Below, one piece after another: positions 1 through 64,000 of a stretch of 64,000 nt of DNA. The notes beneath the pieces were generated by a model. That model saw only the letters and a list, made by a program, of their open reading frames with translations. It did not search any database and was not told where the DNA came from. This stretch comes from Chloroflexota bacterium (GTDB taxonomy: Bacteria; Chloroflexota; UBA11872; UBA12225): NCBI GenBank assembly GCA_947446285.1, contig CANFGH010000001.1, positions 4,730 to 68,729 on the forward strand. The letters run 5' to 3'. Both the position numbers and the translations under genes were made by a program. The number at the start of each line of letters is the position of its first letter. Within the stretch, counting starts at the first letter, position 1.

Positions 1-63
1 CGCGCCATGGGGCGCACGGCGAACACTCCCGGCACCCTTGTCCAGGAACTCGCCGCCGTCTAG
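1..63 (+). CDS. 3' end of an unidentified gene entering from the left edge
   Basis: Open frame RAMGRTANTPGTLVQELAAV ending in TAG at 61-63, followed by a hairpin; too short to assign. Confidence 0.35.
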   Translation, partial: RAMGRTANTPGTLVQELAAV

Positions 64-105
64 GCCCGGGCCGGCCGCACCCCCACTGCCCAGCCTTCAT
101 TGACA

Positions 106-151
106 GACCCCCTGCGAGTCCGGCCAGCGTAGCCCGGACTGGCAGGGGGTC
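106..151. terminator. Stem-loop between convergent genes
   Basis: GACCCCCTGC(106-115)/GCAGGGGGTC(142-151) plus inner AGTCCGG/CCGGACT arms, between the edge gene and the herA stop. Confidence 0.6.
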
Positions 152-175
152 ATTTCATACGGTCAGTCTCGGTGC

Positions 176-2062
176 TCAGCTGAATGGCTGGCGCTTGATC
201 GGCGCAACGATCCGCGGAGGGGTGCGTCGAGCGGCAAACCGCTCATCTTCGACCTCCTTGCGCGCCCGTTCGAATCGTTCGACCAGGTTGATGTCCGCTC
301 CGCCTTCGGCGCCGACCCGTCCCCCGACCCGCACCATCGCCGGGACCCGTGTCAACCGGCCTAGGACAACGACTTCGCCCTGGTTCAGTCCTGGCAGGTC
401 ATCAAGAAGGGCCTGCGACACGACTTCCGACGCCCGCTGGATTGCTTTCTGGTCATCGGGATTGGTCAGCCGCATGATCAGCTGTGATGCGCACTGGGAG
501 AGGGTGTCGTCGGAAATCTTCGATGGTCTCTGGGTCACGACAATCAGGAAGACCCCAAACTTCCGCCCTTCGGATGCGACGGTGTTGATGATCCGCGATG
601 CGCGAGTGGTTTCCCTCCCGCCAGGCACGAGGGTGTGTGCCTCCTCGAGGACGACGAAGACCGGATTCGAGAGTTCGCCACCAAGGGCGCGCTGCCAGAG
701 GTTCGAGAGAAGCCACTCGGCGGTGTAGGCCATCACGCCCTTCTCAGTGCCTGCGAGGTCGAGGACCGTCAGTTTCATCGGTTGCAGGATGGCGTTCAGG
801 TCGATCGTCGACTGGCTCCAGATGGGGTACTTCTCCAGTTTGCGGATGTACCGGAGGGCATTCCTGGCCGCCACCATTTCTCGGTCGTCATGGGTTCCAG
901 CATGGGTCGTGCTGCGCCCCCGCTTCGTGACCGCCACGGTCGTGACGTGATCGGTCGCCCGGATCCGGTCGAGTTCGGCATCGGCGTCTTCGAGATCCGG
1001 ACCTTGGGTGATAGTCGCGACCGCACCGGGGCCAGTCGCCTGGTCTTCGAGATCCTCGAGCGGGACACCGGCGAAATCTGCAAGGTGTTGGGCGAGGAAC
1101 CGCGGATTGAAGTCGACCCGGTCGCGACGGAGGCGGATGCAGGCATTGACCACGGCCTCACGGATCCGTTCGGCACTTGATGGGACGCCGGCAACGTCGC
1201 AGATTTCCTCGCCGTCAAGCCCGGAGAACCGAATCGTGTATTTCGAGGACGGTCCGCACAGCGCATCGGGGTAGCGCTGCCGGCCCGCGATCGGGACCCG
1301 GTACAGCTGGATGCGGTCATGGTTCGGCGCCTTGCGTGCGTGCTCGTAGGGGATGGCGTCATCCTCGCGCAGCTTTCGCAACTGGACATAATCTGAATTG
1401 GGATCGAGCACCACGATGGTGGCGCCCAATCCCAGGAGTTCCTCAAGCACCTTCCCGGCGAGGTACGACTTGCCCGCGCCGGTCTGCGCGATGATGGCGA
1501 GGTGCCGTGACAAGCCGTTCGGGTCGAGTGCGACCTCGACGTTCTGCCGATTCATGAGTGTGCCGAGCGTGATGCAGGAACCCGACGTCCGCGAGAAGAA
1601 CTTGCGCAGGAGGTCATCGGGGGCCAGGTGCACCCGTGTTCCCGGCAAGACGGCGTTCCGCGCGGCCCGGACCGTCTGCTGGTCACCGTCGAGGTAGCCA
1701 ACCACCGAGGCTTCCACGCGCAACCGGGGCGGGAAGGTGACGCGGTGGTTCAGGACCGTCTCTGCGCCAAGGAAATCAATCCGGTCATCAAGGGTGATGA
1801 CGTCGGCTTTGACATTGGTCACTTGGGCGAGCAGGTCGACGGTCACGGTGGTGTCGCCGCGTCGCTCTCGCATCCCGGCGACGACGACGTACTCAAGTCG
1901 CGGCGGTACAAGTTCCTCGCTGCTGACGAAACTGAACCCCGCCGGTGTCGATTCTCCGGTGACATAGCCGATGGCCGGCGCCACTGCGTCCTCTCCACGG
2001 CGTCCCAATGCCCCGGTATTCCGGGTGCCCGGTTCGGTCAACTGGTCTTGGCCCGTTTCCAT
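176..2062 (-). CDS. herA: HerA/FtsK-family ATPase (DUF87 core, N-terminal HAS-barrel-like region), archaeal-type HerA translocase
   Basis: Walker A AQTGAGKS, Walker B FVVLEEAH, and HerA motifs EGRKFG and TQRPSKI. Likely start is ATG 2062 behind the RBS GAGGAA. Confidence 0.85.
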   Translation of the reverse strand: METGQDQLTEPGTRNTGALGRRGEDAVAPAIGYVTGESTPAGFSFVSSEELVPPRLEYVVVAGMRERRGDTTVTVDLLAQVTNVKADVITLDDRIDFLGAETVLNHRVTFPPRLRVEASVVGYLDGDQQTVRAARNAVLPGTRVHLAPDDLLRKFFSRTSGSCITLGTLMNRQNVEVALDPNGLSRHLAIIAQTGAGKSYLAGKVLEELLGLGATIVVLDPNSDYVQLRKLREDDAIPYEHARKAPNHDRIQLYRVPIAGRQRYPDALCGPSSKYTIRFSGLDGEEICDVAGVPSSAERIREAVVNACIRLRRDRVDFNPRFLAQHLADFAGVPLEDLEDQATGPGAVATITQGPDLEDADAELDRIRATDHVTTVAVTKRGRSTTHAGTHDDREMVAARNALRYIRKLEKYPIWSQSTIDLNAILQPMKLTVLDLAGTEKGVMAYTAEWLLSNLWQRALGGELSNPVFVVLEEAHTLVPGGRETTRASRIINTVASEGRKFGVFLIVVTQRPSKISDDTLSQCASQLIMRLTNPDDQKAIQRASEVVSQALLDDLPGLNQGEVVVLGRLTRVPAMVRVGGRVGAEGGADINLVERFERARKEVEDERFAARRTPPRIVAPIKRQPFS

Positions 2063-2145
2063 GCCTGCAGTTCCTCGGTTCGATGTCGGTCGCTCGGCGC
2101 ACGCACGAGGATGGACTGTCGTGGCGCTTCGCACTGCTGAAGTGT

Positions 2146-2159
2146 AGTACAAACGTTCC
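2146..2159. promoter_or_regulatory. Putative LexA (SOS) box overlapping the herA -10 element
   Basis: AGTACAAACGTTCC equals GAAC-N4-GTAC on the minus strand and abuts the minus-strand -10 TACACT (2141-2146). Confidence 0.55.
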
Positions 2160-2161
2160 AG

Positions 2162-3016
2162 TTGACGGAAATGGTGGCACCATCCGTCCCGGGACTGGAA
2201 TCGCGCAGCGGTTCAGTGCATCATGTGGTGAACACGCAGTACCCCGATGGCGGTTCGCCAACCGGGAGGCTCAGGATCACTGAGGAGGTTCAGGTGTCGC
2301 CACGGACCGGTCCGACGATCCATGAGATCCTGCGCAGTGTGCCCCTGCTTCGAGGACTGAACGAGACCCAACTCGCTGAAGTGGGTCGTCTGGCACGTAC
2401 CCACCGCTTCGATCGGGAGGAGATCGTCTTCCTGCAAGGGGATCCGGGCGATTCGGTGCACGTGATCCTGCGTGGTGAGGTGAAGGTTGTCGTGACGTCG
2501 CGTGCTGGCCATGAGGCAATCCTGGCCTTCCTGGGCGAGGGGGAGAGTTTTGGGGAGATGTCCCTCCTTGATGATCTGCCCCGGTCGGCGACGATCCAGG
2601 CGACCGCGCCGACCACGACGCTGTCGTTGCGCAAGACCGAATTCCATCGGTTGCTGCGTGATGCGCCGGATGTTTCGCTGAGGCTTCTCCGCGCACTGGC
2701 GAGGCGTCTGCGGGAGTCTGGCATGCTGGTCCAGGATGCGGCGTTTCTGGATGTCGGGGAACGCCTCGCGAAGAAGCTCCTGACAATGGCGATGCCGGAC
2801 GGTGATGATGCGGGATCCCGCGCCCGACTGGTCCCCCCGGTGGAACTGCGGGTTACCCAGCAGGACCTCGCATCGATGATCGGGGCGACCCGGGAGAGCG
2901 TCAACAAGGCGCTCTCGAGTTACCGGTCACGGGGCACGATAGCCATCGCCAGGAACCGGGTGATCCTCAACGACATCGATGCGCTCCGCCGGGTCGTTGA
3001 CGCCTCGTTCGACTGA
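2162..3016 (+). CDS. Crp/Fnr-family transcriptional regulator (cNMP-binding plus HTH; CRP/GlxR-like)
   Basis: cNMP domain (FLQGDPGD, FGEMSLLDDLPRSAT) and HTH VTQQDLASMIGATRESVNKAL. The true start may lie further downstream. Confidence 0.9.
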   Translation: MTEMVAPSVPGLESRSGSVHHVVNTQYPDGGSPTGRLRITEEVQVSPRTGPTIHEILRSVPLLRGLNETQLAEVGRLARTHRFDREEIVFLQGDPGDSVHVILRGEVKVVVTSRAGHEAILAFLGEGESFGEMSLLDDLPRSATIQATAPTTTLSLRKTEFHRLLRDAPDVSLRLLRALARRLRESGMLVQDAAFLDVGERLAKKLLTMAMPDGDDAGSRARLVPPVELRVTQQDLASMIGATRESVNKALSSYRSRGTIAIARNRVILNDIDALRRVVDASFD

Positions 3017-3036
3017 GGCCGTTGCGGCCGGTGGCG

Positions 3037-3966
3037 CTACCGGTCGGCTGGAGATCCATCCGTGCCCGACGACAGGCGCCCGTAGAGGCGTTCCAATTGG
3101 CGGGCATCTTCATAGTGAATGACGACCTTGCCTCCCCGGCGTCCCTGGATGAGGTCGACGCGCGTGGTGGTGTCGCCAAGGACGGACCGGATGCGCTGTG
3201 CGACCGGATGGGTTTCGACCGGGTTGGCAGGCGGTGGCGCGACCGATCCGGGCAGCCGCTTCACCAGCGCCTCGGTCTGGCGCACGTTGAGGCCTTCCCG
3301 GATGACCCGGGACGCCACTTCCCGCTGCCGGATGCTGTCTGGCAAGGCGAGCAGTGCCCGGGCGTGCCCTTCGGTGAGATCGCCGTCCCGGAGGTCCTGT
3401 TGCACGCTTGGAGGCAACTGCAGCAAGCGCAGGGTATTGGTGATGGTCTGCCGGCTGCGGCCCACGCGCTTGCCGATTGCCTCATGGGTCATGCCGAAGT
3501 CGGTGGACAGTTGGCGATACGCGGCGGCGGCTTCGAGGGCGTTGAGATCGGATCGCTGGACATTCTCGACCAGGGCCAGTTCAAGCCACTCCTGCGGTGT
3601 GGTGACCCGGACCGACACGGGAACGCGCAGCAGGCCAATCATCCGGCTGGCCTGCCACCGCCGTTCCCCGGCGATCAGTTGGTAGCGGGGCAGACCCCCA
3701 TCCTGGGTCGGCACCGGGCTCACCAGCAGCGGTTGCAGGACGCCGTGCACCCGGATCGAGTCCGCGAGGTCGGCCATTGCGACTTCGTCGAAGACCTGTC
3801 GCGGTTGACGCGGATTCGCGTCAATACGGTCGATAGCCACCTCAAAGGGCGTCCCGTCCGGCACCGCGTCCGCGTGCACCTGGGGCGGGCGTGTTGCCGC
3901 GGTGGGCTCCGGTGTCGACGCGATCAATGCGTCCAGACCCCGCCCGAGGCCCCGTCGTGGTGGCAT
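3037..3966 (-). CDS. parB: Chromosome partitioning protein ParB/Spo0J
   Basis: NPRQPR, GVLQPLLV, arginine patch LIAGERRW, ENVQRSDL, and HTH GRSRQTITNTLRLL. Confidence 0.95.
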   Translation of the reverse strand: MPPRRGLGRGLDALIASTPEPTAATRPPQVHADAVPDGTPFEVAIDRIDANPRQPRQVFDEVAMADLADSIRVHGVLQPLLVSPVPTQDGGLPRYQLIAGERRWQASRMIGLLRVPVSVRVTTPQEWLELALVENVQRSDLNALEAAAAYRQLSTDFGMTHEAIGKRVGRSRQTITNTLRLLQLPPSVQQDLRDGDLTEGHARALLALPDSIRQREVASRVIREGLNVRQTEALVKRLPGSVAPPPANPVETHPVAQRIRSVLGDTTTRVDLIQGRRGGKVVIHYEDARQLERLYGRLSSGTDGSPADR

Positions 3967-3968
3967 TG

Positions 3969-4787
3969 CTACACCCCCCCCAACGTTGCGGGCCGGGCTG
4001 CGTCGAACCGGGCATCAAGTTCGGCCGCGAGGGCACGGTATGCCTCGGCACCGCGTCCGGAAGGGTCGTAGCGCATGATCGACTGGCCGTAGCTGGGTGC
4101 CTCGCCCAGTCGGATCGTCCGCGGGATCATCGTCTGCAGGAACAGGTCCGGGAAGTGCGTCCTCACCTCCTCGACCACATGCTGGCCGAGACCGGTGCGT
4201 GCATCGAACATGGTCATCAGCAGGAAGAGGCCGCGCAGTTCCGGGTTGAGGCGGTCGCGGACCCGGCGCAAGGTATCGAGCAACTGGGTCAGACCTTCCA
4301 AGGCTAGGTATTCGCACTGGATCGGGGCGAGGACGGACGCGGACGCCACGAGTGCATTAAGGGTAAGCAACCCGAGGGCCGGCGGACAGTCGATCAGCAC
4401 GTACTCGTAGGTCTCAGTGGAGCCAAGCAACGCATTCCGCAACCGTTCGACCCGGTTTGCCTGTCCCACAAGCTCGGTTTCGACGCCGGCCAGGTCCGGT
4501 GACGACGGGATCAGGTCGAGCCGCGCGCCAGCGGGCACCTGCTTCCCCGCGGCGTCGGGCACGGCGACGATGACCGATGTGGCGGTGGCCTCGCCGAGCA
4601 GGAGTTCGTAGGAGCCGGGAAGGTCCTTGCTGGACCCGACCGCACTGGTCAGGTTTGCCTGGGGATCAATATCCACCAGCAGGACCCGGCGTCCCCGCGC
4701 CGTGAGCGCCGCGCCAAGGCTTGCCACGGTGGTCGTCTTCCCGACTCCACCCTTCTGGTTCGCAACCGCAATGATCCGGGTCGCCAT
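3969..4787 (-). CDS. parA: Chromosome partitioning ATPase ParA/Soj
   Basis: Deviant Walker A NQKGGVGKTTT, DIDPQAN, IDCPP, QCEYLALEG; lies directly upstream of parB. Confidence 0.95.
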   Translation of the reverse strand: MATRIIAVANQKGGVGKTTTVASLGAALTARGRRVLLVDIDPQANLTSAVGSSKDLPGSYELLLGEATATSVIVAVPDAAGKQVPAGARLDLIPSSPDLAGVETELVGQANRVERLRNALLGSTETYEYVLIDCPPALGLLTLNALVASASVLAPIQCEYLALEGLTQLLDTLRRVRDRLNPELRGLFLLMTMFDARTGLGQHVVEEVRTHFPDLFLQTMIPRTIRLGEAPSYGQSIMRYDPSGRGAEAYRALAAELDARFDAARPATLGGV

Positions 4788-5099
4788 GCGAGGTTCTCGT
4801 TCTCCGGCCAGTGGGGAGCGCCCGTCGAAATCGGCAGGGTGTGGTCAAGTCGCGCGGACCGGGCCATTCCGGTGCCGCCGACCACCCTCATCCGCAGGGA
4901 TTCTAGCCCTCGACTGCCAGACAGGCGTCGTCGTGCCGTGACGGTCGGGCGCAACGCCCCCTCCCCGCACCGCCGGATTGAAATACGCTTCGCGTGGCCT
5001 CCCCCGGCCGCCTCATGTAGATGCGCGTCGCGTGCCCCACACGCCGCCAGATTTGGATACGCTTCACTTGAGGCGTTGCCTCGGTCACACGTGTGGACG

Positions 5100-5762
5100 A
5101 TGACATGGCATGTGCCTAATGAGGGGATTGTGCCGGTCAGCAGGGAGGGTGAATCGCTTTTCCACGTCACGCCACGGGAGTCGTTTGCCGAAAGCCGCAT
5201 CCGTGAGGCCATCGAGCGAGGCGATTTTGCGAACGTTCCCGGTTCGGGTAGGCCCCTTGACCTCGGCGAGGAGAACCCGTTCGCCGGTGACATGGAGGTT
5301 GCGAACCGGATCCTTCGCCAGGCCGGTGGTGCACCGCTTTGGGTCGAACTGGGCCGGGCAATCGATGATGGCCTGGAGTCACTCACTGCATGTGCGGTGG
5401 CTGCCCGGTCTGAGGCCATGCGAGGTCCCCGGCCGATGCCGTCCGCGACCGCTCCAGTCATCCGCCACGGCCTGCGCGCGTGGTGGGACCGGGCGCTATC
5501 GGGATTGCGTGGAAACAGCCACTCGCGTTCGGTCGTGCCGGGCGCGGCCCGCCCGAGCCACACGGCGCGTGAGCGTGCGCGTGCCGGATACCTGCTGCGG
5601 GCCGAACAGGTCGACCTCCAGGTGGACCGCTTCAACGCCTGCAGGCCTCGCGCGCTGACGTGGCTTGAACGTCCGCGGCTCACCGCCAAGCGTGCGGCAG
5701 ACCGTTTCGATCGCGAGTGGCCGCTGGATTGGATACCCCAACCCACGGAGCAGGGTGGGTAG
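5100..5762 (+). CDS. DUF1992 / DnaJC28-like domain protein
   Basis: ESRIREAIERGDFANVPGSGRPLDL...ANRILRQAGGAPLWVEL matches the DUF1992 pattern. Start is uncertain. Confidence 0.7.
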   Translation: MTWHVPNEGIVPVSREGESLFHVTPRESFAESRIREAIERGDFANVPGSGRPLDLGEENPFAGDMEVANRILRQAGGAPLWVELGRAIDDGLESLTACAVAARSEAMRGPRPMPSATAPVIRHGLRAWWDRALSGLRGNSHSRSVVPGAARPSHTARERARAGYLLRAEQVDLQVDRFNACRPRALTWLERPRLTAKRAADRFDREWPLDWIPQPTEQGG

Positions 5763-5771
5763 CGGGCGGAT

Positions 5772-6377
5772 TCACACGATCGCCGGTGGCATCCGCGAGT
5801 CGAACTCGTCGATCGGTTCCGAGGCAAGGTCGGCGGCGTTGAAGTCCGACGCAAGCACTCCCATGTAGAGGAGTGCATGCCAGACCGTTTCGATGCACAT
5901 CTCTTCCCGGAGGACACCTTCCACGACAAATCCGCACTTCTCGTAGGTCCGGCGTGCACGATGATTGAACTCGAGGACGCGAAGGTAGACCTTGTGGAGG
6001 TGCAGGTCGTCGAACGCATAGCGCAGTGCCAGGCGAAGCGCCTCGCTTCCGTACCCCCGGTCCCGGTGCCCGGCACCGATCCAGATTGACAGTTCGGCCG
6101 CGTTGTGCGGGATTGCCCGGTCCCACAGGCTGACCAACCCGAGTGGTTCGCCGACCAGGCTCGTGACCATCAGATCGGTGAGGGCGGCACTTTGGTCACC
6201 CAATGGCACGTGCCGCCACAACCATGCCGAGGGCGACGCGTCTATGCCCATGAAGTGATCGATTTCCGGATCGGCGCGCAAACGCGCCAGTTCGGCCTGG
6301 TCGCTTTCGATGGCGCGCCGGATCCGGACGAGCCGTCCTGCCCGCAGGACCGGCAGACGTCGTGAGTTCCCGCGCAT
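5772..6377 (-). CDS. GNAT acetyltransferase, RimJ/RimL/SpeG-like
   Basis: AELSIWIG, HRDRGYGSEAL, and LHKVYLRVLEFNHRARRTYEKCGFVVEGVLRE. Confidence 0.85.
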   Translation of the reverse strand: MRGNSRRLPVLRAGRLVRIRRAIESDQAELARLRADPEIDHFMGIDASPSAWLWRHVPLGDQSAALTDLMVTSLVGEPLGLVSLWDRAIPHNAAELSIWIGAGHRDRGYGSEALRLALRYAFDDLHLHKVYLRVLEFNHRARRTYEKCGFVVEGVLREEMCIETVWHALLYMGVLASDFNAADLASEPIDEFDSRMPPAIV

Positions 6378-6418
6378 GGAGCCGCATTATCTCACAGGGG
6401 ATAGTATGCGTCGTCCAT

Positions 6419-6474
6419 GACGGCCCAATATCGCGCACGGTGCCCGTCAAGGCTGGCACGTGCCCGGGGCCGTC
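6419..6474 (+). other. Extended stem-loop in the probable 5' leader of channel gene 1
   Basis: GACGGCCC/GGGCCGTC outer stem and GCACG-G-TGCC/GGCA-CGTGC inner stem, between a -10-like TAGTAT (6402-6407) and the RBS GGAGGA. Confidence 0.35.
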
Positions 6475-6503
6475 GTTGAGGGTCCCGTGGTGGGAGGATC
6501 GGA

Positions 6504-8597
6504 ATGGCGCAGACGTCCACCCATTCATCGGCAGCCGAACACGTCTCGGCGCCATCGAGTGGTGGTGTCCGTGGCCTCGTGCGGCGCGCGCTCCATGACC
6601 CCCGGTCACTCGCCTACCGGCGCACCCTTGTCGTCATCCTCATAGCCATCCTGACGTCGGTCATGGCACTCGTCCTGGAGACCGTCCATCCGCTGCACGA
6701 AGACTATCTGTCGACGTTTGTGACGATCGATTACGCCTTGCTTGTCCTCTTCACGGTCGAGTACGCGTCGAACATCTGGGTTGCCTCGAACCGGCGTGCG
6801 TACCTCTTCAGCATCTGGGGGGTGATCGACTTCCTTTCGATCGCGCCCTCGTTCCTGGCACTGCTCGACGTGTCTGGCACCGGAGGGACGCTGATCCCAG
6901 GGGTGAACATCGGATTCCTGCGGGAACTCCGCATCCTGCGGGTCTTGCGGATGCTCAAGCTCATGAAGGTTGCCAGCGAACGTGCGGCGGAGTCGAGCGC
7001 GAACGCCAAGGACAGGAACACGTTCTGGCTCGACATCCAGATCTACCTGATCTGCCTGTTCACCGTCCTGGTCATCAGTGCGACGGTGGTCTATCACATC
7101 GAGCCGTATCCGGTGGACGCACCCGTGTTGTCCGAGGCCCTGGTGCTGCTGGCGGATGACGCCGGACCGGTGACGGATGCGTGGGCGTCAAGCCCGATGA
7201 TCCCGATCTACAAGGCCCGTGCCGACCAAGGATGGCCACTCCCGACCTACACGTTCGACAATGTCCCCATGACGATCTGGTGGGCATTCGTGACCTTGAC
7301 AACCACCGGCTATGGAGACATGTACCCGGTCACCGGGATCGGTCGCTTCGCCGGCGCGCTGACCATGTTTGCGGGCTTGGCGCTCTTCTCCCTCCTGACC
7401 AGTGTGGTCGGTCGAACCTTGATGCGGTCGTTATTCGGCCGGCAGGGGGATGGAGACCCCCAAGCGGCCGAACGGAGTGCCAAATTGCGGGCCCTGCTCG
7501 ATTCCCTTCGGCTGCTTGCACCTCCGGCGCTGCCCGGAAGCGTTCGTTCCACCCGAGTCCGGGATGACGACCAACCGACGGACCTGACGACGGTCTTTTC
7601 CGCACCGTCGCTCGCAGGGTTCGGGGAAGCCGCCCGGGTCATTGCCCGGGAGACCGTGGAGGCCACCGGAGGGCGACAGATCGACACGGCCAAGCCAGTT
7701 GCGACCGATTCGGTCCTGACCCGGGTTCTTCGCCTTGCGTTCGTCGACGAACGGTCAGAGCTGTTCGCCTGGGTGCGCCGCGTGCTGACCGTCCTCATCT
7801 TCGCGTCGATCGGGATCGTGATCCTCAATTCGGTGTCCGAGGTCCACGAGGCTCTCGGCCCCACGTTCGAGATGTTCGAGATCGCGATGGTGGTCCTCTT
7901 CTCGATGGAATACCTGTCATACCTCTACCTGGCGACGAACAAGCGCGCCTACGTGTTCGGTTTCTGGGGGCTTGTGGACCTGTTCGCCATCCTTCCCACC
8001 TACCTCACCCTTGTGCTGGCGCTTTCATCCACATTCGGCATGGAGGTTGACCTTTCTCACGGCATTGCGTTCAAGATCATCCGCATCCTGAGGGTGCTCA
8101 GGATGTTGCGCGTCCTGAAACTCATGAAGTCCGCGGTCACGTCGGCGCAGGCCACGATGTCTGGGAAGCAGTCATCGTTCTGGATGGATCTCCAGATCTA
8201 TTTCATCGCCCTGCTGACCGTCCTCACCATGTCATCCACGTTGATCTACACCCTTGAGGTTGACCAGACCGGTACGCAGTTCATCAACATCCCCGTCGCG
8301 ATGTGGTGGGCCGTCGTCACCATCACCACCACCGGGTATGGAGACATGTTTCCAATCACGCTGGCCGGCCGCGTCGTTGCCATGGGCACGATGATTGCGG
8401 GCCTCGCCCTGTTCGGCATCCTCACCAGCGTCGTCGGGCGTGCCTTGATGAGTTCCCTGTTCGGCTCGAGTGGGGAGGACACCGATGGGGACGGCGACCT
8501 TGACGTTAGCGAACCACTTGACGATGCCCTCCGGACCGTCGAGTACCTGACCGGTCAGGCGAGCCCGTCACCGGTTGCCGGAGCAAGCGCGAAGTAA
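6504..8597 (+). CDS. Voltage-gated K+ channel with two tandem 6TM repeats (paralog 1)
   Basis: Two S4 segments (LRELRILRVLRMLKLMK; [18 protein letters not shown]) and two K+ filters ([10 protein letters not shown]; [10 protein letters not shown]), each with S2 FxxEY and S3 xDFL/DLF motifs. Confidence 0.9.
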   Translation: MAQTSTHSSAAEHVSAPSSGGVRGLVRRALHDPRSLAYRRTLVVILIAILTSVMALVLETVHPLHEDYLSTFVTIDYALLVLFTVEYASNIWVASNRRAYLFSIWGVIDFLSIAPSFLALLDVSGTGGTLIPGVNIGFLRELRILRVLRMLKLMKVASERAAESSANAKDRNTFWLDIQIYLICLFTVLVISATVVYHIEPYPVDAPVLSEALVLLADDAGPVTDAWASSPMIPIYKARADQGWPLPTYTFDNVPMTIWWAFVTLTTTGYGDMYPVTGIGRFAGALTMFAGLALFSLLTSVVGRTLMRSLFGRQGDGDPQAAERSAKLRALLDSLRLLAPPALPGSVRSTRVRDDDQPTDLTTVFSAPSLAGFGEAARVIARETVEATGGRQIDTAKPVATDSVLTRVLRLAFVDERSELFAWVRRVLTVLIFASIGIVILNSVSEVHEALGPTFEMFEIAMVVLFSMEYLSYLYLATNKRAYVFGFWGLVDLFAILPTYLTLVLALSSTFGMEVDLSHGIAFKIIRILRVLRMLRVLKLMKSAVTSAQATMSGKQSSFWMDLQIYFIALLTVLTMSSTLIYTLEVDQTGTQFINIPVAMWWAVVTITTTGYGDMFPITLAGRVVAMGTMIAGLALFGILTSVVGRALMSSLFGSSGEDTDGDGDLDVSEPLDDALRTVEYLTGQASPSPVAGASAK

Positions 8598-8603
8598 CAG
8601 GTC

Positions 8604-8634
8604 GGCCCGTCCCGGATTGGATCCGGGACGGGCC
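8604..8634. terminator. Perfect 14-bp hairpin between convergent channel 1 and cyclophilin
   Basis: GGCCCGTCCCGGAT-TGG-ATCCGGGACGGGCC. Confidence 0.7.
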
Positions 8635-8687
8635 GTCCAGGGGTTTCCTGACCGATTTTCGCACGGGTCCAGCGTGCGCCCTGGGCG

Positions 8688-9200
8688 TTACGCGACGGTG
8701 ATCTCAATGGTCTCGATCACGTCACCCGGGGTTGCGGAACGGCCGGGGTCGCGTTCCGAGATGGACTTCAGGACGTCCAGTCCCTTGACCACCGTGCCGA
8801 AGACGGCGTGCTTGCCGTCGAGGTGGGGCGTGGGCCCGTAGGTAATGAAGAACTGGCTTCCGTTGGTGTTCGGGCCGGCATTCGCCATCGACAGGATGCC
8901 CGCATCGCTGTGACGGTTCTTCAGCGCGGATGCCTCATCCTTGAACCGGTAGCCCGGGCCACCGCTCCCCGTGCCGGTCGGGTCACCAGTCTGTGCCATG
9001 AACCCGGGGATCACCCGGTGGAAGGTCACTCCATCGTAAAAGCCGTCCTGGGCCAGGAACACGAAGTTGTTCACCGTCAGCGGCGCCGACTTGGCGTACA
9101 ACTGGATGACGATGTCGCCCTTCGCAGTCTTGATGGTCGCGGTGTGGTCCTTTGCAGGGTCGATGGTGAGTTCGGGGGGTGCGTCGTACTGCTTCGACAT
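8688..9200 (-). CDS. Cyclophilin-type peptidyl-prolyl isomerase
   Basis: [59 protein letters not shown]; start ATG 9200. Confidence 0.95.
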
Positions 9201-9427
9201 CGTGGGTTTCCTCTCCGCACACGCGCGCCGGACGACAATGCCGGTCTTGTCCGCCGGGTTCCAGGTCGCCGTGGGGTGGCCAAGAGTGTAGCGTTGCCAT
9301 CCGTTTCGCGACTGGTTGGTATGCTTCCACCGGTCGCGTTCTTTGGTCTTAGGCACATTGTCGTTTGCGAACGTCGCCACCGCGAACCACGCAGTTCTGA
9401 CTGGCGTGACATTTGGGAGCCCGGAGC

Positions 9428-11680
9428 ATGGTGAAGCAAGCGCCGCCGACAACGGATCAGGGTCTGCACGAGAACGGGCACGTCCCAGTCCACAATGGTG
9501 ATCACGGTTCCGCCGCTGGGTTGGCGCGCGAGAACGGCGCCATCAAGGACCTTCACGCCACCCACCAGCGCTCACCCGGCCTGAAAGGTCTGGCAGAGGA
9601 TGCGATCCTTCACCCGCATACGGCAGCATACGACGTTACCTTGAAAGTCGTGCTGGTCGCGATCCTCTCGAGCATTTGCATCCTCGCCCTTGAGACGATG
9701 CATCCACTGGTGGAGGATTACCGGGAAACGTTCCACGCCATCGACCTGACCCTCCTTGTCATCTTCACCGCTGAGTACCTACTGAACGTCTGGGTCGCCC
9801 CCAACCGCAAGGCGTACATCTTCTCTCTATGGGGGGTCGTGGATTTCCTCGCCATCGCGCCGGCGTACATCGAGTTGGCCTTCGGCGGGATGGAGAGCCT
9901 GATCTTCCTGCGGCAGCTGCGCATCCTGCGGGTCATGCGGATGCTGAAGCTCCTCAAGCTCGCGGCTGAGAAGGCCGCCGAATCAGCCGCTAAAGCGACC
10001 GAGAAGAAGTCCAGCTTCCTCATGGACATCCAGATCTACATGATCTGCCTCTTCACGGTGCTGACCATCAGCTCGTCGCTCCTGCACTTGTTCGAGGGCG
10101 TCCGCCCTGGAGTTCCGGAACTTACCGGGGATGCACTGGTGGAACTCGCCAAGGGTGAGGAGGAAGGCGCGTCACCCGAGTGGGCGGACGACCAGATGGT
10201 CCAGTTGTACGCGGAACGGGCCGGGAAGGGATGGAGCAATCCGGTCTATACGTTCACCAGTGTGCCCAAGGCCTACTGGTGGTCAATGGTGACGCTCACG
10301 ACCACTGGGTACGGCGACATGTTCCCAGTGACCCTCCCGGGCCGGATCGTCGCCGGTGTCACCATGCTCGCCGGACTTGCGCTGTTCTCGCTCCTCACCA
10401 GCGTCGTCGGGCGTGCGTTGATGACGTCCCTGTTCGGGAAGGGTGGTGACGCGGACGCTGTCGGCCACAAGATCCTTGTGATCGGCGGTGGTCGCCTGCC
10501 GCCGGGAGTGAATGTGTTGGCGCTCGTTGGCGGAGGCGGGGCAGCCGAACCTGTGGGCGTCGCCGGAACCCCGGACAATCCCGCTCGCGACCGGAGTTCA
10601 CTTGAAACGGCGTTCCTCGACTCCGAGGTGAAATTTTCGGACATTACCGCATCGGCAAGTCATGTTGCCGAAAGCATGGTTCTTGCTGCGTCCGAAGGCG
10701 GCGTCAAGCACGATGAGGCAATCCGACGCGAGAACCCCAACGCCCTTGACAAATTCATCTATGACGCGTTCGCCGACCATTCCTCGAAACTGTTCATGCC
10801 GATGCAACAGTTCCTCACAGGACTGATCTTCGCATCGGTGGTCCTCGTCGTCGCGGACTCGATCCATGAGGTCCACGAGGAATACCACACCGCGTTCGAG
10901 TGGATTGAGCGGATCATCGTCTTCTGCTTCACCTTCGAGTTCCTCGCGAATTACCGCCTGGCACCCAACAAGATGGCCTACGTCTTCAGCATGTGGGGGA
11001 TAATCGACGTACTGGCCGTCCTTCCCACCTACATCGATATGGTGATCAATTTTTTGGCCTTTATCGGCATCGAGATGCAGCTTGGAGGCGGCTTGCTCTT
11101 CAAGGTCCTGCGGATGTTGCGGGTCCTGCGGATGCTCCGGACCCTGAAGCTTGCAAAGGCCGCTTCGGAAAAAATGGCAGCGGCCATGGAGGGGGGGGGT
11201 AGGTCGTCTTTCTGGAGCGACTTGCAGATCTACCTCATCGCCCTCTTTACCGTCCTCATCATTTCCTCAACCCTGATGTGGAACGTGGAGTATGACCCAC
11301 TAGCCGACCCGCCATCGACGACGCAGTTCATCAACATCCCCGCGTCGATGTGGTGGGGGATCGTGACCCTGTGCACCGTTGGGTACGGCGACATGTTCCC
11401 GATCACCATTGCGGGACGGGCAATCGCCGGCGTGACCATGCTTTGTGGTCTGGCACTCTTCGGGATCCTGACCAGCGTCATCGGGCGTGCCCTGATGGCG
11501 TCGCTCTTCGGTGAGGAGAAGGAGCCCGAGCCTCAGGTCATCTACCTCGACGCACCGTCAGATGATCCCGCCCCAGTCTTGTCCGGCTTGGAGCGGTTGG
11601 TCGTCCTGCGTTCGGCAGGTGCCCTCAATGACGAGGAGTTCGAACGCGCCAAGGCGCAGGTTCTGGCCATGGGCGCCTGA
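9428..11680 (+). CDS. Voltage-gated K+ channel with two tandem 6TM repeats and C-terminal SHOCT domain (paralog 2)
   Basis: Two S4 segments ([17 protein letters not shown]; [18 protein letters not shown]), filters [10 protein letters not shown] and [10 protein letters not shown], and C-terminal [26 protein letters not shown] (SHOCT pattern). RBS GGAG precedes ATG 9428. Confidence 0.9.
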
Positions 11681-12260
11681 TCAGGTGCCCGACAGGCGTG
11701 GGAGCATGCGAAAGGCCATGTTCCCTCACCTGATCCCATTTGCTGGCACGCTCTCGCGGTTCAGGACGCAACCAGGGTGGCATCCAGGTCGGTGAGGACA
11801 CCCACGACCATCGTGCAAGCCCGCCAACAAGGGTGCGGTCGTCGGTCACTTCGACCCCCGCTGATCGCCGGCGATCAATCTCTCCGCGCCTTTCATCTGG
11901 ATCGGGGAGCAGTGCCACGCAGCCGTGGCGGTTGACGACCCGATGCCACGTGACGACCGGGGACCATCCGTCCGTTCGAGCGCCGGGAACGGTCAAGCAC
12001 CCTGGTTCCGGCACGTCTGGCAGTGGGTGGAGCATCCACCCGACCGGTCGCGCCATTCGCGGTCGTCCGGTCCGCCTGGCAATCGTGCCGTAAATCGTCA
12101 CCATGCCTCGCAGGATCTGGCCAACCGCTTCGAGAACCGGTTCGCGACTGTTCCGTTTCCGCCCACGGTCCGGCAGTGTACGGTGATGTGTGGGGGTCTC
12201 AAGGCAGGTGTGCCGTAACCGGGTTGGGGGAATGGTAGACCGCGAGACCGTGGACGAGGA

Positions 12261-13727
12261 TTGACGCTCATGGTGGACAAGCGCCCTGACCGGTCGGTGA
12301 TTGCCTTTCCGGTTCCGGACGATGGGCCGGAACTCGGGACTGTTCGAACCGGGGCGCCAGTGGCGATTGCCGAGCGGTACCGCGGGGCTACCATCGCCGG
12401 GGTGGTCACCTCTGATCGCCAGGTGATCCGGAATATCCTGGTGCCACTTGACGGGACCGCGGTCGCCGAGGCGGCGATCCCTCATGCGGTGGCCTTGGTC
12501 AAGGTGACGGGTGCGGCCCTGCATCTCATCCGGGTCATTGCGTCGTCTGCGGTCACGGTCCTGCCTTCGGTTGCAACCGAACTGTCCTCTGGTGGACAAC
12601 TCGGCACGGGGCTGGGCGATGTGTATTTCAATCAGGTGGGGTCGGGCGGGGGTCTTTCGGCGGGCGAACCCCTGGCTATCGGGGCGACCGTCTATCTCGA
12701 AGAGATCGCCGATCGCTTGCGTGCGCAGGGCATGGCGGTTCTCCCCGCAGTGCGCGTTGGACCGCCAAGTCAGGTGATCGCAACGGTGGCCGCGGCCTTG
12801 GGCATCGACCTGCTCATTCTGGCCAGTGAACCGCATCGTGGTCTGGCGCGACTGGTAGCGGGAAGCGTTGCCGATGAGCTTTTGCGGACGGCGCCGTGTC
12901 CAGTCATGTATGTCCGGACGGCACCCGCGCCGATTGAGAGCATTGCCGATGGCCTGCGCAATTTCGCACGCGATGTCGCCCGTGCCGGCGCACTTTCGTC
13001 GGTGAGATTGGGGTTGCGTGAAGTTCCAGTGGACCGGATTACCGGGAGTGTCGGCCGTGGTCACGAGTTGAACGCATCATTCCTGCCCCGTCGGCCGCGC
13101 AAGGACGACACGGCACGGTTCAAGGGGGTGAAGGACCGTCTTGAGCATGGCTTGCCCATGCCACCCCTCGAGCTTTACAAGTTTGGCTACGACTACTTTG
13201 TTCTTGACGGACATCATCGGGTCGCGGCGGCCCGGCAACTTGGCATCCGTGAACTTGAGGCCGAGGTCAGCGAATACTTTTCGTCCTCCGATGCGGAACA
13301 GCAACAGGTCTTCGTGGAACGGCGGGTCTTCGAGCGTCAGACCGGCTTGACAAAGGTTGGCGCGTCGCGCGTCGGAACCTATCCGGGCCTTCTGCAGCTG
13401 ATCTCGGTAACGCCCGAGCGGGAGACCCTTCTGCCCCTTGGTGCGACGGTGGGTCAGGCCGCCCGGGACGCGTGGAGCCGCTGGTATTTCGGGTTCTTCC
13501 AGGAAATGCAGCGATCAATGCGCGCCCAAGGCCTTCATGGTGCCTTCCCTGGCGAGCGCTCGGCGGACATCCTTGTCCGGTTGGCGCAGTTTCGCGAGAG
13601 TGAGGCTCGCCTTGGCCAGGAGGTCAGTTGGGAGCGGGCGGTCGGCCACTTTGCCGCTGCCTATGGCCGCCGTCCCCGTGGCCGGGGATGGAGCCTGCTT
13701 GATCTTGTGCCCGGGGGCCGTGGTTGA
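12261..13727 (+). CDS. Universal stress protein fused to a ParB/sulfiredoxin-like domain and a DUF4032-like helical tail
   Basis: USP: ILVPLDGTAVAEAAIPHA...GSVADELLRTAPCPVMYV. ParB/Srx: VDRITGSVGR...LELYKFGYDYFVLDGHHRVAAARQLG. Confidence 0.75.
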   Translation: MTLMVDKRPDRSVIAFPVPDDGPELGTVRTGAPVAIAERYRGATIAGVVTSDRQVIRNILVPLDGTAVAEAAIPHAVALVKVTGAALHLIRVIASSAVTVLPSVATELSSGGQLGTGLGDVYFNQVGSGGGLSAGEPLAIGATVYLEEIADRLRAQGMAVLPAVRVGPPSQVIATVAAALGIDLLILASEPHRGLARLVAGSVADELLRTAPCPVMYVRTAPAPIESIADGLRNFARDVARAGALSSVRLGLREVPVDRITGSVGRGHELNASFLPRRPRKDDTARFKGVKDRLEHGLPMPPLELYKFGYDYFVLDGHHRVAAARQLGIRELEAEVSEYFSSSDAEQQQVFVERRVFERQTGLTKVGASRVGTYPGLLQLISVTPERETLLPLGATVGQAARDAWSRWYFGFFQEMQRSMRAQGLHGAFPGERSADILVRLAQFRESEARLGQEVSWERAVGHFAAAYGRRPRGRGWSLLDLVPGGRG

Positions 13728-13775
13728 CGGATCCACGCCCCGCGTGCCTCTGGTCAACGTCGTCTGGATAGGCGT

Positions 13776-13790
13776 GCGTACAATCGCCGC
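13776..13790 (+). promoter_or_regulatory. -10-like promoter element, copy 1 of a 15-bp repeat
   Basis: GCGTACAATCGCCGC, identical to 15753-15767; contains TACAAT about 80 nt upstream of the dehydratase start. Confidence 0.45.
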
Positions 13791-13866
13791 CCCGGGGTTC
13801 GGGCGAGACGGTCGCCGGCTCTGTGCGGGGACTGGGTCACCGGTTGCCCGGGTGAGGAGAATTTCG

Positions 13867-14808
13867 GTGGTGACACCGGCTGATATCGCTGAGGCTTCCC
13901 GACGCATCGCCGGACGTGTCCGGGTGACACCCGTCATGCATCTTGAAGCGGGGTCGTTCGGATCTCCCGGACATCTCGTGGTCAAACTCGAATCGCTGCA
14001 ACGGTCCGGATCATTCAAGGCGCGTGGCGCGTTCAACCGCATCCTGTCCGGGAGCGTGCCGGATTCCGGGGTCATTGCCGCATCCGGTGGCAATCACGGT
14101 GCCGCCGTTGCCCTTGCGTCGACGTCGCTCGGGTTCAGTGCCGAAATCTACGTTCCTGAAGTCGCCAGTCCCTCCAAGGTCGCGCGGCTTCGGGCCTATG
14201 GGGCCGAGGTAACGATCATCGGCCAACGGTTCCCACAGACCTACCTAGCCATGCAGGAGCGGGCGGCCGTGACCGGTGCCCTGATGGTGCATCCCTATGA
14301 TCAGCCGGAGATCCTTGCCGGGGCGGGAACCCTTGGCAGGGAACTCGAGGACCAGGTTCCCGATGTGGACACGGTTCTCGTGGCAGTCGGTGGTGGAGGC
14401 CTGATCGGGGGCGTTGCTTCGTGGTTTGGGGGTCGCGTCCGCGTCGTCGGGGTGGAACCGTTTGCGTGCGCGACCCTCCACGATGCCATGCAGGCCGGGA
14501 TGCCGGTCGATGTCCCGACCGGAGGCATCGCGGTCGACAGTCTGGGTGCCACGCGCATTGGCAGTCTCACCTTTGACACGGCCCGGCAGTTCATCGACCG
14601 GGTTGTCCTGGTCGAGGATGATGCGATCCGCGAGGCGCAGTTGCTGGCATGGGACAGCCTGCGGGTTGCGTTGGAACCGGGCGGGGCGGCCGCCCTCGCC
14701 GCCGTGGTCTCCGGTGCGTATGTGCCCCGAGCGGGCGAACGTGTCGCGATTGTCCTGTGCGGGGGCAACCTGGACCCGGCTTCGCTCACCCCACCCCACC
14801 CTGCCTGA
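13867..14808 (+). CDS. PLP-dependent threonine/serine dehydratase (no ACT domain)
   Basis: KLESLQRSGSFKARGAFN (PLP lysine), ASGGNHG, VAVGGGGLIGG, LEPGGAAALA; RBS GAGGAG before GTG 13867. Confidence 0.9.
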   Translation: MVTPADIAEASRRIAGRVRVTPVMHLEAGSFGSPGHLVVKLESLQRSGSFKARGAFNRILSGSVPDSGVIAASGGNHGAAVALASTSLGFSAEIYVPEVASPSKVARLRAYGAEVTIIGQRFPQTYLAMQERAAVTGALMVHPYDQPEILAGAGTLGRELEDQVPDVDTVLVAVGGGGLIGGVASWFGGRVRVVGVEPFACATLHDAMQAGMPVDVPTGGIAVDSLGATRIGSLTFDTARQFIDRVVLVEDDAIREAQLLAWDSLRVALEPGGAAALAAVVSGAYVPRAGERVAIVLCGGNLDPASLTPPHPA

Positions 14809-14964
14809 TTTGTGGACGTTTCGCTTCAGGCCTGACCTGCCTGGGAACCCGTCCCCGGTGGCCGGGCGAACCGCGGGACACGAATCTGGTTCATCGGTAC
14901 CATCTGCCGTCGCACGATTCACCACGAAACGAGGATTGGTCCGCTGAAAAGACAGACAGGCACT

Positions 14965-14984
14965 CCCCCCCCCTCCTCCCCCCC
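14965..14984 (+). repeat. C-rich simple sequence tract
   Basis: C9-T-CC-T-C7, read directly from the sequence, 20 nt upstream of the hemolysin-III start. Confidence 0.7.
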
Positions 14985-15003
14985 TGATTTACAGACGCGT
15001 CGC

Positions 15004-15651
15004 TTGCCGGGGTATCCCCACCGGCCGATCATTGCCACTGATGCGCTGATCCTCAAGCTGACGGCTGCGTTCGGGTGTGCCGGGTTTGCGCTTTTGGCGA
15101 TGCAGTCGTTTTTCCAGGACTGGAACCGCGCACTTGCCGGTCTCATCTACGGAGCCACCCTCGCAGCTTCATCAGTTGCTTCGATGGTCTACAACCGGTA
15201 CTTCCGCCATGTGGCCGGCAGCCGGGGCAACCGGTACTGGCGAATGCTGGATCACGTCGCCATCTTCCTGCTCATCGCGGGCACCTACACGCCGTTCGCC
15301 TGGATCGGGTTCCGTGATGGCGGTGGCTACCTGCTTCCGCTTGTCTGGGCGCTCGCCGGGATCGGGATTGTCCTGAAGTTCATTCTGAAGTTCCGGTTTC
15401 CAATCCTTTTTGTCGCCCTCTACATGGCGATGGGGTGGGTCGTGGTCCTCGGTGCCGACCATCTCTTTCGCGATCTCGACCCGGTTGTTCTCGGGCTTCT
15501 CGTTGCCGGTGGCGTGATCTACACCGTCGGGGTGCTGTTCCATCTTCTGAAGAATTGGGTCTGGTACTCGGCGGTGTGGCACGGGTTCGTCCTGACGGCG
15601 TCAGTCGTCCATTTCGTCGCGATCTGGGGATTCATCCTCCCGGCAGCCTGA
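15004..15651 (+). CDS. Hemolysin III / PAQR-family membrane protein
   Basis: About 7 hydrophobic helices with SMVYN, LDHVAIFLLIAGTYTPF, YTVGVLF and AVWHGFV motifs. Confidence 0.9.
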   Translation: MPGYPHRPIIATDALILKLTAAFGCAGFALLAMQSFFQDWNRALAGLIYGATLAASSVASMVYNRYFRHVAGSRGNRYWRMLDHVAIFLLIAGTYTPFAWIGFRDGGGYLLPLVWALAGIGIVLKFILKFRFPILFVALYMAMGWVVVLGADHLFRDLDPVVLGLLVAGGVIYTVGVLFHLLKNWVWYSAVWHGFVLTASVVHFVAIWGFILPAA

Positions 15652-15752
15652 GGCCAGATCCGTAACCTCACCCAGCCCCCGGTGAATTCCATGCGCGTCG
15701 TTCAGCGCATCCGGCCTGATTGACAAAGGACCCCTCCCAACGTTCCCCGGCG

Positions 15753-15767
15753 GCGTACAATCGCCGC
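15753..15767 (+). promoter_or_regulatory. -10-like promoter element, copy 2 of a 15-bp repeat
   Basis: GCGTACAATCGCCGC, identical to 13776-13790. Confidence 0.45.
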
Positions 15768-15978
15768 GCCGGGTGGTCGGCAGCGGTGACCAGGTCCTGA
15801 ACCTCTCCCGGTGGATGATCGGGACGGGGCTCGGCCGATCACCGTCATCCCCAGTCCCGCCCGCCCTGATTTGTGTGCGTTCCGTTTCTTCGCATCTCCT
15901 TTACATCGTGGAGAGCAGGTTTCGGATGTCATTCCGATCGGTGCGGAAGTGCCGATGGGAAGCTCGAAGGGTCGATGC

Positions 15979-17562
15979 ATGGTGTTCTCCCGGCGGGGCG
16001 GCGAAGCGCAGATGGAGCGGCTGGGTGCCGTGGACGCGGATGCCTTGCGGGGCCATGCAGTAAAGGCTGGCCGGGTGACGCGGCGTTCCCTGATGAACCT
16101 CGGTGCCATGACCGCCGGTCTCGCGGTGCTGCCCGCCATCGTGGGTGCGTCAGCGTGCGGACGACAGGTCGAGAAAGTACCCGTCACCCTCAAGTGGTAC
16201 TCCTGGGGACCCGAACTTCCCCTGCCCTTCACGGCCGGCCCCGGGATCAACAATCGTCTCAACTGGAACCAGGTGGCTGGCCAGTTTGCCTCCTCGGCGG
16301 CGGCGGCCGGTGGTGCGGCACCGACACCGGGAACCGGCAATCCCACACCTGTGCCGACGGACAAGCTGCTTGAACAGCAGATCTCCACGTTCACGAGTGA
16401 GCGCGAGGATGTGCACGTCACGATCATGACCGAGAGGTTTGATCGATACAACGACAAGCTCATGGCATTCGCGGCGTCTGGCCAGATGCCCGATGTGGTG
16501 GTGTACGACGGGCCCAATGCCCTGCCGTTGCTCAAGGCCGGGGCGTTCTATCCCCTGCAGCGATTGCAGGGGGCGTCAAGTCGCGCCTTCCTCTCGGAGT
16601 ACCAGCCGGGATACATCGACGCGAGTGCGTTCCGTGGCCGGTTGTTCGGACTGCCGTATCAGGCGCGCCAGTTGGTCCTATATGTCAATAAATCGGCGTT
16701 TTCCGGGCTATCGCTTCCTCCGGCGACGTGGGGAAGTCCTGATTGGACGTGGGGCCACTTTCTGGAAAAGGCGAGCCAGTTGACGCAGCGTGGGTCTGGC
16801 GGGGGTTACCGCCAGTTCGGCACGTTGGTGACCGGGAGGCCATTCTGGGCTTCACTGATCCGGCAGAATGGGGCAGCGGAGTTCACCCGGGAAGTTTCGC
16901 GGTCGCGCTATGCCGAGGCGGGGGTGCATGAAGCCCTGCAATGGGCGTCTGACCTCGTGTGGCGGTACGGGGTCGCTCCAAATGAGCAGCAGAACCCCAA
17001 CGGGCAGGCGTACACCTTTGACGGGGGCCAGATTGCCATGTGGATCTGGTACCAGCACACGCTACCCCTCCTGTCGACCAGGAACCTCGGGTTCGATTGG
17101 GACGTGTACCCGCTTCCGTCATCAAGGCAGGCTGCGACGTACGCCGACTGGTCGTTCATCTCGATTGGCGCCTCGACGGCAAACGTCGATCAGGCGTGGG
17201 ACCTTGCGCGCTACCTTGCCGGGCCGGACGGTGACCAGAGGGCACTGCGGACCGGGATTGCTTCACCGATCATCCGTGGTTCCGAACCACGCTTCATGAC
17301 GGGTGCCGCAGCCACGAGGAACCGTGCCGCTGCCATCCAGGCGGCGCAACAGGTCATTGCTGTCCGGCCACTGCACGAATCCTGGGAGCAGTTGACCGGA
17401 CTGATCGACTACTACCTGCGTCCGGTGTGGACCGGTCAGGAACGGGCGTCATACGCGACGCGGGACCTTGCGCGAGCCCTCGATGCGGTCCTGGGCGGGA
17501 TTGGGCTGGGTGGCCCCGCGATCGGCAATGCGCCTGAGCCGCCCCTGCCCCGCCCCACCTGA
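15979..17562 (+). CDS. Extracellular sugar-binding lipoprotein (CUT1-type SBP) with Tat signal; no adjacent permease
   Basis: TRRSLMNLG twin-arginine motif, lipobox ASAC, ASGQMPDVV, LFGLPY, LYVNKSAF, WTWGHFLEKASQLT. Start could be 15979 or 16012. Confidence 0.8.
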   Translation: MVFSRRGGEAQMERLGAVDADALRGHAVKAGRVTRRSLMNLGAMTAGLAVLPAIVGASACGRQVEKVPVTLKWYSWGPELPLPFTAGPGINNRLNWNQVAGQFASSAAAAGGAAPTPGTGNPTPVPTDKLLEQQISTFTSEREDVHVTIMTERFDRYNDKLMAFAASGQMPDVVVYDGPNALPLLKAGAFYPLQRLQGASSRAFLSEYQPGYIDASAFRGRLFGLPYQARQLVLYVNKSAFSGLSLPPATWGSPDWTWGHFLEKASQLTQRGSGGGYRQFGTLVTGRPFWASLIRQNGAAEFTREVSRSRYAEAGVHEALQWASDLVWRYGVAPNEQQNPNGQAYTFDGGQIAMWIWYQHTLPLLSTRNLGFDWDVYPLPSSRQAATYADWSFISIGASTANVDQAWDLARYLAGPDGDQRALRTGIASPIIRGSEPRFMTGAAATRNRAAAIQAAQQVIAVRPLHESWEQLTGLIDYYLRPVWTGQERASYATRDLARALDAVLGGIGLGGPAIGNAPEPPLPRPT

Positions 17563-17614
17563 TCCACATACTCTTCGCTTGAGCTCTTCGCTTGAGGAGA
17601 CGGGCACGAGATGT

Positions 17615-18841
17615 CTACGCGTTGTCCGCGTTGTGGCGTGTCTCGTCAGTCGGGACGTTCGTGACGGGAGCAGCGGACGGCACGACGAGCCTTCCCTCGA
17701 TGGCATCGCAATAGCCAGGGTCGCGTTCGATCATCATCCACCGGCGTCCGAGCCGTTGGGCAACGAGGCCGGTCGTGCCGGTGCCGGCGAACGGATCGAG
17801 CACGAGGTCTCCCGGCCGGCTTGTCGCCAGGACAATCCTCTCAAGGAGTGACGCCGGCTTCTGGGTACTGTGGACCTTCCGGCCGGATGCATCGCGCAAC
17901 CGTTCGCGACCACCGCAGATTGGCATGTACCAGTCCGATCGCATCTGCTTGCCCCCGTTCAACTCCTTCATCGCCCGGTAGTTGAACGTGGTTCTCGTCG
18001 CGGTCTCACTCTTCTTGGCCCAGATCAGGGTCTCGTGGGCATTGGTGAAGCGCACCCCGCGGAAGTGGGGCATCGGGTTCGCCTTGATCCAGACGACGTC
18101 GTTCAGCAACCAGAACCCTGCGTCTTGCAGCCGTGTCCCGACCCGGAAGATATTGTGATACGACCCGATCACCCACAGGCTTCCCTGTGGTGAAAGGATC
18201 CTGCGGCATTCCTGCACCCATTTTTCCGTGAAGCGGTCGTAGTCCTCGAAGCTGGCGAAGGCATCCCACGCGTCGAAGACCCCGTCGACCGCGGTTTCGT
18301 TCGGGCGCCGCAAGTCCGTTGCGCGCAACTGGAGGTTGTAGGGCGGGTCGGCGAAGATCAGGTCGATCGAGTTTGACGGAATGTGGCGAAGCGCGTCCAG
18401 GCAGTCACCGTTGATGAGGACATTCGGTTGGGTGGCGAGAGTGGCCGGGTCCGGTGAGGCGAGCACCTGTCGGGTCACATAAGACGCACTGTCCAGGCGC
18501 ACCCACGGCACCGGTTGCGTCACCACCGATGGCGTTTCCCTGCCGACAGGGGTAGGCGATGGTGACGAGGGCTTTCGGAGGGCAGGGGTAATCTTTTGTT
18601 TTCCGGTCACGATGCGGAGCGCGCGGGCACGCCCTGTCTCCGTGGTCGTTGCCCCAGCGTCACCGGGGAGCGGGATGGATGCCGGAACGATCCGCAGCGC
18701 CTTCGGTCTCGCGCCCGCAAGCACCTCTGGCGTCTCGACGTCAGATCCGATGGCGGTTGCCGTCGGGGCGTTCGTCGAACTGGACGTGCTGGAGGGGTCA
18801 GTGTCAGGATCGGTGTGTCGTCGCCTGGCTGCCCGTCCCAT
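17615..18841 (-). CDS. Beta-class DNA amino-methyltransferase, CcrM/M.HinfI-like, with a long low-complexity N-terminus
   Basis: [59 protein letters not shown] and [10 protein letters not shown] closely follow the CcrM catalytic domain. Confidence 0.85.
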
Positions 18842-19235
18842 CGTGCCGATCTCCCGGGACCACCCCGATGCCTCGAACGGGCCGGTGGGTTCGTGATCCC
18901 CGGGTTCACGTTTTCGTGCCCCCGCTTGTAGGAAGAACGCCCGGCGAATCGGCCCGACTCACGCCGCGGGTAGCCGCGTTGCCGCATCCGGCCGCGGCGT
19001 GGCCGGCGTCCGGTGCGCTGGTAGTGATCGACCCCGCGCAGGGCCGTCAAGCAAGCATCGATTTGTCGCAGTGCCCCACCCATGCGGGCAGGGATCGCTG
19101 CGGACCAGACGCGGAATCCCGATGACCGGACATCCGTTCGTCGGAGTGTCTCCAACCGGCGGGCAAAGCCGGTGGACCCCAGGCCGAGAACCTGTGCGGC
19201 TGTGGTTGCCTGGGCAACCCGTGGCGGGTTCCAGT

Positions 19236-21041
19236 TCAGCGAATATCGATGCGTCGCAGGACCCAAGCAGTGACGGCAAGCGATCCGCCAAGCACCAGGC
19301 CGATGCCGGCAGCGGTCACAGGTTCAAGCCAATCCGGGGCGTTCTCGTCGGGACCGGGTTCGGGGCGCATGACCATGCTTCGGGTCGATGCTGGTGGCGC
19401 CAGTGCACCCGAAGACGTGCCGCCGACGGTGAAGGCCGACGATGCTGCGATGCGCCCGAACTCGCCGGGCAGGTAGATGGTCAGCCATCGCCTTCCGGCT
19501 TCACGTGGCGTGAAGGTGACCTCGTAGACGCCGGGTGCGCCCGCCGCCTGCATGACGCCTTGGGCGACGTCTCCAGCCCGGGGGCTCTCAAATGGGACCG
19601 CGGGGGACCGGCCAACCGTCTGCAGCACTGTGGCATCGGTGAATAGCACCCGCATCGTCACCGGTTCACCCACAACTGGCGACGCCGGACGCAGTTCGAG
19701 TTGGCCCACGACAGGTGCATCGACCAGGCTGTTGGCTTCGGTGCCCCAAATTAGGCGAGGTGCACCGTTGTTCCGGACGGCCGGGGCGATGGCGGTGCCG
19801 GCAAGGCCGATCGAGGCGGCGGCCAGGACGAACTCAGGCCACCGCGAACGGGAAACCTTCACATTGTCCGGAATGCCACTGCGTGCCGGCTGTCTGCCGA
19901 TTTGCGAACCGACGATCCAGCCGGCCACTGCGCCAAAGGCTCCGGTCGCAAGCGTTGGGAGGGCGGCGCGTGCGAGTACTGGGAGTGACCAGACACTGCC
20001 GGCGAGGGCCGTGGTGTAGGGCCACTGCACAAGCATCAGCGTGACCGCGTAGAGCGCCCCGGCTCCGGCAACCATCCCGACTGGCCCGATGCTGCGCCTT
20101 TGGCCGGTTGCGCCGAGGATCAGCACCACGTCAATCACCGGGGCCGCAATCAAGACAAGTGGCACCTCGGGCCGAGGCATCGAGAGCCCCTGCTGGATCC
20201 AGTCGAGCAGCACCCGGAGGATGGTGAACGTCGCCGCCGTCAGCGTTGCTCCACCGACGCGCCGTCCCGCACGCGCTGTCAGCACCAGGCCGAACGCGGT
20301 CAGGGCGGTCAGCAGCGGCGGGTGATACGAAACCGGCACCCGCGCGACGTCAAAGTCATACTCGGCGAGGGCTGCGCCTCCCACGGCAATGAACAGGCCT
20401 CCGGCACTGAACAGCGCCGTGGTGGCCGGTGTCCATCCGGTGGACAACGCGTGCCACGACGCCCCGCCCGCGGTCCGGCTGACGACCTGTGAAATCCCCA
20501 CGATGGCACTGAAGGATGCCAACGCCACACCTCCGATCAGCAGGACATGCGGGGGACTCCAGATGGTCACGTCAAGCCCGTAGACGCGATGCCAGAAGTC
20601 GTCCAGCGGTGCCGAGGCGAGTGCCATTGCGGACCCGGCAATTCCGATGAGTGAGCTGGCAGTCGGCAACCGCGCGGACTGCCATGCGCTCGATACGCCG
20701 TGCAGCGCGGTCGCGAAGATGAGCAGAATTCCGGCATACAGGACGAGGTGGGGAGGGCTCCAGAAGGTTTCGCGCCCGGCGACGATATGCCAGGAGACAT
20801 CCCAGGTGCCCCCGATCAGGAACAGCAGGACCCCACCGATCATCACCAGTTCCGCGGAGAGGTGCCGGGTTGGCTGGAGCCGCAAGCGACCATCGCCGGT
20901 GAACGCCGGTCCGTCATCCCCTTTGGGACGTGTCGTGTCCGGCGTGGCGCCTCTTCTCGCCTGACGGCGTGCCCGGCGGGTGGCCGGCCCTTCGGTTTCG
21001 GGCTTGATGGGTGTGGGCATCTGCAGAACTCCGTGGATCAC
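19236..21041 (-). CDS. Polytopic membrane protein with two DxxWH...PPH motifs, an extracytoplasmic Ig-like (YtkA/FixH-like) domain and a C-terminal anchor
   Basis: WDVSWHIVAGRETFWSPPH and LDDFWHRVYGLDVTIWSPPH, many TM helices, PGVYEVTFTPREAG. The start overlaps the tetR stop (GTGA); alternative ATG at 21020. Confidence 0.75.
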   Translation of the reverse strand: MIHGVLQMPTPIKPETEGPATRRARRQARRGATPDTTRPKGDDGPAFTGDGRLRLQPTRHLSAELVMIGGVLLFLIGGTWDVSWHIVAGRETFWSPPHLVLYAGILLIFATALHGVSSAWQSARLPTASSLIGIAGSAMALASAPLDDFWHRVYGLDVTIWSPPHVLLIGGVALASFSAIVGISQVVSRTAGGASWHALSTGWTPATTALFSAGGLFIAVGGAALAEYDFDVARVPVSYHPPLLTALTAFGLVLTARAGRRVGGATLTAATFTILRVLLDWIQQGLSMPRPEVPLVLIAAPVIDVVLILGATGQRRSIGPVGMVAGAGALYAVTLMLVQWPYTTALAGSVWSLPVLARAALPTLATGAFGAVAGWIVGSQIGRQPARSGIPDNVKVSRSRWPEFVLAAASIGLAGTAIAPAVRNNGAPRLIWGTEANSLVDAPVVGQLELRPASPVVGEPVTMRVLFTDATVLQTVGRSPAVPFESPRAGDVAQGVMQAAGAPGVYEVTFTPREAGRRWLTIYLPGEFGRIAASSAFTVGGTSSGALAPPASTRSMVMRPEPGPDENAPDWLEPVTAAGIGLVLGGSLAVTAWVLRRIDIR

Positions 21042-21661
21042 CGTGGCTGATTCTCGTCAGCCGGCAACGTCGTGGCGGTTTCGGTGCGGTGGGCGCAGGT
21101 GGCCGCGGCGCGCAGCCGCGAGATGACCGCGTGATTGAGTGGACCGGGCAACGGGTCGAGGCCAATGAGGTCCGTGTACCAGAGCCCGTCACAGGCCAGA
21201 CGGACGATCGTTGCAGTAACCGGGTCGATGCCATCGCTTTCCAGGTTTCGCTGCCACCGGCGGTACGCCTCCCGGACTGGTTCCAGCAGGGATGGGTTGT
21301 TCGCGACCGCGGCCGCGATGCCCGTACTCCCCAGTGCCGGTCCATGTCCGGAAGCCTCCCGGGTGGCATGGGCATCCGTCCCGGGAACGGGCGCCTTGAC
21401 CGTCGCGTCAAGGTAGGCGCGCGTCCACGCACCGGGCGTGCCCGGTACCGAGTTCGTCTCCACTTCGGCATCGAACTGCGCGACAAGCGTCTCGACCAGA
21501 CCGCGGATGAGGTCGTCCTTCGAGGCGAAGTGGTAGAGCAACCCACCCTTGCTCAAGCGTGCCTCGGCGGCCACGGCATCCAGGGTCAGCCGCCGCGCAC
21601 CCTCGCGCGCAATCAGCCGCGCGGCGGCCGCAAGGATGGTGTCGCGGGCGTTGGCACTCAT
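21038..21661 (-). CDS. TetR-family transcriptional regulator
   Basis: N-terminal HTH ILAAAARLIAREGARRLTLDAVAAEARLSKGGLLYHFASKDDL; start ATG 21661. Confidence 0.95.
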   Translation of the reverse strand: MSANARDTILAAAARLIAREGARRLTLDAVAAEARLSKGGLLYHFASKDDLIRGLVETLVAQFDAEVETNSVPGTPGAWTRAYLDATVKAPVPGTDAHATREASGHGPALGSTGIAAAVANNPSLLEPVREAYRRWQRNLESDGIDPVTATIVRLACDGLWYTDLIGLDPLPGPLNHAVISRLRAAATCAHRTETATTLPADENQPR

Positions 21662-21677
21662 CGTCGGATGCCGTGAC

Positions 21678-21697
21678 TGTACCAACCAGACGGTACA
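21678..21697. promoter_or_regulatory. Putative TetR operator inside the tetR promoter
   Basis: Inverted repeat TGTACC-N8-GGTACA lying within a minus-strand TTGAGT-N18-TACAGT promoter. Confidence 0.6.
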
Positions 21698-21771
21698 CCA
21701 CTCAAGTCCGGACGGGCCTGCCATGCGTTGGCGATCGGGATCCCGAACTTCCGGGGTATGATGGCACGGTC

Positions 21772-22512
21772 ATGAACGTGTTCACTCTCGTGATGTTGGC
21801 GGGGATGGCATTGTGGTGGGTGCCACCGCTGCGGCGCCTTGTCGTCGAGCGGACGAACCGCACGGTCAAGATCCTTCTGGTGCTGCTCCCCGTCATGTAC
21901 GCAGCCAATCTCTTCTATTCCTTCTTCTGGGGACAGCGAGACGAGTCGACGACGGTCGGGTTCACGGTCCTTGCCCTCCTGATAGTCTGGGGTGGCCTGA
22001 TTGCGGTAGGCAACTGGATGGAACGCCGCAACGCTGGACCGCCCTTGGCGCTTGCGTTGGGGTCGATGAACCGGTTTCCTGGCATGCCCCGGCAGATGGG
22101 TGAACTTGGGCGGGCAACCGTCGCCAAGGCCGCGCGCGATGCAGCCGTGACGGACGCTGCCACTAGGGCTGCGGACGCAGCGGTGACTGTCGGCATTCCG
22201 GCAGCAATCCGCATGGTGGGGATGGTCTCACCGATCGCTGGCCGGATCGCCCAGGCCGTGGCACCATCTGCAATCCGCGCCGCGCAGGCGGCGACGCCGG
22301 GCTTGGTCCGGGCGGCGCAGGCGGCCGCTCCCGGCATGATCAAGGCCGCCCAAGGCGTTGCTCCCGGCGCGACTGAGTCCGTTTCAGGTGCGGTTCGGGC
22401 CGTTCGCAACGTGGACACCGGTTCCGTGGCAATGGCTGCCGGACGGGCAAGTGGACGCCTCTTCGCCCGCGCCCGTCGAAGCATCAACGCGGTCACCAAC
22501 CCGACTGCCTAG
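21772..22512 (+). CDS. Hypothetical membrane protein: 3 N-terminal TM helices and an Ala-rich tail with 11-residue repeats
   Basis: Hydrophobic N-terminus, -10-like TATGAT 9 nt before the ATG, repeats at 22246-22377. Confidence 0.6.
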   Translation: MNVFTLVMLAGMALWWVPPLRRLVVERTNRTVKILLVLLPVMYAANLFYSFFWGQRDESTTVGFTVLALLIVWGGLIAVGNWMERRNAGPPLALALGSMNRFPGMPRQMGELGRATVAKAARDAAVTDAATRAADAAVTVGIPAAIRMVGMVSPIAGRIAQAVAPSAIRAAQAATPGLVRAAQAAAPGMIKAAQGVAPGATESVSGAVRAVRNVDTGSVAMAAGRASGRLFARARRSINAVTNPTA

Positions 22513-22621
22513 CGCCCGTGCCGGGGGCATGCCCGGGCAGTGTCCCTCGTTGCCCGAGGTCACTCATCTGGACCTTGCCGCACTCCATCGCGTATTGGCA
22601 TGTGCTATCGTTTCGATGATG

Positions 22622-22635
22622 CGAACACACGTTCT
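22622..22635. promoter_or_regulatory. Putative LexA (SOS) box upstream of mre11/sbcD
   Basis: CGAACACACGTTCT is a GAAC-N4-GTTC match, just downstream of an extended -10-like TGCTATCGT (22603-22611). Confidence 0.7.
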
Positions 22636-22707
22636 ACCTGCGGTGGCGTGGGGCGACACGCAGAAATCCAGGAGTGACCGGGCATCGACGGTGTCCGGTC
22701 CGGACAG

Positions 22708-24024
22708 GTGCCCGAGATGACGGTGCGGGTCGTCGTTACCGCGGATAACCATCTCAATCGGTACGTCGCGCGCATGCCAGCGGCGCGTCTCGACGAACGA
22801 CGCACACGCCTTCGGCAGGCGTTCAGGCAGGTCGTGGATGGCGCGATAGCGGAGCGTGCGGAGCTCTTCGTGCTGGCGGGCGATACGTTCGATGCGCTTG
22901 ACCCGCGCAATCTCGAGCGGGCGGCCTTCGCCAATTTCCTGGCCCAATTGCGCGACGCCGGTATCGCGGTCGTTGCCGTTGGGGGCAATCACGACTCGCC
23001 TCGCCAGACGACCGATCACGGCGGGTATGCGCCGTTCGACGAGTTTGCCGAGGCTGGCCTCCTCCACTATTTCGGCAAGCCCGGTGGGCCGGGTGACCTC
23101 GACCATGTGGTGTTCAACCTCGGTGGCCAGCGCATCCTGGTTGCCGGGGCCTCATGGTCGGCGGTGGGTGTCGATGGCGGTGATCCACTTGCGGACGCGA
23201 CCATCCCGACCCTTGCCGATGGCGCACCCGATTGGACCGTCGTCGTGACCCATGCCTCGATGGAGGGACACTCGTTTCCCGGGAGTTTCGAACCAGTAGT
23301 CAAACGCGACACCATCGCGGCGCTTGGTGCGGATGTCTTCATCGCGGGACACGTGCATCACTCGTTCACGACGACCATCCCGACGACGCGTGGCCGTCCG
23401 TGTCAGGTTCTCGTGCCCGGCGCCACCGAGTGGATGACCTTTGGCGAAATGAACGGCAAGCCCGGTTTCTGGATCCTGGACCTCCGGGCAGACGGCACCC
23501 GGAGCCTTGAACGGAGGCCGATCGCGCCGCAAGCGCGTGTCACCCTGGAGGTAACCGGGGTCGAACTCCAGCCAATCGGGCTCGGTGGTTTGCGCCCTGA
23601 CGCCGAGACCCCGACCGACGTCCTCCAGCACCGCGTTGCATCCCGCGGGAACCCTGACGCCCTCGCCACGATGCGCATTCATGGGCCAGTCGCACGCGAG
23701 GTCTACGAGGCACTCAACCTCTCGGCAGTGCATGAGGCCGGCAGCAAGGGGTTCTTTACCTTCGATCTCGATGCGTCGGGGCTCATGCCCGAGGGGATTG
23801 CCGTTCTAGGCGTGTCGCTTGAACGGCGGTCACAGGCGGAGGAGATTGCCGCCACGGTCGACATGATGCGTGACCAGGCGACCGATGCGGAACGCGAAGT
23901 GCTCGAACGCGCGTTCGATCTCATCGCGCCGTATTTCGTCAGTGGCAGTGACCGGGCCTTTCCCAATGACCAGGGTGACGCTCCCGGCGCGCCTCGTCCC
24001 GGTGACTTGGAGGTGCACGCGTGA
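22708..24024 (+). CDS. sbcD: Mre11/SbcD-family DNA repair nuclease (metallophosphoesterase)
   Basis: Motifs ADNH, AGDTFD, GGNHD, VTHAS, AGHVH; overlaps the downstream SMC-like ATPase. Confidence 0.85.
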   Translation: MPEMTVRVVVTADNHLNRYVARMPAARLDERRTRLRQAFRQVVDGAIAERAELFVLAGDTFDALDPRNLERAAFANFLAQLRDAGIAVVAVGGNHDSPRQTTDHGGYAPFDEFAEAGLLHYFGKPGGPGDLDHVVFNLGGQRILVAGASWSAVGVDGGDPLADATIPTLADGAPDWTVVVTHASMEGHSFPGSFEPVVKRDTIAALGADVFIAGHVHHSFTTTIPTTRGRPCQVLVPGATEWMTFGEMNGKPGFWILDLRADGTRSLERRPIAPQARVTLEVTGVELQPIGLGGLRPDAETPTDVLQHRVASRGNPDALATMRIHGPVAREVYEALNLSAVHEAGSKGFFTFDLDASGLMPEGIAVLGVSLERRSQAEEIAATVDMMRDQATDAEREVLERAFDLIAPYFVSGSDRAFPNDQGDAPGAPRPGDLEVHA

Positions 24025-27000
24025 TCACCTTGGAGCGGTTGACCGTCGTCCGGTACAAGCGTCTCCGAAAGGTCGACATCGTGTTTCCTGATCGGGCAAG
24101 CATCCTCATCGAGGGAAACAACGAGGCCGGCAAGTCCACGCTCTTCGAGGCAATCCACTTCGGACTGTTTGGCGAGCACCTTGGTGGGTGCACCCATGCG
24201 GAGGCCATCCCCCACGATGCCGATTTCGCCCAGGTGTCGGTCGTCGTCCGGATAGACCTCGGGAGTGGCCAACCCGACACCCTGCGGGTCGAGCGCGAGA
24301 TCAGGATTGTCGGCCGTCGGATCATCCCCCAGGCATCGGTCACCGTTCTGCGTGGCAATGGCGAAGGTGAACGCGTCACGGCCGTTTCCCATGTCAATCG
24401 CCGCATCATCACGGAACTCGGGGGTCTCACGTCCGAGGCCCTGCTGAATTCGTGCTTCGTGCCACAGAAGCAACTTGGAAGCCTGGAGGTCCAGGATCGC
24501 CGCCAACGTGAGGCTTCGGTTGCGTCACTTCTGAACCTTGACCGGTTGACCAAGGTCGCACAGTCGCTTCGCGCTGACCGTACGCATGACGCCGATCTCA
24601 GGGTCCACGAGGCGCGCCTCAAACTTGCCCGAGCCACGGCCGATCTGGAACGGCTCGCTCGAGATTCCGAGGGGTACATCGCGACACTCCGTCTGGCCTG
24701 CTTGAGAGACCGCGCCGCGCGCCTTCGCGAAGCGCAGTCGGAACTTGACGCTGCACGGCGCGACCGTGCGGCGGCGAGTGCTCTCGCCGAAACCGCGGGT
24801 CGACGACTGGAGGCAATCCGCTCGCTCGACGATGCCTTGGTGTCGTGGCAGGCGGTGCGTGATGCCCACGCGGCGGTTGAACGTGAGGCCCGCACTCTTG
24901 ACATGGGGTCCACACGTCTCGATGACGCAATCGCCGCCGAGAACGCACTCCCGTCACTTCGGACGGTTCGGGACGGCCTCGTTGCGATTCACGACCATCT
25001 CCAGTCGATTTCCGCATGGGTCACCAATCGTCAGCGGAGAGCGAATGACCTCGAACGTGTCATCGCGCGCCGGGATGGGCGCATCCGCTTGCAGCGTGAC
25101 CTGCGAGAGATCCTGCGAGAAGAGGCCGATGCGACCACACGTCTCCTTGAACTCGGGGATGAGGTCAGGGCCCTCGAACCTGGACTTCAGGCGCATGCTC
25201 ATGCCAAACGACGTGCCGATGACCTGACCGCGCTCCTCCGGCGTCTCCACGACGTCGAGACCCGTCGTCATGCCGCCACGGTGGCACAAGACCGGGTGGA
25301 CGAGTATGGACGGATTGAACAGGGCATCACCGACCTGCGAGTGACGTACACGTCTGTCCAGGATGAGATCCGGCGCCTTGGGGCGTTGCGCGACGCGGTG
25401 GCGGAGCGCCAACGGATGCATGAGGTGCGCACTGCACTTGGCGACGCCTTGCAGGCCGTCATTGCCTTGCGTGAGGCCGAGCGCCGGGTTGGCCAGTTGC
25501 AGGGTCTCGTCCTTGGTGTGCTTGACAATCCTGCCGGGGCGTCACCTACCGGAGGACTGGTCCTGCGTCTTGCCGTCTCACACGCACGGGTTGGCGCCCA
25601 AGTCGTCTCCTTGCACGTGGAGACCAGTCAGGCGCGGGTGACCGACGTCCGCGAGGCAACCGACGCCGAGATCGAACAGGTCCGGGACCATTCCGTCCCC
25701 GTTCTCGCACCGCCCGACCTGGATCACCTTCGGGAAATCGCCGAAACCGCCAAACACGCGCTTGCCAACCGAGGCGAACCTTTGCCGTCGTCGCCTCGCG
25801 CGGCCGAGGTGCGTCTGCGGGAACTGGACGACCTGCTCACACCGCTGGTTCCCGAGTTCGATGCACCCGACCTGGAGGAGGCCAAATCCCGCTTGGCTGG
25901 GATTGAGGGTGAGGGAAGGGCGCGCCGGGCGGAATTGGGCCGGATGGGTCAACTGCCGGGTCTCGAACGTGTTGCGCGCGACGCTGCAGCCACTCTGGAT
26001 GCGGCAGTTGCCCGATGCGGTATCGAGGCCACTTCCCTCGGCATTGCGTTGCCAACGGACCATTCCGCAGCCGTCACGCTCATTCAGGATGCGCACCGGA
26101 GTGCCGACGAGGCAGCCGACCGGCGTGCACGCGAGGCGGGTGGACACCAGCTGCGTGCACGGCAGGTTTTGGAACAGCAAGGCACCCTCGCGGGCATCGT
26201 CCGCCGGCGGGATGGGGTTCGTGACGACCTCTCCCTCGATGATGACGAACGCCTTGCGACGTCGATCACCGCCGGCGAGGCACAACTCGCCTCGGGTGAG
26301 GACACCGCGCGCGAGACACTTCAGCGCGTGATCGACCAATGGCGCACCGTCCGCGGGATCATCGTCGACCGTGCGATGGCCGAAGGCATGGATCACGACG
26401 TTGTCGACGCTCAGGTGCGTGGGCTGCGTGCGGTGGCCCCGTCTGGCGGCAACGGCGATTGGAGTGTTTGCGAGCCCCTGGCCGTCGTCATCCGCCGGAG
26501 CGTTGGTGACGCCAATCGCGTCGTGACCCGGTTCGAAGACCGCGCTGATGAGTTCCGGCGTGCCTCCGATGCGGTTGATCAGGCACGTGCCCGTCACGAA
26601 ACCGCGCGATCGGAACAGCGGACGGCGTGGGACCGCTTGGACGCAAGCATCGATCTCGTGAACGCGAAATGTGCACCGTTGGGCATTCCACCGGTGGAGA
26701 CCGTTGTGCGCGCGGATCCACCGTCTGCACCGGATATTTCGCGCTGGAACACACTCACGGCGCGGGTCGCGACGATTGATCGCGATGCATCGGAACGGTT
26801 GCGTGAAGAGGCAAACCGCAGTCTCGGGGCCGCGGTGAACCGTCAGGATGAGGTGCGTCGGCGAAGTCTTGAAGAGTACGCGGGCGCCGTCCTCGAAGCG
26901 TCAGCCATCGGTCGCCCGATCAAGGCAGGTGATCCGACTGCGGACGCTCGTGAACTTGCCGAGATCATCACGAATGCGTTTCCCGAACTTGCCGACCCCG

Positions 27001-27704
27001 CGTTACTGGATCGTGCCACCCTGGACGGTGCCATTCGCGATCTGGATGGACGGACTTACGCTGCGCAGGCGTCCCGGGACGAGGCACGCGTGATCGTGGG
27101 AAACGAGGACCCTGTCCCGGTTGAGAGTGCTGAGGCGTCACTCAGGTCGGCTCGGATTGACCTCGAGGCCAGGCGTCGGGCGACCCTGATCCTTGAGACG
27201 ACCCGGAAGCGGATGATCGATGCCATCCTGCCCGATACCCAGAACCAGATGGCTGTTGTGCTCCCCCGGTTGACCGCCAACCGCTACAAGTTCCCGCGCC
27301 TCGATAGCGATTTCAAACTTGAGGTCTGGGATGAACGGAAGAATGGGTGGGTCCGCCGGTCACTCTTCTCCGGAGGCACTCAGGACCAGTTCTCGCTTTC
27401 CCTCCGTCTGGGGTTTGCAATCGCGGCCCTTCCCCGGGAAGTGGGCGCGGTGCCGGGCTTCCTGTTCCTGGATGAGCCCCTCTCGAGTTTTGACCGCGAT
27501 CGTACGCTCGCACTCGTCGATTTGCTTCGCGGTCCTGCGGGGCCAATCGCCAGCCACTTCCGGCAAGTGTTCCTGATCTCGCACTCACAGGCGTTCGACC
27601 CGCAACTGTTCACCCACCAGCTCTTTCTCGAGGACGGCGAGGTTGTTCGGAGTTCGCTGCCGGCACTTCCACCAGTGGCGGACCTCCAACGCGTTGGTTC
27701 GTGA
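24021..27704 (+). CDS. sbcC: Rad50/SbcC-like SMC-family ATPase, long coiled coil, no CxxC zinc hook
   Basis: Walker A GNNEAGKST, Q-loop FVPQKQL, signature FSGGTQDQ, Walker B/D-loop LFLDEPLSSFD, H-loop LISH. Confidence 0.85.
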   Translation: MITLERLTVVRYKRLRKVDIVFPDRASILIEGNNEAGKSTLFEAIHFGLFGEHLGGCTHAEAIPHDADFAQVSVVVRIDLGSGQPDTLRVEREIRIVGRRIIPQASVTVLRGNGEGERVTAVSHVNRRIITELGGLTSEALLNSCFVPQKQLGSLEVQDRRQREASVASLLNLDRLTKVAQSLRADRTHDADLRVHEARLKLARATADLERLARDSEGYIATLRLACLRDRAARLREAQSELDAARRDRAAASALAETAGRRLEAIRSLDDALVSWQAVRDAHAAVEREARTLDMGSTRLDDAIAAENALPSLRTVRDGLVAIHDHLQSISAWVTNRQRRANDLERVIARRDGRIRLQRDLREILREEADATTRLLELGDEVRALEPGLQAHAHAKRRADDLTALLRRLHDVETRRHAATVAQDRVDEYGRIEQGITDLRVTYTSVQDEIRRLGALRDAVAERQRMHEVRTALGDALQAVIALREAERRVGQLQGLVLGVLDNPAGASPTGGLVLRLAVSHARVGAQVVSLHVETSQARVTDVREATDAEIEQVRDHSVPVLAPPDLDHLREIAETAKHALANRGEPLPSSPRAAEVRLRELDDLLTPLVPEFDAPDLEEAKSRLAGIEGEGRARRAELGRMGQLPGLERVARDAAATLDAAVARCGIEATSLGIALPTDHSAAVTLIQDAHRSADEAADRRAREAGGHQLRARQVLEQQGTLAGIVRRRDGVRDDLSLDDDERLATSITAGEAQLASGEDTARETLQRVIDQWRTVRGIIVDRAMAEGMDHDVVDAQVRGLRAVAPSGGNGDWSVCEPLAVVIRRSVGDANRVVTRFEDRADEFRRASDAVDQARARHETARSEQRTAWDRLDASIDLVNAKCAPLGIPPVETVVRADPPSAPDISRWNTLTARVATIDRDASERLREEANRSLGAAVNRQDEVRRRSLEEYAGAVLEASAIGRPIKAGDPTADARELAEIITNAFPELADPALLDRATLDGAIRDLDGRTYAAQASRDEARVIVGNEDPVPVESAEASLRSARIDLEARRRATLILETTRKRMIDAILPDTQNQMAVVLPRLTANRYKFPRLDSDFKLEVWDERKNGWVRRSLFSGGTQDQFSLSLRLGFAIAALPREVGAVPGFLFLDEPLSSFDRDRTLALVDLLRGPAGPIASHFRQVFLISHSQAFDPQLFTHQLFLEDGEVVRSSLPALPPVADLQRVGS

Positions 27705-28723
27705 GGGTGGCGGCAGACCACCGGCTAAAATCCGTAGCGATGGGGTTGCGTGCCGTTCACTCCGATGCGTCGCCGACACCCCCTTCCGCGGGTGGTCCGA
27801 GTGGGCATCCGGTTGCGTTCGATCGAGACGTCCAGGTTGCCCTGTCGACCGGTTCGGCCTACACCCACGGCCTATCGCGCGTCTTCGAGATGGCCGGTCA
27901 GGCTGGGTATCACGGGGTCGAGGTCATCGTGGATGAACGGTGGGACACCCGGCAGGCGCGCTACCTCGCCCGGCTGACATCCGAGACCGGGGTGCCTGTC
28001 CTGAGTGTGCACGGGCCATTCCCGAAGGCCCGCATCGCCGGATGGCCCTCCGATGAGATCGGCCGGGTCAAGCAGGCCGTCCGCCTCTGTGAGGATGTCG
28101 GTGCTCGGACGCTCAACGTGCATGTTCCCGAACGCTTCAGGGTTGCAACCGTTCAGGGGTTCGGACGTCAGATTCATGTGCCTTTGCCCGGTGCTTCGGC
28201 ATCCATGCGACGATTTGCCTCCTGGCTGACTAATGGCGGACTTGATCTCCTGCAAGTTTCGACGACGGTCGCCGTCGTCGTGGAAAACATGCCGTTGCGA
28301 ACCGTGCTCGGGCGCAGGCTCGACATGCACGTCCTGAACGACTGGGCCTCCCTTGGGGGCTTCTCGCGGGTCTGTCTCGACACCACCCACGCCGGCACGA
28401 CCGGTGATGATCTCCTGGAAGTTGCCTCCCGGCTCGGTGGCCGGATTGCGCACGTCCACCTCTCCGACTTTGACGGGCGTAACCAGCACTTGCCCCCGGG
28501 ACGCGGACACCTGCCGCTTGAACCATTTGTCCGGTGGCTTGGCCGACGGCACTACCGGGGTGTCCTCGTTGTCGAACTGACCCCGCATGCGTTGCCCGCC
28601 CAGGACGATGCACGGTTGGTTGCCGAGTTCACCAAGGCGCGGGAGTTCTGCGTGACCAATTACCGCGCTGGGGCGATGGTCGATGCCGGTTCCGTCAGTG
28701 CCCAAGCAGGAAACGGCCGATGA
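27701..28723 (+). CDS. Sugar-phosphate isomerase/epimerase / AP endonuclease 2-type TIM barrel
   Basis: GVEV, SVHGP, VVENMP, CLDTTH, HVHLSD, HLPPG and VVEL metal motifs; true start may be downstream. Confidence 0.8.
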   Translation: MRVAADHRLKSVAMGLRAVHSDASPTPPSAGGPSGHPVAFDRDVQVALSTGSAYTHGLSRVFEMAGQAGYHGVEVIVDERWDTRQARYLARLTSETGVPVLSVHGPFPKARIAGWPSDEIGRVKQAVRLCEDVGARTLNVHVPERFRVATVQGFGRQIHVPLPGASASMRRFASWLTNGGLDLLQVSTTVAVVVENMPLRTVLGRRLDMHVLNDWASLGGFSRVCLDTTHAGTTGDDLLEVASRLGGRIAHVHLSDFDGRNQHLPPGRGHLPLEPFVRWLGRRHYRGVLVVELTPHALPAQDDARLVAEFTKAREFCVTNYRAGAMVDAGSVSAQAGNGR

Positions 28724-29649
28724 CAAGCGTGACCTCCGGCACCCAAGGACATGCGGTAGCCGATGCCCTGATTGGCAAGCTTGCCTGTGTTGCGTGCGGG
28801 TCATCGATCAGCCGAATGACCGAAGGGGCGCCCGGTTCCGCCCAGGTCGCGTTGGCTTGCCGCACGTGTTCGGCGCGCTATCCGGTGATCGACGGCATCC
28901 CGGTCCTGCTTCCAGGCGAGACCACCGACTGGGCTCGACTGCAACGTGACCTCTACGACGCGGTTGCACCCCATTACGACGGAACGATTCCTGCGCATGT
29001 CAACCGGCACTACCGCGCCAAGCGGGTTGGTGTGGTGCGACGTCTCGCGCCCTATCACGGCGAGGTGCTCGATGTGGGATGCGGGACTGGGGCCTTCGCC
29101 GGTGCCCTTCGTACCCTTGGATACGAGACCTACGGCGTGGACGCCTCCCTTGGCATGCTGACTGAGGCGTCTCGCGATGGACGTGCGGAAGTGGTCGTCG
29201 GTCGGGGCGAACGGTTGCCATTCCAGCGGGGATCATTCGACCTGGCTATCACCATCGCCACGCTCCATCACATAACCGACCCGGTCCGCATCGCCAGGAC
29301 ACTCGCCGAGATGCTTCGCGTGGTGCGGCCCGGAGGCATGGTTGTCGTGTGGGATCACAATCCCAAGAACCCGTACTGGCCATACCTGATGAAGCGACTG
29401 CCGCAGGACACTGGCGAGGAACGCCTCATTCCCCTGGAAGAGGTAGTCGCGGCCCTCGAGGGCGGTGGTGGGGTTTCGATCAGGTCATTCCGTTCCGGAC
29501 TGGTGCCTGAGTTCGCACCCGCATGGCTTCTGGGCGGATTCCAACTCGCGGAAGCGGTCGTCGAACACCTGCCTCTGGTGAATATCCTGTGTGCCCACAA
29601 TGTCGTCATCGCGCAGGTTCCGACCGACGGGCCTGCACGGGTGCGCTAG
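28720..29649 (+). CDS. Class I SAM-dependent methyltransferase with N-terminal Trm112-like zinc ribbon
   Basis: LACVAC...LACRTCSARYPVIDGIPVLL, then VLDVGCGTG, GVDAS, LPFQRGSFD, EMLRVVRPGG; ATGA overlap with the upstream gene. Confidence 0.85.
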   Translation: MTSVTSGTQGHAVADALIGKLACVACGSSISRMTEGAPGSAQVALACRTCSARYPVIDGIPVLLPGETTDWARLQRDLYDAVAPHYDGTIPAHVNRHYRAKRVGVVRRLAPYHGEVLDVGCGTGAFAGALRTLGYETYGVDASLGMLTEASRDGRAEVVVGRGERLPFQRGSFDLAITIATLHHITDPVRIARTLAEMLRVVRPGGMVVVWDHNPKNPYWPYLMKRLPQDTGEERLIPLEEVVAALEGGGGVSIRSFRSGLVPEFAPAWLLGGFQLAEAVVEHLPLVNILCAHNVVIAQVPTDGPARVR

Positions 29650-29650
29650 T

Positions 29651-32323
29651 GTGACGCGAGATCCAGCTCCCTCGCGAACGAGGCTTCCCGATGATGATCC
29701 GCGGACGAATTCCCGTGGCAATCGTGAGATGTTTCCCTTGCTTGCCCGCCGTGGTGGTGGCCGTGGTGCACGCGCCACCGAGCCATTGAAGGCGTTCCGC
29801 CGGGTGACAGATGTCCAGCCGGTGTCCGTGGGTGAGGAGGTCGTGTCGCTTCCCCGAACGTTCACCGCCCGTCGGATCGCGCTTGGTGTGTTGTGGTTCA
29901 CGCGTCTGACGGTCAAGATGGTCATCTGTGTCTCGATGATCGTGGGAAGCCTCGGGGGTGCCGCAATGGTTGCCTGGGGAATTGTCCGGCTACCCGACCA
30001 CCCGGATGCCGACATCTCGCATTTCATGCACTGGACGCGGGTGATCGCGGTACGTGGGATGGATCAGGCCTACGCCGGCGTCTACCCCGAAACCTACCTG
30101 ATCTATCCACCTGGTTCGGCGTGGGTCTATCGCGGTGCCATCGAACTGGCGCGGACGGTTCCGCGCCCGGACGACCTGTCGCCTCCGCCCTTTGCCGTCG
30201 AGGTCATGACCTACCTCACGAACCTGGCTCCACCAACCGTCCAGACCGATCCGGGTGAAGAGCCGAGCCCCTCACCCAATCCACCGGGCGAGCCTGATGC
30301 TACCGAGGGTGGCGCCGTCCCGGCTTCTCCGGGGATGGAAGTCACCTCGCCGGACGTACCTGCGACCGCGAACGGTGAGACCGTCATCGTGCCCATGACG
30401 CCCCCGGCAACTGTCGCTCCGGTTGCCCCTGCGGTCGTGGCTGATAAGCCTCCGGTGAGTGCCGCAGCGACCGGTGCCGAGGTCGTGCCCGCAGCCATCG
30501 CGGAGGTCCCAACCCCGTCCGACCCGCCACCTGACCAAGGTGCTCCGTCCGTGCCCGACGCCGGTGCGCCCGGGGATGCTCCCCCGGAGGACAGCCTGCC
30601 AACCCCCGTGACCGAAGGGGCTCCGGTGCAGTACCGGCCCGGCGGACGCGGATCGGTGGTCCGTTTGGCGTACCCGCGTGATCAGGGCCCGTCCTTCAGG
30701 GAAGGCGAAGGTGCCCCTCCCCCGGAGGCCGGTGGGCCGGTGGACCCCCCTCCCCCTGCACCCGCCATGATCGTTCGTCCGCCCGGGGTGAAAGTCGTGC
30801 CGGGCATTGATGACGCATGGTTGCGCGTCTGCGTCAAACTCATGCCCGTTGCCGGACACTTTGCCCTGGCACTCACGATCTTTGCCTTGGTTGCCGGCGC
30901 CTCCCGCACGTTCTGGCGTGGCTGGTTTGCGATGACCGTGTACGTGTGGAACCCTGCCGCCCTCTTCGACACGGGGTACTGGGGGCAGGGCGACACCCTT
31001 CACACCTACCTGCTTGCGTTTGCGACGGGTGTCCTCTTCGCGGTCCCCTCATGGTGGCCGCTGCGTCACCGCGGCCAATGGCGGTGGTTGCCCCAGTTCA
31101 TCGTTCCGATCACCGGAGGCATTGCCGGCGGGTTGACCGCCGCGGCCATGCTCACGAAGCCCCAGGCCTGGGTCTACCTGCCGTTCGTCTTGTGGATTGC
31201 CTGGCGCCGGGTTGGTCCAATCGGACTGGCGGCCTTCGGAATGGCCGCGGTCATCGTTGCCACGTTCATCGTGAAACCCTGGCAGGATGCCGGCACGCTT
31301 GGTGATGCATTCACGGTTTTTGCCGCGCTCACGCAAGTGATGCCATCGGTTTCGGCCAATGGTCACAACTTGTGGTGGCTCAAGCTTGGACCAGGTGCGC
31401 TCGCCGTCTTCGATTCCCTGCCCGTCGGAGGGATCGGGCCGATTCTCCTGCCTGGACACCTTACCTTCGCCACGGCTGGACGCCTCGCTTTCGGTGCATT
31501 CGCCCTTTTTGCCGCGCTACGGCTTACGGGGCCACTCAACCTGCGTGTGGTGCTTGCCTCGCATGCCTATCTCGCGAGTGCCTACTTCATGACCATCACG
31601 CAGGTCCACGAAAATCATCAATTTGCGGCGGTGCCATTCCTGGCCGCCGCCGCTGCCCTTGACCTGGCCTTCCTTCCCATTTTCCTCGCGACCTCGATCG
31701 CCAGCTTCGTCAACATGGCCGTCCATGATTTCCTGTGGGGCGAGCCCATGACAGCGCTGATCCTCGCCGAGTTTCCCTGGCTAGCCCGGTGGGGAATCGT
31801 TGACGGGCCGACGCTCCAGATGGCGAATGCGTGGTTCAACGTGAGCACCTTCGGCCTTTTCTCAGTGATCTTCCTGTTCCGGCCAACCACACCGTCCCAG
31901 TCTTCCCGGTATCTGGCGTGGCGTGCCCGCCTCACGATGCTTGCCGGTCTTGCCTTGGCCGGTGGCGCGTGCGGGGCACTGTGGGTCCTGACCCATGACC
32001 CGGTTTCCGTGGCGGCGATGTGGCAGGCATTCGCGATCGGCGCTCGGGCGGCGCCACTCATGGAAGCGCATCTCGGGTTCGTTACCACCCTGGATGCACG
32101 CCTCGGACGCGCTGCCGTCGAATTCATCAACATCTACTATTTGCTTGGAACCGTCGCGGTGGTGGTGGGAACACTGGCGGCCGGTGCCGGTGCCGTGTGG
32201 GCCCTTGGTTCCGTCTGGCGGGGTTTCCAGGAACGGCGCGACGAGGAAATCGTGCGCAAGGCCATGCGACTGAACCAAGTGATCAGTCTTGACGATGCGG
32301 ACGCAGACGAAATACTGATCTAG
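29651..32323 (+). CDS. GT-C fold polyprenyl-phosphate-sugar glycosyltransferase-like membrane protein with a large Pro/Ala-rich insertion
   Basis: DISHFMHW...YLIYPPGS, WNPAALFDTGYWGQGDT, LTKPQA, SANGHNLWW, QVHENH and many TM helices. Start uncertain (GTG 29651 or ATG further in). Confidence 0.65.
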   Translation: MTRDPAPSRTRLPDDDPRTNSRGNREMFPLLARRGGGRGARATEPLKAFRRVTDVQPVSVGEEVVSLPRTFTARRIALGVLWFTRLTVKMVICVSMIVGSLGGAAMVAWGIVRLPDHPDADISHFMHWTRVIAVRGMDQAYAGVYPETYLIYPPGSAWVYRGAIELARTVPRPDDLSPPPFAVEVMTYLTNLAPPTVQTDPGEEPSPSPNPPGEPDATEGGAVPASPGMEVTSPDVPATANGETVIVPMTPPATVAPVAPAVVADKPPVSAAATGAEVVPAAIAEVPTPSDPPPDQGAPSVPDAGAPGDAPPEDSLPTPVTEGAPVQYRPGGRGSVVRLAYPRDQGPSFREGEGAPPPEAGGPVDPPPPAPAMIVRPPGVKVVPGIDDAWLRVCVKLMPVAGHFALALTIFALVAGASRTFWRGWFAMTVYVWNPAALFDTGYWGQGDTLHTYLLAFATGVLFAVPSWWPLRHRGQWRWLPQFIVPITGGIAGGLTAAAMLTKPQAWVYLPFVLWIAWRRVGPIGLAAFGMAAVIVATFIVKPWQDAGTLGDAFTVFAALTQVMPSVSANGHNLWWLKLGPGALAVFDSLPVGGIGPILLPGHLTFATAGRLAFGAFALFAALRLTGPLNLRVVLASHAYLASAYFMTITQVHENHQFAAVPFLAAAAALDLAFLPIFLATSIASFVNMAVHDFLWGEPMTALILAEFPWLARWGIVDGPTLQMANAWFNVSTFGLFSVIFLFRPTTPSQSSRYLAWRARLTMLAGLALAGGACGALWVLTHDPVSVAAMWQAFAIGARAAPLMEAHLGFVTTLDARLGRAAVEFINIYYLLGTVAVVVGTLAAGAGAVWALGSVWRGFQERRDEEIVRKAMRLNQVISLDDADADEILI

Positions 32324-32354
32324 CGCGTGTTGGCGTACGGAGGATGGTCCCGCG

Positions 32355-33257
32355 ATGACTGCGGTCAGTGTGCCTCCCCCAACGGCCGGCCGGAACAAGG
32401 TCGCCGTGTTTCTCGAGGCAATCAAGTTCGAACATACGATCTTTGCCCTTCCGTTCGCGTACCTTGGGATGGTTCTCGCAGCCCGCGGACTGCCCAGTTT
32501 CGCGCAGTTCGCGTGGATCACGGTGGCGATGGCGTCGGCCCGGACCTTCGCCATGACGCTCAACCGCCTCATTGACCGCCAGATTGATTCGCGCAATCCG
32601 CGTACCGCGGGACGTGCCCTGCAGCGTGGCCACCTGTCAGTCCGCGATATGTCGCTCGCTGCCGTGGTTTCCGGGATTGCCCTTGCGATCGCGGCCTCGC
32701 AACTCAACGACCTGTGCCTGATCCTGATGCCCGGCGCCGTCGTTCTCCTGACGGTCTATTCATTCACCAAGCGGTTCACGTGGCTGTGCCACTTCGTCCT
32801 GGGTTGCTCGATCGCCCTTGCACCCATCGGCGCGTGGGTCGGTGTCACCGGTGCCGTGACGACCGAACCACTTCTGCTGGGACTTGCCGTGGTCTTCTGG
32901 CTCGCGGGTTTTGACATCATCTATGCGTGTCAAGATATTGATGTCGACCGGCAGCAGGGGCTGTTCTCGATCCCCTCCCGGTTCGGCCTCGCTCGGGGCC
33001 TCCAGATCGCTCGCGCCTGTCACGTGATCACGATCCTGTGCTTTGGTGCGGTCGGAGTCGTGAGCGGCTCAGGGGTGACCTACTGGGTCGGCGTGGTGGG
33101 AGCGGCTGGACTGCTCATCTATGAACACTCGATCGTGTCCCCCGACGATCTCTCGAAGATGAACATTGCGTTCTTTAACATAAACGGCTTTCTGGCCGTC
33201 GCACTCTTCCTGATGACGTCTGGTGACTTGCTTGTGGGGTGGTTCTTCGGTCGGTAG
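32355..33257 (+). CDS. ubiA: UbiA-family prenyltransferase (MqnP-like, quinone biosynthesis)
   Basis: IKFEHTIFALPF, NRLIDRQIDSRNPRTAGR, YSFTKRFT, GFDIIYACQDIDVD. Confidence 0.9.
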   Translation: MTAVSVPPPTAGRNKVAVFLEAIKFEHTIFALPFAYLGMVLAARGLPSFAQFAWITVAMASARTFAMTLNRLIDRQIDSRNPRTAGRALQRGHLSVRDMSLAAVVSGIALAIAASQLNDLCLILMPGAVVLLTVYSFTKRFTWLCHFVLGCSIALAPIGAWVGVTGAVTTEPLLLGLAVVFWLAGFDIIYACQDIDVDRQQGLFSIPSRFGLARGLQIARACHVITILCFGAVGVVSGSGVTYWVGVVGAAGLLIYEHSIVSPDDLSKMNIAFFNINGFLAVALFLMTSGDLLVGWFFGR

Positions 33258-33281
33258 GCCGGAACCGGAAGGCGACAACCC

Positions 33282-33890
33282 ATGGCCGCGCGACCGCCAG
33301 TCATCATCGGCATCACCGGTGCAAGCGGACACCTGCTTGCCCGACTTCTCGTCGATGAACTCCAGGAATACGGATATCCAGTCATCCTTGTGGCCACGCC
33401 TGCGGGACAGCGTGTCTGGCGGGAGGAACTCGATGTCGACCTTGCGGTGAGTGCTGCCGGATGGCGCGACCGTGGCATGGTCACGACGTACCCGGTTGGT
33501 GACATCGGCGCACCGATCGCCAGTGGCGGCCTGAACACGGCTGGCATGATTGTCGTGCCGTGCAGCATGGGAACGCTTTCGGGGATTGCGACCGGTGCGT
33601 CAGGAAATCTCCTCGAACGCGCCGCTGATGTGACCCTGAAGGAATATCGGGTACTCACCCTGATCCCGCGCGAGACACCGCTTCATGCGATCCATCTGGA
33701 AAACTTGCTCAAGTTATCTCGCATGGGCGTGCGCATCGTCCCGCCGATCCCGGCCTTCTATCTGAAACCGCACACTGTTGAAGAGGCGATGCGCCAACTC
33801 GTGCCCCGGATCCTCGCCGTGCACGGCATTGCGGAGGCGCGTGACGAACCGTCGGCCTACGTCCCGGCTTCCCCCCATAGTGCTCCCTGA
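33282..33890 (+). CDS. ubiX: Flavin prenyltransferase UbiX
   Basis: IIGITGASG, IGAPIASG, PCSMGTLSGIATG, LLERAADVTLKE, PRETPL, PPIPAFY. Confidence 0.95.
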   Translation: MAARPPVIIGITGASGHLLARLLVDELQEYGYPVILVATPAGQRVWREELDVDLAVSAAGWRDRGMVTTYPVGDIGAPIASGGLNTAGMIVVPCSMGTLSGIATGASGNLLERAADVTLKEYRVLTLIPRETPLHAIHLENLLKLSRMGVRIVPPIPAFYLKPHTVEEAMRQLVPRILAVHGIAEARDEPSAYVPASPHSAP

Positions 33891-33942
33891 TGGCCAGGTC
33901 CACAGGTGCATCCCCAGCGCACCCGTCCGGGGCTTGCGGACG

Positions 33943-34390
33943 TCACCGGGTTGGGAACGTGAGGACGCGCGACGCAAAGGTTGCGTAGGGAGGCGACCGC
34001 GACGGCATCGCAGCTATCGGCCCCTGATAGAGAACCGGGGGCATCTTGGAGAAGGTCGTGACGCTCTCGCGACCGTGATGGTGACCCATGCCAGACGCGC
34101 CCACCCCTGCGAACGGCAGATCGTGCTGGGCGACATGCAGGAGGGCGTGGTTGCCAGGTGCGCCCCCGGACTTCACGCGGTCTACAAGCCGTTGGGCCAC
34201 AGACTGATCATCGGTGATGGGTAGCGAGCGAGCGGGCGCCGACCGGCGATCATCGTGGGTTCCACGTCGTCGAGGTTGGTGGAGCCGATCACCGGCAGGA
34301 TTGGCCCGAAGAGTTCCCGCGTCATCACATCCGCGTCATCGCATCCGCGTCCGCGGGGCGTCCGCGGGGGCGTTCAGAACGAGGGGTGGT
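33943..34390 (-). pseudogene. Frameshifted C-terminal remnant of an aldehyde dehydrogenase
   Basis: Fragments in different frames: PLVLNAPADA, VMTRELFGPILPV...RPLA, and SGG...LPFAGVGASGMGHHHG...TFSK. A 14-nt tandem duplication at 34317-34344 breaks the frame, and the N-terminal two-thirds is absent. Confidence 0.75.
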
Positions 34391-34544
34391 GCGAACTTTC
34401 GGGTCGTCGCATTCCAGGATCGACCTGTCAGCAGCCCCGGGTTGTGCGACTTGTCGCGTTACCCCGCTTCAACGCACGGCGCGGGATATCCTGCCACTGC
34501 ACCGCACGACCGTGAGTGGCGTGTGGAACGGAGAGGGAAGCGAC

Positions 34545-35390
34545 GTGGAACTTGGGATCTCGAGTTACTCCTTTCACCGGCTGAACAATGGACCGGAGCG
34601 CAATGATCCGATCCCCGCAATCGAGTCGATGATTGATCGCACCGCCGCGCTTGGATGCAATGGTTTCGAGGTCCTTGGCGTGCACATGCCGTCGACGGAT
34701 CGAGTGTACCTCAACGGGTTGAAGCTGCATGCCCTGCACGCCGGGGTCCACTTCCTGTCGGTCTCGGCCCACCATGACTTCGTCAAGACGACCGCCAACG
34801 AACGTCACGAACAGGTCGGCATTGTCAACAAGTACATCGAGGTCGCGGCCCAGGTTGGTGCCCCCGTCGTGCGTGTCTTTGGCGGACGGTGGCGGACAGT
34901 GACCGACTTCTCGGACTACATGGCGCGCCGTGGACACGAACCGCCGGTGCCCGGGTACACCGAAGACGACGCTTGGGGCTGGATCTTCGAGTCGTTTGCC
35001 GAGTGCTTGAAGACGGCAGAGCGGGAAGGAGTCGTCCTTGCACTGGAGAACCATTGGGGGTTCACGGCAAGCGCTGCCGGGACGTGCCGGATCATCGAGA
35101 CCCTGAACTCGCCATGGTTGAAGGCGATGATCGACACCGGCAACTTCCTTGAAGGGGACCTGTATGCCGAGATCGAGCAGATGGCGCCACACGCCGTCCT
35201 CGTCCAGGCAAAGGCGTACCCGGGTGGTGGGCTGTACTACACGCTTGATCTGGACTATCCGCGCATCCTGGACATCTTCCGCCGGCACGGCTATCGCGGA
35301 TCGCTCAGCCTTGAGATGGAGGGCAATGCCCATCCGGACCAAGGTGTTCCCGAGGCCCTGGCCATGCTTCGCGCCGCCATCGCGCACTGA
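34545..35390 (+). CDS. Sugar-phosphate isomerase/epimerase TIM barrel
   Basis: LGISSYSF, GFEV, VRVFGG, LALENHWG, IDTGNF, VQAK, SLEMEG; GTG 34545 behind a purine-rich RBS. Confidence 0.85.
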   Translation: MELGISSYSFHRLNNGPERNDPIPAIESMIDRTAALGCNGFEVLGVHMPSTDRVYLNGLKLHALHAGVHFLSVSAHHDFVKTTANERHEQVGIVNKYIEVAAQVGAPVVRVFGGRWRTVTDFSDYMARRGHEPPVPGYTEDDAWGWIFESFAECLKTAEREGVVLALENHWGFTASAAGTCRIIETLNSPWLKAMIDTGNFLEGDLYAEIEQMAPHAVLVQAKAYPGGGLYYTLDLDYPRILDIFRRHGYRGSLSLEMEGNAHPDQGVPEALAMLRAAIAH

Positions 35391-35404
35391 GACTTGAGGG
35401 ACCG

Positions 35405-36196
35405 ATGACCATACAACTGGGATGCATGAACCGCCCTTGGGGCAAGTTCACCTTTGACGATGCCCTTGGCGGGATTGCTGCTGCCGGGTTCTCGAATTTT
35501 GGCCTCCTCCTGATGCACGAGGACGCGGTCGTGACCGGTGACACCACACCTGCCGAGGCTGCGGACGTTTCGTCCCGTGTCCGCGCGCATGGGCTTACGA
35601 TACGGATGATCCCCTCGAATGTCCCGTTGGACAAAGGCCACGACGTCGCCATCGCGTACCTCCGGACGATGATCGGACATGCCTCCGCCCTGGACGTCCG
35701 CATCCTGCTTGAGATGGGCTCGAGCCATCCCGAGCGGTATGACGACTACTTCTCGGTCATGCATGCCGCCGCCCCGATTGCGGCTGACCATGGTGTCACG
35801 ATCGCCCTCAAGCCACATGGGGGACTGTCGACGACGAGCGATGACTGCCTCCATGCGATCGAACGGGTTGACCATCCGGCGTACCGCCTGTGCTTCGACC
35901 CCGGCAATCTCCTGTATTACGCGGGCGAACGGCCGGAACCGGCCCTCACCAAACTGGTCAAGTACGTCGTGGCAACCTGCCTGAAGGACGAGACCGGGGG
36001 GAGCGGCCCCACCCGTGCGGTTGACGTGACGGCTGGTGACGGTGACGTGGATTTCCCGACCATCATCGGGACGCTAAAGGCGCATGGGTTCGCCGGGCCG
36101 GCAATTGTCGAGACCCTGGGTCTTGGCACTCTGGAAGAGGTCAACGCCAACGCCTCACGTGCCCATGGATATCTCGCCGGCCTGATTGCCGGCTAG
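35405..36196 (+). CDS. Sugar-phosphate isomerase/epimerase TIM barrel
   Basis: IALKPHGG, CFDPGN, CLKD, GDGDVDF, AIVE. Confidence 0.8.
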   Translation: MTIQLGCMNRPWGKFTFDDALGGIAAAGFSNFGLLLMHEDAVVTGDTTPAEAADVSSRVRAHGLTIRMIPSNVPLDKGHDVAIAYLRTMIGHASALDVRILLEMGSSHPERYDDYFSVMHAAAPIAADHGVTIALKPHGGLSTTSDDCLHAIERVDHPAYRLCFDPGNLLYYAGERPEPALTKLVKYVVATCLKDETGGSGPTRAVDVTAGDGDVDFPTIIGTLKAHGFAGPAIVETLGLGTLEEVNANASRAHGYLAGLIAG

Positions 36197-36242
36197 CACG
36201 CTGTTCCACGCAAACAGGTCCTGACTGGCTTTGGAGAGAGAA

Positions 36243-37259
36243 ATGAGCGAGACACGCACGCTTTCCGTGGGGTTGATCGGCTGCGGCACGATGGGTGGTT
36301 CGCATGCCACGCAATTGGTGACCTTGCCTGAGGTTCGTCTGGCCGTGGCCTGCGACCTGGATATCTCCCGTGCCGAAGCGGTGGCTACCCAAGCTGCCAC
36401 CAAGGGGCAGACCGTCCGGGTGACGACGGACGTGGCGACGGTCCTCGCGGACCCAACCATCGACGGGGTCATCGTGGCAACCCCGAACTTCACCCACAAG
36501 GACGTCGTCCTTGCTGCCCTCGCCGCTGGCAAGGACGTCTTCTGCGAGAAGCCGATGGCGCTGACCCTTGCCGACTGCGACGTGATGATCGCCCGCGCCC
36601 ACGAACTCGGACGCAAGTTGATGGTTGGTCAGGTCCTTCGCCTGATCACCGTGTTTGCGACCGTCCGCCGTCTCGTCAGTGAAGGGACCGTGGGCAAGCC
36701 GTTTGCCGTGCGGATCCTGCGATGTGCACGCCGTGGCGTGGAGGGTCCGTGGGCGGCCACCTGGCGTTCCAAGCGCGCCAATACTGGTGGCCTCCTGCAC
36801 GAGGTCAACGTGCACGAGTTCGACTTCATGCGGTCAATCTTCGGCGAAGTCGCCGAGGTCACCGCCATGGCTGCCAACTTCACCCGGCCCGAATACGACT
36901 ATGAGGATCACGTGATCGTGACCCTCCGGTTCCGGAACGGCGGGCTGGGAGTGCTCGAATCTTCGGTGGCGACGGTCATCGGCGCGACCGAGGGTCTGGT
37001 CACGGGTGATCGTGGAAGCATCTTCTATGACTGGGCGCGCAATCATGTCTCGTACCGTCTCGTTGACGGGACGGAAGTGGAGGTGCCGGTCGAAAGCGAC
37101 GCCGGCCGATCAGTCCAGAGCGAACTGAGCAGCTTTGCCAAATGGATCCTGCACGACGAGGCGCCGGTGGTGACATCCGAGGATGGACGCCGGGCCGTCC
37201 AACTTGCCGAGGCAGCATACGAATCAATAGCGACCGGACGGACTGTTCACCTGCACTGA
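36243..37259 (+). CDS. Gfo/Idh/MocA-family NAD(P)-dependent oxidoreductase
   Basis: VGLIGCGTMG, IVATPNFTH, VFCEKPMA, GGLLHEVNVHEFD. Confidence 0.92.
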   Translation: MSETRTLSVGLIGCGTMGGSHATQLVTLPEVRLAVACDLDISRAEAVATQAATKGQTVRVTTDVATVLADPTIDGVIVATPNFTHKDVVLAALAAGKDVFCEKPMALTLADCDVMIARAHELGRKLMVGQVLRLITVFATVRRLVSEGTVGKPFAVRILRCARRGVEGPWAATWRSKRANTGGLLHEVNVHEFDFMRSIFGEVAEVTAMAANFTRPEYDYEDHVIVTLRFRNGGLGVLESSVATVIGATEGLVTGDRGSIFYDWARNHVSYRLVDGTEVEVPVESDAGRSVQSELSSFAKWILHDEAPVVTSEDGRRAVQLAEAAYESIATGRTVHLH

Positions 37260-37272
37260 CCACGACTGCGTG

Positions 37273-37316
37273 GCGAACACCCCCCTGCGGTCTCCTGGCG
37301 GACGGGGAGTGTTCGC
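37273..37316. terminator. Stem-loop between convergent oxidoreductase genes
   Basis: GCGAACAC/GTGTTCGC arms plus an inner CCCC/GGGG pairing. Confidence 0.55.
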
Positions 37317-37327
37317 GCATGCACACG

Positions 37328-38119
37328 TCAGTCCCCCTGGAGGTCGCGTCCCATCCGCCACATGCCGGCCGTGAGGCCTCCGTCCACCGGCAAGACCACA
37401 CCCGTGATGAAACTGGCGTCGTCCGATGCGAGGAAGGTGATCGCGGCCGCAATGTCGTCTGCTTGCCCGACCCGGCCGATCGGGTACCAGGGCGTTAGTC
37501 GGTCGAAGATGTCCGGCGTCCGTTGCAGCCGTCGTGTCCACGCCGGCGTCTGGACCGTTCCCGGACAGACGACGTTCGCACGGATCCCGTACTGGCCATA
37601 CCGCACCGCCAGGTTCTTGGCGAAGTTGATTACCCCGGCCTTGGCCGCGCTGTAGGCGTCATCACCGATGCCCATCAGGCCATTGACCGTCGAGACGCAG
37701 ACGATCGATCCCCGCCCGGCCTCGATCATCCCCGGCAGGATTGCCTTGGAGACGACGAACTGGCTCCGCAAGGCGCCGACCATGACCCGGTCCCACGTCT
37801 CGACGGACGTCGAGAGTGGGTCGTCGCCCCCGCCTGATGAGGCGTTGTTGACCAGGATCGTCGGTGCGCTTCCGAGGTCAGAAGTGGCCCGCCGGACGGC
37901 CTCGTTGACCGCTTCTTCACTGGTTGCGTCGGCGTCGATGGCGATGGCGCGTCCCCCGGTCGCGATGATGAGATCGACCGTCTCAGCGGCTCCGGTCGGG
38001 TTGCGGTCGACGACGGCTACGGCCGCACCTCGTCCAGCAAGCCGCAGCGACGTGGCACGGCCGATGCCGGACCCGCCTCCGGTCACGAATGCGACCCGAT
38101 TCCCGAATGCCTCGCTCAT
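37328..38119 (-). CDS. Short-chain dehydrogenase/reductase
   Basis: TGGGSGIG, LVNNAS, YSAAK, ANVVCPG, LPVDGG. Confidence 0.95.
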   Translation of the reverse strand: MSEAFGNRVAFVTGGGSGIGRATSLRLAGRGAAVAVVDRNPTGAAETVDLIIATGGRAIAIDADATSEEAVNEAVRRATSDLGSAPTILVNNASSGGGDDPLSTSVETWDRVMVGALRSQFVVSKAILPGMIEAGRGSIVCVSTVNGLMGIGDDAYSAAKAGVINFAKNLAVRYGQYGIRANVVCPGTVQTPAWTRRLQRTPDIFDRLTPWYPIGRVGQADDIAAAITFLASDDASFITGVVLPVDGGLTAGMWRMGRDLQGD

Positions 38120-38339
38120 TCCCTATCTCCTTCCCTATTGGGGTCCGGACTTGCGCCGTGGCCTGAGCGACGGTCGGTCCGGTACCGTCTTTCGCCGCGT
38201 GACCGAGGTGACGGTACCCGATCCAGGGCTCACGCCCGCCGTCGTAAACCGTTCTCCGGGCAAACCAAGACGTAGTGAGGTTGGTTCACCGAGCCCATCG
38301 TGGTTTGGTGCACACAGTATTCGCAAGGAGAGATGCCGG

Positions 38340-39620
38340 GTGTCACTCACACTTACCGTCCATGCCGGAAGCCAGTCGCATGAATCGCCCCTGATCTCGG
38401 TGACAGTCAGTCGCGACGCCCTCGGTGTCGTGGCACCGGGCGCGGTCGGGTCGGTCCACCACGGCGCTTCGGAGGCGGGCGTCTGCCTCCTGCACGACGA
38501 GGATGCGTCCGGCGGACCCGATGGCATCCTCGTTGCCCAGTTCGACGCGCATGCGGGCATCCTCCGCTTCGTGTTGCCGGGTTCGGTTCGTGCGGGGTCG
38601 GTTCGACACTTGCGCGTGCTTGGAGCACCGATTGCAAGCGTCGTTCCACCATGGCCGATGTCCGTGGTGCAGAAACTCGACCGGGTGATCGTTCGCGCCG
38701 GAGGGGAACCGTTTGCGTCCTACATCATTACGGGAGGGCGCCGGCCATACTTCTGGCCGATCATTGGTCCGTCCGGGGCAAGCGTTGTCCGTGGCCAGGG
38801 TTCAAACGACCACCCGCATCACACCGGTCTCGGGATTGCCTATGGCGGGCATAGCGAGGGTGGGTCGGTCAACATCTGGTCGGACTGGGATGAACCCCCG
38901 TACGGTCCTGGTGGTCGGATGGTGCACCGTGGGTTCCGGCGCGTCATTTCCGGACCGGTCTACGCCGAGGTTGTCCACGACCTGACGTACGTCGACTCGT
39001 TTGGGGATCCGTTCTGCGAGGAGACACGCACCCACCGGTTCTGGTGGGCCTCGGAGGCTTCCCGGTTCATCGACACGACCTCGCACGTCCGTTGGTTGCG
39101 GGACCGCGGGACAAGCCCGTTCCTCGTGGCGTTGCGCCTGCCCTCTGAAATGGACATCCCGAACATCGGGTCGATGACAAACGACACCGGGACCGCGGTT
39201 CCCCCGGCGCCGGGTGCCGACCGCGGCTACCCGGCGATGTGGGTTGACGGGAGCGGCCCGTCAGGCGAACCACCCTATCCACCGCCGGTGGGGGCACCGG
39301 AGGTGCTTGTGGACCAACCGGGTGCACGCCCGTACCGTCAAGGTCCGGGCACGGGGCCATGGCAAGGTGTCGCCATCTTTGATCACCCTTCCAACCATGG
39401 GTTTCCCCACCAGGCAGGCAAGTACGCGGGATCGATGGGCACGGGGGGCTCGGGCACCGGCCAGATCACCCTAGCTTTCTATCCGCCCGAAGGCGCATCG
39501 GAGGGCGTGTTCACGTTCGGCACCCGCACGTATGTGCACCGCGGTGACGCGATTGATGGACGGGTCGCCGCCCAGGCGGCAAGTTTTCGCCATCCCCCCG
39601 AGGGTGTGGTGGGGTCGTAG
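38340..39620 (+). CDS. DUF6807-like beta-sandwich protein
   Basis: RPYFWPIIGPSG...DHPHHTGLGIAYG...NIW and AIFDHPSN motifs; GTG 38340 behind AAGGAG. Confidence 0.65.
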   Translation: MSLTLTVHAGSQSHESPLISVTVSRDALGVVAPGAVGSVHHGASEAGVCLLHDEDASGGPDGILVAQFDAHAGILRFVLPGSVRAGSVRHLRVLGAPIASVVPPWPMSVVQKLDRVIVRAGGEPFASYIITGGRRPYFWPIIGPSGASVVRGQGSNDHPHHTGLGIAYGGHSEGGSVNIWSDWDEPPYGPGGRMVHRGFRRVISGPVYAEVVHDLTYVDSFGDPFCEETRTHRFWWASEASRFIDTTSHVRWLRDRGTSPFLVALRLPSEMDIPNIGSMTNDTGTAVPPAPGADRGYPAMWVDGSGPSGEPPYPPPVGAPEVLVDQPGARPYRQGPGTGPWQGVAIFDHPSNHGFPHQAGKYAGSMGTGGSGTGQITLAFYPPEGASEGVFTFGTRTYVHRGDAIDGRVAAQAASFRHPPEGVVGS

Positions 39621-39699
39621 GGTGACGAGCCCCCCACCCTCGATCCCTCCCCCGTTGCCACGGCAGTGGGGGGAGATGCCCGGATCACGCCATGACGCG

Positions 39700-40773
39700 T
39701 CAGACCGCCGCGACCCCTTCCCACTGCCCGGATGTGGATGCCCGCACCGCGGCATCGAGGACTGCCTGGGTCTGCAGGCCATCGCGGATGGATGGGGCGA
39801 CATCGTGACCAGTCCTGATTGACTCAAGGAATGGTTCAAGGTTCTGCCGCCCCCATCCGACGATGAACTCGTGGTGGTCGACCCCCCAGAGTGGTGGTTC
39901 GCCGTCGAGTTGCCTTGGTTCGCCACCATACGGATAGAGCGTTGCGACACCGTTCTCCCAGAGCAGGCCACCGCCCGATCCGCTGAAGAGCATGTGGCGA
40001 CGCCCGATCGGGTAGGACGCGTGGACCGCACCGACGCGTGACAGGGCGATGCTTCCGTGTGCACCTGACGCGAACCGCACCAGCAGGACGGTGTCATCGT
40101 CGACCTCCTGCGCACGTGTCGCCCCGGTCGCGGGATCGAAAAGCTCCGGGATGCAGGTGTGCATCGACGAGGCCACCGACACGATGGGACCAAGGAGGTA
40201 CTGGCATGTGTCAAGCGCATGCGCGCCGATGTCGCCAATCACCCCGGTACCAGACCGTTGCTTGTCCGTGCGCCACGACCACCTTGGTTGCGCGGCGAGG
40301 AGGCCCGCGCTGAACGATTGTGCATGGACGTGGAAGACCCGGCCAATCTGGCCCTCGGCAATCGCGTCATGGATCGTGCGCGTCAACGGGGAGAAGCGGG
40401 TTGAAAATCCCATCATCGATCGCACGCCAGCTTGGCGGACCGCTTCGGCCATCTCACGTCCGTCCGCCAGTGTGGTAGCCAGGGGCTTTTCGCAGAACAG
40501 GTGCTTGCCGGCCTGCGCGGCGGCCACCACCAAGTCGTGATGGAACACGTCCGGCGTGTCCACCACGACCGCGTCGACCCCCGCGAGGGCGAGTGCCTCG
40601 TCCGGGGAGGTGGTTGCGTGCGGTACGCCAAACTCCTTGGCGACGGCCTGGGCACGATCAAGGCGCGGCCCGCACACGACGACCACGTGGGCGCCTGCGA
40701 GAGCCTGCAACGCCTCGATGTGCGCGGTTGCCATGAACCCGTAGCCGAAGACCGCGAAGCCGATCGATCCCAT
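39700..40773 (-). CDS. Gfo/Idh/MocA-family oxidoreductase
   Basis: FGYGFMA, VVVDTPDVFH, LFCEKPLA, GVIGDIGAHALD. Confidence 0.92.
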   Translation of the reverse strand: MGSIGFAVFGYGFMATAHIEALQALAGAHVVVVCGPRLDRAQAVAKEFGVPHATTSPDEALALAGVDAVVVDTPDVFHHDLVVAAAQAGKHLFCEKPLATTLADGREMAEAVRQAGVRSMMGFSTRFSPLTRTIHDAIAEGQIGRVFHVHAQSFSAGLLAAQPRWSWRTDKQRSGTGVIGDIGAHALDTCQYLLGPIVSVASSMHTCIPELFDPATGATRAQEVDDDTVLLVRFASGAHGSIALSRVGAVHASYPIGRRHMLFSGSGGGLLWENGVATLYPYGGEPRQLDGEPPLWGVDHHEFIVGWGRQNLEPFLESIRTGHDVAPSIRDGLQTQAVLDAAVRASTSGQWEGVAAV

Positions 40774-40814
40774 TTCGTGCCTCCATTCGCGACGTTGGGT
40801 GAGGGACGCCCAGA

Positions 40815-41648
40815 TTACATGGAAAGCAGCGTATCCATGTCTGCACTGAACTCCTTGGCCTTGCGCAAGATTTCGGCAGGTGGCTGGTTCGCGTCACCGA
40901 ACCCGATTTCGATCGTGACCCAGCCGTCATAGCGGATGTCGCGGAGGGACGCCATCACGGCTGGCCAGTCGATGGTGCCGTCGAGCAACCGGACAAACCC
41001 CGGCCAGGTTGGCCCGGCATTCGTGTTGAATCCCTTCACGTGGACCCGGCGGATGTGGTTCCCAAGCACCGGAGGCCAGTGTTGGGGCCAGGTGTACGGT
41101 GCGTGGTTTCCCGCGTCCCAGTAGACCCCGACCAACGGATGGCCGATGGTCTCGACGAAGTGGCGCATCTCGATTGGCGAGTAGATCATCCGGTTCCAGA
41201 CATTCTCGACCGCAAGCGTGATCGCGTGGCGCTCGCAATCCGGAATGAGATCCCTGACGAACGCGAGTGCGCGGTCCCACGCCACACCGTAGGGAACATC
41301 GATCTCGACCCTGCCGGGAATCAGAAGGAGGGTGTCCACACCGAGGTCTGGTGCGACCTCGATGGTCCGTCGAACCACACGGGCGGCTTCCGCGCGGACC
41401 GTGGCGTCATTGGAAGTCGGGGGGATCTGTCCAAGCGGACCGGCGAGCATGCCTGAGATGGCCAGTCCAGTGTCGTGTGCCAACCGGGCAACCGTTGCAA
41501 TGTCCGCCGGGTCTCCATCGATCGAGAAGAATCCTTCGCGGGCGAGGCCAATCTCGATTCCCGCAAACCCGGCCCCAGCACTGACGTGGAACTGGTCGGC
41601 GAGTGGCATCCCGCTGGGGAAGGTGTTCGCCATGATTGCCTTGCGCAT
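40815..41648 (-). CDS. Sugar-phosphate isomerase/epimerase TIM barrel (hexulose-phosphate/psicose epimerase-like)
   Basis: GFAGIEI, LLIPG, LAVENVWN, YWDAGN, VHVKG, DGTIDWP, VTIE; start ATG 41648. Confidence 0.85.
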   Translation of the reverse strand: MRKAIMANTFPSGMPLADQFHVSAGAGFAGIEIGLAREGFFSIDGDPADIATVARLAHDTGLAISGMLAGPLGQIPPTSNDATVRAEAARVVRRTIEVAPDLGVDTLLLIPGRVEIDVPYGVAWDRALAFVRDLIPDCERHAITLAVENVWNRMIYSPIEMRHFVETIGHPLVGVYWDAGNHAPYTWPQHWPPVLGNHIRRVHVKGFNTNAGPTWPGFVRLLDGTIDWPAVMASLRDIRYDGWVTIEIGFGDANQPPAEILRKAKEFSADMDTLLSM

Positions 41649-41925
41649 TTCGCCCAGATCCTTTTTGCTGCGGCTCGTGCTGCCTAGCAGGAAACAACCG
41701 GAAAGCGCTTGCAGGACCTGCACAACACCATCCCGGTCCCGCGGTGGTTGCGGCACGACAGGAGTGATGCTACATTGGCCGCACTTGGCAGGGAACCGCC
41801 ACTTGCGGTGGAGGTTTTCCGCGAGTAACGTGGAACGGGGTGAGACACGTGATGCGCTCGACCGTCGGACAGCCAGTCCTTGGTGTGCGCAGCGGGGGTC
41901 TCGCTACCAGAGAGGATTGCACAGC

Positions 41926-43707
41926 ATGAGCAGTGAAGTCTCAGGCGGGATGCGTCGTCGGCAGGCCATCGGTCTCGTCGGCGCGATTCTTGGAGCGGCC
42001 TCGGGGGCGGTTCCGGCGACCGCATTGGCCCAGTACGGCATGGGCGGTGGCAAGGCCTTCAACGGGGCGTACCCGTACGACCTGCCTCCGACGGGGCACT
42101 ACAACACATTCGCGACCGGATTCATCGGGGCCGGGATCTATTGGGACCTGCTGGAGATGCCGCTGGGCATGTACTACTGGGCCAAGGGCACCTGGATGCC
42201 GTTGATGGCGACGTCGTGGGAGACCATGCCGGATCGCAACATGTTCCAGGTGAAGCTTCGCCAGGGTGCGAAGTGGAGCGACGGCAGTGCATTCGGATCG
42301 AAGGACGTGGTCAATACGTTCCTTCTCCAGAAGTTGCTCAACAATGTCGTCTGGCGCTACGTCGACAGCATCGAGACGCCTGATGACTACACGGTCAACT
42401 TCATCATGGGTAAGCCCACGACCATCGTCGAGCGCTATGTGTTGCGTACCCAAATCAGGTCCAGTGCCACCTACGGCCCGTGGGCGAACAAGGTCCGCGA
42501 CTTGGTCAATGCTGGCAAGACCGCTGACTCGGACGAGTGGAAGGCCCTTCGCAAGGACTTCAGCGAGTTCCGTCCCAAGGCCATGATCACGTCGGGTCCG
42601 TTCGCGATCGATCCTAGGAGCATGACCGAGGCACAGTTGACCCTGACCAAGGTTTCCTCGAGCTGGGCAGCGCCCACCGTCGGGTTTGACTCGGTGGTCC
42701 TGTATAACGGCGAGACGCCGACCATCTCCTCCGTCGTCCTGTCCAAGGAAGTCGACTACGCGACCCACGGGTTCCCGCCGGCAACCGAACGGGCGTTCAA
42801 GGATCTGGGGTTCCGCATCCTTCGTCCGCCGACCTACGGTGGCCCCGCGCTCTACTTCAACTACGCCAAGATGCCGGCGATCGCCCCCAAGGCGGTCCGT
42901 CAGGCCATCGCCCACGCGATCAAGCGTGAGATCGGCGCAGCGGCGGCATTGGGTGAGTCGGCCGAGCCCCCGAAGTACATGACTGGCTTCTCGGACCGTC
43001 TTGTCTCCAAGTGGATGACACCCGATGCCATCGCCAAGCTGAACAAGTACGAGTACAACCTGGCCGGCGCCGAGGCTCTGATGACTGGCGCGGGCTACAA
43101 GAAGGGTTCCGACGGCGTGTGGGTCAGCCCGGACGGCGAACGGATGGAGTACGAGGTCACCGTGCCGGCGGAATTCGCCGACAACTCGGCACTGGCGCAG
43201 GCCGTCGCCGAGCAGTTGACTACCTTCGGCATCAAGACGACCGTCCGCCTGATCACCTTCACCCAGCTGACGCCCGACACTCAGGCAGGCAACTTCCAGA
43301 TGGTCATCCAGGGCTGGGGATCGGGCAACCCGCATCCGCATTTCGCGTTCGTCGCCGATCTGTTCACCTGGAACACACCGGCCGGTGCGGGTCCGGGAAT
43401 GGCGTATCCGCTGATCCAGAAGGTGGATGCCCTCGGCGGCGAGGTCGACCTCGACGCGATGATCACGGCCTCGGCGCAGGGGCTCGACCTCGAAGCCCAG
43501 AAGGACCTGATCGGCAAGTTGGCGTTGGCGTACAACGAACTCCTGCCGAACATCCCGCAGTATGAGCGTCTGGGCAACAACCCAGCTCCCGAAGGCATCC
43601 GTGTCAAGGGATGGCCGTCGGTTGGCGACCCGATCTTCGACAACAGCCCCTACGCCGACTCCTTCACCATCATGCTCATTCTTGACGGAACCCTGAAGCC
43701 CGCCTAG
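41926..43707 (+). CDS. ABC transporter substrate-binding protein, family 5 (Opp/Dpp fold, likely oligosaccharide-type), Tat signal
   Basis: MRRRQAIGLVG signal, KLRQGAKWSDGSAF, ITSGPF; heads a permease-permease-ATPase-ATPase cluster. Confidence 0.88.
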   Translation: MSSEVSGGMRRRQAIGLVGAILGAASGAVPATALAQYGMGGGKAFNGAYPYDLPPTGHYNTFATGFIGAGIYWDLLEMPLGMYYWAKGTWMPLMATSWETMPDRNMFQVKLRQGAKWSDGSAFGSKDVVNTFLLQKLLNNVVWRYVDSIETPDDYTVNFIMGKPTTIVERYVLRTQIRSSATYGPWANKVRDLVNAGKTADSDEWKALRKDFSEFRPKAMITSGPFAIDPRSMTEAQLTLTKVSSSWAAPTVGFDSVVLYNGETPTISSVVLSKEVDYATHGFPPATERAFKDLGFRILRPPTYGGPALYFNYAKMPAIAPKAVRQAIAHAIKREIGAAAALGESAEPPKYMTGFSDRLVSKWMTPDAIAKLNKYEYNLAGAEALMTGAGYKKGSDGVWVSPDGERMEYEVTVPAEFADNSALAQAVAEQLTTFGIKTTVRLITFTQLTPDTQAGNFQMVIQGWGSGNPHPHFAFVADLFTWNTPAGAGPGMAYPLIQKVDALGGEVDLDAMITASAQGLDLEAQKDLIGKLALAYNELLPNIPQYERLGNNPAPEGIRVKGWPSVGDPIFDNSPYADSFTIMLILDGTLKPA

Positions 43708-43724
43708 TCCGCACTGCATGCCCC

Positions 43725-43763
43725 GCACTGGCGGGATTGGAGGACACTCCATCCCGCCAGTGC
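43725..43763 (+). other. Strong intra-operon hairpin after the SBP gene (probable mRNA-stabilising element)
   Basis: GCACTGGCGGGAT-TGGAG-GACA-CTCC-ATCCCGCCAGTGC between SBP and the first permease. Confidence 0.6.
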
Positions 43764-43790
43764 TTCCACTTGTCCCCGAGGAGATACCCC

Positions 43791-44867
43791 GTGGTTGCAG
43801 CGTCGCAGTCCCTTGCGCCCGCGCCAGGAATATCACCGTTGGTTGGCGTCTGGCATGCGGTCACGGGCAACTTTGTGGTCCGGCGCGTCGCAAAGGCGCT
43901 GATGACCATCTGGGCCGTGGCGACCATGACCTTCTTCCTGGTCCGCCTGATGCCCGGCAACCCCATTGAGCAGTACATCGGGCAGCTCATTGCCCAGTAC
44001 GGACTGCCCTATGCCGAGGCGCGTGACATGGCGGCCTCGCTGTTCTCTGTCGATCTCGACCAACCCCTGATGGTCCAGTACGTCGGGTACCTCGGAAAGA
44101 TTGCCCGCGGCGACCTTGGCATGTCGATCAAGTCGCAAGGTGCGAAGGTCTCGGACATCATTGTCGCCTTCCTGCCGTGGACCATCTTCTGCGTCGGTTT
44201 CTCCCTCCTTATCAGTTTCATCCTGGGAATCGCGCTTGGTGCGCTCATGGCGTACTGGCGCGACAGTGTCCTGGACTATGCCCTGACCATGATCGGGTCG
44301 TTGCTGCATTCGATCCCGAATTACCTGATCGCGATGATCCTCATCATCTTCCTCGGTGTCAGGTGGGAACTCCTGCCGATTGTGAAGATGCGCGGGTCGA
44401 TGTCGCCGGGCATGCAACCGGGGTTCACGATCGCATTTGTGGTAGACGTCCTGTTCCACGCCGTCCTTCCGATCATCACGTACGTGGTGACCACGGTCGG
44501 CACGTGGATGCTGACCATGAAGGCGTCCACGACCGCGACCCTTGAGGAGGACTACGTCAGCTTCGCCCGCGCGAAGGGTCTGACCGATGGACGCATCCGG
44601 ACTGCCTACGTGGGGCGAAACGCCGTCCTGCCGTTATTCACGCAATTCACCTTGAGTATCGGGTTCGTCTTTGGTGGATCGGTCCTCATCGAGTCGATCT
44701 TCGTGTACCGGGGAATTGGCCAGGTCCTGGTCAGTGCGGTGAGTGGTCGCGACTACCCGGTGATGCAAGGGTGCTTTCTCATCACGACTGCATCGGTCGT
44801 GTTCGCAAACCTCCTCGCCGACTTGCTCTACGGATACATTGACCCCCGGGTCCGCGTGGGCCAGTAG
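43791..44867 (+). CDS. ABC permease, OppB/DppB-like
   Basis: LVRLMPGNP, RGDLGMS, EAA-loop EEDYVSFARAKGL, RDYPVMQG, YIDPRVR; GTG behind GAGGAG. Confidence 0.92.
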   Translation: MVAASQSLAPAPGISPLVGVWHAVTGNFVVRRVAKALMTIWAVATMTFFLVRLMPGNPIEQYIGQLIAQYGLPYAEARDMAASLFSVDLDQPLMVQYVGYLGKIARGDLGMSIKSQGAKVSDIIVAFLPWTIFCVGFSLLISFILGIALGALMAYWRDSVLDYALTMIGSLLHSIPNYLIAMILIIFLGVRWELLPIVKMRGSMSPGMQPGFTIAFVVDVLFHAVLPIITYVVTTVGTWMLTMKASTTATLEEDYVSFARAKGLTDGRIRTAYVGRNAVLPLFTQFTLSIGFVFGGSVLIESIFVYRGIGQVLVSAVSGRDYPVMQGCFLITTASVVFANLLADLLYGYIDPRVRVGQ

Positions 44868-44906
44868 CAACCTGCCCGAGTGATCCGATCCGAAGCCGAG
44901 GAACCC

Positions 44907-45815
44907 ATGAGCGAGACTGTTGCCTTACCTCCATCGACGCCTATGCCGGGAATGGCCACTGTGCGTGCCTTCGGGCGTACGGTGCTGGCCCTCGTGCGCC
45001 AACCTGCCGGTGCCATTGGCCTCTTTGGTGTGGTCTTCTTTTTGCTACTGGCGTTTGTCGGTCCGTCATTCGTCCTCCTCGATGTCAAGACGAAGCTTGG
45101 CAAGGAGTATCAGCTGCCTTCGTCCGAGTTCCTTTTGGGAACGGATTACCAGGGGCGGGATGTCTTCTCCCAGATCGTCCACGGTGGACGCGACATCATC
45201 ATCGTGGCGACCACGACCGCGCTGATCACGACCGCCATTGCCGTCAGTCTCGGTGCGCTCGCCGGTTTCCTGGGTGGTTGGTTCGATACCGTGGTGCTGG
45301 CGATTGCCGACATCATCCTGACCATCCCGCAGTTCCCCTTGCTGTTGGTCCTCGCGACGTTCGTGCGCCTGAACAACATCGTGCTGCTGGGCGTGCTGCT
45401 CGCGGCCTTGGGTTGGCCGGCGCTGATGCGCGCCATCCGGTCGCAGGTCCTGTCGCTGCGCCAGCGGGATTACATCGAGGCGGCCCGATGCCTGGATCTC
45501 GGGACGGGACACATCGTGTTCCAGCAGATCCTGCCGAGCATGACGGGCTACATCGCGATCAGCTTCACCCTCGGGATGATCAATGCCATCTTCCTGCAGG
45601 TCGGCTTGATCTTCCTCGGGCTCGTTCCGCTTTCGGGGAACAACTGGGGCGTGATGCTCCAGCTTGCATGGGTCCGTGGCGCGATCTTCATCAAGGGAGG
45701 CCTCGGGTACATCCTGTCCCCGGTCGTGGCGATCTCCCTCCTCCAACTCTCGCTCATCATGCTTGCACGGTCGCTTGAAGAGATCTTCAACCCGCGGCTA
45801 CGCAGAGGGAACTGA
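44907..45815 (+). CDS. ABC permease, OppC/DppC-like
   Basis: LLGTDYQGRDVFSQ, RQRDYIEAARCLDLG, FNPRLR. Confidence 0.92.
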   Translation: MSETVALPPSTPMPGMATVRAFGRTVLALVRQPAGAIGLFGVVFFLLLAFVGPSFVLLDVKTKLGKEYQLPSSEFLLGTDYQGRDVFSQIVHGGRDIIIVATTTALITTAIAVSLGALAGFLGGWFDTVVLAIADIILTIPQFPLLLVLATFVRLNNIVLLGVLLAALGWPALMRAIRSQVLSLRQRDYIEAARCLDLGTGHIVFQQILPSMTGYIAISFTLGMINAIFLQVGLIFLGLVPLSGNNWGVMLQLAWVRGAIFIKGGLGYILSPVVAISLLQLSLIMLARSLEEIFNPRLRRGN

Positions 45816-45819
45816 CGGG

Positions 45820-47043
45820 GTGACCGGAGAACTTGCCGTGAATGGCACCGTGGCGTCCGCCATTGGCGGAACCGGCGTCTTTGCACCACCATCGCGCTTC
45901 CGTTTGCCATGGTCGTCCGCGGTGGATGCCCGCGTCGATGGCAGCAAACTTCCCAAGGAGGTGGTGCTGTCGGTCCGTGACCTGACCGTGGCATACCGGG
46001 TGCGCCGAGGCATGGTCCAGGCGGTGCGCAAGGTGAGTTTCGACCTTCGCCGTGGCGAGACTCTCGCACTGATTGGCGAGAGTGGGTCGGGCAAGACCAC
46101 ACTGGCGCTCGCGTTGGTTCGCCTGCTCGTGCGCGCTGCCAAGGTCACCGATGGCACGGTGGTCTACCAGCGTGATGGACGTGCGGTTGACGTATTGCGC
46201 GTCGGCAGTGATGCGCTGCGTCACTACCGGTGGAACGAGTGCGCGATGGTCTTCCAGTCCGCACTCAATGCCCTCAATCCGGTCCTTCGGGTCCGTGAGC
46301 AGTTCATTGATGTCGCCCGCGCCCACGGCATGACCAACCGCGCAACCGCCGTGGCACGAACCCTCGAGTTGCTGAAACTCGTCCAACTCGATGCAGAACG
46401 GGTTGCCGGATCCTACCCCCATGAACTTTCGGGTGGGATGCGCCAGCGGGTACTGATTGCGATGGGCCTATTGCTTGACCCACAGGTCATCATTCTTGAT
46501 GAACCGACGACCGCATTGGACATCCTGACGCAACGCACCGTCATTGATCTGCTGCGTCGCTTGAAAGAAGAGCGGCAGTTTGCCCTGATCCTTGTCTCGC
46601 ACGACCTCGCCTTAGCCGCGGAACTGGCGGATCAGGTCGCGACCGTCTATGCCGGCCGAATCGTCGAGTGTGGTTCGGTGGCCGACATCTTCTATCGCCC
46701 AAACCACCCCTACACCGTCGGGCTGCTCAATGCCGTCCCGACGCTCTCAGGCGACTTCCGGTCACTGGTCTCGGTTCGTGGACAACCACCTGACCTGATC
46801 GACCTGCCCAGAGGGTGTTCGTTCCTTCCCAGATGCCCGTTCGGTACACCCGAGTGCGAGCGCGAAGATCCCCACCTTGTCTCGGTCGTGCCTGGCGGAC
46901 CTTCAATCCCCGGTGCTGGCAGTCACACCGCAGCATGCTTCCACGCCCCGACGGTTGCCAAGGGTTTTTCACGGCGCCTCCAGACGGAACAGGGAGACGA
47001 GGTCGCTTCGCCGGATGCCTCGGCAAAGAGAGGGGCACGATGA
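45820..47043 (+). CDS. ABC ATP-binding protein, OppD/DppD-like
   Basis: GESGSGKT, YPHELSGGMRQR, ILDEPTTALD, HPYT, CSFLPRCP. Confidence 0.93.
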   Translation: MTGELAVNGTVASAIGGTGVFAPPSRFRLPWSSAVDARVDGSKLPKEVVLSVRDLTVAYRVRRGMVQAVRKVSFDLRRGETLALIGESGSGKTTLALALVRLLVRAAKVTDGTVVYQRDGRAVDVLRVGSDALRHYRWNECAMVFQSALNALNPVLRVREQFIDVARAHGMTNRATAVARTLELLKLVQLDAERVAGSYPHELSGGMRQRVLIAMGLLLDPQVIILDEPTTALDILTQRTVIDLLRRLKEERQFALILVSHDLALAAELADQVATVYAGRIVECGSVADIFYRPNHPYTVGLLNAVPTLSGDFRSLVSVRGQPPDLIDLPRGCSFLPRCPFGTPECEREDPHLVSVVPGGPSIPGAGSHTAACFHAPTVAKGFSRRLQTEQGDEVASPDASAKRGAR

Positions 47044-48095
47044 CTGCCGTCAACGCCCGTTCCGTGGACAGTCCCACTTCTGATGGGAGCCATGCGCCGC
47101 TCATCACCCTTGAGAATGTGCGTTGGCATGTCCCGACCCCCCGCGGTTTGGTCAAGGCGGTCGATGGGGTCTCCTTGAGTGCGCGTGATGGGGAGATCGT
47201 TTGCCTGGTCGGTGAGAGCGGTTGCGGCAAGACAACGACAGGCAAGATCGCGGCCGGTCTGCTGACCCCGACGAGTGGCCGTGTCCTCTATGAAGGCCGC
47301 GATATCTCGTCGTTGCGCGGCGACGACTTCAACCGGTTCCGGCGCGGTGTCCAACTCGTCCATCAGGACCCGTACGCCTCGATCAATCCGATGCATACCG
47401 TGGGAGCGACGCTCTCCGCCCCATTGCGCCGGCACGGTTTTGCCGGGTCATCAAGCGCCGCCCGCACGCGTGCGGCCGAACTTCTTGACCTTGTTGACCT
47501 GACACCTTCGAAAGACTTCCTTGACAAGTATCCCCACCAGTTGTCGGGTGGTCAGAGGCAGCGTGTTGCGATTGCGCGTGCACTGACCGTCGAACCGCGT
47601 TTCATCGTGGCCGACGAACCGGTCTCGATGGTCGACGTCTCGATCCGCATCAGTCTCTTGAACACGATGCTTCGCCTGCAAAGGGAACTCGGGACGGGAT
47701 TCCTGTTCATCACGCATGACCTGGCCCTCGCGCGGTATTTCGCCTGGGGTGGCCGGATTGGCGTCATGTACGTGGGCCGGATGGTGGAACTCGGTCTCGC
47801 TTCCGATCTCGTTGCAAACCCGCAGCATCCGTATACCCGGGCGCTGCTTTCTGCAATCCCGGAGGCCGACCCGGAACTTACCCGCAGGAAGACGCGGGTC
47901 GAACTCCGGAGTCTCGAGATCCCCAGTCTCCTGAAGCTTCCAAGCGGTTGCACATTCCATCCGCGATGCCCACAGTTTGAGACCGGGTTGTGCGAGGTAT
48001 CGGTACCGCAATTGCGGGCCCCTGGTTCGACGGTTGCCGAACTGGATTCCTCGAATGTCCACGCGGTTGCGTGTCACGTTGTGGCGCGCGGGTAG
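47040..48095 (+). CDS. ABC ATP-binding protein, OppF/DppF-like
   Basis: GESGCGKT, YPHQLSGGQRQR, VADEPVSMVD, HPYTRAL, CTFHPRCP. Confidence 0.93.
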   Translation: MTAVNARSVDSPTSDGSHAPLITLENVRWHVPTPRGLVKAVDGVSLSARDGEIVCLVGESGCGKTTTGKIAAGLLTPTSGRVLYEGRDISSLRGDDFNRFRRGVQLVHQDPYASINPMHTVGATLSAPLRRHGFAGSSSAARTRAAELLDLVDLTPSKDFLDKYPHQLSGGQRQRVAIARALTVEPRFIVADEPVSMVDVSIRISLLNTMLRLQRELGTGFLFITHDLALARYFAWGGRIGVMYVGRMVELGLASDLVANPQHPYTRALLSAIPEADPELTRRKTRVELRSLEIPSLLKLPSGCTFHPRCPQFETGLCEVSVPQLRAPGSTVAELDSSNVHAVACHVVARG

Positions 48096-48156
48096 GTCTT
48101 CAGGCCACCAACTGTGGCACAGCCTGGTGTGTCATGCGTTCTCCTGATGGAGAGCC

Positions 48157-50013
48157 ATGACACTTGTGAGCACCTTCAGTTCTCGCACGTCACGCCTTTG
48201 GCGCGTTTTTTCTTCGGCGTTCCTGTGCGCCCTCATCGCCGGGGCGACGGCGTTGCCCGGTTGGGCACAGGAGGCACCGTCACCAACTCCTCGTCCGCTT
48301 GACAAGGGCCTGCCTCCCGCGTCGCCAATCGTCGATCAGTTGCTCCAGCGCCTCTCGCTTGAAGCCAAGGTTGGCCAGATCATGGTCGTTGCTTTCAGTG
48401 GAGATACCCCGACGAGTGAGGTCTTCGGCCTGATTGAGACCCAGCGGGTCGGTGGTGTGATCCTGTTCCAGGACAATGTTGGGCGAGGTTCCCCCGAACG
48501 GGTTCGTTCGATGACCGATGCCCTGCAGTCGCGCGCCCGTGCCCCGCAGGGTGGGCAGGGAACCGACCCCGGTGTCCCTCTTCTGATCGCGGTCGATCAG
48601 GAAGGTGGGCCGGTGGTGCGTGTTGGTGAGGCTGCCACGTTGTTCCCCGGTGCGATGGCGCTTGGTGCGTCCGCGTCGGAGTCGTTGGTGATGCGCTCGG
48701 CATCGGCCGTTGCCCGCGAGCTCCGTTCGCTCGGCATCAACGTGAACCTCGGGCCAGTTGTCGACGTGAATTCAAATCCACAAAACCCAGTCATCGGCAC
48801 CCGGAGTTTCGGTGCCGACCCGGCGATGGTCGGGAGGCTCGCCTCAGCGGCTATCCGCGGGCAGCAGCGTGCGGGAGTATTGGCAATTGCCAAGCATTGG
48901 CCAGGTCACGGGGACGCGGATGTCGATTCGCATCTGTCGTTGCCCCTGCTAGCACTCAACCGGTCACGCTTGGATACCGTCGAATCGCCACCGTTCCGCG
49001 CGGCGGTCGAGGCTGGTGTGGCAGGCATCATGACCGCTCACCTCGACGTCCCGGTTCTCACGGCGGGCGAAGGTGCGAACATGCCGGTAAGCCTTTCCCC
49101 GAAGGCGCTTGCCGAATTGCGTGCGCTTGTCGGGGAAGACCGGTTGATTGTCAGCGACGACCTTGAAATGGGCGCCATCGTCCAGCGGTTTGGTATCGCC
49201 GGGTCGGCACTGCGTGCTTTCAGCGGAGGCAGCGACCTGTTGCTCTTTCGCCGGGATGCGGTTCAGGCTCGCCGTGCCCATTCGGAAATTGTCGCTGCCA
49301 TCCGAAGCGGGTCCATCCCCATGGCACGCCTGGATGCAAGCGTGCGTCGTGTGCTCCGGGCCAAGGACGCGGTTGGATTGCTCAGCGATGTCCCCGGAGA
49401 CATGGACGTGCCCGAGGCACCGGAAATCGTTGCCAGTGATGTCGCGCAACAGGCCGTCACGCTGATCCAGGATGGACAGGTACTGCCGCTGCGATCGGAT
49501 GACCACCCGCGAATCTGTGTGGTCCAACCTCGTTTGCGTGAGATTGCCGGTCAGGAGATTGTCGTTCCCGTACCAGGCCCCGCCACCCTTGCCGATGCGG
49601 TCCGCGCCATCCATCCCGGCATCCAGGTGGTTGAGGTGGGCCTGGATCCGCCCCGCCCCGAACGGTTGGCGGCCTCCGACTGCGCCCGGGCAGCTGGACT
49701 GGTGATCGTTGGCACCTACGACGCGGGAATGTTCGCGTCCCAGCCAATCCTGCTCGACGCCCTCCGCCTCGCTGACGTCCCGATCATCGTGGTTGCCTTG
49801 AGGCTTCCCTACGATTTCTCGGTCGCCGGCGTGATCGACGCATTCGTCACCGGATATTCGATGAGACCGGCATCGCTGCAAGCGGTTGCTCGGACAATCT
49901 TCGGGGTGTCGGGTGCTGCACCCACAGGACGGCTTCCAGTCCCGTTGGGAAAGGCCTACCCGGTGGGATACCAGTACCCGACCCTAGACGCTTGGCTCTT
50001 CCCGCAGCCGTAG
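48157..50013 (+). CDS. nagZ: Secreted GH3 glycoside hydrolase, beta-N-acetylhexosaminidase-like, two-domain
   Basis: IAVDQEGG, PVVDVN, RSFG, AKHWPGHG, IMTAH, VSDDLEMGAI; N-terminal signal peptide. Confidence 0.85.
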   Translation: MTLVSTFSSRTSRLWRVFSSAFLCALIAGATALPGWAQEAPSPTPRPLDKGLPPASPIVDQLLQRLSLEAKVGQIMVVAFSGDTPTSEVFGLIETQRVGGVILFQDNVGRGSPERVRSMTDALQSRARAPQGGQGTDPGVPLLIAVDQEGGPVVRVGEAATLFPGAMALGASASESLVMRSASAVARELRSLGINVNLGPVVDVNSNPQNPVIGTRSFGADPAMVGRLASAAIRGQQRAGVLAIAKHWPGHGDADVDSHLSLPLLALNRSRLDTVESPPFRAAVEAGVAGIMTAHLDVPVLTAGEGANMPVSLSPKALAELRALVGEDRLIVSDDLEMGAIVQRFGIAGSALRAFSGGSDLLLFRRDAVQARRAHSEIVAAIRSGSIPMARLDASVRRVLRAKDAVGLLSDVPGDMDVPEAPEIVASDVAQQAVTLIQDGQVLPLRSDDHPRICVVQPRLREIAGQEIVVPVPGPATLADAVRAIHPGIQVVEVGLDPPRPERLAASDCARAAGLVIVGTYDAGMFASQPILLDALRLADVPIIVVALRLPYDFSVAGVIDAFVTGYSMRPASLQAVARTIFGVSGAAPTGRLPVPLGKAYPVGYQYPTLDAWLFPQP

Positions 50014-50051
50014 AAGGCAAGACAGAGGGTTACGATGTCGTCACATCCCTG

Positions 50052-50090
50052 ATCACGGGTGCCCAGCGACCTCATCGGGGCACCCGTGAT
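50052..50090. terminator. Hairpin between convergent GH3 and foldase genes
   Basis: ATCACGGGTGCCC/GGGCACCCGTGAT 13-bp arms. Confidence 0.65.
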
Positions 50091-50094
50091 GTGG

Positions 50095-51519
50095 TCAAGA
50101 CTTCAGTGCGGCCGGGTTCAGCGGTGTCGCGTGTTTGACGACCCAGTTCCGCATCGTCTCGGTCATCAACCGCTCGGGCTTCTTGGTGTCGCGCTCGACG
50201 GCGATCCACTTCGTGAACGCCTCTTCCTTCACCCGCTGGTACTGGCTTTCCTCAAGGGGTTTGGTCACGTCCTTCTCATCCACCCGTATGACATGTACCC
50301 CGAACTGGGTCTTGACGGGTTCACTGATTTGGCCGACTGGGAGTGAGAAGGCCGCGTCTTCGAATGGCGTCACCATCGTGCCACGCCCGAACCAACCGAG
50401 ATCCCCACCCTTGTCCTTGTTGCTCCCGTCGGTGGAGAGTTCAGCCGCGAGGGCATCGAACTCCTCGCCTGCCTTGAGGCGGTCTACGACCTTCCGCGCT
50501 GCATCCTCGTCACCGACTAGGATGTGCCTGGCTTTCACTTGCTCACCAGTCTTGGGGGCCTCGTCGCCGAATGCCTCGGAGAGTTTGCGCTTGAGGATCG
50601 TGAGTTCGGCATCTTCGCGGACCATCTCGTAGGTCGATCCGGCGAACTTTGCGTAATCACGGATTGCCTGTTCAAGCGTGGTTGGCTTGCGGGTCCGGAC
50701 GGTGGGGGTCGGACGCGGGGTCCGGATGACGGTCGGCGTGGACGCCGTGGACCCCGGGGACGTCGGGGACGGGGTTCCTGCACCCACCGTTGGTGTTTCG
50801 ACTGTCGTTGGTGTTGGCGTGCCCGATGGATCTTCGAAACCGGTGATGGTCTTGAGTTCCTTGTCCACATCCTCAGACGTGATCGCGATGGTGCGTCGGG
50901 CGGCCTCGGCCCGGAGGATTGGCCGGTCGATGAACTCGTCGGTCAAGGACGTGCTGAGGGAATTCAGTTCGCCCTGGAGTTGGGAGGCTCGCTGACGCCA
51001 CATCTCCTGCATGCTGTACGCCTGCGATGCCGCGCTGTCGCCCGGCACGGGCGTTGGCATGGTCGCACTGCCGCCGTTTGCTTCCGCCTGCTGAAGGTTT
51101 GCCATCAGGATGTTCTGCCGGTAACTGAACCATGCCCGGTAGTCGTCAAGGGTGATCGTCTTGCCATCGACCTTGAGGCTTGCCTGCTGCCCGTAGAGAA
51201 CCTGGTCCCAGAGGACGGCGCCACCAACGGTTGCGACCGAAATGAGTGCGACCACTCCCAGGACGACGGCCGCAATCCGGGACTGGACCTGTTCGCGGAC
51301 CGCCGCAGGTGCACGTTCGGGATCCTGTGGTGAGAACCAGTTCAGGATGCGCGCGCCAAATCCCTTGGACGGGGTAGCAGGCGCGGCCCGCTTGCCGGCT
51401 GGCGAAGGTGCCGAACGTCCGGTCGGCGTTGCGCCAACGGATCGTGGTACCGGCTTCTTCATGGGTGTGCGTGTACGCGTGGGTGTCGGTTCGGCGGGAC
51501 CATCGGTCATGGTGTTCAA
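50095..51519 (-). CDS. prsA: Membrane-anchored PrsA/SurA-like parvulin peptidyl-prolyl isomerase
   Basis: Single N-terminal TM, Thr/Pro linker, ARHILV...KGGDLGWFGRGTMVTPFEDAAFSLPVGQISEPVKTQFGVHVI. Confidence 0.8.
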   Translation of the reverse strand: MNTMTDGPAEPTPTRTRTPMKKPVPRSVGATPTGRSAPSPAGKRAAPATPSKGFGARILNWFSPQDPERAPAAVREQVQSRIAAVVLGVVALISVATVGGAVLWDQVLYGQQASLKVDGKTITLDDYRAWFSYRQNILMANLQQAEANGGSATMPTPVPGDSAASQAYSMQEMWRQRASQLQGELNSLSTSLTDEFIDRPILRAEAARRTIAITSEDVDKELKTITGFEDPSGTPTPTTVETPTVGAGTPSPTSPGSTASTPTVIRTPRPTPTVRTRKPTTLEQAIRDYAKFAGSTYEMVREDAELTILKRKLSEAFGDEAPKTGEQVKARHILVGDEDAARKVVDRLKAGEEFDALAAELSTDGSNKDKGGDLGWFGRGTMVTPFEDAAFSLPVGQISEPVKTQFGVHVIRVDEKDVTKPLEESQYQRVKEEAFTKWIAVERDTKKPERLMTETMRNWVVKHATPLNPAALKS

Positions 51520-51618
51520 CAGTTCATCGGTGCTTCACAAATGGCAACGCACAGGTGAACGCGATGGATGCGCCCGAACGTCCTGCTGATGTCGCGGGGT
51601 GGTGAACCAGTGCCGTGA

Positions 51619-51647
51619 TCGCCGGTGACACCGCGTGTCACCGGCGA
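51619..51647 (-). terminator. Perfect 13-bp hairpin downstream of rpsR
   Basis: TCGCCGGTGACAC-CGC-GTGTCACCGGCGA. Confidence 0.7.
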
Positions 51648-51661
51648 AAGAGTGGCCTGGA

Positions 51662-52093
51662 TTACGCGCTTCGTTCGCTGTTGCGCAGATGCACCCCGGT
51701 GTAGGGAAGCAGTGCGAGGAAACGTGCGCGCTTGAGGGCGGTGGAAAGGCGTCGCTGGTGCTTGGCGCAGACGCCGGTCTTGCGGCGGGGTTCGATCTTG
51801 GCACGGTCCGAAAGGAAGCGGCGCAGACGCGATGCGTCCTTATAGTCGATGACGCGCGACTTGTCCACGCAGAAGGCGCAAACCTTGCGGCGCGACCGGA
51901 AGTCACGTCCGCCCCCGCGGCCTTCACCGCGACCCTCGCCCCGGCCTTCACCGCGACCCTCACCCCGCCCTTCACGGCGGAACGTGCGCTCCGGGCGGCC
52001 GGATGAAGAACCGGTTGCGACGGCTACGGAACTCTCAGCGGCTGCCGGTGTGCTTTCAACCGCCTCGGCAGGATGTTCAAATGTCTCGGCCAC
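51662..52093 (-). CDS. rpsR: 30S ribosomal protein S18 (Zn-binding form) with long N-terminal extension
   Basis: KVCAFC...IDYKD...[25 protein letters not shown]...[11 protein letters not shown]. Confidence 0.97.
51917..51973 (-). repeat. In-frame 12-nt tandem repeat encoding EGR(GEGR)4 in rpsR
   Basis: Read directly: gaa ggg cgg ggt gag ggt cgc ggt gaa ggc cgg ggc gag ggt cgc ggt gaa ggc cgc. Confidence 0.9.
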
Positions 52094-52170
52094 TCTGGCT
52101 CTCCAATATCAGTGTTCGGGGGTCATCCCGCAATCCCCGGAGGGAGCGGCATGAGAATGTCCCCAGGTTT

Positions 52171-52725
52171 TCAAAAGGGGGCGTCGTCAAGGTCCAGGTG
52201 CTGATCCGGATCGTCGGCAGGTCCGCGGCTCGGTGGAGGCACGACGCGCAGACGTGCACCGCCATCGCCACTGCGCGCCGGTTCCGACGGCCGGGTCGAC
52301 CGTGGTGCTTGGGCTGGTCGACGTGCACCGCGGTCCTCGCCATCGAACTCGTCACCATCCGGTGCGCGTCCGGCACCTCCGTCGGTGCGTGGATCAAGGA
52401 TGTTCATCTCATCAGCGATGACTTCGGTCCGGTACATCTTCTTGCCGGTTTCGCGGTCGTCCCAGGAACGAGTCTCGAGCCGACCTTCGATATATACGAG
52501 ACGCCCCTTCGTGAGGAACTCCTTGCATGTTTCGGCAAGGCGGCGCCAAGCGACGATGTTGTGCCACTCAGTGACCTCCCGTCGCTCGTTGGTTGACTGG
52601 TCAAGCCACGAACGACTGGTCGCCACCGAAAAATTGGCCACGGCTTCGCCACCTGGAGTGAACTTCATTTCCGGGTCGCGTCCGACACGACCGATAATCA
52701 TGACCTTGTTCAACGAACGGGCCAT
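52171..52725 (-). CDS. ssb: Single-stranded DNA-binding protein
   Basis: LNKVMIIGRVGRDPE, TEWHNIVAW, KGRLVYIEGRLETRSW, acidic tail DLDDAPF. Confidence 0.97.
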   Translation of the reverse strand: MARSLNKVMIIGRVGRDPEMKFTPGGEAVANFSVATSRSWLDQSTNERREVTEWHNIVAWRRLAETCKEFLTKGRLVYIEGRLETRSWDDRETGKKMYRTEVIADEMNILDPRTDGGAGRAPDGDEFDGEDRGARRPAQAPRSTRPSEPARSGDGGARLRVVPPPSRGPADDPDQHLDLDDAPF

Positions 52726-52899
52726 TGCACCCTCCCGCACATGTTCACGGTGACCATTCACCGTCGATGCACGCACTCGATTCGGAAAGCCAACGACATC
52801 TCACCACGAGGGTCGATGCCAGGGAGAAGTCAGCAACGGTGCTCACCGTCCTTTGACCACTTGACCAGGAGACCGGCCGATCGTGCGTGCCGACATCGG

Positions 52900-53196
52900 T
52901 CAGGCGTCACCCAGACGAACCACGAGATGACGGAGCAATCCGTCGATAATCCGCCAGTTGTTCTCGATCAACTTGATGGCGGGCGCATCTGCGACGAAGT
53001 GGCAGATCACGTAGTGCCCGTCGCGTGAATGGTTGATCGGGTAGAACATCCGCCGACGCCCCCAGGTATCCACCCGGGAAACTTCGCCACCGCGCACCGC
53101 GATCTGGTTGAGGACACGTTCCTGAACGGTTCCCAACTCTTCCTCAGTCACATTCGGATTGAGGATCAGTATTGCCTCGTACTGGCGTTTCGCCAA
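52900..53196 (-). CDS. rpsF: 30S ribosomal protein S6
   Basis: YEAILILNP, WGRRRMFYPI, GHY, LLRHLVVR; canonical rpsF-ssb-rpsR order. Confidence 0.95.
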   Translation of the reverse strand: MAKRQYEAILILNPNVTEEELGTVQERVLNQIAVRGGEVSRVDTWGRRRMFYPINHSRDGHYVICHFVADAPAIKLIENNWRIIDGLLRHLVVRLGDA

Positions 53197-53351
53197 AGTC
53201 CTGACTCCTTCCCATGGGCATGCCTTGACACGTTCGTGCCAGGCAGGAAGCTCGTGACCGGTAGCGGTTGCCCAACTGGCCGGTGCCGCGCCCGACGCTG
53301 AGGCCGGGCAAAATCGGTCACGGATCTGCGCGCCATGCGCCCAGATGGGTC

Positions 53352-53380
53352 AGTATAGCAGGTAGACCGAATGTTCTACC
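53352..53380 (-). promoter_or_regulatory. Extended -10 promoter of rpsF-ssb-rpsR with overlapping SOS-like palindrome
   Basis: Minus strand GGTAGAAC-ATTC-GGTCTACC (one mismatch to GAAC-N4-GTTC) immediately followed by TGCTATACT. Confidence 0.5.
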
Positions 53381-53426
53381 GTAGCGGTTCGGACGGCGTG
53401 CAACGGCGCGTCGACGCGATGGACGA

Positions 53427-54791
53427 CTAGAAGATCTCGAGGTACCGGTCGATTTCCCAGGAACTGATCCGGGTCCGGTATTCCTCCCATTCCTGCCGTT
53501 TGGCCTCGACGAATCGCTCGAAGACGTGTGGGCCGAGTGTTTCCCGGACGAGCTCATCGCGTTCGAGTTCGTCAAGTGCCTCGCGGAGGTTCTCCGGAAG
53601 GGTCTGGACATGGTGACGGGCAAGCATCTGCGCATCGAACTCGTACAGGTTCTCCTCGACTGGCGGGGGCACCTGCATTTGGTCGCGGACCCCTTCCAGA
53701 CCTGCCCGCAGCATGACCGCGAACGCCAGGTAAGGATTGCAACTCGGGTCCGGACAGCGCAGTTCGATCCGGGCACTCTGGGGCTTGCCTGCCGAGATCT
53801 TCGGGATGCGGATCAGCGCCGATCGGTTCACCCGTGCCCAACTGATGTAAACCGGTGCCTCATACCCCGGGACGAGCCGCTTGTAGGAGTTCACGAGGGG
53901 CGACAGGATGGCCGACATCCCTCGCGCGTGATGCAGGACGCCGGCGGTGAAGTGTTTCGCCAATGGCGAGAGGCCATATTCGTCGGAGGCATCCGCAAAC
54001 AGGTTCTTCCCCGTGGCCAGGTCGGCAAGGCTCATGTGAGTGTGCATGCCCGACCCGTTCATGCCGTAGAAGGGTTTGGGCATGAAGGTGGCATGCAACC
54101 CGAAGCGTCGCGCGACGGCCTTGAGTGCGTACCGGAACGTGACGGCATTGTCGGCGGTGCGAAGGGCGTCGTCGTACTGGAAGTCGATCTCATGCTGTCC
54201 GGTTGCCACCTCATGGTGGCTCGTCTCGACGGTGATCCCAAGGGCTTCAAGGGCGTTCACCATCTCCTTGCGGACCTGGCTGGCGAGGTCGGTCGAGAGG
54301 TCGAAGTACCCTCCCTCGTCATGGGGTGTCAGGCTGACCGTGCCGTCGGTGTTCAGGCGGAGGAGGAAGAACTCCAGTTCCGGCCCGGTGTTGAACCGGA
54401 ACCCAAGCCGTTCGGCTTCACGCACCGCCCGGCGCAGGACATGCCGCGGGTCACCCGGGAACGGTTCCCCTTCGGGCGTGAAGACATCGCAGATCACCTT
54501 GCCGGTCGTGTCTGCACCCCGTTCCCATGGGATCAGGGCAAATGTGGTCAGGTCCGGGTCGAGGTACATGTCACTTTCGGCCACCCGGGCAAAACCCTCG
54601 ATGGACGACCCGTCGAACCACTTTCCGTGGTCGATTGCATCTCCGAACTGATGGGCGGGAATGGTGACGCTCTTCACGAGACCGACCACGTCGGTGAACT
54701 GGAGGTTTATGAACCGGACGTGTTCGTCGCGGACACGTTGCAGGATGCGCTCCCTCAGGGCGGCGCGGTCGGCGGTGGTTTCGGATGCCAT
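53427..54791 (-). CDS. glnA: Glutamine synthetase type I (GSI-alpha-like)
   Basis: FDGSSIEGF, ESDMYL, GPELEFF, HHEVATGQHEI, FMPKP, NGSGMHTH, NSYKRLVPGYEAP, NRSALIR, RIELRCPDPSCNPY. Confidence 0.95.
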   Translation of the reverse strand: MASETTADRAALRERILQRVRDEHVRFINLQFTDVVGLVKSVTIPAHQFGDAIDHGKWFDGSSIEGFARVAESDMYLDPDLTTFALIPWERGADTTGKVICDVFTPEGEPFPGDPRHVLRRAVREAERLGFRFNTGPELEFFLLRLNTDGTVSLTPHDEGGYFDLSTDLASQVRKEMVNALEALGITVETSHHEVATGQHEIDFQYDDALRTADNAVTFRYALKAVARRFGLHATFMPKPFYGMNGSGMHTHMSLADLATGKNLFADASDEYGLSPLAKHFTAGVLHHARGMSAILSPLVNSYKRLVPGYEAPVYISWARVNRSALIRIPKISAGKPQSARIELRCPDPSCNPYLAFAVMLRAGLEGVRDQMQVPPPVEENLYEFDAQMLARHHVQTLPENLREALDELERDELVRETLGPHVFERFVEAKRQEWEEYRTRISSWEIDRYLEIF

Positions 54792-54821
54792 CACTATCGA
54801 TCTCCGTCCAGTGTGGAACGA

Positions 54822-56672
54822 CTACAGCGGGATGAGCAGGCGACGAGCCTTGAGCGCGACCTGGAGGGCCAGGCGCGTCTCCGGATCCTCAAGATCGATC
54901 GCGCCGACCTCCTGAATCCGCCCGATCCGGTACAGCAATGAGTTCCGGTGAAGTTGCAAGCGCACTGCCGTCTGGCTCAGATTGCCATGACACGCAAAGA
55001 ATGCCTCAAGTGTCGCCACAAGGTTCTGGCTTGTCCGGCGGTCGTACTCGATCAGTGCCCCGAGGGACTGGTCACAGAATTGGCGCAATTCTGGCGCATC
55101 ACGCAGTGCATAAAGGACCCGGTCCAGGCGCAAGTCCGCATACGGCGTGAGGTGCCCCGGTCCGTGAACACGCCTGCCGATCCGCCATGCCTCCCGCGCT
55201 TCGCGGATTGCATCTGGCAAGCGGCCAAGTGGCGAATGTGGTTGACTGAGACCCGCCCCGGTGGTGGTCTGTCCAAGCCGGGTCGCGGCGGCCTCGAGGA
55301 TCACCTTTGCGATGGTTCGCAAGGACGTATCGATCGCGCTTGCGTCGTGCGCGACCCCGCCGACCCCGGTCGTACCCGCGGCTACCTCGCAGATGACAAT
55401 GACTTCGGTGGCTCCGGTGCGACACAGGGCTGGAATGCCACGGTCGCGGAGCATCCGGTGCAGGGTGGCGGTCAGGTTTGTGGCTTCGGCCGGCGTGACA
55501 TCGGTGTCGAACCCGATCACGACCACCCCGAACGACCCGGTCGGCGACAGGCCGGCGCGCATCGCCGGTCGTGCGGTCAATTCAGGGTCACCGGCCGCCC
55601 GCAAGAGCTCGTCCACCAGATCGCCTTGCACGCGCTGTTCGGCGGCCAGGACGGCGTCTTCCTTGGAAAGTTCCAGGGCGCAGATCGCCGCCGTCCGGCT
55701 GATTGCAAGCAGGTCGAAATCGCTGAGGCGAGACATTTGCCCGCAGAAACTCACGTAACCGCGCAGGCGCTCACCAGTGAATACCGGGGCAACCACGCGG
55801 TGTCGTGACCACCGTGATGCCGTGATGGGCGTGGAAGGCGGGGTGGTGCTGTTGACAGTCTGGGTGCGTACCCATGCCACCAGGTGTCCACGTTCCTCGA
55901 CTGACGTGAGGGTGGCTGGTAGGTCTGATGCCACCTCGCCGGTTGGCACGCCGGTTCCGCGAACGGTGAATGTCTCGTCTTCAAGGACCGCAATGTGCCC
56001 CGTTGCCGCCGCCGCCTTGGACAGGATCGCCCCGACGCCCTGCCCTTCGACCGCAAGCGCCGCGAGTTCCCGGTACAAGGCACTGGCGCGGGTCTGCATC
56101 TCGCTGCGTCGGTCGAGGACGAGGGAGATGACTGACCGGTCGGCATCGACGAACGAGAACCCTTCGGGCGTTTCGATGAGTGGGAGGCCAAGCCGGTCCG
56201 AGGTTGCCACCGCGTCTGCCCGTGCCGGTGCGGGGATCACGAGGCCAACGGCCCCGGCGCTCGCCAGGCCTTCCAGGATGCGTGGGATGGTCAGGGCGCG
56301 GTCCGCCTGGTAGAGGCTTTCCAATATGGCGCCGGGCGCGAGAACGAGTTCCCCTCCACCGCGGGGTTCGAACGCCGGTGCACGTCCCCGCAGTGTGGTC
56401 GCCCAGTTCACGCGGCGGTTTGCGCCATCCGCACCGGCGACAATCCGTGCGCCGGTCAGCACAACCCGCACGGCGACCGCGACGGTCACGGTATCGCCGA
56501 CCGACCCCTCGTCGCCCGTAGCCGGTTCTATCTCGACTTGCGTCACCACTCTAGCCCGGTTCGCACGCGTCGTTGCTACCGGTTCGCGCGGGGCATCGTC
56601 GTCGCCGGCGGCGGGTCCTGTAGCCCGTGATCGGACTGGGCGGTTCAGGTCAGTTGTCCCAACCATCGTCAT
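54822..56672 (-). CDS. PucR/CdaR-family transcriptional regulator
   Basis: N-terminal PucR sensor (ARIVAGADGANRRVNW...GGELVL), GAF-like and GGDEF-like middle, C-terminal HTH GNLSQTAVRLQLHRNSLLYRI. True start may be GTG 56489. Confidence 0.88.
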   Translation of the reverse strand: MTMVGTTDLNRPVRSRATGPAAGDDDAPREPVATTRANRARVVTQVEIEPATGDEGSVGDTVTVAVAVRVVLTGARIVAGADGANRRVNWATTLRGRAPAFEPRGGGELVLAPGAILESLYQADRALTIPRILEGLASAGAVGLVIPAPARADAVATSDRLGLPLIETPEGFSFVDADRSVISLVLDRRSEMQTRASALYRELAALAVEGQGVGAILSKAAAATGHIAVLEDETFTVRGTGVPTGEVASDLPATLTSVEERGHLVAWVRTQTVNSTTPPSTPITASRWSRHRVVAPVFTGERLRGYVSFCGQMSRLSDFDLLAISRTAAICALELSKEDAVLAAEQRVQGDLVDELLRAAGDPELTARPAMRAGLSPTGSFGVVVIGFDTDVTPAEATNLTATLHRMLRDRGIPALCRTGATEVIVICEVAAGTTGVGGVAHDASAIDTSLRTIAKVILEAAATRLGQTTTGAGLSQPHSPLGRLPDAIREAREAWRIGRRVHGPGHLTPYADLRLDRVLYALRDAPELRQFCDQSLGALIEYDRRTSQNLVATLEAFFACHGNLSQTAVRLQLHRNSLLYRIGRIQEVGAIDLEDPETRLALQVALKARRLLIPL

Positions 56673-57924
56673 CCTTGTCCTCGTTCAACGGATCCTCGGG
56701 GGGCATCGCGCCGGGCACGCCCTGGACAGCGGCTGCGTCCAGTGTCGAACGCACCGACTGCCAGGACGCCAGACGCTTCACCCGCTGTTCCTGGGCGACC
56801 GTCTCGTCGGCTGGACGATACGTTGCGAGGAATTCACGCGACCAATCACCGTACCGCCCGGCGAGGATCGCTGCACGCATCCGGGTCCCGAGGCGTGCCA
56901 TATACCGCAGGTTGTGGATGGTGGCAAGCCGGTAGCCTAGCAGTTCCTCAGCCTTGAAAAGGTGGTGCAGGTACGCCGTGCTGAAGTGCTGGCAGGTGTA
57001 GCAGTCGCACCCATCCTCGAGAGGGGTGTCGGAATCCTTGAGGCCACCACGTGTCAGGGTGACCCGGCCGACGTCGGTCAGGATGGTGCCGTTGCGGGCA
57101 ATCCGTGTGGGCAGGACGCAGTCGAACAGGTCGACTCCTCCGGCAACGCCGTTGACCAGGTCCTCGGGTGACCCGACCCCCATCAAGTAACGGGGCCGGT
57201 CGGCAGGAAGGCGTGGCGCCACGAGTGCGGTGATCCGGTGGGCATCTGCCTTGGTCTCGCCGACACTCACGCCACCGATGGCGTAGCCAGGTGCGTCGTA
57301 CTTGCGGATGGTCTCGGCACTCTCGATGCGCAGGTCGTCGTAGATCCCTCCCTGCACGATCGGGAAGAGGGCCTGGTCGGGCCTGGTGTGCGCATCCAGG
57401 CACCGTTCAAGCCACCGGTGCGTGCGTTCCATCGCCGCTCTGGTCGCCTCGTAGGTGGCAGGCAACTCGACGCAGTGATCGAATGCCATCGCGATGTCGG
57501 ATCCTAGCGCTTCCTGCACGCGGGTCGCGATTTCCGGTGTCAGGCGTCGGGTGCTCCCGTCGATGTGCGACCGGAAGGTCACGCCATCCTCGGTTATCTG
57601 GCGGAGATGGGCAAGCGAGAAGACCTGGAAGCCGCCCGAGTCGGTCAGGATTGGTCCATTCCATTGCATGAACCGGTGCAGGCCACCGAGGCGGGCGATG
57701 CGTTCGTGGCCGGGGCGGAGGAAGAGGTGGTAGGTGTTTGAGAGGATGATCTGGGCGCCGAGCGCCGTCAGGTCGTCCGGGGTCAGGGATTTCACGGTGG
57801 CCTGCGTCCCGACCGGCATGAAGGTCGGGGTCAGGATGGTGCCATGGGGTGTCTCGAACCGCCCGGCACGTGCACCCGTGTCGGGGTCCGTTGCTTCCAC
57901 GGTGAACCGGAATGAGGCAGTCAT
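56650..57924 (-). CDS. tgt: Queuine tRNA-ribosyltransferase
   Basis: TPTFMPVGT, ILTDSGGFQVFSL, IVQGG, GYAIGG, PRYLMGVG, FDCVLPTR, Zn motif CDCYTC...HN. Confidence 0.97.
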   Translation of the reverse strand: MTASFRFTVEATDPDTGARAGRFETPHGTILTPTFMPVGTQATVKSLTPDDLTALGAQIILSNTYHLFLRPGHERIARLGGLHRFMQWNGPILTDSGGFQVFSLAHLRQITEDGVTFRSHIDGSTRRLTPEIATRVQEALGSDIAMAFDHCVELPATYEATRAAMERTHRWLERCLDAHTRPDQALFPIVQGGIYDDLRIESAETIRKYDAPGYAIGGVSVGETKADAHRITALVAPRLPADRPRYLMGVGSPEDLVNGVAGGVDLFDCVLPTRIARNGTILTDVGRVTLTRGGLKDSDTPLEDGCDCYTCQHFSTAYLHHLFKAEELLGYRLATIHNLRYMARLGTRMRAAILAGRYGDWSREFLATYRPADETVAQEQRVKRLASWQSVRSTLDAAAVQGVPGAMPPEDPLNEDKDDDGWDN

Positions 57925-58099
57925 CGGCGGTGGAGGGTCTCCTGGGTGGCAGAACGGGATGGACGGGTCGATGTCGCGCCGTACACGTGACCACCCGGTC
58001 ACCGTTCATATCGGAGTAGGATACGCCAGTGACGGGCAGGCGACCTGCCGGATCTCCGGGAACCAGGTTGCGACGGGACAGGTCGCCTAGAATTCGGGC

Positions 58100-59257
58100 G
58101 TGCCCCGCTTCGATGATGCAACCGTCGCCACTGGACCTGATAGCGGATCAGATCAGTCTGGGAACGGGCCGACCGGGCGGGAAACCGCCAGTCGGCGCCG
58201 TGCCGGGGAAACTGTTGTCGAGACGTCCCAAGGGGTGTCCGGTCTCCGCCTCGGGGTCGTGACCGACGTGCATCGAGTGATTCTTGGGTGGTACCGGCGC
58301 CAGGGCCGGGACCTCCCTTGGCGCCACACGCGTGATCCGTACGCGATTCTCGTGGCCGAAACCATGTTGCAGCAGACGCAGGTCGACCGGGTACGCCCGA
58401 AGTGGCACGCCTTCCTTGCCTTGTTTCCCACGCTTGCAGACCTCGCCGTGGCTCCGCGTGCCGAGGTGATACGCGCGTGGGACGGTCTCGGGTACAACCG
58501 GCGCGCGGTAGCCCTGCACGAGATCGCCCGGACGGTTACCGAGCGTGGCGATGCCACCCTGCCTTCAACCATCGAGGGCCTCCGCGCCCTCAAGGGGATC
58601 GGCCCGTACACCGCCGGGGCAATCGCCTGCTTCGCCTTCGGGCTGCCCGAACCGATTCTGGACACGAATGTACGACGTGTTCTTGACCGAATCTTTCAAG
58701 TTCCCATCCCACCTGGAGTGAACGCCGACCGCCACGGGTGGGCAACCGCCCGTGATGTCCTTCCGGTGGCGGCGGACGTTTACGACTGGAACCAGGCCCT
58801 GATGGACCTGGGCGCCACCGTTTGCGTGGCGCGTGCGCCACGGTGTGGGCAGTGTCCGGTTGCGACGCAATGTGTTGCGTTCATGTCCCAACCTCCAGTC
58901 CCGATGCTTCCGGGGTTCGGGGATGATCGTGTGTCCCCTTCCATCCCGGAAACAGGCAAGGCACCGGTGGCACTGGTTGCCGAAACCCGCGAGGCGTATC
59001 GACCGGCCCCGGTGAGACGTTCCCCCGAACGCTTCGAAGGGTCGCGCCGGTGGTTCCGGGGTCGCGCGGTGGCGGCGTTACGCGCGTTGCCCACGGGCGC
59101 GTCACTCGCCGTGGATGCCCTCGGGCCGCTCGTTGACCCGGCGTACGACTCGTCATCACGGCGCGCGTGGTTGCTTGATTTGCTGGGTGACCTGACGCGT
59201 GACGGCTTGGTCGTGGTGGAGGGAGACGGTGAGGCGTCGGTGGCTCGGTTGGCCTGA
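58100..59257 (+). CDS. mutY: A/G-specific adenine glycosylase
   Basis: RDLPWR, ETMLQQTQV, WDGLGYNRRA, HhH LKGIGPYTA, LDTNVRRV, [4Fe-4S] C-x6-C-x2-C-x5-C. -10 TAGAAT lies 6 nt before the GTG. Confidence 0.92.
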   Translation: MPRFDDATVATGPDSGSDQSGNGPTGRETASRRRAGETVVETSQGVSGLRLGVVTDVHRVILGWYRRQGRDLPWRHTRDPYAILVAETMLQQTQVDRVRPKWHAFLALFPTLADLAVAPRAEVIRAWDGLGYNRRAVALHEIARTVTERGDATLPSTIEGLRALKGIGPYTAGAIACFAFGLPEPILDTNVRRVLDRIFQVPIPPGVNADRHGWATARDVLPVAADVYDWNQALMDLGATVCVARAPRCGQCPVATQCVAFMSQPPVPMLPGFGDDRVSPSIPETGKAPVALVAETREAYRPAPVRRSPERFEGSRRWFRGRAVAALRALPTGASLAVDALGPLVDPAYDSSSRRAWLLDLLGDLTRDGLVVVEGDGEASVARLA

Positions 59258-59323
59258 GTGGTTTCCGCTTCGGGTGGGAACGTGGTCTGGCGTGTTTTCG
59301 GAAATGGGTGGCGCCTACGGTCC

Positions 59324-62300
59324 TCACCTGAAATCGTGACTGCGTACGCCAACGAGGTCACCCGTGTGAGACCGGGTCGTGCCGGTCGGGGTTTCGGGAC
59401 GCAACGGCCATGCCTTGCGCACCAGGATGTGGACTGTGCCGTCGTTGAGTTGCAGGGGGCCTTCCAGGACAAGCAATCCCTCCCCTCGCAACACCCGCCG
59501 CAGGCGTTCGTATACGGGTGGTTGCACGATGGCGTTGAACAGGCCGGTCTCGTCCTCAACTGTCAGGAAGAGGACCCCGCCCGCCGTCTCCGGGCGCTGC
59601 CGGCAGATTACCAGCCCGCCCGCCCGCACCAGTCGTCCGTGACGCTGCTTCCCGAGCGAGTCGGCGGTGAATGCCCGTTGCGCCACGAGGGATGGGCGCA
59701 GGTACGCGATGGCATGCCGGCCGGGGGCGTAGCCGAGGGTGCGGTATTCGGCCTGGACTTCCTCCCAGTCGGTCATCGGCGCAAGGGCTGGACGGGTGAC
59801 CAGTTGGTCGGCCAGTCCGGGCAGGTGCCCTTGCCCGAACCCGGCGAGTTCACCTGTCAGCCATGCCGTGGCACGCCGGTCGGTACTTGATCCGGTGGTG
59901 GTGTCGCCGGTCGGCAGGCCGATGAGTGCGCCCACTTCGGCAAGGCATTCCAGGCGTTCACGGTCGAACCGGGTCCGTGCCACAAGGTCCGCAATCGAGG
60001 TGAACGGTCCGGTGGCACGGGCTTCCTCGAAGGCTTCGCGGGCCGCTGGGCCCAGGCCGTGCACCTCCTGCATGCCCAGCCGGATCGCGATCTGATGCAT
60101 TGCGCCGGATGGCTCCCCGTTGGCATCCGATCCGGGGAGGATCGGTTCCAGGGTCGATGGCCAGGCACTGTGGTTCACGTGTACCGGCAACACGCGCACG
60201 CCGTGGCGGTGGGCGTCCCACAACAGGGTGTGCGGCGCGTAAAAGCCCATCGGTTGGCAGTTCAAAAGGGCCGCGTAGTAGGCCTCCGGGTAGCGCAGGC
60301 GAAGCGTCGCCGAGATCAGTGCGAGGTGCGCGAAGGGGTATGCGTGTGCCCGCGGGAACCCGTATCCGGCGAATCCCACCACCATTGCCTGGATCGATTC
60401 GGCCGTCTCGTTGTCGTAGCCCCGGTCGATCATCCGGGTGACCATCTCCTCGCACACCGCTTCCATCTGTTCGGTGGATCGCTTGTGGCTCATTGCGCGG
60501 CGCAACTGGTCGGCCTCGCCCGGCGTGTATCCGGCGGCAATCACCGCCACCTGGATGCACTGTTCCTGCCAGAGAAGCACGCCATACGTCTCGCGCAGGG
60601 CGGGAATCAGTTCGCGCGCCGGATAGGTGACCGGTTCGCGTCCCCACCGGCGACGCACGATGTGTTCCCCTGCCCGGGCCGCCCCCGGTCCCGGACGGAT
60701 CGCGCCGACCGAGATGGCGACGTCGGCGAGGTTCCGCGGTCGCCACCGGGGAAGGAAGGATTGCTGTGCCCGTGATTCCACCTGGAAGAGCCCAACCGTG
60801 TCTGCCTCGCACAACTGGTCGTAGACCCGCGGGTCATAGCGGAATCCGTGCAGTTCCAGGCGTTCGCCCGTCAGTGATGCCACGTGGTCGAAGCACCGCC
60901 CGATCGCCGAAAGCATCCCCAGTGACAGGAGGTCCATCTTGATCAGGTGGACGTCGAATACCTCGGCCAGGATGGTCAGGTCGTCCTTGTCCCACGGCAG
61001 GACGGTCCGTCCGGTCATCCGCGCGGGCACGATCGGGGTGACCATTCCCAGCGGTTCGGCCGAGATCACCATGCCTCCGACATGGATCGAATGGTGGCGG
61101 GGACTGTCGACCAGTTGGCGCGAGAGGTCCACCAGGATCTCCGCCAGGCGTCCGTGCACATCCTCGCGGGCCAGTCGCCCGAGGGGATCATCGTCGTGCC
61201 GGTCGAGGGCGTCGGCCAGTCGTTGCGCGCGCGTGGCCGACAACCCAAGCACTTTCGCGACGTCGCGTACCGCACTGCGGGCCCGGTAGGTGTTCACCTC
61301 GCACACCATCGCCGCGTACTCGCGGCCGTACTTGGTGTAGATGTGCTGGATCACCTCCTCGCGACGTTCGTGCGGGAAGTCGAGGTCGATATCCGGGTAT
61401 TCCCGGCGTTCGGGCGAACAGAACCGCTCGAACAGGAGATTGTGTTCCAGGGGATCGATTGGGCAGAGGCCCATGCAGTAGAGCATTGCGGAGGCCGGTG
61501 CCGATCCCCGCATGCTGACCAGGATGCCCTGCGACTGGCTCCAGTCGACGATCTCCTTGAAGACAAGGAGGTAGCCCGACAGGCCGAGTTGGTCGGCAAT
61601 CTCCAGTTCGTGGCGCAGGCGGGCATCAACCTCCGCCGTGGCATCGGGATAGAAGACGGTCTTGCCGGCCTCCACCAGACGGGTCAGGAAACTGAGGGCC
61701 GATTCCCCGTTGGGCAGTCGGGGTTTCGGGAACTCGTAGACGAGGTCGTGCAGGGTGAAACGGCACCGTTCGGCGATGGCCAGGGTGGTGCGGACCGGGT
61801 CGCGACGCGGATCGGACCCGGCCCGGGTGCATTCGTCGCGGAAGAGGCGTGCCATCTCTGTCCCGGACTTGAGGCGGTACTCGTCGTTTGCCCGCAGATG
61901 CGCCCCCGCATCGGCGAGGGTCGTGCCATGACGGATGCAGGTGACGACGTGGTGCAGTTGCGCGCGTGATGCGTCGTGGTAGTGGGCATTCTGGGTGGCG
62001 ACACATCCCAGACCCAGACGGGTGGCTACCTCCTGCAGTCCGGCATTGCGGGCACCGTCGCCCGGCAGGCCATGCCGGTGGAGTTCGATGAAATAGTTGT
62101 CCTTCCCGAAAGCTTCCCGGTACCGGGATGCCACCATCATGCCGGCGTCCGGGCCATGCCGTGCGAGTGCCCGGCCGAGTTCACCATGCGGACACCCCGA
62201 GAGGGCAATCAATCCCGTGGCATGCCGGGCCAGGGTTTCGAATGGCACCCGTGGCGTATCCCGCCCGCCGCATTGGTAGGCCTCGGTCAGTAACGTGCAG

Positions 62301-62668
62301 AGGTTCCGGTAGCCGGTCAGGGTCTCGGCTAGCAGTATCAGGTGCGAGGATCCCTGATCGGCATCCCCCGCGAGTGCCGTACTCCGACCCCACCCCGTCG
62401 CCGAAATCGCCCCCACCCCCTGCCCCACCCCCGGTTGGGTTGGGGAGTCCGGATCATTTCCGATGGTGAGTTCGATACCCGTGATTCCCTGCAGTCCGGC
62501 GGTCTCGGCCGCGGCACCGAACCGCACGATGCCCGACAAGGTGTCGTGATCGGTGATTGCCAAGGCACGCAATCCCAGGCGGGATGCCTCCTCGACCATT
62601 GCTTCCGGACTGCTGGACCCGTCAAGCAATGAGAAATTCGTGTGTGCGTGAAGTTCGGCGTACGTCAT
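59324..62668 (-). CDS. dnaE2: Error-prone DNA polymerase III alpha subunit DnaE2
   Basis: PHP YAELHAHTNFSLLDG, RGSA, PDIDLDF, KMDLLSLG, YGFPRAHA, QPMGFY, C-terminal OB fold RQRPETAGGVLFLTVEDETG; downstream of imuB. Confidence 0.93.
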   Translation of the reverse strand: MTYAELHAHTNFSLLDGSSSPEAMVEEASRLGLRALAITDHDTLSGIVRFGAAAETAGLQGITGIELTIGNDPDSPTQPGVGQGVGAISATGWGRSTALAGDADQGSSHLILLAETLTGYRNLCTLLTEAYQCGGRDTPRVPFETLARHATGLIALSGCPHGELGRALARHGPDAGMMVASRYREAFGKDNYFIELHRHGLPGDGARNAGLQEVATRLGLGCVATQNAHYHDASRAQLHHVVTCIRHGTTLADAGAHLRANDEYRLKSGTEMARLFRDECTRAGSDPRRDPVRTTLAIAERCRFTLHDLVYEFPKPRLPNGESALSFLTRLVEAGKTVFYPDATAEVDARLRHELEIADQLGLSGYLLVFKEIVDWSQSQGILVSMRGSAPASAMLYCMGLCPIDPLEHNLLFERFCSPERREYPDIDLDFPHERREEVIQHIYTKYGREYAAMVCEVNTYRARSAVRDVAKVLGLSATRAQRLADALDRHDDDPLGRLAREDVHGRLAEILVDLSRQLVDSPRHHSIHVGGMVISAEPLGMVTPIVPARMTGRTVLPWDKDDLTILAEVFDVHLIKMDLLSLGMLSAIGRCFDHVASLTGERLELHGFRYDPRVYDQLCEADTVGLFQVESRAQQSFLPRWRPRNLADVAISVGAIRPGPGAARAGEHIVRRRWGREPVTYPARELIPALRETYGVLLWQEQCIQVAVIAAGYTPGEADQLRRAMSHKRSTEQMEAVCEEMVTRMIDRGYDNETAESIQAMVVGFAGYGFPRAHAYPFAHLALISATLRLRYPEAYYAALLNCQPMGFYAPHTLLWDAHRHGVRVLPVHVNHSAWPSTLEPILPGSDANGEPSGAMHQIAIRLGMQEVHGLGPAAREAFEEARATGPFTSIADLVARTRFDRERLECLAEVGALIGLPTGDTTTGSSTDRRATAWLTGELAGFGQGHLPGLADQLVTRPALAPMTDWEEVQAEYRTLGYAPGRHAIAYLRPSLVAQRAFTADSLGKQRHGRLVRAGGLVICRQRPETAGGVLFLTVEDETGLFNAIVQPPVYERLRRVLRGEGLLVLEGPLQLNDGTVHILVRKAWPLRPETPTGTTRSHTGDLVGVRSHDFR

Positions 62669-62769
62669 GGTGCCTTCACGCGCGAAGCGCGCATTCATCT
62701 GATGTGGCTGGGATGGCCAAGCGAAGGATCTTCCAATGAGGGGCGATGGGGTGGGGTTTCAAATGCCAT

Positions 62770-64000
62770 TCAGTCATAGATGCCTTGCAGGAACCAGGTG
62801 GTGGCGGATGCCTGTGTCTCCGGTGGGTGTGAGTGGTCGGGAAGGACGCGGTAGACCAGATAGACCCGCCGGTCGTCGGTCTCCACCTGGAAGTAGTCGC
62901 GTCGAGGTGGATCGGATTCCACAAGCACCGTCGGATCGACAACTGGCCACGGACCGCCTGTCCGGATCACACGGGGAGAGGCAGGTGTCCCGGGTGCCGA
63001 TGGGAAGAGGCCGGTTTCCAGGCGTGTCGTTCCGGATTGCCGGCCTTGGATCCTGCCGGGTGGGAACGGTGTGGGCATGGGGTTCTCCCGGTACACCCCG
63101 ACGGGTCGGGGTGGGTCGACCAACCAGTACGGTGCCCCCATGCCGGGCAGGGAGGTGCCTCCGTGGTCTCTCTGTGCCGTGGTTGACCCATCCCCCCATC
63201 GCCCCGTTGTTTCAAGTTGCTTCGTTCCGCTTCGTGTTGACGCCGAACGGGCGGTGATTGGTGCGATTCCTGCCTGCACCCCGATCTTCGGTTGTGCCCA
63301 CCGATCGGCGTGTTCGGGCAGGCGGGCCGCTTCCGGCATGGGGGTGAGTTCCCCGACGGCATCGTCACCCCACCGGGCCTGCAACCGCGCCACCACCTGC
63401 CGGGCTGACCGGGCCTGTTGCACCGGATCGCGCCGGGTGCGAATCCATCCCGGTTGGGCACCGGCGGTCAGGTGCAGGGTCAACTGGTTCGTCGGTGGCG
63501 TGCCGATGCCGGCGGCCTCGACGGTGATTCCCACGACACCTCGCCGCACCCCGGTCGATTCGTAGGTGACGGCTTCCATGCCACTGGTCGGTGTCCCGGG
63601 CGAAGCGCATGAATCAAGGGTGTGCGTGGGTGTCACGGGATCGGCGAGGAGGCGGTCCAGACCTTCGACATGCCATCGCAGGTGGTCGGCAAGGGTTCGT
63701 TCGGTCGCGACCGGTTCGGCGAGGCGAAGGAGTGCTTCGACGTCATCCGCGGTCTCCTGTCCGCGCTTCGGTGCGAGGTGCCAGGTGACACGCAGTGCCT
63801 CGACGGCAAAGGGGGCCGGGACTTCGGGCAATGCCTGTCGCCGCCGGTTGGTGCTTGCCACTGCCCACCTTCTCCCCGTGCCCCTCCCCTGCGGTGGCGG
63901 GAGAGGGGTGGCCTCGTCGTCACCCGAATCCGCATCGGCGAACTCCTCGTCAGGCAACGGGTCCGGCGCGCATGGATCGAATGCGGGATCACCCTCCCCA
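62770..64000 (-). CDS. imuB: ImuB-like Y-family polymerase accessory protein, C-terminal part (truncated by the window edge)
   Basis: QLTL motif, LQARWGDDAV, RLPE, C-terminal GPW...RRDYFQVE...WFLQGIYD. The frame stays open to the window edge and precedes dnaE2. Confidence 0.8.
   Translation of the reverse strand, partial: GEGDPAFDPCAPDPLPDEEFADADSGDDEATPLPPPQGRGTGRRWAVASTNRRRQALPEVPAPFAVEALRVTWHLAPKRGQETADDVEALLRLAEPVATERTLADHLRWHVEGLDRLLADPVTPTHTLDSCASPGTPTSGMEAVTYESTGVRRGVVGITVEAAGIGTPPTNQLTLHLTAGAQPGWIRTRRDPVQQARSARQVVARLQARWGDDAVGELTPMPEAARLPEHADRWAQPKIGVQAGIAPITARSASTRSGTKQLETTGRWGDGSTTAQRDHGGTSLPGMGAPYWLVDPPRPVGVYRENPMPTPFPPGRIQGRQSGTTRLETGLFPSAPGTPASPRVIRTGGPWPVVDPTVLVESDPPRRDYFQVETDDRRVYLVYRVLPDHSHPPETQASATTWFLQGIYD

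Follow-up and report, generated by a model that had tools for sequence, protein, structure and literature searches.

Within the window, the whole stretch of 64,000 nucleotides analysed here, an uncultured Chloroflexota bacterium has two genes of the tandem 2×6TM Kv-type K+ channel type on the + strand. Gene A (6504..8597) encodes 697 aa, and gene B (9413..11680) is covered by a longest ORF of 755 aa beginning at TTG 9413. The probable start codon of gene B is instead ATG 9428 (MVKQAPP..., 750 aa), since the N-termini of the orthologues P0014 and P0020 match this start and GGGAG is present 9–13 nt upstream of it. A cyclophilin-type PPIase is encoded between the two genes on the − strand (8688..9200; Pfam Pro_isomerase, E=2e-49). 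Pfam placed Ion_trans (PF00520) twice and Ion_trans_2 (PF07885) twice in each ORF (E=2e-51 for A and 4e-59 for B), and the scores of the family models, each spread over two stretches, were 174.7 bits for A and 200.4 bits for B (curated cut-off 25). The sole annotation of P0001, which is 98% identical to the gene A product, is 'ion transporter [Chloroflexota bacterium]'.

Architecture of the two genes

All parts described here are on the + strand, and the limits of the repeats, each a pre-S1 helix followed by S1–S6 in A, are those of our own repeat profile. In gene A, repeat 1 (aa 23–317) covers 6570..7454 as an hmmsearch envelope. Its S4, FLRELRILRVLRMLKLMK (6915..6968), has a basic residue at every third position, four Arg and two Lys, and its selectivity filter is TLTTTGYGD (7293..7319). 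Between S5 and the pore helix, alignments reveal an extracellular turret insert of ~50 aa (7104..7256) with no counterpart in repeat 2 or in short subfamilies. In the AF2 model this insert is folded into three short helices (209–217, 225–228 and 232–241; block-mean pLDDT 68–84). A cytoplasmic linker (aa 318–405; 7455..7718) continues in frame with poor conservation and with pLDDT <50 at aa 342–374. Repeat 2 (aa 406–659; 7719..8480) contains S4 at 8070..8129 and the filter TITTTGYGD at 8319..8345, so that TTGYGD is found at aa 267 and aa 609 of A.

Gene B is built in the same order. Repeat 1 (aa 58–347; 9584..10453) contains S4 (9905-9958), a turret insert (10097-10255) and the filter TLTTTGYGD (10292-10318); the linker covers aa 348–445 (10454..10747); and repeat 2 (aa 446–705; 10748..11527) contains S4 (11099-11158) and the filter TLCTVGYGD (11366-11392). 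The motifs TTGYGD (aa 297) and TVGYGD (aa 655) mark the two filters in the protein. The C-terminus carries a SHOCT-like helix pair (11588..11677; PF09851, E=1e-4, 22.4 bits, below the Pfam cut-off of 27). This tail has a dN/dS of 0.077 and is conserved among B/C-type relatives, with similar tails in P0014 and P0020.

The K+ signature filter T(T/V)GYGD is found in all four units of the two genes, three times as TTGYGD and once as TVGYGD, each time after a WW pore helix. S4 carries R1–R4, K5 and K6 in all four, and the acidic counter-charges of S2 and S3 (D) are conserved throughout, together with the S2 Phe (S2 motif D/E-x7-F-x2-E). A and B are colinear over 665 residues with 48% identity, whereas repeats 1 and 2 are only ~39% identical to each other. 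These results agree with the preliminary description of the locus, which had read two voltage-sensor and pore units in each gene, GYGD filters in all four units, and a pairwise likeness of repeat 1 to repeat 1 and repeat 2 to repeat 2; the motifs that it quoted (IQIYxICLFTVL, LQIYxIALxTVL and others) are all present.

The best solved relatives by sequence were Kv1.2, Kv2.1, Kv3.1, Kv4.2, Shaker, KvAP and KcsA, with E-values down to 3e-25; this value was obtained for repeat 2 of A with Kv2.1, in an alignment that is gapless from S4 to S5. The equal S4–S5 length suggests a domain-swapped arrangement of the Shaker type. The NCBIfam model K_channel_Meth (NF040645, MVP-type hyperpolarisation-activated) gave 63.4 and 59.5 bits, below its cut-off of 300. 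An AF2 model computed with the family alignment (pLDDT 70.8, pTM 0.64) contained helices that fit two sets of S0, S1–S6 and P-helix, and its best Foldseek matches were Kv chains. This model bore out the secondary structure; a prediction run with no alignment was unusable (pLDDT 38.8). Superposition of the whole monomer on solved chains was poor (TM 0.17–0.21, query-normalised; rmsd 11–32 Å), which means that the relative placement of the two repeats is not fixed by the model.

Integrity and origin of the tandem

A and B are genuine fusions. One continuous frame runs through the linker in >40 relatives, which were assembled independently of one another (sources NCBI, ENA, JGI and Logan), and purifying selection acts on repeats as well as linkers. 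In A, dN/dS was 0.043 for repeat 1 (against the G421 orthologue), 0.18 for the turret, 0.134 for the linker and 0.065 for repeat 2; in B, it was 0.087, 0.194 and 0.068 for repeat 1, linker and repeat 2, giving ranges of 0.04–0.09 for the four repeats and 0.13–0.19 for the linkers. We regard adjacent single-6TM genes wrongly joined in assembly or annotation, or pseudogenes in decay, as extremely improbable. The UBA2235 assembly does have both genes split into two frames, but its break in B falls at a run of N, that is, at a scaffold gap, and with no stop between the repeats in the independently assembled relatives and linker dN/dS <0.2, the artefact raised as a caution in the preliminary description is contradicted.

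All members of the tandem family belong to a single Chloroflexota family, whose MAGs carry the labels TK10/UBA2235; they form >50 protein clusters in five or more subfamilies. Our repeat profile found two units in every complete relative. Five tandem paralogues are present in this genome of ~3.5 Mb, including a third close paralogue, C, on another contig (C182). Key residues of S2, S3 and S4 are kept in both repeats of all subfamilies in the alignment, and so is the canonical filter, except in one filter-degenerate subfamily. The latter has lost GYG from both repeats, which shows that the scaffold can serve a purpose besides K+ selectivity.

In the trees, tandem repeats are separated from single-repeat proteins with support of 100/99, repeat 1 is monophyletic (95/86), and the repeat labels require only the minimum number of changes. 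Repeats 1 and 2 are sisters, and around them stand bacterial K+ channels with one 6TM unit, which make up the rest of the clade. The family goes back to one ancient internal duplication that is older than all gene duplications, in the order already proposed from the sequences of A and B. P0056, the nearest single-repeat relative examined, has as neighbours a Kup transporter (K_trans) and a two-component pair of histidine kinase and response regulator that is KdpD/KdpE-like. This protein first fell within repeat 1, as if split secondarily from a tandem, but denser sampling moved it to a single-repeat clade outside the tandems.

These trees also bear on the link to eukaryotic channels. The preliminary description had placed this architecture on the way from single units, through TPC, to Nav/Cav. 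The 2×6TM topology in common might mean that A and B are true TPC-family homologues, or that they descend from a prokaryotic ancestor of eukaryotic TPC, Nav and Cav; both readings are exceedingly unlikely. The GYGD filters of all four units are of K+ type, and TPC was absent among the best 60 sequence matches and the best 50 fold matches listed. Neither the best matches listed nor the trees, which held no TPC sequences, pointed to common descent with TPC, Cav or Nav domains, in which D1 would go with DI/DIII and D2 with DII/DIV. Moreover, the sister relation of the two repeats among bacterial single-6TM K+ channels argues for a duplication private to the Chloroflexota family, hence for an independent event and not for an intermediate toward Nav/Cav. 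The repeats of A and B are Shaker/KvAP-type Kv units that reached the TPC topology independently, and what is left of the proposed link is an analogy of topology. With an origin independent of eukaryotic channels, the family has no direct bearing on TPC ancestry.

Two other groups of matches were inspected as possible tandems. Betaproteobacterial matches of 526–555 aa consist of a VSD followed by VSD + pore with one filter, and are no two-pore channels. A clade with four repeats and no GYG filter was considered as prokaryotic 4×6TM; it is probably eukaryotic, because the two members inspected are each alone on a transcript-like contig of 3.7 kb.

Proposed channel and its assembly

We consider it likely that A and B are dimeric, pseudo-tetrameric, voltage-gated K+ channels of a lineage-specific, concatenated Kv-type family. 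Each chain contains two complete, diverged 6TM units, in each of which a voltage-sensor domain (S1–S4) is followed by a pore domain (S5-P-S6). Since four P-loops are required for a K+ selectivity filter, two chains of A or B most likely form a dimer, which is the assembly expected from first principles and that suggested earlier. Repeats 1 and 2 would then alternate round a single central pore as a two-fold pseudo-tetramer, in the manner of TPC and K2P dimers. This pore is predicted to be K+-selective from T(T/V)GYGD and the WW pore-helix cuff in all four P-loops, gating would depend on four voltage sensors of two kinds, and the channels presumably regulate membrane potential or the flux of K+. 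For A and B, dimer stoichiometry, K+ selectivity, voltage gating with its polarity and physiological role are what we infer.

A different use of the two repeats can be imagined, in which four chains build a twin-pore complex with one pore of four repeat 1 units and a second of four repeat 2 units. The linkers of A and B, being 88–98 aa long, flexible, poorly conserved and in part disordered by prediction, would permit this. However, linkers of other subfamilies (P0033-P0045) have only ~20 residues from S6 of repeat 1 to S1 of repeat 2, which favours neighbouring placement within one pore, and in all natural tandems known to us (K2P, TPC) and in engineered Kv concatemers the linked units sit side by side in one pore. 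The twin-pore complex is therefore very unlikely.

A and B could also be obligate partners in a heterodimer whose pore is lined by four different repeats, like asymmetric four-domain channels. Their proximity is conserved: the order GNAT/A/PPIase/B/USP is kept in two genera between which A orthologues have only 63–65% identity, and every occurrence of A has B beside it. On the other hand, the PPIase gene on the opposite strand splits A from B, so that the two are not co-transcribed but belong to separate transcription units. In our scan, promoter and terminator matches were no more frequent than chance. The PPIase is probably a conserved neighbour without a functional link to the channels. Moreover, one genome (G412) has B/C-type genes without an A-type gene, paralogue C lies elsewhere in the present genome, and the two filters per chain are already enough for a complete homodimer pore. 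Obligate partnership thus appears unlikely, and homodimers of A or B would suffice for the channel proposed above. In a looser form, heteromers may form among the paralogues, with A joined to B and/or C or to filter-degenerate members; the pores would then be truly asymmetric, lined by four different repeats and with voltage sensors of mixed kinds. This is speculation, and we consider it unlikely. If true, such heteromers would provide a natural prokaryotic parallel, reached independently of eukaryotes and accessible to structural work, to the transition from homotetramers to four-domain channels.

Significance

A survey of 270 prokaryotic genomes in 2005 found neither 12-TM channels nor any others in which one chain carries two pore domains (PMC2234077), and a 2026 paper on K2P-type tandems stated that the tandem K+ channel architecture is absent from bacteria (PMC13715775). 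The Chloroflexota family is a clear counter-example in the 12-TM form. The earlier statement that no prokaryotic counterpart has been characterised stands: in the searchable literature (PMC2234077, PMC13715775 and PMC7576140), with subscription journals mostly outside its scope, we found no described prokaryotic 2×6TM K+ channel.

Concatenation of 6TM units, the assumed first step in the evolution of TPC and Nav/Cav, occurred in bacteria too and was maintained by selection; the two repeats then diversified and the family expanded to five or more subfamilies. Small prokaryotic tandems of this kind are suitable for structural work, which could reveal how a single K+ pore is operated jointly by voltage sensors and pore quarters of two non-identical kinds. 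A further question is why one Chloroflexota lineage has five or more tandem channels in a genome of ~3.5 Mb.

Comparison with known systems

Each repeat of A and B resembles a complete unit of Kv channels (KvAP, Kv1.2/Kv2.1/Kv3.1/Kv4.2) in its R/K ladder, charge-transfer-centre residues, Kv-length S4–S5, WW helix, T(T/V)GYGD and S6 glycine. Known Kv channels, however, are tetramers of chains with one 6TM unit, whereas A and B have two diverged units fused in each chain. In addition, A and B lack a T1 domain, and the A-, B- and C-type proteins carry the turret insert in repeat 1.

In K2P channels, viral Kpov included, each chain likewise has two P-loops, and only the first pore domain has a lengthened extracellular loop; the channels are dimers, as we propose for A and B. 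They are 2×2TM proteins without voltage-sensor domains, whereas in A and B a complete S1–S4 precedes each pore domain. TPC1 and TPC2 of eukaryotes share 2×6TM per chain and, if A and B are dimeric, a pseudo-tetramer of two-fold symmetry whose voltage sensors are of two kinds. But TPCs are Na+/Ca2+-permeable, lack GYG and are endolysosomal or vacuolar, in contrast to the K+ filters and Kv affinity of A and B; according to PMC6259924 (citing Rahman et al. 2014), TPCs group with Nav/Cav domains.

[quoted passage not shown] Their first repeats cluster together and their second repeats likewise, and co-evolution and specialisation of the repeats have been described (PMC7576140; PMC2234077). They differ in being eukaryotic and known from sequence only, and P0104, the sole certainly eukaryotic tandem in our tree, is far from the Chloroflexota clade.

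Another parallel in form is a second prokaryotic 2×6TM clade (P0118, P0153, P0156, P0133, P0183, P0223, P0225, P0226 and P0227, the last from a Promethearchaeota MAG). Its members are compact (548–691 aa), with two Ion_trans units, two GYG filters and prokaryote-type gene neighbourhoods. In the tree, however, their own repeats 1 and 2 group together, apart from the Chloroflexota repeats, and were duplicated independently. With a family of >50 clusters and this unrelated second clade, A and B are no longer a unique pair, and their architecture is rare, yet not unique.

Two neighbouring genes with two channel units each

The preliminary description of this locus, including the motifs it quoted, proved accurate: genes A (6504-8597, + strand, 697 aa) and B (9413-11680, + strand, 755 aa counted from the first TTG) are open reading frames with two channel units each. 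In Pfam searches, each product showed a pair of Ion_trans and a pair of Ion_trans_2 stretches, at E=2e-51 (A) and 4e-59 (B), and the four P-loops read TLTTTGYGD and TITTTGYGD in A and TLTTTGYGD and TLCTVGYGD in B. Limits of repeat 1 (R1) and repeat 2 (R2) were set by a profile made from the four repeats, at residues 23-317 and 406-659 of A and 58-347 and 446-705 of B, with cytoplasmic inter-repeat linkers of 88 and 98 residues, respectively. A and B align colinearly with 48% identity over 665 residues, whereas any pairing of R1 with R2 gives just about 39%, and thus R1 resembles R1 and R2 resembles R2, as had been proposed. The true start of B is probably the ATG at 9428, because GGGAG lies upstream and the resulting N-terminus, MVKQAPP, is the same as in the orthologues P0014 and P0020. 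At its C-terminus, B has a SHOCT-like segment (22.4 bits against a Pfam cut-off of 27) which is under strong constraint (dN/dS 0.077).

Voltage-sensor residues are kept in all four repeats. The S2 pattern D/E-x7-F-x2-E (acidic, Phe, Glu) matches E226/F233/E236 of Kv1.2, the S3 Asp is intact, and each S4 carries four Arg and two Lys, one at each third position. Alignment of R2 to Kv2.1 with HMMER spanned S2-S6 (E=3e-25) and was gapless from S4 to S5, which points to an S4-S5 segment as long as is usual in domain-swapped Shaker-type channels. In R1 of both A and B, S5 is followed by an insert of about 50 residues that precedes the pore helix; R2 has none. In an AF2 model that rested on a 44-sequence family alignment (mean pLDDT 70.8, pTM 0.64), the helices correspond to twice a pre-S1 helix, S1-S6 and a pore helix; the R1 insert forms three short helices and the linker is mostly disordered.

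Coding integrity

Fusion of separate genes during assembly was rejected as the origin of this architecture. Besides P0001, a protein 98% identical to A, relatives form about 55 clusters at 90% identity from NCBI, ENA, JGI and Logan assemblies, and in every complete one the two repeats share a single frame. Moreover, comparisons with same-genus orthologues gave dN/dS of 0.043 (R1) and 0.065 (R2) for A, 0.087 and 0.068 for B, and 0.134 and 0.194 for the linkers, all linker values thus being <0.2. Hence, both repeats and linkers are coding sequences under purifying selection. In UBA2235, an older assembly, both channel genes (DDYL01000072: 5977-8100 and 8915-11150) are split into two frames. The break in B coincides with an NNNNNN run, which is a scaffold gap, and that in A falls within the divergent linker; these breaks are probably assembly errors and not natural split genes.

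Distribution and genomic context

A two-repeat match was found in just 1 of 400 genomes sampled phylum-wide (218 genera), namely the window's own; the channels in the other genomes were single 6TM proteins about 280 aa long, with about 30% identity. In an order-level scan of 23 genomes, tandem genes were confined to two genera of the window's family, in which genomes carry up to seven or more copies. Labels on related contigs read 'Chloroflexota bacterium ... TK10' (a MAG from the hypolimnion of Lake Biwa), 'Chloroflexi bacterium UBA2235' and 'uncultured Thermoflexus sp.'. Five tandem genes occur in the window's own genome (3.4 Mb, 89% complete). Those outside the window are a third long, B-like paralogue, C (761-aa frame, C182:1129-3411, + strand), a 547-aa form with an insert of about 27 residues directly after the R2 GYGD (C4:75730-77370, + strand), and a filter-degenerate form split between contig ends (C86:11647-12948, + strand, and C183:3922-4542, - strand).

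The order GNAT(-)/A(+)/cyclophilin(-)/B(+)/USP(+) is kept in both genera. Upstream of the channel locus in the window lie genes for a HerA-like ATPase (176-2152), ParB (3037-3966) and ParA (3969-4787), all on the - strand; downstream are a universal-stress-protein fusion (12261-13727, + strand), a PALP enzyme and a HlyIII-family membrane protein (15004-15651, + strand).

History and subfamilies

In a per-repeat maximum-likelihood tree (IQ-TREE, LG+C20, 62 rows), all tandem repeats stand apart from the nearest single-repeat proteins (support 100/99), R1 is monophyletic (95/86; recovered in 96% of bootstrap trees), and the R1/R2 labels fit with the fewest possible changes. In an 87-row tree, the R1 subtree is mirrored by the R2 subtree. 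These topologies indicate a single internal duplication older than the split into at least five subfamilies, in agreement with the earlier view that internal duplication preceded gene duplication. The subfamilies comprise A-type, B/C-type, 565-aa short forms, 20-aa-linker forms, forms in which an insert immediately follows the R2 filter, and degenerate-filter forms. In the last (P0028, P0030, P0031, P0041, L026, L027 and the own-genome C86 locus, L004), the K+ filter is lost in both repeats (R1 ...ATHGSP..., R2 ...TTTGSGA...), and the S4 charge ladder is complete and S6 is kept. Such proteins may be non-selective, non-conducting or modulatory partners.

Proposed assembly and role

Four P-loops are required to form a K+ filter. 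Since each chain contributes two, with an even number of transmembrane helices and a cytoplasmic linker between them, the simplest assembly would be a dimer whose R1 and R2 units alternate round one pore and which has two kinds of voltage sensor. Dimer assembly, K+ selectivity and voltage gating of A and B are predicted here from conserved residues. Matches to the MVP equivalog were far below threshold and give no guide to the polarity of gating. A/B heterodimers are a speculation that the conserved adjacency of the two genes would favour. However, A and B lie in separate transcription units, B/C-type genes exist without A, and each chain is self-sufficient, all of which argue against obligate pairing.

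The channels probably take part in the homeostasis of K+ or of membrane potential. The one contextual hint comes from P0056 (L043:3001-4203), a single-repeat relative that has a long S5-P insert of its own. It adjoins a DUF4118-HisKA kinase and response regulator, which resemble KdpD/KdpE, and a Kup-type K+ transporter, and these neighbours suggest a role of its branch in K+ homeostasis.

Comparison with known channels

In a survey of 270 prokaryotic genomes, Loukin et al. (2005, PMC2234077) detected no chains with two pore domains, and so none of the 12-TM type. Tandem Kv-like channels were described by Pozdnyakov et al. (2020, PMC7576140) solely from dinoflagellates, oomycetes and a chlorarachniophyte, and Rauh et al. 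(2026, PMC13715775), whose subject is the K2P type, state that tandem K+ channel architectures 'do not occur in bacteria'. Within the limited coverage of the searchable literature, we found no published prokaryotic 2x6TM K+ channel, consistent with the preliminary description, which knew of no characterised one. Public databases name the family proteins 'ion transporter' or 'voltage-gated potassium channel'. The family is a real and conserved prokaryotic version of a known kind of channel, apparently not described before, and is of interest to channel evolution and structural biology.

The family profile was searched against 1.84 billion representative proteins, and a repeat tree was built with 236 rows. 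The 2x6TM architecture is not unique to the Chloroflexota family among prokaryotes: a second compact two-repeat clade has prokaryote-type neighbourhoods and goes back to a separate duplication (P0118, L044:1848-3632; P0153, L045:5001-7076; P0156, L046:5001-6668; P0133, P0183, P0223, P0225, P0226; and P0227, whose label is 'MAG: ion transporter [Promethearchaeota archaeon]').

Other multi-repeat proteins were also observed. Compact four-repeat Ion_trans proteins of 1030-1520 aa (P0136, P0139, P0141, P0142, P0162, P0167, P0181, P0182 and P0184), with pore loops FGE(F/Y), SGES, (S/T)GDY and GGEW (E/E/D/E), are sister to the second two-repeat clade in a FastTree tree; the two members looked up, P0141 (L047) and P0142 (L048), each lie alone on a contig of about 3.7 kb and are probably eukaryotic transcripts. 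Metagenomic P0079 (1748 aa), P0080 (L049:160-4641, 1493 aa), P0086 and P0127 have four consecutive 6TM units with a GYG-type K+ filter in each, and the very alike repeats of P0080 suggest recent duplication. Abundant bacterial K+ channels of 520-600 aa place one more voltage-sensor domain ahead of an ordinary 6TM unit (VSD-VSD-pore; P0245-P0338, e.g. P0247 'Betaproteobacteria bacterium' and P0273 'Burkholderiaceae bacterium', and P0230, P0234, P0240 and P0178); rarer forms have two or three additional VSDs, and some also a cNMP-binding domain.

The resemblance to eukaryotic two-pore channels (TPCs) is confined to topology. By sequence, both repeats match Kv1.2, Kv2.1, Kv3.1, Kv4.2, Shaker, KvAP and KcsA best among solved structures, with no TPC in the 60 best matches. 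By fold, Kv chains matched best, followed by Nav/Cav chains with poor superposition, and no TPC was found among the best 50 matches. In the 236-row tree, the tandems of Chloroflexota group as one closed clade (support 99) among bacterial single-6TM K+ channels, and the eukaryotic tandem P0104 and several other multi-repeat groups are placed elsewhere. On this evidence, the Chloroflexota architecture arose when a Kv-type unit was concatenated independently in bacteria. The Kv affinity and the tree placement thus leave topology as the only feature in common with TPCs, and the A/B family is neither an ancestor nor a member of the TPC family.

What the first reader, a model, noticed from the sequence alone, without database searches (positions are those of the whole stretch)
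19236..21041. Membrane protein with two copies of a PmoC/AmoC-like metal-site motif
Seen: DVSWH-IVAG-RETFWSPPH-LVLY (about 20747-20804; D-x3-H-x12-H) and DDFWH-RVYGLDVTIWSPPH (about 20547-20606; D-x3-H-x13-H), followed by an extracytoplasmic Ig-like domain. Established: the copper-binding site of particulate methane monooxygenase subunit C is [23 protein letters not shown] with the same D-x3-H-x12-H spacing. No pmoA/pmoB is nearby. Inference: a stand-alone, internally duplicated PmoC-fold metalloprotein (membrane oxidase/hydrolase or Cu handling) induced by a TetR ligand, relevant to the origin of copper membrane monooxygenases.
Basis: partly seen in the sequence, partly recalled or inferred. 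Interest (0 to 1): 0.65.

Follow-up and report, generated by a model that had tools for sequence, protein, structure and literature searches.

The report
Stand-alone PmoC-like two-site membrane protein
A Chloroflexota membrane protein with no annotation carries a distant, internally duplicated copy of the two-site copper-binding core of methane/ammonia monooxygenase subunit C; I found no paper describing its very large family, and its function is unknown.

Summary
The ORF at 19236-21041 (-) encodes a 594/601-aa protein, predicted to have 12 membrane helices, with D81-x3-H85-x12-H98 and D147-x3-H151-x13-H165. All six residues are kept in at least 221 of 222-224 aligned homologues.

Four lines of evidence tie its first four helices to the PmoC/AmoC core:
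- HMMER against the PDB returns AmoC as the top three hits (E 5e-4).
- hhalign against PmoC gives P 1e-5; a reversed control gives 0.63.
- The Pfam AmoC model weakly hits 15 of 64 family members.
- Foldseek with an AlphaFold model of residues 58-196 ranks AmoC/PmoC chains 1-4 (TM 0.50-0.61).

The two motifs match PmoC's own CuC site (Asp/His/His, x12) and CuD site (Asn/His/His, x13), plus the site-lining Arg. The two halves are clear duplicates (P 4e-15), which is not detectable in PmoC itself.

It is not a CuMMO subunit. It scores below the Pfam cut-off, has eight extra helices and an Ig-like domain, and the genome has no pmoA or pmoB.

The family has about 5,000 clusters at 50% identity across many phyla, no Pfam or NCBIfam model, and I found no paper on it. 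Elsewhere it pairs with a His-first, His/Met-rich periplasmic protein.

Metal binding, copper and function are inferred. TetR linkage is adjacency only.

The parts
19236..21041 (-). ORF for the PmoC-like membrane protein. It is 601 aa from GTG 21041, or more likely 594 aa from ATG 21020. Predicted 12 membrane helices, N- and C-termini inside.
   Evidence: close homologues of 594-595 aa
20859..21041 (-). Residues 1-61: Arg-rich cytoplasmic tail predicted with low confidence
   Evidence: pLDDT 46-64; 12 K+R
20472..20858 (-). Residues 62-190: four-helix core homologous to the CuC/CuD-bearing core of PmoC/AmoC; made of two duplicated helical hairpins
   Evidence: HMMER vs PDB; hhalign; Foldseek top hits 9leg_C, 9pxf_G, 7s4h_C, 9cl6_C; halves P 4e-15
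20748..20801 (-). Motif 1, D81-x3-H85-x4-R90-E91-x6-H98; equivalent of the PmoC CuC site (Asp156/His160/Arg165/His173)
   Evidence: family half 1 vs PmoC CuC half, P 4.8e-8
20547..20603 (-). Motif 2, D147-x3-H151-x5-D157-x7-H165; positional equivalent of the PmoC CuD site (Asn227/His231/His245) with Asp for Asn
   Evidence: collinear alignments; spacing and ligands; conservation. Sequence similarity of this half alone to the CuD half is not significant.
19770..20429 (-). Residues 205-424: helices 5-11, with conserved E227 (outer end of helix 5), P294 and D/E304 (within helix 8). Relation to PmoA is unresolved.
   Evidence: hhalign vs PmoA P 0.011-0.024
19365..19712 (-). Residues 444-559: extracytoplasmic Ig-like beta-sandwich. 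The motifs P-[FY]-ESPRAGD and GRR are conserved within the clade. No conserved His, Met or Cys.
   Evidence: (filamin, SoxZ, CrdA-like hits)
19242..19328 (-). Residues 572-600: C-terminal helix 12, which anchors the Ig-like domain
21038..21724 (-). TetR-family regulator (TetR_N + TetR_C_28). Its stop codon overlaps or lies 17 nt before the start of the membrane protein gene.
   Evidence: The same arrangement occurs in the two close relatives L015 and L016.

Best explanation
The gene encodes an inner-membrane protein. Its first four helices are a remote homologue of the four-helix core of PmoC/AmoC, the part that holds the CuC and CuD copper sites of copper membrane monooxygenases.

The core is two duplicated helical hairpins. 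Each hairpin offers an Asp and a His at the outer end of one helix and a His at the start of the next. Two Asp/His/His triads therefore sit side by side in the outer leaflet, facing the extracytoplasmic side together with the fused Ig-like domain.

Shown here:
- the homology, the fold and the internal duplication;
- near-invariance of the six ligands, the site-lining Arg and an acid six residues after the second-site His;
- the outward-facing topology;
- the stand-alone status, with no pmoA or pmoB in the genome.

Inferred:
- The triads bind one or two metal ions, most likely copper.
- The protein uses them for oxidative chemistry on a membrane-soluble or surface-bound substrate.
- Helices 5-11 and the Ig-like domain shape access to the site.
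- The co-transcribed TetR repressor limits expression to when its unknown ligand is present.

My odds for the separate steps:
- homologous to the PmoC core: 0.9
- binds metal at these sites: 0.75
- the metal is copper: 0.5
- acts as an oxidase or monooxygenase rather than a metal handler or hydrolase: 0.3
For: - phmmer of the protein against all PDB chains returns only three hits, all AmoC (E 0.04-0.18). The alignment spans both motifs in register.
- With the 64-sequence family profile, the top three PDB hits are again AmoC, at E 5.4e-4 to 6e-3.
- The Pfam AmoC model is the family hit by most members: 15 of 64, best E 9.8e-4. In a six-frame scan of the genome its only match is this ORF.
- hhalign of the family against 7 CuMMO C subunits gives E 2.7e-5 over 117 columns. 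With deeper profiles (225 vs 93 sequences) it gives Prob 82%, P 1e-5, against 0.63 for a reversed control.
- Family half 1 against the PmoC CuC half gives P 4.8e-8.
- The AlphaFold model of residues 58-196 has pLDDT 94. Foldseek against 350,542 PDB chains ranks 9leg_C, 9pxf_G, 7s4h_C and 9cl6_C first to fourth (prob 0.99-1.00, TM 0.50-0.61, 147-150 columns, 20-22% identity). More PmoC chains appear at ranks 9, 14 and 17.
- The ligand equivalences match published CuC and CuD ligands: D81/H85/R90/H98 to Asp156/His160/Arg165/His173, and D147/H151/H165 to Asn227/His231/His245.
- Conservation figures are, and the duplication test.
- Copper hints from relatives: in 42 of 80 loci from other phyla the gene is coupled or fused to a protein whose first mature residue is an invariant His and which has several invariant His/Met motifs. 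The N-domain of that protein weakly resembles the copper-resistance protein CrdA.
- One-component regulators sit next to family members repeatedly: TetR, MerR and AraC.
Against: - No single similarity score is overwhelming. The best E-values are 1e-5 to 5e-4, and the Foldseek E-values are 0.009-0.06.
- The Pfam AmoC score (11.4 bits) is far below the cut-off of 26.7 bits.
- A Foldseek search with the full-length model did not list PmoC in its top 50.
- The similarity of the second half to the PmoC CuD half is not significant on its own (P 0.04-0.06). It rests on collinearity, spacing and the fold match.
- Asp/His/His triads also bind Zn, Fe or Mn. [quoted passage not shown]
- The Ig-like domain of this clade has no conserved His, Met or Cys, and the genome lacks the His-rich partner. 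The copper hints therefore come from other branches of the family.
- Gene neighbourhoods give no substrate clue.
- I could not measure ligand distances in the model.
Confidence: 0.55

Rival explanations
1. The protein acquires or hands over copper (or another metal) rather than catalysing a reaction. The outward-facing D/H/H sites would receive a metal ion from a periplasmic carrier and pass it across the membrane or to a client protein. This would be functionally like CopC-CopD/YcnJ, with the PmoC-like core serving as the membrane binding site.
For: - In 42 of 80 loci the partner has a His as its first mature residue, as in CopC and PmoB-type histidine braces, plus His/Met-rich motifs.
- The window protein carries a C-terminal Ig-like domain of the FixH/YtkA/CrdA kind. 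From my own knowledge, B. subtilis YcnJ likewise joins a CopD membrane domain to a YtkA-like domain.
- There is a conserved acidic residue inside helix 8: D/E304 in 206 of 217 sequences.
- MerR, ArsR and CDF genes lie near some members.
Against: - There is no sequence similarity to CopD or any transporter family in Pfam or NCBIfam.
- The only detectable homologue is the catalytic core of an enzyme.
- This clade lacks the partner, and its Ig-like domain has no conserved metal ligands.
- No conserved chain of ligands across the membrane is evident.
Confidence: 0.22
2. The protein is a non-redox metalloenzyme, for example a Zn-, Mn- or Fe-dependent intramembrane hydrolase or transferase acting on a lipid or envelope component. 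It would reuse the PmoC-type scaffold with a more carboxylate-rich two-metal site.
For: - Both triads start with Asp, where PmoC's CuD site has Asn.
- Further invariant acids, D/E91 and D157, flank the sites, giving a site richer in carboxylates than PmoC's.
- From general knowledge, Asp/His-rich sites are typical of Zn and binuclear hydrolases.
- The family is common in heterotrophs that do not oxidise methane or ammonia.
Against: - No similarity to any known membrane hydrolase family was found.
- The partner in other phyla has His-first and His/Met features that point to copper rather than zinc.
Confidence: 0.13
3. The resemblance to PmoC is convergent or accidental. The motifs would be a generic helix-loop-helix metal or structural motif in an unrelated membrane protein.
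For: - All similarity scores are modest.
- The protein fails the Pfam AmoC threshold.
- The full-length fold search did not list PmoC.
- Four-helix bundles are common; cytochrome b561 and sensor domains also appear in the core fold search at TM 0.5-0.6.
Against: - Methods that use different information agree. Sequence-based HMMER, hhalign and the Pfam HMM, and structure-based Foldseek, all place AmoC/PmoC first, and the sequence alignments put the ligands in the same register.
- The match extends beyond the ligands: W before the first His, R-[DE]-T, P-x-H, and an acid six residues after the second-site His.
- The reversed-profile control gives P 0.63.
Confidence: 0.07
4. The four His residues ligate haem, as in a b-type cytochrome. 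The H-x12/13-H spacing recalls cytochrome b.
For: - The H-x12-H and H-x13-H spacings resemble the H-x13/14-H of cytochrome b helices (my own knowledge).
- Cytochrome b561 appears among the fold hits, at E about 1.2.
Against: - In the model each His pair is split by a Gly/Pro-rich loop (GRDTFWSPPH). Both His of a pair therefore lie at the same outer face on different helices, not 20 A apart on one helix.
- The invariant Asp partners fit a metal-ion site.
- AmoC/PmoC score about 100 times better than b561.
Confidence: 0.02

Closest known systems
PmoC/AmoC, subunit C of copper membrane monooxygenases (Pfam PF04896; PDB 7S4H chain C, 9CL6 chain C, 9LEG chain C, 9PXF chain G)
   Same: - A four-helix core with the same order of elements.
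- D-x3-H-x12-H with Arg at D+9 and an acid at D+10, matching the CuC site.
- A second x3/x13 His pair with an acid at H+6, matching the CuD site.
- Both sites lie at the outer (periplasmic) end of the helices.
- AmoC/PmoC is the best sequence-profile and fold match in the PDB.
   Different: - It scores below the Pfam threshold.
- The first ligand of the second site is Asp, not Asn.
- The two halves are still recognisable duplicates here but not in PmoC.
- The core sits at the N-terminus and is followed by eight more helices and an Ig-like domain, instead of being preceded by two helices in a 250-290-aa protein.
- The genome has no PmoA or PmoB.
- The host is a Chloroflexota lineage with no CuMMO genes.
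The unnamed 'short-form plus His-first partner' branch of the same family (Acidobacteriota, Gemmatimonadota, Myxococcota; e.g. L064:5914-7071 with L064:7055-8596)
   Same: - The same membrane domain with both triads, E227 and D/E304.
- The same predicted topology.
   Different: - Those genes are about 390 aa. They are translationally coupled or fused to a partner of about 500 aa: signal peptide, invariant first-residue His, beta domain, two helices, then a His/Met-rich domain.
- The window's clade and genome have no such partner. Instead there is a fused Ig-like domain plus a terminal helix, and a TetR gene.
CopD/YcnJ copper-uptake membrane proteins with CopC and YtkA-like domains (analogy only)
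   Same: - A polytopic membrane protein joined to an extracytoplasmic Ig-like (FixH/YtkA/CrdA-type) domain.
- Relatives work with a periplasmic protein that has an N-terminal His.
   Different: - There is no detectable sequence relationship.
- The conserved ligands and the fold are those of PmoC, not CopD.

Membership tests
PmoC/AmoC (Pfam PF04896 AmoC) | Scores above the curated Pfam gathering threshold (26.7 bits) | tested here: not met
   There is no Pfam hit at E<=1. The six-frame scan gives 11.4 bits, E 0.23. Fifteen of 64 relatives hit weakly, best E 9.8e-4.
PmoC/AmoC (Pfam PF04896 AmoC) | CuC ligand set Asp-x3-His-x12-His with the site-lining Arg at Asp+9 | tested here: met
   D81/H85/R90/H98. 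They align to D136/H140/R145/H153 of Nitrosomonas AmoC.
PmoC/AmoC (Pfam PF04896 AmoC) | CuD ligand set Asn-x3-His-x13-His | tested here: inconclusive
   D147/H151/H165 have the same spacing and order, and align to N207/H211/H225. However, the first ligand is Asp, and this half alone is not significantly similar to the CuD half (P 0.04-0.06).
PmoC/AmoC (Pfam PF04896 AmoC) | Four-helix metal-site core fold | tested here: met
   Foldseek with the model of residues 58-196 ranks AmoC/PmoC chains 1-4, TM 0.50-0.61, prob 0.99-1.00.
PmoC/AmoC (Pfam PF04896 AmoC) | Protein of about 250-290 aa with the core preceded by two N-terminal helices | tested here: not met
   The protein is 601 aa. The core is formed by helices 1-4 and is followed by eight further helices and an Ig-like domain.
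PmoC/AmoC (Pfam PF04896 AmoC) | Encoded with, and assembling with, PmoA/AmoA and PmoB/AmoB | tested here: not met
   PF02461 and PF04744 find nothing in the 3.4-Mb assembly. The same searches find both genes in control plasmids. The assembly is 89% complete.
PmoC/AmoC (Pfam PF04896 AmoC) | Binds copper and supports hydrocarbon or ammonia oxidation | not testable with these tools
   This needs metal analysis and an activity assay.
Unnamed PmoC-like two-site family (about 5,000 clusters at 50% identity) | Both triads, G89, R90, G155 and D157 in a duplicated hairpin pair at the start of a membrane domain of ten or more helices | tested here: met
Unnamed PmoC-like two-site family (about 5,000 clusters at 50% identity) | Adjacent or fused periplasmic partner that begins with His and is His/Met-rich (seen in 42 of 80 sampled loci) | tested here: not met
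   There is no match to the partner profile anywhere in the genome. The window's Ig-like domain is not significantly similar to it.
PmoA/AmoA-like second half (the 'C-A fusion' idea from earlier notes of this scan) | Helices 5-10 homologous to PmoA (Pfam PF02461) | tested here: inconclusive
   hhalign gives a collinear alignment of 113-117 columns (residues 223-346 to PmoA 46-170), but P is only 0.011-0.024, against 0.62 for a reversed control. Pfam and PDB HMMER give no hit.
CopD (Pfam PF05425) / YcnJ | Matches the CopD profile | tested here: not met
   There is no hit in Pfam or NCBIfam for the protein, and CopD is not among the families listed for the 64 relatives.
TetR-family regulator (the upstream gene) | TetR_N helix-turn-helix domain plus a TetR C-terminal ligand domain | tested here: met
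   PF00440 at E 1.6e-13 and PF17937 (TetR_C_28) at E 1.1e-28

The most novel reading that the evidence does not exclude
This family is the previously unseen sister lineage of the copper membrane monooxygenases, or resembles their ancestor. It would be a single-chain enzyme whose symmetric Asp/His/His pair is the ancestral form of the CuC/CuD active site, created by duplication of one helical hairpin. Its helices 5-10 would correspond to PmoA. The Chloroflexota form in this window would be a TetR-controlled, partner-less membrane oxidase acting on an unknown hydrophobic substrate. It would supply the outgroup that XmoC trees lack, and a simpler model for the chemistry of the disputed CuC/CuD site.
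Probability: 0.2. Interest if true: 0.85.

Novelty: new variant of a known kind. Interest (0 to 1): 0.62.

Why it matters
- **A simpler model of a hard enzyme.** The CuC/CuD pocket of PmoC/AmoC is currently regarded as the active site of particulate methane and ammonia monooxygenases. These enzymes control methane and nitrous-oxide fluxes and are notoriously hard to study outside native membranes (PMC11725843). A large family of single-chain proteins that keeps both ligand sets would give simpler proteins in which to study this kind of site.
- **Origin of the site.** In this family the two halves are still obvious duplicates (P 4e-15), while in PmoC they are not (P 0.098). That indicates the two-site pocket arose by duplication of one helical hairpin.
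- **Rooting CuMMO trees.** Published CuMMO phylogenies have no true outgroup. Khadka et al. 2018 (PMC6215863) use the most distant ingroup instead. This family could root the XmoC tree.
- **A gap in annotation.** About 5,000 clusters at 50% identity, spread over Chloroflexota, Acidobacteriota, Gemmatimonadota, Actinomycetota, Myxococcota and others, have no Pfam or NCBIfam model and no paper that I could find. This is a large unannotated piece of soil and freshwater bacterial membranes.
- **Limit.** The function itself remains unknown, and the particular copy in this window adds a variant (fused Ig-like domain, TetR) rather than a mechanism.

Tried and rejected
- **Full-length fold search.** Foldseek with the 601-aa model against the PDB gave only junk long alignments and generic Ig-fold hits, with no PmoC in the top 50. 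I resolved this by modelling residues 58-196 alone.
- **Model geometry.** The model coordinates are not exposed, so D/H/H distances could not be measured.
- **Source of PmoC sequences.** tblastn of an AmoC fragment against phage records found nothing. The plasmid collection supplied the CuMMO C, A and B sequences used as references.
- **Partner versus PmoB.** hhalign gave no similarity (P 0.035 over 23 columns). The shared layout, His-first beta domain / two helices / beta domain, is therefore only an analogy.
- **Partner versus the window's Ig-like domain.** Not significant (P 0.03). The partner has no Pfam hit, and its only weak PDB hit is CrdA (E 0.13).
- **Helices 5-10 versus PmoA.** Inconclusive.
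- **Haem-binding reading of the H-x12/13-H spacing.** Rejected on topology.
- **Gene-neighbourhood clustering over 80 loci.** No conserved enzyme or transporter neighbour appears across phyla apart from the partner. The TetR, MTase and SbcCD synteny is clade-local.
- **Literature.** Searches for PmoC-like or AmoC-like distant homologues found no description of this family.
Full report
**1. What is in the sequence**

The minus-strand ORF at 19236-21041 gives 601 aa from a GTG that overlaps the stop codon of the upstream TetR gene. The more likely start is the ATG at 21020, which gives 594 aa. It has a GGAG eight bases upstream and is the start used by the closest homologues.

Motif 1, DVSWHIVAGRETFWSPPH, is residues 81-98 (window 20748-20801). 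Motif 2, DDFWHRVYGLDVTIWSPPH, is residues 147-165 (window 20547-20603).

Neither Pfam nor NCBIfam recognises the protein. The upstream gene (21038-21724, minus strand) is a TetR_N + TetR_C_28 regulator. Downstream lies a CcrM-like DNA methyltransferase.

**2. The motifs are not chance**

A word-based search found 83 homologues, none with a Pfam domain. An exhaustive HMMER search of 1.84 billion cluster representatives found 4,989 clusters at E<=1e-3 and 1,076 at E<=1e-30.

In a 64-sequence alignment the invariant columns are D81, H85, G89, H98, D147, W150, H151, G155, D157 and H165. Across 225 sequences the counts are:

| Residue | Kept |
|---|---|
| D81 | 221/222 |
| H85 | 222/222 |
| R90 | 217/222 |
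| D/E91 | 221/222 |
| H98 | 222/222 |
| D147 | 223/224 |
| H151 | 223/224 |
| D157 | 224/224 |
| H165 | 223/224 |

Outside the core, E227 (209/224) and D/E304 (206/217) are also conserved.

**3. Relation to PmoC/AmoC by sequence**

- phmmer of the single protein against every PDB chain returned three hits, all AmoC (9cl6_C, 9pxf_G, 9leg_C; E 0.04-0.18). One alignment runs through both motifs.
- The family profile raised these to E 5.4e-4 to 6e-3, still the top three hits.
- Scanning the 64 members one by one against Pfam, AmoC is the family hit by most members (15; best E 9.8e-4). The next families are hit by two.
- In a six-frame scan of the whole assembly, the AmoC model's only match is this ORF.
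- I took seven diverse CuMMO C subunits from plasmids of Nitrosomonas, Methylomagnum, Methylocystis, Rhodococcus and Mycobacterium. hhalign of the family against them gave E 2.7e-5 over 117 columns.
- With deeper profiles (225 family sequences, 93 C subunits) hhalign gave Prob 82%, P 1e-5. A reversed-profile control gave P 0.63.

**4. Which PmoC residues correspond**

The literature gives CuC as Asp156/His160/His173 and CuD as Asn227/His231/His245, with Arg165 lining the pocket (PMC12576850). The alignments place the residues as follows:

- D81/H85/R90/H98 fall on the CuC residues.
- D147/H151/H165 fall on the CuD residues, with identical x3/x12 and x3/x13 spacings.
- Both families also share the Trp before the first His, R-[DE]-T, P-x-H, and an acid six residues after the second-site His (D157 here, invariant E217 in the C subunits).

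The first ligand of the second site is Asp instead of Asn.

**5. Internal duplication**

Residues 60-124 and 125-192 of the family are clear duplicates (hhalign Prob 98.4%, P 4e-15). The equivalent halves of PmoC show no detectable similarity to each other (P 0.098).

Against the PmoC halves:

- Family half 1 matches the PmoC CuC half strongly (P 4.8e-8).
- Family half 2 matches the PmoC CuC half more weakly (P 6.4e-4).
- Neither family half matches the PmoC CuD half significantly on its own (P 0.04-0.06).

The CuD equivalence therefore rests on collinearity, spacing and the fold match. The family acts as a bridge suggesting that the PmoC two-site pocket arose by hairpin duplication.

**6. Structure**

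The AlphaFold2 model built with the family alignment has pLDDT 87 and pTM 0.88. It shows:

- a disordered Arg-rich N-terminus (residues 1-61);
- eleven helices (62-424);
- a beta-sandwich (444-559);
- a final helix (572-600).

Each motif is split as helix end, 8-residue loop, helix start. The positive-inside count is 22 K+R in the inside loops against 3 in the short outside loops. This puts both motifs and the beta-sandwich on the extracytoplasmic side, the same side as the CuC/CuD sites in PmoC (my own knowledge).

Foldseek with the full model found only generic Ig-fold matches (filamin, SoxZ, CrdA) and no PmoC in the top 50.

I then modelled residues 58-196 alone (pLDDT 94, four helices). 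Foldseek against 350,542 PDB chains ranked 9leg_C, 9pxf_G, 7s4h_C and 9cl6_C first to fourth (prob 0.99-1.00, TM 0.50-0.61 on the query, 147-150 columns, 20-22% identity). Further PmoC chains came at ranks 9, 14 and 17. The E-values are modest (0.009-0.06), but the ranking agrees with the sequence evidence. I could not read coordinates, so the ligand distances are unmeasured.

**7. Not a CuMMO subunit**

- It fails the Pfam threshold.
- The core is at the N-terminus, not preceded by two helices.
- Eight more helices and an Ig-like domain follow.
- The genome (3.42 Mb, 217 contigs, 89% complete) has no pmoA or pmoB. The same searches find both genes in a methanotroph plasmid and a Mycobacterium plasmid.
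- The genome does hold a second family member (454 aa, contig 26) with both motifs.

**8. Distribution and context**

A scan of one genome per species found at least 521 loci. They come from Chloroflexota, Acidobacteriota, Gemmatimonadota, Actinomycetota (including a Rubrobacter marinus plasmid), Myxococcota (Citreicoccus inhibens M34), Rokubacteria and others.

Among 41 relatives, the gene is in all five genomes of the genus and in most of the family and order. It is absent from the other families of the class. In one genus it is split into a membrane-domain ORF and an ORF for the Ig-like domain plus terminal helix.

In 42 of the 80 loci kept, all outside the Chloroflexota, the roughly 390-aa form is overlapped by or fused to a protein of about 500 aa. 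That partner has:

- a signal peptide;
- an invariant His as the predicted first mature residue;
- a beta domain of about 125 aa;
- two helices;
- a C-terminal region with invariant DH-x3-MH, H-L-H-P, Y-x-GM-x2-HA, H-x-HP and FPYGFP motifs.

The partner has no Pfam hit. It has no significant similarity to PmoB or to the window's Ig-like domain. Its N-domain weakly resembles the copper-resistance protein CrdA (E 0.13, the top PDB hit).

The window's genome has no such partner. Its Ig-like domain has clade-conserved P-[FY]-ESPRAGD and GRR motifs but no conserved His, Met or Cys.

**9. Regulators**

- TetR directly precedes the gene in the window and in the two relatives at 86-88% identity (L015, L016).
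- It is absent from relatives at about 51% identity.
- It recurs independently next to distant actinobacterial members (L007, L058). MerR and AraC-type regulators flank others.
- Co-transcription with TetR is likely from the 17-nt gap or 4-nt overlap.
- Induction by a ligand is an inference.

**10. The PmoA question**

Earlier notes of this scan propose that helices 5-10 are PmoA-like. My test gave a collinear alignment of 113-117 columns (residues 223-346 to PmoA 46-170). It lines up the family's P-x9-D and W-P elements with PmoA's LP...ALxLD and NWP. P was only 0.011 with 3 PmoA sequences and 0.024 with 113, against 0.62 for a reversed control. HMMER sees nothing. I treat this as unresolved.

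**11. Reading**

Shown:
- a stand-alone, internally duplicated, remote homologue of the PmoC/AmoC two-site core;
- the sites face outward;
- membership of a very large family that I could not find described.

Inferred:
- it binds one or two metal ions, most likely copper;
- it does oxidative chemistry at the outer membrane surface, under TetR control.

The main rival is a metal-handling role analogous to CopD/YcnJ. That reading fits the FixH/YtkA/CrdA-type Ig domain and the His-first partner seen elsewhere in the family. A non-redox metalloenzyme is also possible. Chance resemblance and haem binding are unlikely.

**12. Novelty**

Three literature searches found no description of such distant PmoC relatives. 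The published CuMMO phylogeny has no true outgroup (PMC6215863). Other agents of this scan have already met the same family in other genomes, so this window adds a variant rather than a first sighting: partner-less, with a fused Ig-like domain and a linked TetR gene.

Noticed in passing
L064:7055-8596 (also L063:7047-8558, L068:7065-8585, L037:7071-8609, L050:7055-8665): A protein of about 500 aa is coupled or fused to the family gene in 42 of 80 loci from Acidobacteriota, Gemmatimonadota and Myxococcota. It has a signal peptide, an invariant His as first mature residue, a beta domain, two helices, and a His/Met-rich C-terminal domain with several invariant His motifs. It has no Pfam model. 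The domain order resembles PmoB, but no homology was detected.
   Followed up: partly
G000 contig 26, 20278-21375 (L003:1375-2739, minus strand): A second family member in the same genome (454 aa). It has D-x3-H-x14-H and D-x3-H-x13-H motifs and is conserved in the other genomes of the genus.
   Followed up: partly
L006:6001-7161 and L006:7169-7768; genus g9: In a sister Chloroflexota genus the gene is split. A membrane-domain ORF of about 386 aa is followed by a separate ORF of about 199 aa that matches the Ig-like domain plus terminal helix of the window protein. A Trm112p-like zinc-ribbon gene sits directly upstream in 7 loci.
   Followed up: partly
window 21736-21745: A perfect 10-bp palindrome, CGGGATCCCG, lies 12-21 nt upstream of the TetR start, in the 47-bp divergent intergenic region. 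It is a candidate operator but untested, and could be chance in GC-rich DNA.
   Followed up: no
window 21772-22512 (+): A divergently transcribed protein of about 246 aa with three predicted helices and a long Ala-rich tail, and no family match. A similar gene of about 250-280 aa sits at the same position in relatives (L005, L015-L018), with or without TetR in between.
   Followed up: no
window 17615-18841 (-): A CcrM-like N6-adenine DNA methyltransferase with a low-complexity N-terminal extension of about 140 aa. It is syntenic downstream of the family gene in the close relatives (L005, L017, L018). There is probably no functional link.
   Followed up: no
PmoC alignment, Nitrosomonas AmoC residues 45-70 (second hhalign alignment): A suboptimal alignment (P 0.0065) pairs the family's first motif with the invariant G-x-D-x3-P segment in the N-terminal part of PmoC. 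This hints at a third, degenerate hairpin repeat in PmoC.
   Followed up: no
L047/L095, Rubrobacter marinus plasmid NZ_CP045122.1, about 42942-43256: The tblastn match to the family core falls in a stretch with no CDS listed in the plasmid table, next to a 237-aa hypothetical protein. It may be a pseudogene or a mis-called start in a cultured organism.
   Followed up: no
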